DNA of 27,867 bases from positions 1 through 27,867 of the forward strand of contig CAZQEL010000005.1 of NCBI GenBank assembly GCA_964591795.1. Reading direction: 5' to 3'. The translations under genes and the position numbers were made by a program. The stretch comes from an uncultured archaeon. Its GTDB lineage: Archaea; Iainarchaeota; Iainarchaeia; Iainarchaeales; CSSED10-239. The stretch's first letter is position 1; each line of letters opens with the position of its first letter. The notes beneath the pieces are model-generated. The model ran no database searches and was not told the origin of the DNA. It saw only the letters and a list, made by a program, of their open reading frames with translations. Positions 1 through 27,867 of the stretch are shown piece after piece.

Positions 1-1
1 T

Positions 2-316
2 AATCCTTTTTCAGGTCAGGAAACCATTTTTGAAAATACAAAATTTATTTGGTCACTTAATTATTATGGCTTGATTGAAACCCATTTAATTTCTGAAAAA
101 GAAGTTTATGATTTTTTAAAGAAAGCTCTTTTAAAAGTTGAAACTAGGTTTCCATATAGAGGGCCTAATATCTATAAAGAAAATGATTTTGAATATTTTT
201 GTGATACTACTGGCATTCTTGAGAGATTTATTGGAAAAGAAAGAATTGATTACAAGGGAGAAACAATTTACACTGGTGTTTTTCATGGTGGAATAATAAG
301 AGCTAAATTAATTTAA
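2..316 (+). CDS. DUF5680-like protein, C-terminal part (5' end outside the window)
   Basis: Frame 2 is open from nt 2 (NPFSGQETIFENTKFIWSLNYYG...), so the TTG at 71 in the ORF track is internal. The pattern ..W..NYYG...FLK.AL....FPYRGP...Y.C...G....F.G.E.I...G..IY.G.FHGG resembles the DUF5680 family as I remember it. Confidence 0.4.
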   Translation, partial: NPFSGQETIFENTKFIWSLNYYGLIETHLISEKEVYDFLKKALLKVETRFPYRGPNIYKENDFEYFCDTTGILERFIGKERIDYKGETIYTGVFHGGIIRAKLI

Positions 317-1085
317 GTTGTTTTTTTGCGATATTATAAATTTCGGCAAAATTATTTGGTAGTACTAAAGGATCAAAAAAATATAATTCTTTTGTTTTTA
401 AATCTATAAAATAATGATCTTTGTTTCTATAGTTGTTAATTGGTATTTTAGATGTTTCTATATTTTTAATAATATTTTTCATTTTTGTATTTATTAAATT
501 GAGTTCGATTTGTGTAAATTTATTTAATTGTATAGCATCTTTTACAGTAAGTTTATTTGTGAAATCATAGACTACAAATGATTTTTCTTTAGAACTAATA
601 TTATTTTTTGATTTGTAGGCTAAGTGTGAATCAATTGTTTTTATTCCTCTTTTTTTAAGTAAATTTATTACTAGTGTTTCACCAATAATTACTTCTTTTG
701 GTAAACTATTATTTTGTTTTATAAAAAGAGTTGTTTTTATTGGTTTGTTGATAATTAATACTTGTGCTTTATTTCCTTTAGAAATAATATCATACTCATT
801 TGCTGTTGCTCCTCTTCCTTTGATTTGATTAATTACATTAATTATTTCAAATCTTCCTTTTGGGTCTACATATCTATATTCATTTGAACGTGAAAACTTT
901 GAGAAGTTTGTTAAGAGATCAGGTATTTCTTTTATAATGGATTTAATATATTTATTATATAAAATAGCTTTTGATTCTTTATTTCTAATTGAGTTTTCTT
1001 TAAATACAAAGTTTTGTTTACTTTTAGCAAGTTTGTTTTTTTTTATAACTTCAGTTTTAATTATTGATTTGTTTTTTTTAATCAT
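303..1085 (-). CDS. Lys-rich hypothetical protein; possible divergent Bud32/RIO-like small kinase fold (function low confidence)
   Basis: 260-aa ORF starting 14 nt after the Cgi121-like gene on the same strand. A by-eye alignment to archaeal Bud32 matches a G-rich loop (KGRGATANEY), LIINK, an ETLVINLLKKRGI helix, the SFVVYDFTNKLTVKDAI hinge and LYFFDP in place of LYIIDFG. No canonical HxDxxxxN catalytic loop is present. Confidence 0.45.
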   Translation of the reverse strand: MIKKNKSIIKTEVIKKNKLAKSKQNFVFKENSIRNKESKAILYNKYIKSIIKEIPDLLTNFSKFSRSNEYRYVDPKGRFEIINVINQIKGRGATANEYDIISKGNKAQVLIINKPIKTTLFIKQNNSLPKEVIIGETLVINLLKKRGIKTIDSHLAYKSKNNISSKEKSFVVYDFTNKLTVKDAIQLNKFTQIELNLINTKMKNIIKNIETSKIPINNYRNKDHYFIDLKTKELYFFDPLVLPNNFAEIYNIAKKQLKLI

Positions 1086-1099
1086 TTTTTAATTTTCCT

Positions 1100-1618
1100 T
1101 TATTTGTATAATGATAATGCCATTTTTTCAATTATTTCATTTTCAATATTTTTTGTATTTTTAAGATTATAAAATTTAGTTATTTCTGTCATGTTTATTT
1201 TTGGATTTGTTTTATTTATTTTTAAATCTAAACTTTTAATTATTTGTTTTAAATCAATTTTATTTTTGGATAAAATGTTAACATAATAGTCATTGTTGTT
1301 ATTAGTTAATAACAAGTCCTTAGAAATCCTTTTAATTTGGTTTGTAATAGACATAATCATAAGTGTTTCAGTTAGCATGCTTTTAGATATATTCAGATTG
1401 TCTACAAATCTACTTTTTGCAGTAAAAATAGCCCAATTTAATTGATTTTTATTATATATGTGCCTATTTTTAATAATTATTATGTTTATTTGGTGTTTGT
1501 ACTCTTTTTCGAGTGTTTCAATTCTTTTTAAATAGTTTTCTATATTATTAATATCTATAAAGCAATATATATTTTCTAATTGATAGTTTTTATTATTAAG
1601 TTTAAATAAATCTGTCAT
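1100..1618 (-). CDS. cgi121: KEOPS complex subunit Cgi121-like
   Basis: 172 aa. ISKSMLTETLMIMSITNQIKRI matches the archaeal Cgi121 motif I recall (IAKSFWMEILVRASGQRQIHEAI in the M. jannaschii protein). The C-terminal IIEKMALSLYK matches VLEKIALIELKK. Confidence 0.55.
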   Translation of the reverse strand: MTDLFKLNNKNYQLENIYCFIDINNIENYLKRIETLEKEYKHQINIIIIKNRHIYNKNQLNWAIFTAKSRFVDNLNISKSMLTETLMIMSITNQIKRISKDLLLTNNNNDYYVNILSKNKIDLKQIIKSLDLKINKTNPKINMTEITKFYNLKNTKNIENEIIEKMALSLYK

Positions 1619-1679
1619 GTTATATTAATATATAATTTAATTTAAAAAATATTCTATATTTATAAAGGAGTTGACTTCA
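1619..1679. promoter_or_regulatory. Compact divergent promoter region between cgi121 and rps8e
   Basis: 61-bp AT-rich spacer. It contains the palindromic TATA octamer TTTATAAA (1659-1666, 41 nt upstream of the minus-strand ATG) and TTAATATATAAT (about 1626-1637) upstream of an AGGAG SD (1666-1670) for rps8e. Confidence 0.35.
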
Positions 1680-2075
1680 ATGGTTGAATGGAGAAAAAAA
1701 TCAAAAAGAAAAGCAACAGGTGCAATTAATAATTCTGTTAATGCAAAAACTAAATCTCTTAGTGATAGAGGTGGCCTTTTTGTAAAAACAACTGTTGATA
1801 CTGACGATAAAAGACATGTTGAAAAAACTAGAGGTGGAAACCAAAAAGTTAAAGTTACAAAAATTTCAAATGTTTTAGTTACTGATAAAGAAAAATCATT
1901 TAAAGGTAAAGTTTTAAACGTTGTTGAAAATAATGCAAATAAACATTTTGTTAGACAAAAAGTAATTACTAAAGGTTCAACTATTATTGTTGAAATTGAT
2001 GGTAAAGAACATAATGCAAAAGTAACTTCAAGACCAGGACAATCTGGACAAATTACTGCTATATTAATAAAGTAG
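1680..2075 (+). CDS. rps8e: 30S ribosomal protein S8e
   Basis: The basic N-terminus (WRKKSKRKATG) and C-terminal SRPGQSGQITAILIK are typical of S8e. ATG at 1680 lies 9 nt after AGGAG; the TTG at 1671 in the track is probably not the start. Confidence 0.9.
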   Translation: MVEWRKKSKRKATGAINNSVNAKTKSLSDRGGLFVKTTVDTDDKRHVEKTRGGNQKVKVTKISNVLVTDKEKSFKGKVLNVVENNANKHFVRQKVITKGSTIIVEIDGKEHNAKVTSRPGQSGQITAILIK

Positions 2076-2080
2076 GTTTT

Positions 2081-2635
2081 ATGTTAAAAAATTATTTTAA
2101 AAAAATAAAAAAAGATCTAAAAAATAAAACTAAAGTTAAGGATTCTTTTTATTTTTTAATTTATTTTTTAATTTCTTTTGTTTCTATTTATTTATTGTTT
2201 TCAAAAACAATTATATATTCTTTTGTAAATTATTTTTATGGTAGTTTTTCAAGTAAATTATTAAATATTGTTTTTAATATTTCATCTTCTTTTTATTATG
2301 ATTTTATAGAAAAAGTAACTTTTTTGGTTTTACCTAGTTTAAATTATCCTGTGGCAATAATTTTTTTATGTACTGGTATTTTAGAGTTTTCATTAATATT
2401 TAGTTCTATTGTTGCAACTATTGGAGTTTCTGTAAGGCAAAAGACTAAATGGGTTTTATTAGCATCTTTAATTGTAATTGTTTTTAATCTTTTAAGAATT
2501 ACTTTTACAATCTTTTTAATTGTATCCTTAAATTTACAAATTGCAAATTTTTTCCACGGATTTTTGTTTAAATTATTTTTAATAGTTATAGTGATAGGAA
2601 CCTATTATTTATTTTTAAAAAATAGTTTTAAATAA
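2081..2635 (+). CDS. Minimal exosortase/archaeosortase-family membrane protein
   Basis: 184-aa polytopic membrane protein. Ordered signature residues are Cys97 in IIFLCTGILE (nt 2369-2371), Arg139 in FNLLRI (nt 2495-2497) and His159 in NFFHGF (nt 2555-2557). This matches the C.G ... N..R ... H core of exosortase/archaeosortase proteins. The gene starts 5 nt after the rps8e stop. Confidence 0.6.
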   Translation: MLKNYFKKIKKDLKNKTKVKDSFYFLIYFLISFVSIYLLFSKTIIYSFVNYFYGSFSSKLLNIVFNISSSFYYDFIEKVTFLVLPSLNYPVAIIFLCTGILEFSLIFSSIVATIGVSVRQKTKWVLLASLIVIVFNLLRITFTIFLIVSLNLQIANFFHGFLFKLFLIVIVIGTYYLFLKNSFK

Positions 2636-2639
2636 TTAT

Positions 2640-2912
2640 TTATTTTCTAGGTCTTTTTCTTAAATGAAATTTACGCTTTGGTTTTTCAATTGTTTTTTTG
2701 TTTTTTAAAGTGATTTGATTTTCAATCTTTTTATTTTTATTTTTTATTTCCATTATTTCATCAAATATAATTTTCATAAATTTTGTATCACCTTTGTTTT
2801 TTCTTATTACATCTTTACAAAATTCAATATTTAAATTATTAAGTTCATTTTTTCTTTTTGCAATTGGTGAACTTGTGTGGTTCCATTTTTCAGATAAATT
2901 TTCATTTGTCAT
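2640..2912 (-). CDS. Hypothetical small basic protein
   Basis: 90-aa ORF with a polybasic C-terminus (KPKRKFHLRKRPRK). Its start overlaps the end of the upstream minus-strand ORF by 11 nt, suggesting translational coupling. I recognise no family. Confidence 0.5.
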   Translation of the reverse strand: MTNENLSEKWNHTSSPIAKRKNELNNLNIEFCKDVIRKNKGDTKFMKIIFDEIMEIKNKNKKIENQITLKNKKTIEKPKRKFHLRKRPRK

Positions 2913-3297
2913 TTTTATCGTCTTTTAACATTTTTTTAACTTGATCTATTGTAGTGTATTCAAGTGGATTAATATTATCTATAATATATTTCATTTCCTT
3001 TAAGTCTTCTTGTCTTGCATATCTTTTTGAAAACATTTCAAGAGTGGATTCTATTCCTTTTATTCTAGAATCAAATTCTTCAACTTTTGCTAGTATTTTA
3101 TCTAGTTTGTCATTTGATGCAAAAGAGCCTTCGCTATCGCTATTATTATTAGATGCAATTTTTTTATTTAAAATAAGTATGTTTCTTCCAAGAATTTTTT
3201 CATTATGAACTAAATATTTAAGTTTTTGTCTTAAAACCAGAATACTTGATTGTAAAGCCTTTATGTCTTGGTAAACATTTTGCCCTTCGTCTGCCAT
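2902..3297 (-). CDS. Hypothetical coiled-coil protein
   Basis: 131-aa ORF with heptad-like helical segments (QDIKALQSSILVLRQKLKYLV; LDKILAKVEEFDSRIKGIESTLEMF) separated by a Ser/Asn linker. It is the first gene of a two-gene minus-strand unit. I recognise no family. Confidence 0.55.
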   Translation of the reverse strand: MADEGQNVYQDIKALQSSILVLRQKLKYLVHNEKILGRNILILNKKIASNNNSDSEGSFASNDKLDKILAKVEEFDSRIKGIESTLEMFSKRYARQEDLKEMKYIIDNINPLEYTTIDQVKKMLKDDKNDK

Positions 3298-3504
3298 ATT
3301 TTTCTTAACCTTTTTTTTTAATTATATTTATATATTATATGTAATTATATTTAAAGATGTTTGTTTTTTTTAAATATCTTTTTGTTTTCTTTTTCTTTTT
3401 AGTTTAACTTAATTTAATTAGTGTAATTGTGTTCAGTTATTAAATTAAAAACATTTATAAATGATTTGGAACATAATATATATACAAAAATGTGAGGTGA
3501 GTTT
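3298..3504. promoter_or_regulatory. Divergent promoter region (minus-strand two-gene unit / plus-strand surface-protein genes)
   Basis: 207-bp AT-rich spacer. TTTATAAATG lies at 3454-3463, 44 nt before the plus-strand ATG. TA-rich ATATTTATATA lies at about 3324-3334, roughly 30 nt upstream of the minus-strand ATG. Confidence 0.4.
3494..3500 (+). promoter_or_regulatory. Strong Shine-Dalgarno GAGGTGA
   Basis: GAGGTGA lies 4 nt upstream of ATG 3505 and is complementary to the conserved 16S rRNA 3' end (..AUCACCUCC). Confidence 0.6.
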
Positions 3505-3870
3505 ATGAATATGAAAATATTTAGTTTTTTAATAGTTATTATGTTTGTTGCTTTAGCATCAACTTTTGTTAGTGCAAACGATAGATTCGATATTACAGAT
3601 ATATCCTATTCATATGTGAGCTATAATCATCCGTATTATCCTAATGTACCTTACTACAATAGTTATAGTAATTACAATAATTATAATTCATATTATAATG
3701 GATATAACGCAGGTTATGTAAGCCCTTATAACGGTTATGTGACTTATCCAGCATATAATAATTATGCAACATCTTATTATCCTACATACAGTTACCCTAG
3801 ATATTCTTACTATAATAATTCAATTAGTTATGTGAGCCCACAAACAAATGTAGTTTTTAGTTGGCAATAG
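3505..3870 (+). CDS. Secreted Tyr/Asn-rich low-complexity protein
   Basis: N-terminal signal peptide (MNMKIFSFLIVIMFVALASTFVSA). The 97-aa mature part has 27 Tyr and 16 Asn, with no Lys, Glu, Leu, Met or Cys. A strong SD precedes it. Confidence 0.7.
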   Translation: MNMKIFSFLIVIMFVALASTFVSANDRFDITDISYSYVSYNHPYYPNVPYYNSYSNYNNYNSYYNGYNAGYVSPYNGYVTYPAYNNYATSYYPTYSYPRYSYYNNSISYVSPQTNVVFSWQ

Positions 3871-3907
3871 GGTTTGGTTTATTTTTAATCTTGAGGTTTG
3901 ATATTAT

Positions 3908-6900
3908 ATGAACTATAAATACTTTATATTATTTTTTGCAATAATAATTTTTTCGAGTACATTGTTTGCCTATTCGATTGGATTTGATTATGCTGATGTA
4001 AGATCTACATCCTATCCTGTATATATGCCTTATCAGTATGCTGGTGTCTATGATACAATTGATCTTAGATATTCATTATATGGTAATGGATTAACTGCAC
4101 CTGTTAATGTCGTTGTTTCTCCAAAGGTATATGGTATAAATCTATCAGGTCAAAGAATTTTTGTTCATAATGTTCAAACTCAATCTTTTTTAATTCAACC
4201 CTATGGTAATTTTGTCTATTCTTATAATCCTATGTTCTATTTTGATCCTGCCTATCAATCATATGAAGTAGTTTTAGATCTTCAAGCATTAGATGGATCT
4301 TATCAAACAGCTACAAGTTCTTATATTTATTTAAATGGAACTACTGGTGGTAATCAAACTCCTCCAGATCCAACTTTTGAAAATCCAACTTGTGATGATT
4401 TTTATATATCTGGTTTTTCTGATATTTATTTAGATGAAGATTCAAGAGATTTTTATAATCTTTATATAATTAATTCAATTGATGATTCATTAGCAATTAC
4501 TTCAATAACCACAACTCCTATTGATCCTGAAAATTTAGAAATTGAAAATATTACTTATCCATATAATATTTCTTCATACCAAACAAGGAGTGCACAAATT
4601 GATTTATTTACAGATACTGTTTCTTCAAATTATTCAGATAGTTTTGATATTAATGTTAAAGGGAAGTATGGTGATTTAACTTGTGAAAAAAGTTATTCTG
4701 TAAATTATAGAATTAATGATGAGGATTTGCCAAATAATTCTGATTGTGATGATATAAGAATTTCTAATACTTATTTCACATTAAATTCAAACGAAAGTAA
4801 AAATGTATCTGTAAATATTGAAAATGAATCCTTAGATTATTATTTTGATATTGATAGTATTAAATTAAACGAACCTACAAACTCAATTGTAGATGCTTCA
4901 TTAAGAAATAATATTTATTCTATTAATGAAGATTCATCTAAATCTTTAAACTTAAATTTAAATGCAGATGAAACAACTGTTTATAAAACTGAAGATATTG
5001 AACTTAAAATTGATGGTTATTTAAAAAGAACAAATAGAGAAGACAGAAGATGTAGAATAAATGAAACTATTTCCGTTAGAGTGTCTCCAAATTCAAGTAC
5101 CACATCAAACGAATGTAAAGATATTAGTATTTTTTCAAGAAACGTGTCTATTGAAGAAAATACTTTAAAAAATTATTCAAAGACAGATGGTTTTTATTTA
5201 TATAATAATTCTAATAAAAAGTTTATAGTGACTGGTGTTGATTATATTGATAACTCTGGTTATTTGGATGTTTATTCAAAAGCAGTTGATAATTATATTT
5301 TTCCTAAATCATCTGGAAATATTAGTTTTGATTTAAAATCAAAAATAGTTTCTTCAAATATTGATGCTAAAACAAATATAGTTCTAAAAGGTTATTTTGA
5401 AAATGGTGATACTTGTAGTTTTTTAGATATTAAATCAGAATTTAATGTTGGGATTGTAAAGAACGCTGTTTGTTCAAATGTTGGTTTTTTAGATTCTTAT
5501 TTTAAAGATGGAGTAAATTACTTTACAGTGTATAATAATACTCAAAATGATTTTTCAGTAAATGATGTAATTTCTCAACAAAGAAATAATACAACTGTTA
5601 ATGTAATTGATAAATCTTTTGTTATTTTAAATAATTCTCAAAAAACAATTGAGGTAGGTACTTTAAATGAAGGTTCATTTGAACTTCTTTTGAAAGGAAA
5701 ATTTACTAGTGGTGCTTCTTGTGATTATAAGGAAACAACATCTGGTTATTTTACATCTGATAATTATTCTTTTTCAGGATCTGACCCTAGTTGTAATTTT
5801 ACATTTAATTATCCTACAATTAAATATGTTTCATTGGATGGTGATTTTGTAGATATTTCTTTTAAAAATTTAACAAACAAACAAGGAGTTTTAAAGATAA
5901 CTTCCACAGGTACAGTAATTGAAAATCCTTTTATTTATCTTGCACCCTATGAAAACATTTCTCAAAAATTAATTCTTACAAATATAAGTAATCCTAAAAA
6001 TATTATTTATGAAGTAGAAGTATATGGTTGTGCTAAAAAATCATTTGTAACAACTCTTTATCCTTTTATTTCTGTTGACGATCAAAAAATTTATTTTGTA
6101 ACATATCCTACAAGTTTAACTTCTGTAAATAAAAGACTCATTAGTTCTTTTGTTTTGAAAAATACTTCTGAAAATGAAAGTATTGTTGAAATTAAATTTT
6201 CTGGATTTCCAAATAATTTTGTGTTTGTAGCAAATGATTTTATGTTGAATGAAAATTTATTTACAGTTAATGATAATAAAATAAATATTGTACTTAATCC
6301 TTCATCAACCAAAAATATTTATTTTGGAGTTATTGTTCCTGATGATGCTTCAAATATATCTTACAATGGATATATTGATGTTTATAATAAAGGTAAAATT
6401 GTGTTTAATCAACCATTTACAATTAACAGAATTATTTTAAAAGATGAAATTGTTGTTACTAGTAGTTTTGAAAAAATAAATAATAGTAAAAATTCTGTTC
6501 TTTTAAATTTTATGCTTGAAAATAATTCTTCAAATATTAAACATTTATTAATATATTTTGAAGATGAAAATTTATTTACAATTGAAGGAGTTAAATCTAT
6601 AACTTTAGACCCATCTTCTAAGGTATCTCAAAGTTATAAGGTAATTTATGATAATGAACCTTTAATTAAATATAGTGTAATTAATGCGGATACAAATGCT
6701 GTTTTAAAGCAAGGTGAGCTTAATTTAAAAGAAGTTAAAGATAACCCTGGATTTTTAACTGGATTTTTGTCTTTAGCTGGAATTAATTGGGTTTGGGACA
6801 TAATAATAGTTATTATTATAATATGTATTATCTATATTATTTATAATAGTTATAAAATAAAAAAAAGAAAAAAACAAAAAGCTAAATTAAATTTAAAGAA

Positions 6901-7051
6901 AGACATTTTATCAAAAGATGTTGATTTAGAAAATAAAGAGGCGTTTGTTGAAGATAAACTACCTGAATCTAACTTAGTTTCAGAAAATAAAGATGTTTTA
7001 CCTTTAAAAGAAGTTACTTTTGCAGATGTTGATGCTCTTAATAAAAAGTAA
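3908..7051 (+). CDS. Large multi-domain cell-surface protein with C-terminal PGF-TM-polybasic region
   Basis: 1047 aa. It has a signal peptide (MNYKYFILFFAIIIFSSTLFA) and about seven beta-rich modules of roughly 110-120 aa, five of them bracketed by Cys residues. Then come PGF (aa 947-949), a hydrophobic span (950-979), KIKKRKKQK, and a 56-aa charged tail. GAGGT SD at 3893-3897. Confidence 0.85.
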   Translation: MNYKYFILFFAIIIFSSTLFAYSIGFDYADVRSTSYPVYMPYQYAGVYDTIDLRYSLYGNGLTAPVNVVVSPKVYGINLSGQRIFVHNVQTQSFLIQPYGNFVYSYNPMFYFDPAYQSYEVVLDLQALDGSYQTATSSYIYLNGTTGGNQTPPDPTFENPTCDDFYISGFSDIYLDEDSRDFYNLYIINSIDDSLAITSITTTPIDPENLEIENITYPYNISSYQTRSAQIDLFTDTVSSNYSDSFDINVKGKYGDLTCEKSYSVNYRINDEDLPNNSDCDDIRISNTYFTLNSNESKNVSVNIENESLDYYFDIDSIKLNEPTNSIVDASLRNNIYSINEDSSKSLNLNLNADETTVYKTEDIELKIDGYLKRTNREDRRCRINETISVRVSPNSSTTSNECKDISIFSRNVSIEENTLKNYSKTDGFYLYNNSNKKFIVTGVDYIDNSGYLDVYSKAVDNYIFPKSSGNISFDLKSKIVSSNIDAKTNIVLKGYFENGDTCSFLDIKSEFNVGIVKNAVCSNVGFLDSYFKDGVNYFTVYNNTQNDFSVNDVISQQRNNTTVNVIDKSFVILNNSQKTIEVGTLNEGSFELLLKGKFTSGASCDYKETTSGYFTSDNYSFSGSDPSCNFTFNYPTIKYVSLDGDFVDISFKNLTNKQGVLKITSTGTVIENPFIYLAPYENISQKLILTNISNPKNIIYEVEVYGCAKKSFVTTLYPFISVDDQKIYFVTYPTSLTSVNKRLISSFVLKNTSENESIVEIKFSGFPNNFVFVANDFMLNENLFTVNDNKINIVLNPSSTKNIYFGVIVPDDASNISYNGYIDVYNKGKIVFNQPFTINRIILKDEIVVTSSFEKINNSKNSVLLNFMLENNSSNIKHLLIYFEDENLFTIEGVKSITLDPSSKVSQSYKVIYDNEPLIKYSVINADTNAVLKQGELNLKEVKDNPGFLTGFLSLAGINWVWDIIIVIIIICIIYIIYNSYKIKKRKKQKAKLNLKKDILSKDVDLENKEAFVEDKLPESNLVSENKDVLPLKEVTFADVDALNKK

Positions 7052-7075
7052 TTTTATGAGAAAATAAACAAACTC

Positions 7076-7083
7076 TTTATAAA
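7076..7083 (+). promoter_or_regulatory. Candidate TATA box (TTTATAAA) for the ribosomal super-operon
   Basis: The same 10-mer, TTTATAAATG, occurs at 3454-3463. It lies about 205 nt upstream of the rpl3 ATG and would give a long 5' leader. Confidence 0.3.
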
Positions 7084-7124
7084 TGTTTTTGTTCAAAAAG
7101 ATAATATATAAGCAATTATTTTAC

Positions 7125-7206
7125 AAGCTTTGTACACTGTGTGTTAACAGAGTACGAATATTAACCATTTTTTAAAAAATTTGGTTAACATATAAATGCA
7201 AAGCTT
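7125..7206 (+). promoter_or_regulatory. Inverted-repeat / candidate structured leader element upstream of rpl3
   Basis: AAGCTTTG (7125-7132) pairs with CAAAGCTT (7199-7206). These enclose hairpin GTACACTGT/ACAGAGTAC (7132-7140 with 7147-7155, one mismatch). They also enclose the near-palindrome TTAACCATTTTTTAAAAAATTTGGTTAA (7161-7188). Confidence 0.3.
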
Positions 7207-7288
7207 TTATATGTTTTTTAACGACGAGAAAGAAATTTAAGTTGTTGTAATGGTGTTTGCCAAGAAAAAATATTAATGTGTAATCAAT

Positions 7289-8275
7289 ATGCCAAAAAAA
7301 TATAAACCAAGAGCAGGATCTATGGCTTTTTACCCTAGAGTAAAAGCTAAATCTATTATTCCTAAATTCAATTCTTATAATGATTTTGAAAAAGACGAAT
7401 CAGTTTGTAAGCCTGTGTCCTATTATGGACTTAAGGTTGGTATGATGCAAGTAACTGCAAAAAATGCTCATAAGAATACATCTTCCTATGGACATGAAAT
7501 TGTAGTACCTGTAACAGTTATTGAAACACCTGATCTTAAGGTTTCAGGAGCAAGATTCTATAAAAAGAAAAAGCCGATAACTGGTAAAGATGCTGTTTCA
7601 GAATTTTTAATTTTTAATGCTTTAATTTCAAAAAAAATAAAAGGTAAAAAATCAACTAAGAAAAAAGAAGTTGACGATTTTTTAAAAAATAAAGAACACG
7701 CTGATGATCTTGTTTTATTATGCTATTTAGATACAAAGGCAACTACAATTGGACAAAAAAAACCAATATTAGTTGAGATACCATTATCAGGTAAGTTTGA
7801 TGATAAAATAACTTATTTTAAAGATAAATTAAACAAAACAATACCTATATCAGAAGTATTTGATATAGATACTAATTTAGATGTTAAATCAATAACAAAA
7901 GGGCATGGATTTACAGGTCCTGTAAAGAGATTTGGTATAAAAATACAAAGACCAAAAGCTCAACAAATACAAAGACACGTTGGATCTATTGGTCCATGGC
8001 ATCCTGCAACTGTTATGCATACAGTTCCTAGAGCAGGTCAATATGGTTTCCACAATAGAACTTCTTATATTAAAAAATTATTAGTAATAAATAGTGATGT
8101 AACTAAAGTAAATCCTAAAGCTGGATTTAAAAATTACGGTGTTGTTAGAAATACTTATGTGTTACTTGCAGGTAATGTTCCTGGAGTATCCAAAAGAGTT
8201 GTAGCACTTAGAAAATCAATAAGAAACCCAAGAAGCAAATTAACATTAACTGATATAAATATAATTAATAAGTAA
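7289..8275 (+). CDS. rpl3: 50S ribosomal protein L3
   Basis: N-terminal PRAGSMAFYPRVKA and the internal GHGFTGPVKRFG...QRHVGSIGPWHP motifs are typical of archaeal L3. Confidence 0.95.
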   Translation: MPKKYKPRAGSMAFYPRVKAKSIIPKFNSYNDFEKDESVCKPVSYYGLKVGMMQVTAKNAHKNTSSYGHEIVVPVTVIETPDLKVSGARFYKKKKPITGKDAVSEFLIFNALISKKIKGKKSTKKKEVDDFLKNKEHADDLVLLCYLDTKATTIGQKKPILVEIPLSGKFDDKITYFKDKLNKTIPISEVFDIDTNLDVKSITKGHGFTGPVKRFGIKIQRPKAQQIQRHVGSIGPWHPATVMHTVPRAGQYGFHNRTSYIKKLLVINSDVTKVNPKAGFKNYGVVRNTYVLLAGNVPGVSKRVVALRKSIRNPRSKLTLTDINIINK

Positions 8276-8282
8276 GATTGTT

Positions 8283-9098
8283 ATGAAAACAAACGTTTAT
8301 AATCTTTTAGGAAAATCTGTAAAGGAAATAGAAGTACCTGAATACTTTAAGCAAAGCTATAGACCTGATCTAATTAAAAAAGCAGTAATCTCTAGTCAGA
8401 GTAATGAGTATCAAGCAAAAGCGCCTTCTTTATTTTCAAACAGACTTAATACTGCAGAATACAGAGGTGTTAGAAAAAAGAATACTATGGATAATTCTAT
8501 TAATACAGGTAAAGCAAGATTACCAAGAATGAAAAATAGAAGAATCTTAATGGCTGGTAGAGTTGCTGGTGTTTCACATGCTGTTGGTGGACCAAAAGCA
8601 CATCCTCCAAAAATTGCAAAAATTTTAATTAAAAAAATTAATACTAAAGAAAGAACAAAAGCTATTTTAAGTGCAATATCTACAACTGCAAATTCAGGTC
8701 TTGTTTTTACAAGAGGTCATCTTCTTCCTGAAGTAATTTCACTTCCAATTGTTATTGATAATTCTCTTGAAGGAATTGAAAAAACTAAAGATGTTTTAGA
8801 TTTATTAAATAACTTAGGTCTTTCAGATAATGTTGAAAAAGCTAAAGATAATAAATCATACAGAGCAGGAAAAGGAAAGATGAGAGGAAGAAGATACAAA
8901 AAAAGAAAAAGTATCTTATTTGTTTTAGGAGATCCTAAAAATTATAAATCTTTTCAAAACTTAGAAGGTGTAGATGTTGTTTACGCTGAAACTCTTTCAA
9001 TTAAAGAACTTGCACCTGGAACACACGCAGGAAGACTTACTGTTTTTTCAGAAAATGCTATCCTAAAATTACAGGAGAGATTTTCAAAGGTGATGTAA
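8283..9098 (+). CDS. rpl4: 50S ribosomal protein L4
   Basis: L4/L1e-type sequence (RPDLIKKAV..., GKARLPRMKN, YRAGKGKMRGRRYKKRK) in the canonical position after L3. Confidence 0.93.
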   Translation: MKTNVYNLLGKSVKEIEVPEYFKQSYRPDLIKKAVISSQSNEYQAKAPSLFSNRLNTAEYRGVRKKNTMDNSINTGKARLPRMKNRRILMAGRVAGVSHAVGGPKAHPPKIAKILIKKINTKERTKAILSAISTTANSGLVFTRGHLLPEVISLPIVIDNSLEGIEKTKDVLDLLNNLGLSDNVEKAKDNKSYRAGKGKMRGRRYKKRKSILFVLGDPKNYKSFQNLEGVDVVYAETLSIKELAPGTHAGRLTVFSENAILKLQERFSKVM

Positions 9099-9099
9099 G

Positions 9100-9381
9100 A
9101 TGAAGAAAATTACAAAAATATTAGCATATTATGATGTTGTTGAATATCCTGTAATAACAGAAAAAGCAGTTGATTTAATATCAACACATAACAGATTAAC
9201 ATTTATTGTAAATAAAAAAGCAACAAAACCTCAAATTAAGGAAGCTGTTGAAAAATTATATAATATTAAAGTAAAAACAGTAAATACTTTACTTGATAGA
9301 AAAAATAGAAAAAAAGCATTTGTAACTTTAAACAAAGCAAGTAATGCTCAAGATGTTGCAAATAAATTAGGTATTTTATAA
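9100..9381 (+). CDS. rpl23: 50S ribosomal protein L23
   Basis: YPVITEKAV...LTFIVNKKATKPQIKEAVEKLYNIKV. GGTGAT SD at 9089-9094. Confidence 0.93.
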   Translation: MKKITKILAYYDVVEYPVITEKAVDLISTHNRLTFIVNKKATKPQIKEAVEKLYNIKVKTVNTLLDRKNRKKAFVTLNKASNAQDVANKLGIL

Positions 9382-9402
9382 TTATTATAAAGGTTATTAT
9401 TT

Positions 9403-10116
9403 ATGGGTAAAAGACTTAGACTTCAAAGAAGGGGTAAAGGAACTCCAAAGTACACAGCAACTAATCATGCTAAAGTTGAAATGAGATATAATTATTTTGA
9501 TAATACTCAAACTTTAAAAGGACAGGTTGTATTATTATTTTCAGATCCAATAAGAACTGCACCTGTTGCTGAAATCTTATTTGAAAATGGATCTAAAGAT
9601 AACATAGTAGCTGCTGAAGGTGTGAAAACTGGAGATAGAGTTGTTTTTGGTAAAGATGCTAATATAAAAGCAGGAAATGTTTTATTTTTAAATGATATTG
9701 CTCCTGGAACACAAATATTTAATATTGAAAAAAATTTTGGTGATGGAGGTCAATTTGTTAGAGCCTCAGGTTTGTCTGCAACTTTAATGAGTAAAAAAGA
9801 AGATGCAGCTATCGTTAAATTACCATCAGGTCAAATTAAAAATTTTCCATTAACTGTTAGAGCAACCATAGGTGTTGTTGCAGGTTCTGGAAGAACTAAA
9901 AAACCATTTGTTACTGCTGGAAATAAATTCCATGCAATGAAAGCAAAAAGCAAACCTTATCCTAGAGTTAGAGGTGTTGCGATGAATGCTGTTGATCACC
10001 CATTTGGTGGACTTCAACATCACGTAGGTCACTCAAAGTCTACATCTAGACATGCTCCATCAGGAAGAAAGGTTGGTGCAATAGCTTCTAAGAGAACTGG
10101 TAGGAAGAAAAAGTAA
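9403..10116 (+). CDS. rpl2: 50S ribosomal protein L2
   Basis: MGKRLRLQRRGKG start, and the VRGVAMNAVDHPFGG...GRKV C-terminal signature. Confidence 0.95.
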   Translation: MGKRLRLQRRGKGTPKYTATNHAKVEMRYNYFDNTQTLKGQVVLLFSDPIRTAPVAEILFENGSKDNIVAAEGVKTGDRVVFGKDANIKAGNVLFLNDIAPGTQIFNIEKNFGDGGQFVRASGLSATLMSKKEDAAIVKLPSGQIKNFPLTVRATIGVVAGSGRTKKPFVTAGNKFHAMKAKSKPYPRVRGVAMNAVDHPFGGLQHHVGHSKSTSRHAPSGRKVGAIASKRTGRKKK

Positions 10117-10129
10117 GGGTTGATTTTAA

Positions 10130-10519
10130 ATGGATGAATATTACGGTTTTAGATATAGAGGCAAGACTATAGAAGAATTAAAAGCAATGTCTTTGAGGGA
10201 TTTTGCAAAAATAATTCCTTCTAGAGCTAGAAGAAATATCATTAGAAATGAAAGTGATTCTTTCTATCAAAAGTTTGAAAAAAATATTGATGTTGATAAA
10301 CCAATTAGAACTCATAGAAGAGATTTAATTATTACACCTAAAATGGTTGGAAAGACTATTGGGGTTTATACAGGAAAAGAATTTGCGCCTGTAGTTATTA
10401 GTGATGAAATGCTTAGTCATTATTTAGGAGAATATTCTCTTACAAGAAAAAGATTAAGACACGGAAAGGCAGGAATTGGTGCTACAAAATCAAGTACTGC
10501 AATTAGTGAAAGAAAGTAA
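10130..10519 (+). CDS. rps19: 30S ribosomal protein S19
   Basis: FRYRGKTIEELKAMS..., GKEFAPVVI...MLSHYLGEYSLTRK. Confidence 0.93.
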   Translation: MDEYYGFRYRGKTIEELKAMSLRDFAKIIPSRARRNIIRNESDSFYQKFEKNIDVDKPIRTHRRDLIITPKMVGKTIGVYTGKEFAPVVISDEMLSHYLGEYSLTRKRLRHGKAGIGATKSSTAISERK

Positions 10520-10531
10520 GGTTGAATATTT

Positions 10532-11002
10532 ATGGCAGATAAAAAATATAATTTTCAAAAAAAAGTTGATGAGAAAAAGATTGCAAAATCTTGTAAGAAT
10601 AATGCACCTATTTCAACAAAATATTCTGTTGAATTTTCAAATTACTTTAAAAATAAGCCATTAGTTAAGGCAATTAAAATCTGTGAGGGTGTTATGGATA
10701 AAACAGAATACCTTCCACTTGTTAAATATAATAAAAAAGTAGGACACAGAAAAGGAGACGCGCAAAGAGGAGTTCCTTCTGGAAGATGGCCTATTAAAGC
10801 AGCAAAAACAATTAAAGCTCTTTTACTTGATGTTCAAGCCAATGCTGAAAATTTAAATTTAGATTTAGAAAAATTAAAAATAATCCATATGTTTGCAGTT
10901 AAGGGTGTTACAAGAAGAAAAACACAACCTCTTGGTAGAACTGGCGGAAAACAAAGAGAATCAAAATCCACAAACATTGAAGTAATTGTTCTAGAGGAAT
11001 AA
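10532..11002 (+). CDS. rpl22: 50S ribosomal protein L22
   Basis: Archaeal L22/L17e-like sequence (ISTKYSVEF...GRWPIKAAKTIKALL...) with conserved synteny. Confidence 0.9.
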   Translation: MADKKYNFQKKVDEKKIAKSCKNNAPISTKYSVEFSNYFKNKPLVKAIKICEGVMDKTEYLPLVKYNKKVGHRKGDAQRGVPSGRWPIKAAKTIKALLLDVQANAENLNLDLEKLKIIHMFAVKGVTRRKTQPLGRTGGKQRESKSTNIEVIVLEE

Positions 11003-11005
11003 TAC

Positions 11006-12046
11006 ATGAAAGAAAATTATTTTATTAAAGATAAGCTAAAGAAAATAGCAATTTCAAATTTTTTGAAAAAAAAACTTGCAAGTGCAGGATTTATTGATGT
11101 AGAGGTAGTAAAATCTGTATTTAACACAAGAATTATTATTTATACTTTAAAACCTGGTTTTGTAATCGGGAAAAAAGGTTCAAATATTAGAGCTTTAACT
11201 GATGAACTTGAAAAGAAATTTAATTATTCAAAAGTTCATATTGAAATTGGAGAAATTCCAAATAAAAGTTTAGATCCTAAAGTTATTATGGAAAACATAT
11301 TTTCAAACATCTCAAGAGGTGTTGCATGGAAAAGTGTTGTTTATGGTGCTTTAAGACAAATTAAAGAATCTGGTGCTATTGGTGCTGAAATAATTGCAAA
11401 AGGTAACACTTCTGGAAAAGGTCAAAGAAAAAGAAAATCAAGATTCTTTTTTGGTTATATGAAAAAAGCTGGTGATCAAAAATCACTTGTTGCTATTGAA
11501 AAAAGAACTACCTTTCCAAGTCTTGGAACTATTGGAATTACATTAAGAATTGTAAAACCTGATGTTATATTTTCAGATAAAATTGATGTTTTAGAACTTT
11601 CAAGAATTCATAAATTAAAAATTCAAGAAGAAGAACTTGAAGAAAGACAAGCAGAAGTTGAAAAAGATGCTGATGAAAAAGTAGCTAAAAAAGATATTGT
11701 TGAAAAAGCAGCTAAAAAAGATACTGATGAAAAAGCAGCTAAAAAAGATACTGTTGAAAAAGTAGCTAAAAAAGATACTGATGAAAAAGTAGCTAAAAAA
11801 GATATTGTTGAAAAAATAGCTAAAAAAGATACTGTTGAAAAAATAGCTAAAAAAGATACTGTTGAAAAAGCAGCTAAAAAAGATACTGTTGAAAAAATAG
11901 CTAAAAAAAATGTTGAAGATAAACAAATTAAAGATACTGAAAATAAAACTATTGAATCTACAGAAAAAGAAAAAATTATAACAACTAAAAAAGAAAAAAC
12001 AGAAATTGTAGATAAAAAAGATGTAGTTGACAGTAATAACAAATGA
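11006..12046 (+). CDS. rps3: 30S ribosomal protein S3 with a repeat-containing C-terminal extension
   Basis: KH domain LKPGFVIGKKGSNIRALTDELEKKF and an S3 C-domain. About 140 extra C-terminal residues include nine EK[VAI]AKKD[TI][VD] nonapeptide repeats. Confidence 0.92.
   Translation: MKENYFIKDKLKKIAISNFLKKKLASAGFIDVEVVKSVFNTRIIIYTLKPGFVIGKKGSNIRALTDELEKKFNYSKVHIEIGEIPNKSLDPKVIMENIFSNISRGVAWKSVVYGALRQIKESGAIGAEIIAKGNTSGKGQRKRKSRFFFGYMKKAGDQKSLVAIEKRTTFPSLGTIGITLRIVKPDVIFSDKIDVLELSRIHKLKIQEEELEERQAEVEKDADEKVAKKDIVEKAAKKDTDEKAAKKDTVEKVAKKDTDEKVAKKDIVEKIAKKDTVEKIAKKDTVEKAAKKDTVEKIAKKNVEDKQIKDTENKTIESTEKEKIITTKKEKTEIVDKKDVVDSNNK
11675..11917 (+). repeat. In-frame 27-bp tandem repeat, 9 copies (last degenerate)
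   Basis: GAAAAAGTAGCTAAAAAAGATATTGTT and variants with 1-3 substitutions are exactly contiguous at period 27, inside the rps3 3' region. Confidence 0.95.
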
Positions 12047-12057
12047 TGTGATTTTTT

Positions 12058-12285
12058 ATGGTTAAGAAAAAAAGTATAACTATTAGCAATGTTTCTGAAA
12101 TTGATGATAAGGTTATTAAGTTAAAACTTGAACTTGCAAATTTTAAAGGAATTTTAGCATCAAAAACAAAATCTAACAATACATCTAAGAAAAAAGAACT
12201 TAAAAAAGAGATTGCTAGATATTTAACTAAAAAAAATGATTTTTTAAAAAACGATATTAAAAAAAAATTGGAGAGTAATGTTTAA
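12058..12285 (+). CDS. rpl29: 50S ribosomal protein L29
   Basis: Small helical protein (LKLELANFKG...) in the canonical position after S3. GTGAT SD at 12048-12052. Confidence 0.85.
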   Translation: MVKKKSITISNVSEIDDKVIKLKLELANFKGILASKTKSNNTSKKKELKKEIARYLTKKNDFLKNDIKKKLESNV

Positions 12286-12287
12286 TT

Positions 12288-12590
12288 ATGAAGGATATTA
12301 GTTCTGTAAGTCATCTTTCAAAAGATATTTTTGATTTAAACGAAATTTCAAAAGAATCGCAACAAATAAAAGTGGTTCTTGTAAGAAAAAAATTTCGAAA
12401 ATTTGCAATGAAAATATCTGGATTTGCAGCAATTTTAGAAGCAAAGGAAGTTGGAAAATATTTAAAAAAAAAACTTGCTTGTGGTGGAACAGTTAAAGAT
12501 AAAATAATTGAGATTCAAGGAAATCAGGTTGCTAAAGTAAAAAAATTATTAATTGAAAAAGGTTATCAAGAGGAATTAATTGATGCTTAA
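12288..12590 (+). CDS. Translation initiation factor aSUI1 (eIF1 homolog)
   Basis: IKVVLVRKKFRKFAMKISGF...LKKKLACGGTVKD..IEIQGNQ is SUI1-like. The position between L29 and Rpp29 is canonical in archaea. Confidence 0.88.
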   Translation: MKDISSVSHLSKDIFDLNEISKESQQIKVVLVRKKFRKFAMKISGFAAILEAKEVGKYLKKKLACGGTVKDKIIEIQGNQVAKVKKLLIEKGYQEELIDA

Positions 12591-12774
12591 TTTGAAAGAT
12601 ATCGATAAAATTGGAACCAAAATTTTTATTGAAAATGCATCTGACAAAACCAAATCCAATTTAACAGGACTTGTGGTATTCGAAACAAAAAACATTATTG
12701 TTTTAAAATCTGATAAAAATAAAATTATTAAAATTAAAAAAAATGAAATTTTAAAAACTAAAGAAGTTTTGTGA
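12583..12774 (+). CDS. rnp1: RNase P protein component 1 (Rpp29/Pop4), minimal 63-aa form
   Basis: LTGLVVFETKNIIVLKSDKNKIIKIKKNEI matches the G..G.Vv.ET.N...i......IpK core of Rpp29. The position before S17 is canonical. ATG at 12583 lies 8 nt after AAGAGGA and overlaps the SUI1 stop by 8 nt. Confidence 0.7.
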   Translation: MLNLKDIDKIGTKIFIENASDKTKSNLTGLVVFETKNIIVLKSDKNKIIKIKKNEILKTKEVL

Positions 12775-12780
12775 TTTATT

Positions 12781-13065
12781 ATGCCTGAAAAAAAATTAAG
12801 TATTAGAGGAAAATTAATAGAAGGAAAAGTAGTTAAGATGAAAGCTAAAAAAACAGCTCAAATCGAAATAAAAACTACTAAGTATATTCCAAAGTATGAG
12901 AGATATCTTGTAAATAGAAGTAGATATTCTGTACATGTTCCAGAAGACATCACAATCGCTGTTGGTGATAATGTTTTATGCGGTGAAACAAGAAAAATTA
13001 GTAAAACAAAATCTTTTGTAGTAATGAAAAAAATAAATCCTTCAAAAGATGGTGATTCGAAATGA
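12781..13065 (+). CDS. rps17: 30S ribosomal protein S17
   Basis: GKVVKMKAKKTAQIEI...YIPKYERY...HVPEDI..GD.V..GETRKISKTKSFVV. Confidence 0.92.
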   Translation: MPEKKLSIRGKLIEGKVVKMKAKKTAQIEIKTTKYIPKYERYLVNRSRYSVHVPEDITIAVGDNVLCGETRKISKTKSFVVMKKINPSKDGDSK

Positions 13066-13460
13066 AACAAATTAGTGCAAATCCAGTAAAAGGTCTTGTT
13101 GTTGGTTCTAGATGTAATTGTGCTGACAATAGTGGTGCAAAGATAGTTGAAATAATCTCTGTGTATAAAATTAAAACTAGAAAAAGACAAATTCCTTCAG
13201 CAGGAATTGCTTCATTAGTAAATGTAGTTGTAAAAAAAGGAACTCCAAGTACTAAAAAGAAAATGGAAAAAGCAGTTGTTGTTAGAGTTAGAAAAGAATA
13301 TAGACGAAAAAATGGTTTAAGAATTTGTTTTGAAGACAATGCAGTTGTTTTAACTGATATTAAAGGATTTCCTAAATCTTCAGAAGTAAAAGGTTGTGTT
13401 GCAAAAGAAGTTGGTGAAAGATTTCCAAAAATTGCAGGTCTTGCATCAAGTGTAATTTAA
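13062..13460 (+). CDS. rpl14: 50S ribosomal protein L14
   Basis: CADNSGAKIVEIISV... ATGA start/stop overlap with rps17. Confidence 0.95.
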   Translation: MKQISANPVKGLVVGSRCNCADNSGAKIVEIISVYKIKTRKRQIPSAGIASLVNVVVKKGTPSTKKKMEKAVVVRVRKEYRRKNGLRICFEDNAVVLTDIKGFPKSSEVKGCVAKEVGERFPKIAGLASSVI

Positions 13461-13495
13461 AATTTATCAAAAAAATATTAAAAGTATGATTGTAA

Positions 13496-13870
13496 ATGAA
13501 TAAACAAGTTACTAAAAATCCAGGAAAGCAAAGATTAAAGCTTTATAAAGCTCCAATGCATGTGAAAAGAAAATCACTTGTGTGTCCTTTAAATAAAGCT
13601 CTTCAAAAACAATACGGTGTTAAAAATATTGCAGTAAGAAAAGGTGATATTATTAAAGTAATTGTTGGAGATGATAAAGGAAAAATTGGAAAAATAGAAA
13701 AAGTAGATTATTCTTCATCTAAGGTTTTTGTAAAAGATGTTAAATATAAAAATGTTAGAGGACAAGAAAAGTTAACTCCTCTTGTTACTTCAAATTTATT
13801 ACTTACTGAATTAATTATGACAGATTCAAAAAGAATTATTAAAAAAAAAACACCAAAAAAGGTGAAATAA
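13496..13870 (+). CDS. rpl24: 50S ribosomal protein L24
   Basis: KOW motif VRKGDIIKVIVGDDKGKIGKIEKV. Confidence 0.92.
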   Translation: MNKQVTKNPGKQRLKLYKAPMHVKRKSLVCPLNKALQKQYGVKNIAVRKGDIIKVIVGDDKGKIGKIEKVDYSSSKVFVKDVKYKNVRGQEKLTPLVTSNLLLTELIMTDSKRIIKKKTPKKVK

Positions 13871-14560
13871 ATGGCTAATAAAGGCGAAACTAAATGTTTA
13901 AAAGTAAATAATGCAACTTCAATTAGTGGAGTTACAAAAACAAAAAGATTTGTGTTTAATCCAAAATCAGGTAAACACTCAAAAACTACTTCAATATCTA
14001 TTGGGTATGTTTTAAAACATCTTTTAAATATTTGTGATAACACAAAAGAAGTTAAATATATTATCAATAATAGAGATATCTTAGTTGATAAAAAGATTGT
14101 TAAAAAATATAATTTACCTGTGGGTTTATTCGATGTTATCGAAATTCCTAAAATGGAAAAATATTATATTCTTATTTATGCAACAAACGGTGCATATGTT
14201 TTAGAAGAAATTAATAAACAAGAATCAAATTATAAAGTTTGTAAAATCACTTCAAAAGTAATTACAAAGAAAGGTCAAATACAACTTTCTACAAATGATG
14301 GAAGAGTATTAATTACAGCTAATCAAGCATATAAAACAGGTGCTTCAATAAAATTAGATCTTTTTGAAAATACAATTAAAGAATATTTTCCACTTGAAAA
14401 AGGAAGAGATGTTTTTGTATTTGCAGGAAAACACACTGGTCAAAAAGGAAAAGTTGAAGATATTAAAGCAGGTACTATGAAAAAACCAACTTTAATTCAA
14501 TTAAAATCAAGTGGTATTGATTTTGAAACTGTTGAAAAAAATATAATAGTTATTAATTAA
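13871..14560 (+). CDS. rps4e: 30S ribosomal protein S4e
   Basis: S4e-type N-terminus (KRFVFNPKSGKHSK), S4-like and KOW regions (FAGKHTGQKGKVEDI). GTGAA SD at 13862-13866. Confidence 0.92.
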   Translation: MANKGETKCLKVNNATSISGVTKTKRFVFNPKSGKHSKTTSISIGYVLKHLLNICDNTKEVKYIINNRDILVDKKIVKKYNLPVGLFDVIEIPKMEKYYILIYATNGAYVLEEINKQESNYKVCKITSKVITKKGQIQLSTNDGRVLITANQAYKTGASIKLDLFENTIKEYFPLEKGRDVFVFAGKHTGQKGKVEDIKAGTMKKPTLIQLKSSGIDFETVEKNIIVIN

Positions 14561-14562
14561 AT

Positions 14563-14567
14563 GTGAT
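14563..14567 (+). promoter_or_regulatory. Shine-Dalgarno GTGAT for rpl5
   Basis: The context AAATGTGATATTTATG is nearly identical to the elements before rpl19e (16639-16654) and rps4 (22231-22247). It implies the GTG at 14563 in the ORF track is the SD, not the start. Confidence 0.55.
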
Positions 14568-14571
14568 ATTT

Positions 14572-15102
14572 ATGTCAAGTGAAAAAAACATAAAAGAAAA
14601 TGTAATGAGAGATGTTTTTGTTGAAAAAGTAGTTGTTAATATAGGTGTAGGTGAAGGTGGACCTGAACTTGAAAAAGCAGTTAAGATTATTAAACTTTTA
14701 ACAAATAAACATGCTGTTAAAACTATGTGTAAGGTAAAATTACCCACATGGGGAATTAGACCAGGAATACCTATTGGTTGTAAAACTACTTTAAGAGATC
14801 AAGATGCACTTGATTTTTTAAAATTAACTTTGAAAGCTAAAAGAAACATACTTAAAAAAAAATCTTTTTCAAAAGAAGGTAATTTTTCTTACGGAATACA
14901 TGAATACTTAGATGTTCCAACAATTAAATATGATCCTGATCTTGGGATAAAGGGTTTTGATGTTTGTGTTAATCTTAAAAGAAAAGGTTATAGAGTAAAA
15001 CAAAGAAAACACGATATATCTAAAGTTGGAAAAAATCAAAAAGTTTCAAAAGAAGATGCAATTCAATTTGTACAAGAAAAGTTAAAGGTAGTGGTTGAAT
15101 GA
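14572..15102 (+). CDS. rpl5: 50S ribosomal protein L5
   Basis: VVVNIGVGEGG...PDLGIKGFDVCV. Start moved to ATG 14572, 4 nt after GTGAT. Confidence 0.93.
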   Translation: MSSEKNIKENVMRDVFVEKVVVNIGVGEGGPELEKAVKIIKLLTNKHAVKTMCKVKLPTWGIRPGIPIGCKTTLRDQDALDFLKLTLKAKRNILKKKSFSKEGNFSYGIHEYLDVPTIKYDPDLGIKGFDVCVNLKRKGYRVKQRKHDISKVGKNQKVSKEDAIQFVQEKLKVVVE

Positions 15103-15290
15103 CTACAAATGATAGTAATCCAAAAAAAGTTTTACCAAAATTAAGTAAAACTAGTAAAGAATATAAAAGATCAAAAGCATGTAGAATGTGCGGAACTTAT
15201 AGAGGAGTAATTTCAAAATATAATTTATACATCTGTAGAAGATGTTTTAATGATTTTGCTGACGATTTAGGTTTTAAAAAATATGATTAA
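15099..15290 (+). CDS. rps14: 30S ribosomal protein S14 (zinc-type)
   Basis: CRMCG...CRRCF Cys4 motif. ATGA overlap with rpl5. Confidence 0.92.
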   Translation: MTTNDSNPKKVLPKLSKTSKEYKRSKACRMCGTYRGVISKYNLYICRRCFNDFADDLGFKKYD

Positions 15291-15320
15291 AAAAAAATTT
15301 AGTGCACTTAGGTGAAATCA

Positions 15321-15710
15321 ATGAGTTTAAACGATCCAATTGCAAATGCTTTAAATAATATAAATAATGCAGAAAATGTAGCTAAGAAAATATGTACCCT
15401 TAGTCATTCAAAGCTGATTACAAATATATTGACAGTTTTGAAAGAAGAAGGATATATTAGCAACTATAAAATAGTTGACAAAAGTTTACATAAGAAGCTT
15501 ATTGTATATTTAGATGGAAGAATAAATAAATGTAAAGCTATAAAACCAAGATTTGCTGTAAAGCATGATGAGTTTGAAAAGTTTGAGAAATCTTTCTTAA
15601 TTTCAAGAGATGTAGGTGTCTTAATTGTAAGTACTACAAGCGGACTTATGACTCATAAACTTGCTAAACAAAAAGGCCTTGGTGGAAGACTTCTTGCATA
15701 TATATATTAA
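15321..15710 (+). CDS. rps8: 30S ribosomal protein S8
   Basis: MSLNDPIANALNNINNAE start is typical of S8. Start moved to ATG 15321, 4 nt after GGTGAA (15311-15316). Confidence 0.93.
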   Translation: MSLNDPIANALNNINNAENVAKKICTLSHSKLITNILTVLKEEGYISNYKIVDKSLHKKLIVYLDGRINKCKAIKPRFAVKHDEFEKFEKSFLISRDVGVLIVSTTSGLMTHKLAKQKGLGGRLLAYIY

Positions 15711-15732
15711 GAGAGTATAAAAAGTGATTTTT

Positions 15733-16281
15733 GTGACAAAGAAAATTAAAAACGAAATTAAAGAAAATATTATTGAAGTTCCTAAGGATATAACTTTTAA
15801 GATTGATGATCATAAAGTTATTTTTGAAAAAGGAGATTTAAAACAAGAAGTTCTTTATAATCATGTATATGTTTCTGTAGTACAAAAAGAAAATTCAATT
15901 GTTATTAGACCTAATAACAAAAAGAAAACTTATTTAGCAGTTTCAAACACACTTAGAAAAATAATGAATAATACTATTGAAGGATTTACAAAAGAATTTG
16001 TTTGTAAAATGCAAGTTGTATATTCTCACTTTCCAATTACTACAAAGGTTAATAAAGATAAATTTATTATTACAAACTTTTATGGTGAAAAGAAACCAAG
16101 AGTTGTAAATATTGCTTCAAATGTAAAAATTGAAATTAATGGTAAGGATATTACACTTTCTGGAAGAGATAAACAAGCTGTTGGTCAAACTGCTGGAAAT
16201 ATTGAATCAAAAACTAAACTTAAAGATAAAGATTATAGAGTTTTTGATGATGGAATTTATATTGTAGAAAAATCAAAATAA
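15733..16281 (+). CDS. rpl6: 50S ribosomal protein L6
   Basis: Two-domain L6 pattern and synteny. The start is probably GTG 15733, 4 nt after GTGAT (15724-15728); the track start 15724 coincides with that SD. The start codon remains uncertain. Confidence 0.88.
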   Translation: MTKKIKNEIKENIIEVPKDITFKIDDHKVIFEKGDLKQEVLYNHVYVSVVQKENSIVIRPNNKKKTYLAVSNTLRKIMNNTIEGFTKEFVCKMQVVYSHFPITTKVNKDKFIITNFYGEKKPRVVNIASNVKIEINGKDITLSGRDKQAVGQTAGNIESKTKLKDKDYRVFDDGIYIVEKSK

Positions 16282-16294
16282 TTTTAAATGACTG

Positions 16295-16639
16295 ATGATT
16301 ATGAGTAACGACACACCAAATTTTAGAGCCCATTATGGGTTAACTACTAGAAGAAAGAAAAAAAGAAGAGATGTTCAATCTTGGAGATTTCCTAATGGTA
16401 TTGATAGATCACTTTCTGAAAAAAGAGGTCCAATGCCAAAAATTGGTTATGGTCATAAGAAAGAAGATAAATTTAAACATCCTAGTAATTTTAAAGAAAT
16501 TTTAGTTACTTCAAAAACCGATCTTCTAAACATAATGGAAACAGATATAGCTATAAGATTTAGTAAAACACTTGGTTTAAAGAAAAAAATTGAGCTTACA
16601 GAAATCGCAAAGGAAAAAAATTTAAAAGTTTTAAATTAA
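16295..16639 (+). CDS. rpl32e: 50S ribosomal protein L32e
   Basis: SWRFPNGIDRS...KIGYGHKKEDKFKHPSNFKEILV matches L32e. ATG 16301 is an equally plausible start. Confidence 0.9.
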   Translation: MIMSNDTPNFRAHYGLTTRRKKKRRDVQSWRFPNGIDRSLSEKRGPMPKIGYGHKKEDKFKHPSNFKEILVTSKTDLLNIMETDIAIRFSKTLGLKKKIELTEIAKEKNLKVLN

Positions 16640-16641
16640 AT

Positions 16642-16646
16642 GTGAT
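16642..16646 (+). promoter_or_regulatory. Shine-Dalgarno GTGAT for rpl19e
   Basis: AAATGTGATATTTTATG, 5 nt spacer to ATG 16652. Confidence 0.55.
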
Positions 16647-16651
16647 ATTTT

Positions 16652-17101
16652 ATGAAATTAGATAAACTTAAGGCAATGGCTGGTAAAATTCTTAAAAAAA
16701 GTAAGCATAAACTTATTTTAGATTTAGATAAACTTGAGTCAAATAAAAAAATGATTTCTGATGCTATTACTAAAGATGATGCTAGACAAATAATAGTAGA
16801 TGGTGTTGTTAAAAAGAAAACTAATACAGGCCATTCAAGAGGAAATGCAAGAATCTTACTTGCAAAGAAAAAATTAAAAAGAAAAAGAGGACCTGGTAAA
16901 AGAAAAGGTACTAAGAAAGCAAGAGCAACAAAAAGTGATCATAATTTAAAAGTTAGAGCTTTAAGAAAAAAACTTAGAGAACTTAAAAAAGAAAATAAAC
17001 TTAATGAAAAAAATTATAATAATTTATATCTTAAAATAAAAGGTAATTATTTTAAAGGAAAAAAACATCTTGAAGAATATATTAATGGTGAAAATAAATG
17101 A
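16652..17101 (+). CDS. rpl19e: 50S ribosomal protein L19e
   Basis: GHSRGNARILLAKKKLKRKRGPGKRKGTKKAR is typical of L19e. Confidence 0.92.
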   Translation: MKLDKLKAMAGKILKKSKHKLILDLDKLESNKKMISDAITKDDARQIIVDGVVKKKTNTGHSRGNARILLAKKKLKRKRGPGKRKGTKKARATKSDHNLKVRALRKKLRELKKENKLNEKNYNNLYLKIKGNYFKGKKHLEEYINGENK

Positions 17102-17613
17102 AAATCGGCCCTACCTATAATGTTCCTTTTAGAAGAAAAAGAGAACAAAAAACAGATTATAATAAAAGACTTAAATTTTTAAGATCTTATGAAAAAAGAT
17201 TTATTGTACGTTTATCAAATACTTTAGTTAGAGCACAAGTTGTGGATTATAAACTTGATGGTGATTTATCATTATTGTTTATAACTTCAAAAGAACTTAA
17301 AAAATATGGTTGGATTCATGCTTTAAAAAGTACTCCTGCAATATATTTGACTGGTCTTTTAGCTGGAGTTTTAGCAAAAGAAAAAGGGATTAAAAAAGTA
17401 ATTTTTGATACAGGAGTTAAAAATTTTAAATCAACTTCAAGAATTTTTGCTGCATTAAAAGGAATTGTTGATACTGGTATTGAGTGTCCACATGATTCTA
17501 AGGCTTTCCCTCTTCAAGATAGAATTGAAGGAAAACATATAGAAGCTCATACAAAAAATAATTTAAATAAAAACTTCTTAGAAGTTAAACAAAAAATATT
17601 AGCTAAAAAATGA
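17098..17613 (+). CDS. rpl18: 50S ribosomal protein L18
   Basis: FRRKREQKTDYNKRLKFL start. ATGA overlap with rpl19e. Confidence 0.92.
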   Translation: MKIGPTYNVPFRRKREQKTDYNKRLKFLRSYEKRFIVRLSNTLVRAQVVDYKLDGDLSLLFITSKELKKYGWIHALKSTPAIYLTGLLAGVLAKEKGIKKVIFDTGVKNFKSTSRIFAALKGIVDTGIECPHDSKAFPLQDRIEGKHIEAHTKNNLNKNFLEVKQKILAKK

Positions 17614-17635
17614 TATTTAAACTATGTGATGTTTT

Positions 17636-18334
17636 ATGCCAAGAGAAATTAAAAAAACTGTAGGAAATAAAAAAGAAAAAAGAGGTTCTAGAAGAGCTAG
17701 AACTCCAAGAGAACCTGTTTTTGATAAAGAACTTTGGATACCTAAAACAATTTTAGGAAAAAAAGTTAAAGCTGGAGAAATAACTACTCTTGAAGATGCA
17801 ATTAAATATGGGAATATAATGGAATCATCAATTGTTGATTTTTTACTTCCTGATTTAAAACATAGAATTGTAGATATTAAAAAAACAACTAGAGTTACAA
17901 GGGCTGGAAGACATTTTTCTTTTAGAGTAACTGCAATTGTTGGAGATAGTAATGGACATATTGGTATTGCATTAGCAAAAAATATTGAAAGATTTAATGC
18001 TCAAGAAAAAGCAATTCAAAAAGCAAAACTAAATATGGTTTGTGTAAAAAGAGGTTCAGGTAGTTGGGAAAGTAATACTTATGATGATAATTCAGTACCT
18101 TACAGAATTGTAGGAAAATGTTCTTCTTTAAGAGTTGAATTGTTACCTGCTCCAAAAGGTATTGGTTTAGCAGTAAGTGATTCAATTAAACCAGTTTTAG
18201 AACTTGCTGGAATTACAAACGTATGGTCAAAAACAAGAGGTGCTACTGATACAAAATTAAATTTCGTAAAAGCTACAATAGATGCACTTCATAATTTAAG
18301 TAAACTTAAAACTTTATCTGAAAAAAAAGAATAA
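17636..18334 (+). CDS. rps5: 30S ribosomal protein S5
   Basis: TRVTRAGRHFSFRVTAIVGDSNGHIG and C-terminal domain. GTGAT SD at 17626-17630. Confidence 0.94.
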   Translation: MPREIKKTVGNKKEKRGSRRARTPREPVFDKELWIPKTILGKKVKAGEITTLEDAIKYGNIMESSIVDFLLPDLKHRIVDIKKTTRVTRAGRHFSFRVTAIVGDSNGHIGIALAKNIERFNAQEKAIQKAKLNMVCVKRGSGSWESNTYDDNSVPYRIVGKCSSLRVELLPAPKGIGLAVSDSIKPVLELAGITNVWSKTRGATDTKLNFVKATIDALHNLSKLKTLSEKKE

Positions 18335-18355
18335 ATTTATAAAGATGTGAAAAAT

Positions 18356-18817
18356 ATGTTAATCGTAATATTAAGAATTAGAGGACCTGTTAAAATAAAG
18401 AAGGATATTGAAAAATCAATGTCATTATTAAGACTTACAAGAGCTAATCATTGTGTATTATATACAGATTCAGCTTATCTTAAAGGTTCCCTTAAAAAAA
18501 TGAAAGATTATGTTACTTGGGGTGAAATTTCAGAAGAAATTTTAAGTAAACTTTTATTAAAAAGAGGATATGTTTATTCTGTTGAAAATAAACTTTTAGG
18601 TTTTTCAGAAGTTTTTGAGAAAGATTCAAAAAAAGTAATTTTAGATATTTTTAATGAGAAAAAAACAATTAAAGAATTAAAAGTTAAACCAGTATTTAGA
18701 CTTAAACCACCATCAAAAGGATATGATCGTAAAGGTATTAAAAAAACTTTTGTTGAAGGTGGAGTATTAGGTTATAGAAAAGAAAAAATTAATAATTTAT
18801 TAAAAAGAATGATTTAA
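18356..18817 (+). CDS. rpl30: 50S ribosomal protein L30
   Basis: MLIVILRIRGPVKIKKDIEKSMSLLRL. Start moved to ATG 18356, 4 nt after GTGAA (18347-18351). Confidence 0.92.
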   Translation: MLIVILRIRGPVKIKKDIEKSMSLLRLTRANHCVLYTDSAYLKGSLKKMKDYVTWGEISEEILSKLLLKRGYVYSVENKLLGFSEVFEKDSKKVILDIFNEKKTIKELKVKPVFRLKPPSKGYDRKGIKKTFVEGGVLGYRKEKINNLLKRMI

Positions 18818-18840
18818 ATTTTAAGAAAAAGTGATAGTGT

Positions 18841-19221
18841 ATGCCAAAATCAAAAGTTGATAGACTTAGAGGAAAAAGAACTCATGGAAAAGGGAATACA
18901 AAGAACAACAGAGGTGCTGGTAGTAAAGGCGGTGTTGGAAGAGCTGGTTCTTTTAAACATAAGTTCACAAAATACCAAGTAGTAATTGGTAAAAGAAAAT
19001 TAATTTCACCAAGACTTGGACCTAAAGATAAACCTAAAACAATAACTTTACATGATTTGAATAGTTATCTTTTAAATAAAGATATTATTGATCTTAAAGA
19101 AATTGGATTTCAAAAAATATTAGGTACTGGAAATTTAAATAAAAAAGTTACTATTAAAAATGCACTTGTAACAAAAGTTGCAAGAGAAAAAATTGAGAAG
19201 CTTGGAGGCGTGATTGAATGA
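18841..19221 (+). CDS. rpl15: 50S ribosomal protein L15
   Basis: RLRGKRTHGKGNTKNNRGAGSKGGVGRAG. GTGAT SD at 18831-18835. Confidence 0.92.
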   Translation: MPKSKVDRLRGKRTHGKGNTKNNRGAGSKGGVGRAGSFKHKFTKYQVVIGKRKLISPRLGPKDKPKTITLHDLNSYLLNKDIIDLKEIGFQKILGTGNLNKKVTIKNALVTKVAREKIEKLGGVIE

Positions 19222-20549
19222 ATTTTTATTCAATAGCTCAAACTATACTTCCAGGGGTTAAAGATCCTAAAAAATCTTTAACAATTAAAGATAAGTTAAT
19301 CTGGACAGGTATAGTTCTTGTTGTATTTTTTATTTTAGGTATAATAATGCTTATTGGTATTAATCAATCTCAATTACCACGACTTGAATATTTACAAATG
19401 ATACTTGCAAGTCAAATTGGTTCTTTAATAACTTTAGGAATTGGTCCTATTGTTCTTGCATCAATTATTTTACAATTACTTGCAGGAGTAAAAATTATAA
19501 ATCTTGATTTTTCAAATCCTGATGATAGAGCAAAGTTTGCAGTTTTACAGAAGGTTTCTGCGGTTGTGCTTTCAATTATTGAAGCATTTGTTGCAGTAAA
19601 AGTTGGTTTTTTAATGCCTATGCCTGGAATGGGTTTGTGGGTTGTGTTACAAGTAGTTATTGGTTCAATAATTATTTTATATTTAGATGATGTTGTTACG
19701 AAATATGGTATTGGTTCCGGAATTGGACTTTTTATTGCTGCAGGTGTTTCACAAGCAATAATTTGGAGAATTTTTAGTCCTCCAGTAGCAGGATCAACTG
19801 GTGGTCTTATTTTTATGGCTGTTGATTTAATAAGTACGGGTGCGATGATTCAATTATTAACCTTTGTACTAATTCCATTATTGATGACGATTTTAGTATT
19901 TTTAGTTGTTGTTTATGCAGAAGGAATGCATGTAAATATTCCATTAACGGTCGGCAGAAGTGGAATGGGGGCAAAGTATCCTGTAAAACTTTTATATGTT
20001 TCGGTTATGCCAGTTATTTTTGCATCAACTTTATTTGCAAATGTAAATCTTTTGGTGAATATTGCAAAGAATACAAGATTTGAAAATATAATGTTTAAAA
20101 TTGGAGTGTTATTAACTCCTCAATATAAGCTTTTAGAAAACGCAATTTTAGGTGGAGCTACAAGTGCCATGTGGATTAATGCTTTAATATACATGGTATT
20201 GTTTGTAGTAACCTGTGTTATATTTGGTAAATTTTGGGTTATGGTTGGTGGCCAAGATTCAAGTTCAGTTGCTCGTCAACTTCAAAATTCAGGTATGTCA
20301 ATACCAGGTTTTAGAAGAGATGAAAGAGTTTTAGCAACTGTGCTTAATAGATATATACCAACAATTACAATACTTGGTTCAATATTTGTTGGACTATTAG
20401 CGTTTGTATCTGATCTTACTGGAGCTATTGGTTCTGGAACAGGAATTTTATTAACTGTTGGTGTAATATATAAATTATATGAAGTATTAGCAAAAGATCA
20501 AGTATTTCAAAATAGTGCAATTTTAAAACAAGTTACAGGTAAAAAATAA
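19218..20549 (+). CDS. secY: Preprotein translocase subunit SecY
   Basis: 443-aa protein with 10 TM helices and canonical synteny after L15. ATGA overlap with rpl15. Confidence 0.95.
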   Translation: MNFYSIAQTILPGVKDPKKSLTIKDKLIWTGIVLVVFFILGIIMLIGINQSQLPRLEYLQMILASQIGSLITLGIGPIVLASIILQLLAGVKIINLDFSNPDDRAKFAVLQKVSAVVLSIIEAFVAVKVGFLMPMPGMGLWVVLQVVIGSIIILYLDDVVTKYGIGSGIGLFIAAGVSQAIIWRIFSPPVAGSTGGLIFMAVDLISTGAMIQLLTFVLIPLLMTILVFLVVVYAEGMHVNIPLTVGRSGMGAKYPVKLLYVSVMPVIFASTLFANVNLLVNIAKNTRFENIMFKIGVLLTPQYKLLENAILGGATSAMWINALIYMVLFVVTCVIFGKFWVMVGGQDSSSVARQLQNSGMSIPGFRRDERVLATVLNRYIPTITILGSIFVGLLAFVSDLTGAIGSGTGILLTVGVIYKLYEVLAKDQVFQNSAILKQVTGKK

Positions 20550-20565
20550 AAAAGGAAATTTATGC

Positions 20566-21024
20566 ATGTTTGAAGCCCCATTAATTAGTTTTTGGATAGA
20601 TATAATAATTATATCGTTATTTTTTGCAGTTTCAAGTAAATTAATTCAACATTTCACAAGTAATCCTAAGGATTATTTTTATATAAAATTAAAAACAAAA
20701 TTAATTAATAAACAAATGAAAGAACTTGCAAATGAACAAGATATGCCTGCAGTTAAAAAAAAACAAAAAGAAGCATTTAGTCTTGTAGGAAAACAATTTA
20801 AACTTCAACAAAAATCAATGCTTGTAATGCTTGTAGTTGCATTTCCATTATTGTGGTTTGTAAATAAATTTTATAATGTACCATTTGATTTTATTTTATT
20901 TTCAGTAAAATCAGGATTTTGGGCTTATGTTATTATAGGTGTTTTATTATCTTTGATAATTAATAATTTATATGATAAAAAATTAGTTAAAAAATATTAT
21001 CCTGAGGGAGAATTAAAAGAATAA
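20566..21024 (+). CDS. DUF106 / EMC3-TMCO1-like membrane protein (archaeal YidC/Oxa1-like insertase family)
   Basis: Architecture is TM1, a charged coiled region (KLINKQMKELANEQDMPAVKKKQKEAF..QQKSM), then two TM helices. It occupies the canonical post-secY position of MJ0480-type DUF106 genes. Confidence 0.6.
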   Translation: MFEAPLISFWIDIIIISLFFAVSSKLIQHFTSNPKDYFYIKLKTKLINKQMKELANEQDMPAVKKKQKEAFSLVGKQFKLQQKSMLVMLVVAFPLLWFVNKFYNVPFDFILFSVKSGFWAYVIIGVLLSLIINNLYDKKLVKKYYPEGELKE

Positions 21025-21048
21025 TTAAATATATAAGGTGAATAATTT

Positions 21049-21390
21049 ATGCCAAATAATAATGAAAAATTTAAAAAACACAAATCAGTAAAAACTCCTG
21101 GTGGAAATGTTAGAAGAGTTGTTTTAAAGAAAACTCCTGGAAAACATATTTGTGCAATTTCAAAAAAACCACTTCAAGGTATGCCTCACAACAAAAGACC
21201 TTTTGAAGTTTTAAGACTTACAAAAACACAAAGAAAACCAGAGAACCTTTTAGCATCAATGATTTCTCCAGATATTAGAAAAGATATATATCTTCAAGCA
21301 GTAATGCTTAAGTATAATTTAATTACTCTTGATGATGCTGATTTAAGATATATTAAATATATAGATATGATTAAAAATAAGATTGAATAG
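21049..21390 (+). CDS. rpl34e: 50S ribosomal protein L34e
   Basis: VKTPGGNVRRVVLKKTPGKHICAISKKPLQG matches the L34e N-terminal signature. GGTGAA SD. Confidence 0.85.
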   Translation: MPNNNEKFKKHKSVKTPGGNVRRVVLKKTPGKHICAISKKPLQGMPHNKRPFEVLRLTKTQRKPENLLASMISPDIRKDIYLQAVMLKYNLITLDDADLRYIKYIDMIKNKIE

Positions 21391-21415
21391 TAATATATAC
21401 GTGTGAGTGATTTAT

Positions 21416-21571
21416 ATGGGTATTTTAAAAGTTGGAACTGAATGTATAATAATTCAGGGAAGAAATTTTGGTAAAAAAATAAAAATAGAAAAAATTTTAA
21501 ATAATAGTGTTTACTATAAAGCAAAAGATAAAGAGGTAAGACTTAGTATTTTTCACGTCTTTCCAATTTAA
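21416..21571 (+). CDS. rpl14e: 50S ribosomal protein L14e, truncated 51-aa form (absent from the ORF track)
   Basis: MGILKVGTECIIIQGRNFGKKIKIEKILNNSVYYKAKDKEVRLSIFHVFPI. It aligns by eye with the KOW-like N-terminal half of archaeal L14e (..VGRICVKVKGREAGSKCVIVDIID...RRRVNILHLEP). GTGAT SD at 21407-21411, 4 nt before the ATG. Canonical synteny after L34e. Confidence 0.7.
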   Translation: MGILKVGTECIIIQGRNFGKKIKIEKILNNSVYYKAKDKEVRLSIFHVFPI

Positions 21572-21594
21572 AAATTATAAAATGAGTGTTAATT

Positions 21595-22224
21595 ATGGCT
21601 AGAGCAAAAAAGAAAGATAGTAGTGGCGGAAAAGGTAAAGGTGGTAAAAATAATAAAAAACCATCCAAATTTACAAAAGGTAAGAAAGATAACTTTGTGT
21701 CAAAAGTTGCTAAACCTGAGAGAATTGCAAATCAATCTACAAGAAAAGCACCTTCTCATTTAGATTTATCTAAAGAAACTAAAGATTTTAAACACGTTGT
21801 AAGAATAAGTGGAAGAGATGTTCCTGGGTTTATGTCTTTAAAAGACGGGCTTGCTTTTGTTTATGGTCTTGGAATTAGACTTTCTAAAGTTATTGAAAAC
21901 GTATTTAATAAAAAAACAAATAAAATTATTAAAAAAGTAGGATACTTAACTGATGATGATGTTGTAATTATTGAAAAAATTATAATTGATTTAGATAAAG
22001 AAGTTCCATCATGGTTATTAAATAGAGTTAGAACAATGAATGGGTCTACTAAGCATTTAATAATGGCTGATTTAAGACTTGAAAATAGAAAAGATCTTCA
22101 AATTTTAGGTAAAACAAAAAGTTATAGAGGATTAAGACTTCAGTGGGGTCTTACAGTTAGAGGACAAAAAACAAAATCATCTTTTAGAAAAGGTGGCGCT
22201 GTTGGAGTTAATAAGAAAAAATAA
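21595..22224 (+). CDS. rps13: 30S ribosomal protein S13 with a Lys/Gly-rich N-terminal extension
   Basis: The S13 core starts at FKHVVRISGRDVPG, about residue 64. Start moved to ATG 21595; the track's GTG 21586 lies in the SD-like GAGTG. Confidence 0.9.
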   Translation: MARAKKKDSSGGKGKGGKNNKKPSKFTKGKKDNFVSKVAKPERIANQSTRKAPSHLDLSKETKDFKHVVRISGRDVPGFMSLKDGLAFVYGLGIRLSKVIENVFNKKTNKIIKKVGYLTDDDVVIIEKIIIDLDKEVPSWLLNRVRTMNGSTKHLIMADLRLENRKDLQILGKTKSYRGLRLQWGLTVRGQKTKSSFRKGGAVGVNKKK

Positions 22225-22244
22225 ATTTTAAATTGTGATATTTT

Positions 22245-22829
22245 ATGGGTGACCCAAAAAGACTTGATAGAAAATATGATGTTCCAAGAATTAAATGGAA
22301 TAAACAAAAGATAAAAGTTGAAAGAGATATTTCTGACGATTATGGTTTAAGAAGAAAGAAAGAACTTTGGAAAGCTGATACGGAAGTAAGAAGCTATAGA
22401 AAGAGAGCAAGACTTTTACTTGCTGGAAGAGTTGATGATTATAGTACTAGAAAAGATGAACTTTTAAATAGACTTATACACATGGGTATTTTTACAAAAG
22501 AACATAAAATTGAAGATGTTTTAAAATTAAATTTGACTGATTATTTGGACAGAAGACTTCAAACATTAGTTTTTAAAAAAGGACTTGCATTAACACCAAA
22601 TCAAGCAAGACAATTAATTACTCACGGGCATATTGCAATTAATGGCAAGGTTAGAAAAATACCAGGATCAATTGTTTATGAAGGAGAATCAATTTCTTAC
22701 AATAAGACACAAATTAAAGATATGGTTGAAAAAATGACTGAAAAGAAAGGAAAACCAGTATCAAAAGATTCTAAAAAAACAATTATAAAAGAAGAGCCTG
22801 TAAAAGAAAATGTAGAGAGTGAAAAATAA
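22245..22829 (+). CDS. rps4: 30S ribosomal protein S4
   Basis: MGDPKRLDRKYDVPR start and S4 RNA-binding domain (ARQLITHGHIAINGK). GTGAT SD at 22235-22239. Confidence 0.94.
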   Translation: MGDPKRLDRKYDVPRIKWNKQKIKVERDISDDYGLRRKKELWKADTEVRSYRKRARLLLAGRVDDYSTRKDELLNRLIHMGIFTKEHKIEDVLKLNLTDYLDRRLQTLVFKKGLALTPNQARQLITHGHIAINGKVRKIPGSIVYEGESISYNKTQIKDMVEKMTEKKGKPVSKDSKKTIIKEEPVKENVESEK

Positions 22830-23218
22830 TGGCTACTATTGAAAAAATTGGAATTGTAAATATTTTTGCATCCAGAAATAATACTATAATGGTATTAACA
22901 GATGAAACTGGGGCTGAAGTTATTGCAAAAACTTCTGGTGGACAATTAACTAAATCTCAACATAAGGAAGGATCTCCTTATATTGCAATGAAAATGTCTC
23001 AAATTATTGCTGAAAAAGCAAAAGAAAGAGGCATTAAAGAAGTGCATGTTAAGATAAGAGCTCCAGGTGGAAATTTATATTATAACCCAGGACAGGGTGC
23101 TGAACCATCAATTAAATCATTAACTAGAAATGGTCTTAGAATATTAAGTATTTTAAATACAACACCTGTTCCTCACGATGGTTGTAGAAAGAAAAAAACT
23201 CATAGAAGAGATAAGTAA
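22829..23218 (+). CDS. rps11: 30S ribosomal protein S11
   Basis: GIVNIFASRNNTIMVLTDETGAE...PVPHDGCRKKK. TAATG overlap with rps4. Confidence 0.94.
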   Translation: MATIEKIGIVNIFASRNNTIMVLTDETGAEVIAKTSGGQLTKSQHKEGSPYIAMKMSQIIAEKAKERGIKEVHVKIRAPGGNLYYNPGQGAEPSIKSLTRNGLRILSILNTTPVPHDGCRKKKTHRRDK

Positions 23219-23248
23219 AATTTAAATAAAATAAATTTGTGATTATTT

Positions 23249-23986
23249 ATGGTGAAAGTAAAATTTTTAGAAAGAGATAATAAAACTTATAAGTTTTTAG
23301 TTGAAAATACAGATAGTGTTGTTTTAAATACAATTAGAAGAACAATAAGTTATTATGTTCCTATCTATGCAATAGACGAAATTGAATTTATTGAAAATAA
23401 CTCAGTTGTATTTGATGAAATGCTTTCAAATAGAATCGCACTTTCTCCAGTATTAAGTCCTCTTTTAAATACAGGTAAAAAAGTTACTTTTAATTTAGAT
23501 GTTAAAGGTCCTAGTACAGTTTATACTAAAGAATTAGAATCAAATGATTCTCAAATAAAAATGGTTTATGATACAATTCCATTAGCAAAATTAAATGAAA
23601 ATGAAGCTATTAGACTTTTAGCTTATGCAGTTTTAGGTCAAGGAAAAGATCATGTGAAATATATGCCAGCAATTGTGTCATATGCTCAACTTTGTGAACT
23701 TGAAAGTTCTAGAAGTTGTGAAAACTGTAAAGCAGTTTTTGAAAAGGTTTCAAAGAATGCTATAAAAGCAGAATCTTCAAAAAATATTGTTATAGCACCA
23801 GAAGATTATGATTTTGTAGTAGCTCAAATTGAATCTTGTGAAAAAAAGTGTTTAAAAATTAATCCAACTAATAATTATATATTAAATGTTGAACTTATTG
23901 GTCAAATTAAGTCCAAAGATTTATTTAAATTAACTGATAGATATATAAAAGAATATACGGGAATACTTAAAAAAAAATTAAAATGA
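23249..23986 (+). CDS. rpoD: DNA-directed RNA polymerase subunit D (Rpo3)
   Basis: LNTIRRTISYYVPIYAIDEIEFIENNSVVFDEMLSNRIALSP dimerisation-domain signature. Cys cluster C149, C158, C161, C197, C201. GTGAT SD at 23239-23243. Confidence 0.9.
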   Translation: MVKVKFLERDNKTYKFLVENTDSVVLNTIRRTISYYVPIYAIDEIEFIENNSVVFDEMLSNRIALSPVLSPLLNTGKKVTFNLDVKGPSTVYTKELESNDSQIKMVYDTIPLAKLNENEAIRLLAYAVLGQGKDHVKYMPAIVSYAQLCELESSRSCENCKAVFEKVSKNAIKAESSKNIVIAPEDYDFVVAQIESCEKKCLKINPTNNYILNVELIGQIKSKDLFKLTDRYIKEYTGILKKKLK

Positions 23987-23997
23987 ATTTTTAAAAA

Positions 23998-24079
23998 GCA
24001 GGGGTTCCCGAGTGGTCAAAGGGGCAGGACTTAAGATCCTGTGCTTAGTGCTTCGCAGGTTCGAATCCTGTTCCCTGCA
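23998..24079 (+). tRNA. tRNA-Leu, anticodon UAA
   Basis: Manual cloverleaf. Acceptor GCAGGGG/TCCCTGC with one G-U pair and discriminator A. Anticodon stem CAGGA/TCCTG with loop CTTAAGA (U33, anticodon TAA, G37). A 13-nt variable region (class II). T arm GCAGG-TTCGAAT-CCTGT. No encoded CCA and no intron. Confidence 0.9.
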
Positions 24080-24113
24080 TTTTAATATTTAAAGTTTTAG
24101 AGGGTGTCAAAAT

Positions 24114-24476
24114 ATGGCAGTTAAAAAAGATTTAATGAACATTGAAAAAAAACAAACTATAGATAGTTTATACAGTGCTTTTAAAGAAAAGAAAAAAGAT
24201 ATTTATAAGAAAGTTGCAGATGATTTATCTTCATCAAGAAGAAGAAATATTAAAATAAATCTTACTAAAATTGAATCTTTAAAAAATGTGTCTGATGGTT
24301 CTATTGTTATAGTGTCAGGTAAAATTTTAGGTGTTGGTACTTTAAATAAAAAAGTTACAGTTTATGCCTATAGTTTTTCAAAAAGTGCTAAAGAAAAATT
24401 AAAAACAAATGCAAAAAATTTATTAGATTTTGCAAAAGATAAAATAGATCTTAAAAAAGCAGTAATTATAAAATAA
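24114..24476 (+). CDS. rpl18e: 50S ribosomal protein L18e
   Basis: SSRRRNIKINLTKI...IVIVSGKILGVG.L.KKVTVYAYSFSKSAKEKL is typical of L18e, with canonical synteny. Confidence 0.88.
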   Translation: MAVKKDLMNIEKKQTIDSLYSAFKEKKKDIYKKVADDLSSSRRRNIKINLTKIESLKNVSDGSIVIVSGKILGVGTLNKKVTVYAYSFSKSAKEKLKTNAKNLLDFAKDKIDLKKAVIIK

Positions 24477-24498
24477 TTTTAAATTATGGTGGATAAAC

Positions 24499-24915
24499 AT
24501 GATTGTAATAAATGGTGAAAATAAAGTTTTTGGAAGACTTTGCAGTGAAGTTGCTGAAAAACTTATAAAATATAACGAAAAGATAGTTGTGGTTAATACA
24601 AGAAAAACAATTATGAGTGGAAGTTCAGAAAGTATTTTTGAAAGAGTACTTGAAAGGACAGAAAGAGGGGGTAAAGGTAATCCTAGAAACCAGCCTAAAT
24701 ATCCTAGATATCCTGATAGATTAGTTAAAAGAGGAGTTAGAGGAATGCTTCCTAGAAAACCTAGAGGTGCTCAAGTTTTAAAAAATCTTATAGTTCATAT
24801 TGATGTTCCTGATAATTTTGCTCAAAAAATACCCGTTGCAGTTAAATTAAAAAATATAGAATTTTTAACACTTGAAACAATTTCAAAAAAATTAGGTGCT
24901 AAATACTCAAATTAA
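24499..24915 (+). CDS. rpl13: 50S ribosomal protein L13
   Basis: VINGENKVFGRLCSEVAEKL start and VRGMLPRKPRG. Confidence 0.92.
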   Translation: MIVINGENKVFGRLCSEVAEKLIKYNEKIVVVNTRKTIMSGSSESIFERVLERTERGGKGNPRNQPKYPRYPDRLVKRGVRGMLPRKPRGAQVLKNLIVHIDVPDNFAQKIPVAVKLKNIEFLTLETISKKLGAKYSN

Positions 24916-24927
24916 AAGTGATTTCTT

Positions 24928-25335
24928 ATGGTAAAAACTTATATGGTAAAATCAAGTAGAAAAAGTGCAGTAGCTAGAGCTTCTGTAAAACCAGGAAAAG
25001 GAGAAATTAGAGTTAATAATATGGCTCTTGATGCAATATATCCTACTGGTTATAAAAAAGTTATGATTCTTGAACCAACAAAAATTGTTCCTGAAGAATT
25101 TTGTAAATTTAATTATGCTGTTATAGTTAATGGTGGTGGGGTTTCAGGTCAATTACAAGCAATTAGAAGTTGTATTGCTAAAGGAATTGTGCTTGCTTCT
25201 GGAAATAAAAAAATTATTAAAGATAAATTTTTATTATATGATAGACATCTTTTAGTTGATGATGCTAGAAATAAAGAAGCTCGTAAAGAAGGTGGCCCAG
25301 GTGCCAGAAAGAAAAAGCAAAAATCTAAGAGGTGA
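24928..25335 (+). CDS. rps9: 30S ribosomal protein S9
   Basis: SSRKSAVARASVKPGKGEIRVNN...DARNKEARKEGGPGARKKKQKSKR. GTGAT SD at 24918-24922. Confidence 0.93.
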   Translation: MVKTYMVKSSRKSAVARASVKPGKGEIRVNNMALDAIYPTGYKKVMILEPTKIVPEEFCKFNYAVIVNGGGVSGQLQAIRSCIAKGIVLASGNKKIIKDKFLLYDRHLLVDDARNKEARKEGGPGARKKKQKSKR

Positions 25336-25342
25336 TTAATTT

Positions 25343-25537
25343 ATGATTATCCCAATACGTTGTTTTTCATGTGGGCAAATTGTTGCTCATGATTATGAAG
25401 CATTTATAAAAGAAATTAAAGATAAAAAGTTAACTCCAAAAGAAGTTTTAGATAATTTTGGTGTAAGAAAATATTGTTGTAGAAGAATGTATATTTCAAA
25501 TGTTGAAATGATAGATGAAATTATGAAATATAATTAA
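25343..25537 (+). CDS. rpoN: DNA-directed RNA polymerase subunit N (Rpo10)
   Basis: MIIPIRCFSCGQIV...YCCRRM zinc motif. GAGGTGAT SD at 25329-25336. Confidence 0.93.
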   Translation: MIIPIRCFSCGQIVAHDYEAFIKEIKDKKLTPKEVLDNFGVRKYCCRRMYISNVEMIDEIMKYN

Positions 25538-25552
25538 AAATTGTGAATATAA

Positions 25553-26293
25553 ATGAGTAGAATTACAGAAACTAAAGAATATAAACCAATTGAAACAAAA
25601 TTTCAAAAACCAGTTCCAGATAGATATAAAAGAACACTAGTAAATATAGATCTTTATTTAAAAAATGGAATTCATATTGGTACTAAATATAAAAATGGAC
25701 CTATGAGAAGATTTATTTTTAAATCTAGAAGTGATAAATTAAATGTTATGGATGTTCAAGTTATTGATCAACGAATAAAAATTGCTATTGATTTTATATC
25801 AAGATATAATCCTGAAGATGTTGTTTTTGTATCTAGAAAAAAATATGCTTTATTTGGTTTAACTTTACTTGAAAAAACTTTTAATTATAAAATAAAAATT
25901 GGTAGATTTATTCCTGGAACATTTACAAATCCAGAATCAGAACATTTTATAGAACCAAAGCTTGTTGTAATAGTAGATCCTAATATAGATAAACAAGTTA
26001 TTTTAGAAGCTACAAAAATTAGAGCTCCAATAGTTGCTCTTGCAACAACATCTAGTAATACTAGAGATATAGATCTTTTAATTCCTTATAATAATAAAGG
26101 ACGTAAATCTGTTGCACTTTTCTTTTGGTTATTAAATAGAGAACTCCAACTTAAAAATGGATTTATTAAATCAGAAAAGGACTATAGTTATAAGATTGAA
26201 GACTTTGTATTGTCTTTAGAAGATAAAAAAGATGATGAACCTAGAGGTAGAAAACCAAGATCTAGATTTGTTAGAAGACCTTTTAAGAGATAA
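25553..26293 (+). CDS. rps2: 30S ribosomal protein S2
   Basis: YLKNGIHIGTKYKNGPMRRFIFKSRSDKLNVMDV...VVIVDPNIDKQVILEATKIRAPIVAL, plus a basic C-terminal tail. Confidence 0.93.
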   Translation: MSRITETKEYKPIETKFQKPVPDRYKRTLVNIDLYLKNGIHIGTKYKNGPMRRFIFKSRSDKLNVMDVQVIDQRIKIAIDFISRYNPEDVVFVSRKKYALFGLTLLEKTFNYKIKIGRFIPGTFTNPESEHFIEPKLVVIVDPNIDKQVILEATKIRAPIVALATTSSNTRDIDLLIPYNNKGRKSVALFFWLLNRELQLKNGFIKSEKDYSYKIEDFVLSLEDKKDDEPRGRKPRSRFVRRPFKR

Positions 26294-26297
26294 GTTA

Positions 26298-26304
26298 TTT
26301 TTTT
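26298..26304 (+). terminator. Oligo-T tract, candidate archaeal terminator ending the super-operon
   Basis: A T7 run 5 nt after the rps2 stop, followed by the first sizeable intergenic gap (114 bp) since nt 7288. Confidence 0.35.
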
Positions 26305-26335
26305 CTAAAAACATTATATATTTAAAGGTTATCAT

Positions 26336-26352
26336 CTATATTTTATATATAG
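26336..26352 (+). promoter_or_regulatory. TA-rich inverted repeat / candidate TATA element upstream of the TrmB-family gene
   Basis: CTATAT-tttat-ATATAG ends exactly 56 nt before ATG 26408. It shares TTATATATAGT with the element at 27194-27205, which also ends 56 nt before its ATG. Confidence 0.35.
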
Positions 26353-26407
26353 TCATTATTTAATAGTATTAGGTTAATAAATAAAATAAAGTCAAATGTG
26401 AAGTAAT

Positions 26408-27133
26408 ATGAAGGATAATTATTTAGTTTCTCTTTTAAAAGATCTTAATTTAACTGAATATGAATCAAAAGCACTTGTTACATTATTTAAATTCTCTGAA
26501 TCTGATGCACCTACTATTAGTAGAAATTCAGAAATTCCTAAAACTAGAATCTATGATGTTTTAGATAAACTAAAAGAAAAAGGTTTTGTACTTGAAGTTT
26601 ATAAAAGTCCAAAAACTTATAAAATTATTAATCCTGAAGAAATATTTAAAGGACTTCTAGATTTAAAGCAAAATGAACTTTCTTCACTTTCAAAAAAAGT
26701 AGATGAAGTAATACTTAACACTAATTGGTCATCTTATGCAACTAATACTCCTGAAAAGGTATTACAGGTAAATAACCTTAAAGACTACAATAAATTTCTA
26801 TCTCAAGAGTTTGAAACTGCTCAAAAAGAGATACATGGGTTCACAAATCTTGATGAAAGGATAGATTCTTTAAAATCTGTTTTTAATAATAAAAATTTAT
26901 CTATAAATATTTTAACAAACCCAACAATAAAAACACATGATATTCCTAAGCATGTTACAGTTAAAGAAACTAATCATTCTATGGATGCTTTTGTTTTAGA
27001 TAGAAAAAAAGTAATCATGGCATTAAATGATCTTTCAACTCCTAAAAAATCATATAATTTAACAGTTCTTGAGAATAATCCTTCTCTTGCAAATGCTCTT
27101 TTATCTCATTTTGATGATTTTTGGAAGAAATAG
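26408..27133 (+). CDS. TrmB-family transcriptional regulator
   Basis: The N-terminal winged HTH LTEYESKALVTLFKFSESDAPTISRNSEIPKTRIYDVLDKLKEKGFV is typical of TrmB, and a C-terminal domain is present. Confidence 0.8.
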   Translation: MKDNYLVSLLKDLNLTEYESKALVTLFKFSESDAPTISRNSEIPKTRIYDVLDKLKEKGFVLEVYKSPKTYKIINPEEIFKGLLDLKQNELSSLSKKVDEVILNTNWSSYATNTPEKVLQVNNLKDYNKFLSQEFETAQKEIHGFTNLDERIDSLKSVFNNKNLSINILTNPTIKTHDIPKHVTVKETNHSMDAFVLDRKKVIMALNDLSTPKKSYNLTVLENNPSLANALLSHFDDFWKK

Positions 27134-27139
27134 TTTTTT
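27134..27139 (+). terminator. Oligo-T tract after the TrmB-family gene
   Basis: A T6 run immediately after the TAG stop. Confidence 0.3.
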
Positions 27140-27166
27140 AATTTATCTTATTTTTAAATAATTATA

Positions 27167-27204
27167 TTTATAAAGATTACTCTATATATAATATTTATAT
27201 ATAG
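27167..27204 (+). promoter_or_regulatory. Candidate promoter of rpl7ae: TTTATAAA octamer plus 23-bp TA palindrome
   Basis: TTTATAAA lies at 27167-27174. CTATATATA-atatt-TATATATAG lies at 27182-27204. AGGAGG SD at 27245-27250. Confidence 0.35.
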
Positions 27205-27259
27205 TTCTTTTTTTATAAAAAACTAAAAAACCAATGACATATTAAGGAGGTTGTTTGTT

Positions 27260-27867
27260 ATGTCTGAATTTATAAAATTCTCTGTATCTGAAGATTTAAG
27301 AGTTTTACAAGATGAAACTATTAAGAGGGTATCAAAAATAGGTAAGATAAAAATAGGTATCAACGAAGTTACAAAAGCAATTGAAAGAGGAAATGCAAAA
27401 TTTGTAATTATTGCAGAAGATGTTAGTCCTGTTGAAATTGTAATGCATATACCTATTATTGCAAAAGAGAAAAAAATAACTTTTTCTTATTCAAAAACAA
27501 AAGAAGATTTAGGTAAATCTGTAGGTATTTCTGCAAAAGCTAGTTGTATTGCGGTACTTGATGCTGGTTCTTTACAAAAAGAATTAACAACTTTAATTGA
27601 TAAAATTGAAGAAGTTTCTGGTAGTAAAAAAACAGTAGTTACAGAAGAAAAACCAAAGGTTGCTGAAGTTAAAGAAGAAAAACTAAAAGTTGCTGAAGTT
27701 AAAGAAGAAAAACTAAAAGTTGCTGAAGTTAAAGAAGAAAAATCAAAAGTTGCTGAAGTTAAAGAAGAAAAACCAAAAGTAACTGAAGTTAAAGAAGAAA
27801 AATCAAAAGTAACTGAAGTTAAAGAAGAAAAACCAAAAGTAACTGAAGTTAAAGAAGAAAAACCAAA
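27260..27867 (+). CDS. rpl7ae: 50S ribosomal protein L7Ae with a repeat-containing C-terminal extension (3' end outside the window)
   Basis: GINEVTKAIERGNAKFVIIAEDVSPVEIVMHIPIIAKEKKI.F.Y..TKEDLG is the L7Ae/L30e core. The ORF is open to the window end and is absent from the ORF track. AGGAGG SD lies 9 nt upstream. Confidence 0.9.
   Translation, partial: MSEFIKFSVSEDLRVLQDETIKRVSKIGKIKIGINEVTKAIERGNAKFVIIAEDVSPVEIVMHIPIIAKEKKITFSYSKTKEDLGKSVGISAKASCIAVLDAGSLQKELTTLIDKIEEVSGSKKTVVTEEKPKVAEVKEEKLKVAEVKEEKLKVAEVKEEKSKVAEVKEEKPKVTEVKEEKSKVTEVKEEKPKVTEVKEEKP
27659..27867 (+). repeat. In-frame 30-bp tandem repeat, at least 7 copies (runs off the window)
   Basis: GTTGCTGAAGTTAAAGAAGAAAAACTAAAA and variants with 1-3 substitutions sit at exact period 30. 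They encode V[AT]EVKEEK[LSP]K. Confidence 0.95.

Follow-up and report, generated by a model that had tools for sequence, protein, structure and literature searches.

A 121-residue open reading frame (signal peptide included), located at positions 3505..3870 on the + strand of the 27,867-nucleotide stretch of DNA analyzed here (hereafter, the window), which comes from an archaeon of the Iainarchaeota (Diapherotrites, DPANN), is a genuine, conserved and selected protein-coding gene that carries signals for export and expression. The translated product belongs to a family that is undescribed and restricted to one lineage, and whose composition is both extreme and selected. Because the gene always lies directly before that of a surface protein of ~1,000 residues, an accessory role in the envelope is the most likely one for its product. 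Specifically, and with a probability that we place slightly below even, we propose that the tyrosine-rich protein is expressed together with the surface protein and serves, outside the cell, as an accessory or cement subunit of an S-layer-like envelope, with gene adjacency as the basis for the proposed interaction.

Composition and family of the tyrosine-rich protein

Assuming cleavage after VSA, the mature part of the product comprises 97 amino acids, among which Tyr (27), Asn (16), Ser (14), Pro (8), Val (7) and Thr (5) stand out, and Cys, Glu, Lys, Leu and Met are all absent. This recount agrees exactly with a preliminary description of the same DNA, made from the letters of the sequence, which had reported a 97-residue mature region with 27 Tyr, 16 Asn and none of these five residues. 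Tyr, Asn, Ser, Gly, Gln, Pro and Thr together account for ~77% of the mature protein (~28% is Tyr), which has a mass of 11.7 kDa, a pI of 5.3 and a net charge of −1. The remaining proteome of the window contains 13.8% Lys, 5.2% Glu and 3.7% Tyr. Measured against it, the probability of finding neither Lys nor Glu in 97 residues is 1.3e-9, and that of finding at least 27 Tyr is 1.5e-16; when the reference is the neighboring surface protein, these values become 1.8e-5 (using the composition of its ectodomain) and 4e-10, respectively.

The GC content of the window is ~25%, which favors TAT and AAT codons, and the frame could in principle be a chance opening in AT-rich (TAT/AAT-rich) DNA that is not a gene. 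In 20,000 mononucleotide shuffles, however, no sequence devoid of Lys and Glu was obtained, and only 3 of 20,000 shuffles that preserved codon position gave one; moreover, the frame stayed open in merely 5-12 of 20,000 shuffles. Since the absence of Lys and Glu and an open frame almost never arise in this way, AT bias does not explain the composition of the protein. The same conclusion is favored by the content of Asn, which varies across the family at a similar GC. The suggestion of the preliminary description that the composition goes beyond AT bias was thus borne out, both in the comparison with the window proteome and in the shuffle nulls, where the depletion of Lys and Glu is highly significant.

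A word-indexed search and two profile searches, one of which covered 1.84 billion representatives, recovered homologues in related genomes, which the preliminary description had left to be looked for; further unannotated copies came from the fetched loci. In all, ~15 homologous clusters were found, with lengths of 112-144 aa and identities of 30-58%, and every one of them comes from Iainarchaeota/Diapherotrites. One of the homologues bears the NCBI name 'Candidatus ainarchaeum sp.'. Tyr makes up 26-33% of each member. Mature homologues contain at most one Lys, found at residue 2 of the inferred mature start, and 0-3 Glu; Cys is absent, and Leu and Met nearly so. The number of Asn per mature protein ranges from 2 to 16 and that of Gln from 0 to 4. 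Given that Asn varies this much at similar GC, the selected traits would be the richness in Tyr and the lack of charge, and not the richness in Asn.

Searches of Pfam, NCBIfam and the PDB sequences gave no match for the tyrosine-rich protein, and searches of the literature, which paired 'tyrosine-rich' with DPANN, or Diapherotrites with archaeosortase, returned nothing relevant. A profile search also retrieved P0010 (E = 5e-4), a repeat protein of 636 aa that by visual inspection resembles cadherins; this match was discarded as spurious, given that only a strand of the 'FDITAISDD' type is matched.

The homologues, at the identities given above, keep the frame, the signal peptide, three sequence motifs and the position of the stop. 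In addition, dN/dS is well below 1 for the nearer homologue pairs (0.10-0.3, with dS saturated), and the promoter-like and Shine-Dalgarno (SD)-like signals described below are conserved. A chance frame is effectively refuted by these observations together with the shuffles, and we hold it to be extremely improbable.

Conserved islands and predicted structure

The first 24 residues, MNMKIFSFLIVIMFVALASTFVSA (3505..3576, +), form a Sec-type signal peptide, with cleavage after V-S-A as suggested by the motif. In all members of the family the hydrophobic N-terminus ends in V[SD]A, ISA, IEA or IFA, in agreement with the clear signal peptide noticed in the preliminary description, and AlphaFold predicts a confident helix at residues 3-27 that corresponds to it.

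The family alignment revealed three conserved islands separated by tyrosine-rich spacers of variable length. In the mature protein, an N-terminal island covers residues 27-52, RFDITDISYSYVSYNHPYYPNVPYYN (3583..3660, +); it includes invariant or near-invariant columns at F28, D29, T31, S34, Y35, S36, Y37, P43 and Y45, and the consensus of the family at the mature N-terminus is [KRED]FDVTDISYSYVSY-YPYYPN. It is followed by a low-complexity, tyrosine-rich core of variable length (residues 53-104; 3661..3816, +), in which the alignment is rich in indels and the composition remains constant. Within this core lies the central island, GYVSPYNGY (residues 70-78; 3712-3738, +), where P74, Y75 and G77 are near-invariant and the family consensus is GY[VI]xPYxGY. 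The C-terminal island, residues 105-121, NSISYVSPQTNVVFSWQ (3817..3870, +), reaches exactly to the stop codon TAG; N105, Y109, F118 and W120 are invariant or near-invariant in it. Nearly all homologues terminate in FSW[Q], and the consensus of this end is ISYxSPxxxVxFSW[Q].

In the AlphaFold model, obtained from an alignment of 13 sequences, residues 29-104 had pLDDT values under 50, and the C-terminus was predicted to form a weak β-hairpin (106-110/115-119). The low confidence may reflect the shallowness of this alignment and the odd composition of the protein, and a small folded β domain is possible. On the charge-hydropathy plot, where the odd composition likewise limits the reading, the protein falls on the 'unfolded' side, with a normalized hydropathy of 0.389 against a boundary of 0.417. 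Neither the sequence nor the AlphaFold model contains a hydrophobic segment after the signal peptide that could act as a transmembrane (TM) segment or anchor. A single sequon (NNS) is present; it was considered as a conserved N-glycosylation site and set aside, given that by eye it is absent as a conserved feature from the homologues.

The tyrosines are evenly spaced. A gap of three between them (i,i+3; Y-x-x-Y) was observed 104 times, compared with 51 expected, an enrichment of about twofold. Long gaps are depleted: those of at least 7 residues were observed 6 times, against an expectation of 22 for lengths 7 and 8 by themselves. The family alignment shows no repeat register, and the sole repeat detected by TRF was a 9-nt micro-repeat of 3.7 copies at 3655-3687.

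A polar and uncharged composition with evenly spaced aromatic residues, together with the predicted disorder and the position below the charge-hydropathy boundary, recalls aromatic-rich prion-like low-complexity domains. This would fit a self-assembling matrix surrounding the cell, made of amyloid-like or reversible cross-β (LARKS-type) fibers, a gel or a condensate, co-regulated with the large surface protein yet not bound to it. The low-complexity domain of FUS has roughly half the Tyr fraction of the protein described here. The low-complexity domains of FUS and hnRNPA1 and the archaeal candidate prion domains (10.1101/2020.07.20.212902; 10.1101/2021.01.01.425046) are likewise polar and nearly free of charge, with evenly spaced Tyr 'stickers'; a depletion of aliphatic residues and the lack of a confident predicted fold are further points in common. 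Those archaeal candidate prion domains that formed amyloid are reported to be higher in Tyr/Phe (10.1101/2020.07.20.212902), and Tyr is reported to drive phase separation more strongly in domains of this type (10.1101/2021.01.01.425046).

The likeness has clear limits. Those domains are cytoplasmic or nuclear parts of RNA-binding proteins, whereas here the whole of a small protein is concerned, and it is secreted. Gln is scarce and Asn is not conserved, as its range across the family indicates, which means that the protein is not a Q/N prion domain; the prion-like character mentioned in the preliminary description consequently fits poorly if taken in the Q/N sense, because Asn-richness is not a family trait and what is conserved instead is Tyr and the absence of charge. 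The strongly conserved motifs at the extreme termini, moreover, resemble docking motifs more than an amyloid core. A comparison with secreted amyloids leads in the same direction. Curli CsgA, Fap and the archaeal sheath proteins (PMC11576556) are also Sec-exported and rich in Asn, Ser, Gly and Tyr and have an extracellular structural role, but the tyrosine-rich protein shows no sequence similarity to them and lacks the imperfect repeats typical of curli or Fap, with just the micro-repeat mentioned above. Genes for a nucleator, a chaperone or a secretion channel were not found among its neighbors either, which encode CGI-121, S8e, archaeosortase-family, coiled-coil, large surface and ribosomal proteins. 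Weighing both sides, we consider self-assembly without binding to the surface protein unlikely, and the reading as an envelope accessory subunit remains the one that we prefer.

Signals for expression

The region upstream of the gene contains a promoter-like non-coding element, GTTCAGTTATTAAATTAAAAACATTTATAAA (3431..3461, +), which is near-invariant in the alignment of eight upstream regions; the wider conserved block around it extends over 3424-3468 (~30-45 nt). Comparison with the archaeal TATA/BRE consensus pointed to a TATA-box-like sequence in this element, TTTATAAA (3454-3461, +), with an A-rich, BRE-like stretch before it, and it is this general consensus that we take to indicate a promoter role for 3431..3461. 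The upstream block is nearly invariant although the proteins share only 40-60% identity; in these alignments, the promoter-like element is more strongly conserved than the coding sequence. A degenerate 27-mer derived from it was found exactly once in 12 of the 15 loci, at 67-81 nt before the ATG of the small gene, and it occurs once in the whole window. The possibility that the block is an RNA element was discarded, given that RNAalifold predicts no pairs; the Rfam scan of the window detected only tRNA-Leu, which is located elsewhere. The conservation of this block suggests that it could be a strong promoter or the site of a regulator driving both genes.

An SD-like motif, GAGGTGA (3494..3500, +), is placed 4 nt before the ATG, and GGAGG- or GAGGTG-like motifs occur at the equivalent place in most related loci. 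This motif had been taken as the strongest SD of the window, which is not the case: GAGGTGAT (8 nt) belongs to the gene at 25343..25537, and AGGTGAT (7 nt) to that at 9100..9381. Nevertheless, GAGGTGA is still among the strongest SD-like matches in the window.

The small gene is separated from the large one by 37 nt (3871..3907, +), as previously stated and now measured, an intercistronic spacer in which a T-run (3882-3886) is followed by GAGGT (3893-3897), the SD-like motif belonging to the downstream gene. In nine related loci the spacer measures 24-62 nt and its sequence is not conserved. A spacer this short leaves little room for a separate promoter of the large gene, and we infer that the two genes are co-transcribed.

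A conserved locus with a large surface protein

In all of the independent loci examined (at least 12), the small gene precedes, by 24-62 nt and on the same strand, the gene for a homologue of the 1047-aa protein, so the conserved synteny that the preliminary description had raised as a point to check held in each of them. A six-frame scan detected exactly one strongly tyrosine-rich ORF in each locus, and in all cases the large gene follows it directly; the sole extra match was a borderline tyrosine-rich ORF at the edge of L011. Both families are similarly narrow in their distribution.

The gene order was judged, from CGI-121 to rpl3, in the loci that were long enough (L001, L002, L004, L006, L009, L011, L012, L013, L015, L016 and L017). 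It begins with CGI-121 (−), S8e (+) and a 174-186-aa exosortase/archaeosortase-family protein (+), followed by 0-2 variable genes and then by a gene for a coiled-coil-like protein of 127-131 aa (−), the tyrosine-rich gene (+), the gene for a protein of 1,008-1,075 aa (+) and the rpl3 operon (+). CGI-121 and S8e are also present in the window, whose ribosomal operon, L3-L4-L23-L2..., runs from 7289 onward. The divergent gene in the window encodes a protein of 131 aa (2902..3297, −) and shares the intergenic region with the operon; an equivalent of 127-131 aa exists in every locus that covers this flank. Its product had no significant family match, and its membership in the envelope system is uncertain.

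The exosortase/archaeosortase-family membrane protein of the window (184 aa; 2081..2635, +) passes TIGR04178 with 39.7 bits (cut-off, 23), and its homologues at the same position in related loci match PF09721 (Exosortase_EpsH). In all loci that cover the flank, this gene is kept at its place between S8e and the operon, with the exception of L017, where a product of only 108 aa, with no family match, occupies the position.

The large gene (3908..7051, +) encodes a 1047-aa surface protein, which we take to be S-layer-like. The signal peptide is followed by an N-domain (residues 22-142), ~7 further β-sandwich domains, a TM helix (962-988), a basic cluster and a tail of ~55 residues that AlphaFold predicts to be disordered. 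The model is all-β, with a mean pLDDT of 69, and the protein contains 31 N-x-S/T sequons. Homologues P0016-P0024 share 36-55% identity with it. Pfam and PDB sequence searches gave no match for this protein, and Foldseek, run on the model, returned only generic tandem β-sandwich proteins with a TM of ~0.1. With its signal peptide, tandem β-sandwiches, C-terminal anchor and 31 sequons, and with its gene next to the ribosomal operon, the protein has features that would be consistent with a two-dimensional lattice covering the cell, and it is the probable main surface protein of Iainarchaeota. A 1039-aa S-layer protein candidate from this group, A0A2G9N319, is listed in a preprint (10.1101/2024.05.28.596244).

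At the C-terminus of the large protein, the motif NPGFLTGF (P[GS][FI]L[TS]GF in the family) immediately precedes the TM helix and the basic cluster, an arrangement that resembles the ArtA/PGF-CTERM system of Haloferax (TIGR04178); the archaeosortase-family gene lies ~1 kb upstream. The large protein differs from that system in its unusual tail of ~55 residues. Since ORF 2081..2635 passes TIGR04178, the large protein is a plausible archaeosortase substrate, and this ORF is probably the processing enzyme for its C-terminal signal; it belongs to the context and not to the small protein. The tyrosine-rich protein ends in FSWQ and has no C-terminal sorting signal; it is not an archaeosortase substrate itself.

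The distal end of the large protein is its best-conserved part, with a mean pairwise identity of 0.59 for the N-domain and 0.64 for D2, compared with 0.39 and 0.31 for the membrane-proximal domains D7 and D8. The N-domain contains 16% Tyr and ~1% each of Lys and Glu, and includes a conserved tyrosine-rich loop (residues 32-51) that AlphaFold cannot place. In accordance with the earlier remark that the mature N-terminus of the large protein is also Tyr-rich, this region is the next most Tyr-rich and Lys/Glu-poor 97-aa stretch in the window (15 Tyr; Lys and Glu together, one). A homology between the small protein and this N-terminus (FDITDI compared with FDYADV) was considered and rejected. The hhalign probability was 5.7%, with mostly the signal peptide being aligned, and Smith-Waterman comparison against composition-preserving shuffles gave z values of 1.95 (full length) and 0.33 (first 32 residues). 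The resemblance is one of composition only. P0025, which is distantly related to the large protein (23% identity), is also encoded near rpl3 but has no tyrosine-rich neighbor, which indicates that the fold of the large protein does not inherently require a partner.

An adjacent pair of envelope genes is known from the Sulfolobales. In SlaA/SlaB (PMC10903991), a small and a large secreted envelope protein are encoded by genes that are likewise adjacent, co-oriented and presumably co-expressed, and the large partner is also multi-domain, β-rich and glycoprotein-like. The roles of the partners differ, however: SlaB, the small protein, is a membrane-anchored stalk with a C-terminal TM helix and a coiled coil, whereas here it is the large protein that bears the anchor, of the TM or archaeosortase type, and the small one is a low-complexity, tyrosine-rich protein with no TM segment. 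Pfam, NCBIfam and PDB sequence searches revealed no match to SlaA/SlaB or to any solved S-layer protein.

A secreted product whose gene adjoins that of a surface protein could also be an adhesin or binding tip. Perhaps displayed by the large protein on its distal N-domain, it would offer a generally sticky surface of Tyr, Ser, Asn and Gly to which host cells, glycans or minerals could bind, and would in this way attach a DPANN cell to a partner or to a surface. Surfaces that are rich in Tyr and free of charge make good interfaces for binding proteins and sugars, and many DPANN are episymbionts; the 31 sequons of the large protein would, in addition, offer glycans for the aromatic residues to stack on. 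Against this, the tyrosine-rich protein has no anchor of its own, its termini are highly conserved whereas proteins that interact with hosts tend to diversify, and no known binding domain was detected in the Pfam, NCBIfam and PDB searches. An adhesin seems to us distinctly unlikely.

The conserved neighborhood also bears on the idea that dityrosine or isodityrosine bonds lock the envelope into an insoluble wall, an idea that could be combined with the other readings. An extracellular protein with this amount of Tyr and with many YY and YxY motifs is a suitable substrate on paper, but no gene for a peroxidase, laccase or tyrosinase is present in the window or in the conserved neighborhood, and the reaction needs O2 or H2O2. 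CotC and CotU of Bacillus, which are rich in Lys and Asp as well and have no signal peptide, differ in this respect from the protein described here, which avoids Lys. The parallel is with small, very Tyr-rich structural proteins of a protective covering, both these spore-coat proteins and the extensins of plants, for which such locking has been proposed. For spore coats, the assembly of Tyr-rich coat proteins into high-mass species and the occurrence of dityrosine links are documented (PMC7944565). The extensins, in turn, are hydroxyproline-rich glycoproteins, and no cross-linking enzyme is linked to the gene in our case. Cross-linking of this kind is, in our opinion, very unlikely.

Proposed role in the envelope

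In the reading that we favor, that of an accessory subunit, ORF 3505..3870 would open, as first cistron, a conserved cell-envelope operon of two genes. The encoded protein would be exported by the Sec pathway, lose the 24-residue signal peptide, as the cleavage motif suggests, and presumably be co-exported with the large surface protein. The conserved ends of the small protein would dock onto this co-expressed β-sandwich protein of ~1,000 residues, which would be held at its C-terminus by the membrane anchor, or be processed by the archaeosortase. The candidate docking site is the Tyr-rich, Lys/Glu-poor N-domain together with the adjacent D2. The evenly spaced tyrosines could then establish many weak aromatic and hydrogen-bond contacts, and the small protein would act as an accessory, stapling or cementing subunit of the S-layer-like envelope. 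That the small protein is a partner of the surface protein had already been suggested in the preliminary description; adjacency in every locus examined now provides evidence for the partnership of a genomic, rather than a physical, kind.

A more specific version of this idea is that a charge-free 'sticker' protein of ~30% Tyr is built into the archaeal wall, where its ends would staple neighboring subunits of the surface protein together and its tyrosines would form an aromatic layer with the properties of a gel or a condensate. We rate this version as doubtful. If true, it would represent an extracellular, prokaryotic use of the physics of eukaryotic prion-like domains, as well as a new kind of two-component S-layer.

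Significance

Hardly any work exists on the envelopes of DPANN cells, and to our knowledge no envelope component of Iainarchaeota has been experimentally characterized. The protein described here is among the most tyrosine-rich secreted proteins that one is likely to meet. Even if it were only a minor, lineage-specific protein, its gene would still mark the surface-protein operon of this clade and provide a promoter-like element of strong conservation. Should the protein prove to be an envelope subunit, it would offer a natural and compact test case for self-association through aromatic stickers outside the cell, and would reveal a new means by which an S-layer can be built or cemented, in which a disordered aromatic 'glue' takes the place where a folded domain would be expected.

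The large surface protein and its putative sorting

We observed that the gene of an exosortase/archaeosortase-family protein of 184 aa (2081-2635, plus strand; TIGR04178), in which FLCTG, NLLRIT and FFHGF appear to be the Cys, Arg and His motifs, respectively, is conserved beside that of S8e in nearly all the related loci. The exception is L017, a related locus in which this position is occupied by a called 108-aa product that lacks a family match. None of the specific Art subfamily models matched the 184-aa protein. Its likely substrate is the 1047-aa large surface protein (3908-7051, plus strand), whose C-terminal region carries a P[GS][FI]L[TS]GF motif and a TM helix, followed by a basic cluster and a tail of ~55 residues. 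Such a tail beyond the basic cluster is unusual.

The conservation of the large surface protein peaks at its membrane-distal end (the N-domain and D2) and reaches its minimum in the membrane-proximal domains and the tail, which is the reverse of the trend that one would normally expect in surface proteins that are exposed. Two Cys were found in each of the domains D2-D6. A distant relative of the large protein (23% identity) is encoded in L014 (6001-8943), a locus from an archaeon with 31% GC; it, too, is placed upstream of rpl3, at about 2 kb, and the sorting signal at its C-terminus is short and canonical (…NPFGTAFATLG-TM-KRSENR). No Tyr-rich partner gene was found for it in the L014 locus.

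Other features of the window and the related loci

In two related loci (L011:446-2600 and L017:321-2472), a bAvd-like gene and a reverse transcriptase gene are located directly upstream of the CGI-121/S8e/archaeosortase cluster. This cassette, which is not present in the window, resembles a diversity-generating retroelement. A tRNA-Leu gene (anticodon TAA; 23998-24079, plus strand) sits inside the ribosomal-protein gene cluster of the window.

Putative control elements of the operon

Immediately 3' of the stop codon of the small gene, which encodes the Tyr-rich secreted protein, an oligo-T run (for example, TTTTTTA or TTTATTTTT) was detected in most loci when the spacer of the window (3871-3907) and the related spacers were inspected. 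This run could represent a partial archaeal terminator that tunes the ratio of the small to the large transcript, or it could merely reflect an AT-rich spacer.

Upstream of the small gene, a non-coding block (3424-3468, core 3431-3461) is more conserved than the neighbouring coding sequence. Its motif GTTCAGTTATTAAATTAAAAACATTTATAAA occurs as a single copy per locus in 12 of the 15 related loci, at a constant distance (67-81 nt) from the ATG of the small gene. The coiled-coil-like protein of 131 aa (MADEGQNVYQDIKALQSSILVLRQKLKYLVHNEKILGRN..., 2902-3297, minus strand), for which no family match was obtained, is highly conserved, and its gene is divergently oriented relative to the operon in every case. 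The portion of the block located 5' of a TATA-like box, GTTCAGTTATTAAATT, may be a regulator binding site common to the operon and this divergent gene.

Follow-up and report, generated by a model that had tools for sequence, protein, structure and literature searches.

A putative S-layer-type glycoprotein with a candidate archaeosortase signal and a cytoplasmic extension in an Iainarchaeia archaeon

To our knowledge, nearly all work on archaeosortase-dependent anchoring concerns Haloferax. In the PGF-CTERM/ArtA system a large secreted surface glycoprotein carries a short C-terminal motif, a transmembrane (TM) helix that the PGF motif directly abuts and a basic cluster, and the genome encodes an exosortase/archaeosortase-family membrane enzyme with a conserved Cys and Arg. 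Each archaeosortase subfamily has its own signal motif, and a 2018 review placed archaeosortases in a subset of the Euryarchaeota. In HVO_0405 of Haloferax volcanii the tripartite ArtA signal is central and followed by a cytoplasmic domain, and the protein is cleaved into separate N- and C-terminal fragments; it is a strain-specific fusion to a folded NifU-type domain, a Tat substrate and the bearer of a true PGF motif. ArtD, XrtG, XrtH, pacearchaeosortase and heimdallarchaeosortase (Heimdall-CTERM) are short polytopic members of the same superfamily, entered in NCBIfam as small or dedicated exosortase subfamilies or as other lineage-specific archaeal sortases, each with a lineage-specific signal. 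S-layer subunits of the SlaB type in Sulfolobales combine a signal peptide and an elongated, beta-rich ectodomain with one C-terminal TM helix, which is a permanent anchor in organisms without an archaeosortase.

The locus described here lies in a 27,867-nt stretch of DNA (the window) from a DPANN archaeon, unlike the archaeosortases of the review, which belong to a subset of the Euryarchaeota. It encodes a large secreted protein ending in a motif, a TM helix, a basic cluster and a tail, together with a membrane enzyme of the exosortase/archaeosortase family, and has the following features (evidence in brackets):

2081..2635, + strand: 184-aa polytopic membrane protein of the exosortase/archaeosortase family, candidate processing enzyme (TIGR04178, conservation, AlphaFold2)
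3505..3870, + strand: 121-aa secreted Tyr/Asn-rich protein ending ...FSWQ, possibly an envelope partner (directly upstream of the large protein in syntenic loci)
3908..7051, + strand: 1047-aa surface protein, putative S-layer-type glycoprotein (ORF, sequons, AlphaFold2, family search)
6746..6754, + strand: P947-G948-F949 tripeptide (sequence, ortholog comparison)
6755..6775, + strand: LTGFLSL, aa 950-956, juxtamembrane motif L-[TS]-[GA]-F-[FL]-x-[LF], candidate sortase recognition site (conservation)
6794..6853, + strand: TM core, aa 963-982 (hydropathy, AlphaFold2 helix 962-988)
6854..6880, + strand: basic cluster KIKKRKKQK, aa 983-991, cytoplasmic side by the positive-inside rule (sequence)
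6881..7048, + strand: 56-aa charged cytoplasmic tail, predicted to be disordered, clade-specific extension (sequence, pLDDT below 50, family tail lengths)
7007..7033, + strand: terminal peptide KEVTFADVD, aa 1034-1042, short predicted helix (alignment, AlphaFold2)

A previous sequence-only reading of ORF 3908-7051 had described the PGF, the TM helix, KIKKRKKQK and a 56-residue D/E/K-rich tail, and our verification of the coordinates found all four where it had located them.

The protein encoded by ORF 3908-7051 consists of a signal peptide (aa 1-22) at a hydrophobic N-terminus, several beta-sandwich domains in series, the anchor module near the C-terminus and the tail. Its N-X-S/T sequons fall in the ectodomain (31) and not in the tail (0), and AlphaFold2 models all-beta domains (pLDDT 69). 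The family comprises 186 representatives, the ectodomains of which have diverged to E values of about 1e-10. No Pfam family matched the protein, a sequence-profile search against the PDB found no relative, and Foldseek against the PDB returned only generic Ig-like or macroglobulin-type domain strings with TM scores of ~0.1. The layout is that of SlaB-type subunits, although neither PDB search found a sequence or fold relationship to them, and we are aware of no comparable conserved element ahead of the TM helix in SlaB. ORF 3908-7051 is probably a large S-layer-type surface glycoprotein of this Iainarchaeia (Diapherotrites, DPANN) archaeon, and we infer an S-layer role for it.

The hydropathy maximum of the protein lies at aa 953-985. 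The hydrophobic span of about 30 residues reported earlier really has two parts, LTGFLSL with a short semi-polar linker (AGINWVWD) and then a TM core of about 20 residues. The juxtamembrane motif is the best-conserved element of the C-terminal region. G952 and F953 are conserved at 90% or more in the ortholog alignment, pairwise identity is 60% across the motif compared with 19-31% in the flanks, and L[ST]GFF[ST][LF] is retained in orthologs that have no PGF. Using a loose regular expression, the pre-TM window matches the motif in 70 of 73 family members, compared with 2.8% of control windows drawn at random from ectodomains. The modal distance between motif and TM core is 7-8 residues, whereas in the ArtA system the PGF abuts the helix. 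A tripartite signal of the generic kind has a short motif at a constant position directly ahead of a TM helix that a Lys/Arg cluster follows, and 32 of the 73 family members have the classic layout, ending no more than 7 residues past the scored TM segment. ORF 3908-7051 departs from this layout, as it does from PGF-CTERM proteins, in continuing for 56 residues past the basic cluster. None of the curated CTERM models, among them Heimdall-CTERM, Loki-CTERM, PEF-CTERM and PGF-CTERM, is matched by the C-terminal module. Used as a profile to look for unrelated carriers, the 48-residue module, a query too short for a database of 5.8 billion proteins, gave two insignificant hits only (E about 3-5). 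Among 949 flanking ORFs of at least 100 aa in the fetched loci there was no convincing second protein with motif, TM helix and basic cluster, a point against a sorting signal, which is typically modular.

ORF 2081-2635, which begins the list above, matches TIGR04178 over residues 92-179 (E=4.4e-10; 39.7 bits, cutoff 23), and so do 16 of 16 aligned homologs. Its orthologs are named exosortase/archaeosortase by both NCBI and JGI, and PF09721 is matched in some of them. Across 16 sequences reaching down to 32% identity, four residues (C97, N136, R139 and H159) do not vary, and the segments LCTGILE, FN..RI and H..LF are invariant among the homologs; C97 is encoded at nt 2369-2371, R139 at nt 2495-2497 and H159 at nt 2555-2557. 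By analogy with the work on ArtA, where the Cys is Cys-173, the conserved Cys, Arg and His would have a catalytic role. AlphaFold2 models the protein as a helical bundle (pLDDT 88.9), and neither Foldseek nor a sequence search against the PDB found a relative. Its listed matches at E<=10 comprise TIGR04178 only. Compared with the ArtA enzyme it is a 184-aa minimal form. Weak subfamily matches occur among the 16 homologs, to ArtD in 14 (best E 2.4e-5), to XrtG in 13 and to the pacearchaeosortase model in five (best E 0.038). It is the one sortase-family gene in the available 27.9 kb. This ORF had been passed over in the sequence-only reading.

The sortase-family gene lies 1.27 kb upstream of ORF 3908-7051 on the same strand, and it is upstream of the large gene throughout the Iainarchaeia (Diapherotrites) loci examined. 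The same-strand pair was found in the window, in L002-L006, L009, L010 and L012 and in 17 further metagenome loci, which are all the loci that reach far enough downstream except L015, which carries an 8-kb insertion. The pairing persists down to 42% identity between sortases and about 25-36% between the large proteins. More distant sortase homologs, in L052 and L059, also abut large proteins that end in a TM segment and a basic cluster. The pair is part of a wider syntenic block with the order CGI-121, S8e, sortase, two small genes, large protein and L3 operon, so the adjacency could reflect shared ancestry rather than functional coupling. Between the sortase and the large protein, positions 2902-3297 of the window encode a conserved coiled-coil protein of 131 aa. 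Distant family members in L007 and L013 lie upstream of the L3 operon with no sortase gene in the visible DNA. A scan for promoters and terminators relied on bacterial consensus sequences and was uninformative in this AT-rich archaeal DNA.

The cytoplasmic tail contains 10 K, 7 D and 6 E, with a net charge of -3. Nine of 10 orthologs keep the tail together with its terminal motif, and identity is 43.5% across the terminal peptide compared with 20.5% over the remaining tail. The consensus of the peptide is K-[QE]-[IV]-[TS]-[LF]-x-[ED]-[LV]-[DE], AlphaFold2 places a helix at 1038-1046 at the end of the tail, and among 1251 ORFs the corresponding regular expression matched only at the C-termini of these large proteins. 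Other clades of the family have conserved tail endings of their own, for example ...ERFWFLK and ...EEPWM.P. An internal signal whose cleavage would leave a membrane-embedded fragment with a cytoplasmic domain had been called earlier a variant that the reader had not seen described, but HVO_0405 already has a cleaved central tripartite signal and a cytoplasmic domain. The two proteins share the internal tripartite arrangement and the cytoplasmic C-terminal part; they differ in that the extension of the window protein is a charged, disordered stretch of about 55 residues, conserved across a clade and ending in a conserved peptide, and in that the protein appears to be of Sec type and has a non-PGF motif.

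Two explanations would assign the C-terminus to a signal that is already known. The presence of the tripeptide upstream of a TM helix and basic cluster, and of TPGF at the position of the family motif in one distant family member (P0058), would fit a true PGF-CTERM signal that has diverged and is processed at P947-G948-F949 by an ArtA orthologue. By composition a PGF is expected only about 8e-4 times in a 10-residue pre-TM window and is therefore rare. However, when orthologs were aligned, as the sequence-only reading had proposed, the PGF was kept in none of nine; its counterparts are PNF, PGI, PSF, PSF, SNL, PSI, PSI, HRT and FF, the Pro being semi-conserved (7/10 orthologs) and the G and F not conserved. 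A PGF within 25 residues of the TM segment was found in only 2 of 70 family members. It does not directly abut the hydrophobic helix, since LTGFLSLAGINWV (13 residues) and then W and D stand between it and the Ile-rich core, with N and D among the intervening residues. Scoring with PGF-CTERM models, also proposed earlier, gave no match to TIGR04126 or PF18204 at E<=10, whether the query was the full protein, its last 150 residues or a version cut off behind the basic cluster, whereas synthetic canonical sequences scored 49.6 bits (cutoff 24.5) and 32.2 bits (cutoff 18.8). Low-GC composition was considered as the reason for this failure and rejected, as an Ile-rich synthetic PGF-CTERM sequence also passes (30.7 bits). 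The adjacent sortase matches the generic family signature and not the ArtA model. We consider a divergent PGF-CTERM signal highly improbable, and membership of PGF-CTERM is rejected by the HMM scans with their passing controls and the loss of the PGF in orthologs. Since the orthologs lose the PGF and keep the TM helix, the suggested cleavage at PGF and any kinship with PGF-CTERM/ArtA are unsupported; judged from the sequence comparisons, the PGF is a sporadic, lineage-specific accident just upstream of the conserved LTGF and is not selected. The second explanation takes L-[TS]-G as a degenerate LPXTG-type signal served by a classical (transpeptidase) sortase, the gene of which would lie at some other place in the genome. 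The layout of motif, short polar linker, TM helix and basic tail is similar, and some family C-termini give weak scores with LPXTG_anchor (14.5 and 11 bits), but all are below the cutoff of 15.9 and cover the TM and basic part, not the motif. Neither the window nor the loci showed a classical sortase gene, and the enzyme encoded nearby belongs to the exosortase/archaeosortase family. We give this explanation very little probability as well.

A plain, uncleaved type I membrane protein deserves more weight. Here the TM helix would be a permanent anchor, as in SlaB-type C-terminal anchors, the LTGFF motif would be a stalk or membrane-interface element, and the terminal peptide would tether the envelope protein to a cytoplasmic partner, while the neighbouring sortase would act on other proteins or owe its proximity to inherited synteny. 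The conservation of tail and terminal motif in nearly all orthologs is in its favour, and the clade-own tail endings suggest that the cytoplasmic end matters while attached. A terminal peptide conserved on the cytoplasmic side makes more sense if its TM link to the ectodomain is kept, which counts against cleavage. The housekeeping genes in the syntenic block and the distant members without an adjacent sortase point the same way. Against this, a juxtamembrane stretch is not normally the best-conserved part of the C-terminal region in a simple anchor, as it is here in a family with such diverged ectodomains. In addition, nearly half of the family members scored (32/73) have the exact motif, TM, basic and stop layout of sortase signals, and a sortase gene with intact Cys, Arg and His has been kept beside the large gene in very small genomes. 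We regard permanent anchoring as a real possibility that the balance of evidence makes somewhat doubtful. A plain type I protein with a coincidental PGF had been one of the two alternatives of the sequence-only reading, and it was right about the coincidence, although "plain" undersells a protein with an LTGF motif conserved three residues downstream of the PGF and an archaeosortase-family gene 1.27 kb upstream of its own. Its other alternative, the internal signal, loses the cut at PGF, but the conserved LTGF motif and the syntenic archaeosortase gene lend support to an internal signal of the sortase type.

The reading that we prefer, and to which we give about an even chance, is that ORF 3908-7051 encodes a putative S-layer-type glycoprotein with an uncurated archaeosortase signal and a cytoplasmic extension; the pairing of enzyme and substrate, the cleavage and the function of the tail are what we infer from the comparisons above. 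The family-wide module, (P)-x-hydrophobic-L-[TS]-[GA]-F-[FL]-x-[LF] with a TM helix about 7 residues on and a Lys/Arg cluster, would be the recognition signal for the minimal archaeosortase-family enzyme encoded at 2081-2635. Once the protein has been exported by Sec, Cys97 of this enzyme would attack it on the outer side of the membrane, at the motif or close to it, and pass the ectodomain on to a lipid or some other acceptor, in the manner of ArtA with PGF-CTERM proteins. In this clade a cytoplasmic extension of about 55 residues, ending in a conserved short helix, appears to have been added to the signal, so that the TM segment with its tail would remain after cleavage, as is the case for Haloferax HVO_0405. 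The terminal peptide is probably a docking site for a partner in the cytoplasm, either before or after cleavage.

In Haloferax, new S-layer is inserted at the division site. A broader and more speculative proposal, which we think unlikely at present, is that DPANN proteins of this family carry an undescribed L-T-G-F-type archaeosortase signal that has been extended repeatedly by cytoplasmic tails with clade-specific docking peptides (...KQITLxELD in the present clade, ...ERFWFLK and ...EEPWMxP in others). Through its tail, the main surface protein would have its export and processing coupled to some machine in the cytoplasm, for example at the division site, and cleavage would leave a small TM-tail protein with a role of its own.

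The literature searched contained no report linking archaeosortases to Diapherotrites/Iainarchaeia or describing the LTGF motif. Permanent anchoring would make this an ordinary surface protein with a TM anchor and a stalk motif that is conserved. If the enzyme and the signal do belong together, they would be a new signal-enzyme pair in DPANN archaea, the L-T-G-F module would serve as a sequence handle for finding the main envelope proteins of DPANN archaea, and the family would provide natural substrates with a C-terminal remnant long enough for detection, the property that made HVO_0405 useful. The conserved tail peptides may point to a physical link between the envelope protein and cytoplasmic components, and if the tail does couple the two, this would be a new link between envelope assembly and the cell interior in archaea with minimal genomes.

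The C-terminal description given by the sequence-only reading (a PGF tripeptide, a TM segment, KIKKRKKQK and a 56-residue tail rich in K, D and E) was accurate, as coordinates and hydropathy agree. The features discussed here are:

2081..2635, + strand: sortase, a 184-aa polytopic membrane protein encoded 1.27 kb upstream of the surface protein
3908..7051, + strand: large surface protein, 1047 residues
nt 6746-6754, + strand: PGF tripeptide, aa 947-949 within ORF 3908..7051
aa 950-956 of ORF 3908..7051: LTGFLSL motif, directly after PGF
aa 983-991 of ORF 3908..7051: basic cluster KIKKRKKQK
From KIKKRKKQK to the stop: charged, K/D/E-rich tail of 56 residues

Hydropathy of the surface protein is maximal at aa 953 to 985, and AlphaFold2 places a helix at 962-988, followed by a disordered tail with a short terminal helix (1038-1046). 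The protein begins with a hydrophobic segment resembling a signal peptide, N-X-S/T sequons number 31 in the ectodomain and none in the tail, and the topology is N-out, single TM, C-in.

We reject the PGF-CTERM identity considered in that earlier reading, as the HMMs fail while controls pass and the tripeptide is not shared. NCBIfam TIGR04126 and Pfam PF18204 gave no match at E<=10 on the whole protein, its last 150 residues or a version cut off just behind the basic cluster, while a synthetic haloarchaeal-type PGF-CTERM passed at 49.6 and 32.2 bits. An Ile-rich synthetic signal also passed (30.7 bits; cutoff 24.5), which rules out low-GC composition as an explanation for the missing match. Ten orthologs were found (36-55% identity), and PGF occurs in 0/9 of the others, where the aligned tripeptides are PNF, PGI, PSF, PSF, SNL, PSI, PSI, HRT and FF; loss of PGF in orthologs is an outcome that the sequence-only reading had itself named as refuting. 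Proline, found 1-6 residues upstream of the LTGFLSL-type motif in 29 of 70 motif-bearing family members, is the sole portion of PGF with any conservation.

Pairwise identity is 60% in the motif itself, against 25% for aa 941-949 (PGF included), 19% for the linker (aa 957-962) and 34% for the TM, and G952 and F953 are conserved in at least 90% of orthologs. An exhaustive profile search yielded 186 representative relatives, and C-termini were examined in 73 family members possessing a TM; 70 of these carry the loose pattern [TS]-[GA]-[FL]-hydrophobic-x-[LF] in a 30-residue stretch around the TM start, compared with 2.8% of random ectodomain windows. Since anchoring relied on this regex, information content at the anchored positions is overstated; the contrast of 96% vs 2.8% is unaffected. 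None of nine family C-termini reached cutoff against curated sorting-signal models (PGF-, PEF-, Heimdall-, Loki-CTERM and LPXTG).

Tail length, counted from the end of the scored TM segment (often already including the first basic residues), is 0-7 residues in 32/73 members, the classic motif-TM-basic-stop layout, 10-35 residues in 19/73 and >40 residues in 22/73. The window's clade (P0001-P0008, P0010, P0047 and P0062) has tails of ~45-70 residues, with a variable middle (20% identity) and conserved ends (43.5%), which follow a consensus K-[QE]-[IV]-[TS]-[LF]-x-[ED]-[LV]-[DE] that, among 1251 ORFs from the window and all fetched loci, is confined to the C-termini of these proteins. From this spread in length and the conserved ends, it follows that the tail is real, selected and secondarily added to an older anchor module (L-T-G-F motif, TM helix, Lys/Arg cluster). 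The terminal peptide probably docks onto a partner in the cytoplasm, and comparison of the clades suggests repeated, independent gain of putative cytoplasmic docking peptides. Long tails elsewhere in the family have other conserved ends, namely ERFWFLK (P0057, P0064, P0070), EEPWM.P (P0065, P0071) or PPRFMSPPF / RRMHPPFSP (P0058, P0060, P0073).

The earlier reading overlooked the neighbouring sortase, which passes the exosortase/archaeosortase signature TIGR04178 (E=4.4e-10, 39.7 bits, cutoff 23), as do 16/16 homologs. Orthologs are annotated as exosortase/archaeosortase by NCBI and JGI, some with PF09721. Across 16 homologs, with identities as low as 32%, LCTGILE (C97), FN..RI (N136, R139) and H159..LF never vary. 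Subfamily models gave weak matches to ArtD, XrtG and pacearchaeosortase, with none clearly matched. The AlphaFold2 model, a bundle of helices plus a small beta element, is confident (pLDDT 88.9, pTM 0.78); structure and sequence searches of the PDB found no related solved structure.

The window is archaeal (GC ~25%), and related loci come from MAGs of the DPANN archaea Candidatus Iainarchaeum, Diapherotrites and Candidatus Forterrea multitransposorum. Genes on the window include CGI-121 and S8e, with the L3-L4-L23-L2-S19-L22-S3...SecY operon downstream; a tRNA-Leu (anticodon TAA) lies among the ribosomal-protein genes (23998-24079, +). The order CGI-121(-), S8e, sortase, one or two small minus-strand genes, a small secreted Tyr-rich protein, the surface protein and L3 is kept in the window and related loci L002-L006, L009, L010 and L012, and in 17 further metagenome loci extending far enough downstream, while identity falls to 42% for the sortase and ~25-36% for the surface protein. 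The single exception is the Forterrea-like contig L015, where an ~8 kb insertion (10684-18910) comes between the sortase and the remaining genes of the block, which resumes afterwards; the insertion holds a 2138-aa protein and two small genes, and after these the 3' part of the sortase gene occurs a second time (18650-18910). The linkage could alternatively be inherited synteny, given the housekeeping genes within the block. At L007 and L013, which hold the most distant surface-protein relatives upstream of the L3 operon, no sortase was seen in the visible DNA. Immediately upstream of the surface protein in syntenic Iainarchaeia loci is a 121-aa secreted protein (3505-3870, +) composed mostly of Tyr, Asn and Ser, which may be a second envelope component; it ends in VVFSWQ, and the ending SFSWQ / FSWMR is conserved. 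On the opposite strand between sortase and surface protein, syntenic loci encode a 131-aa coiled-coil protein (2902-3297, -) with no Pfam or NCBIfam family, 59-80% identical across loci and thus more conserved than either.

More distant sortase homologs occupy other surface-structure loci. Those of L049 and L051-L067 (26-41% identity; e.g. L060 7208-19696) lie in a different conserved locus, divergent from the gene for a ~770-aa protein starting MKIGGFKVGDFVVKD, often near an ~800-aa membrane protein and with a giant ~3000-aa protein downstream (start LISEKLAG.YTK.EDKYFD). Large proteins directly abutting such distant homologs in L052 (10615-15657) and L059 (18-2420) end in a TM and basic cluster (...IGIILIILVALAAAVQGIIIIRKGQ and ...NISSIIIVLLIVISVLFLNKKERRID) and lack the L-T-G-F motif; enzyme and neighbour may there form further sortase-substrate pairs that use signals of a different kind.

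We consider processing the most likely account, with about an even chance of being right. The surface protein would leave via Sec, the minimal archaeosortase would recognise the L-T-G-F module at the outer membrane face, the ectodomain would be cut from the TM segment and joined to a lipid or other acceptor by analogy with ArtA, the Haloferax volcanii archaeosortase, and the TM-tail remnant would remain in the membrane. For ArtA the proposed intermediate is a Cys thioester, resolved by archaetidylethanolamine. An internal signal, which the sequence-only reading had not seen described, has a known precedent in the ArtA substrate HVO_0405, which is cleaved at a site central in the protein. In the main rival account, which has a lesser though appreciable probability, the protein would stay permanently anchored in type I fashion, its tail serving as a tether between envelope and cytoplasm. 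The Haloferax S-layer glycoprotein is recruited to midcell prior to secretion, which, speculatively, hints at one possible role of the terminal peptide.

By sequence and AlphaFold2 model, the ectodomain is a series of beta-sandwich domains whose Cys residues recur at regular intervals. Ten Cys (aa 162, 259, 280, 382, 403, 503, 522, 605, 629 and 708), at domain boundaries, are invariant among the 10 orthologs, which suggests putative disulfides stapling successive domains. No Pfam family matches the protein, no PDB entry is related to it in sequence, and Foldseek returned generic multi-Ig matches only. A putative S-layer-type role is inferred from its signal peptide, size, sequon density, single C-terminal anchor and conserved site by the ribosomal-protein operon, a position kept even in distant lineages.

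Our literature search found no paper linking archaeosortases to these DPANN (Diapherotrites/Iainarchaeia) lineages. What appears new here is a tripartite module of the sortase type whose motif is uncurated, encoded next to a minimal, unclassified DPANN archaeosortase that would putatively process it, together with the clade-specific cytoplasmic extensions of that module.
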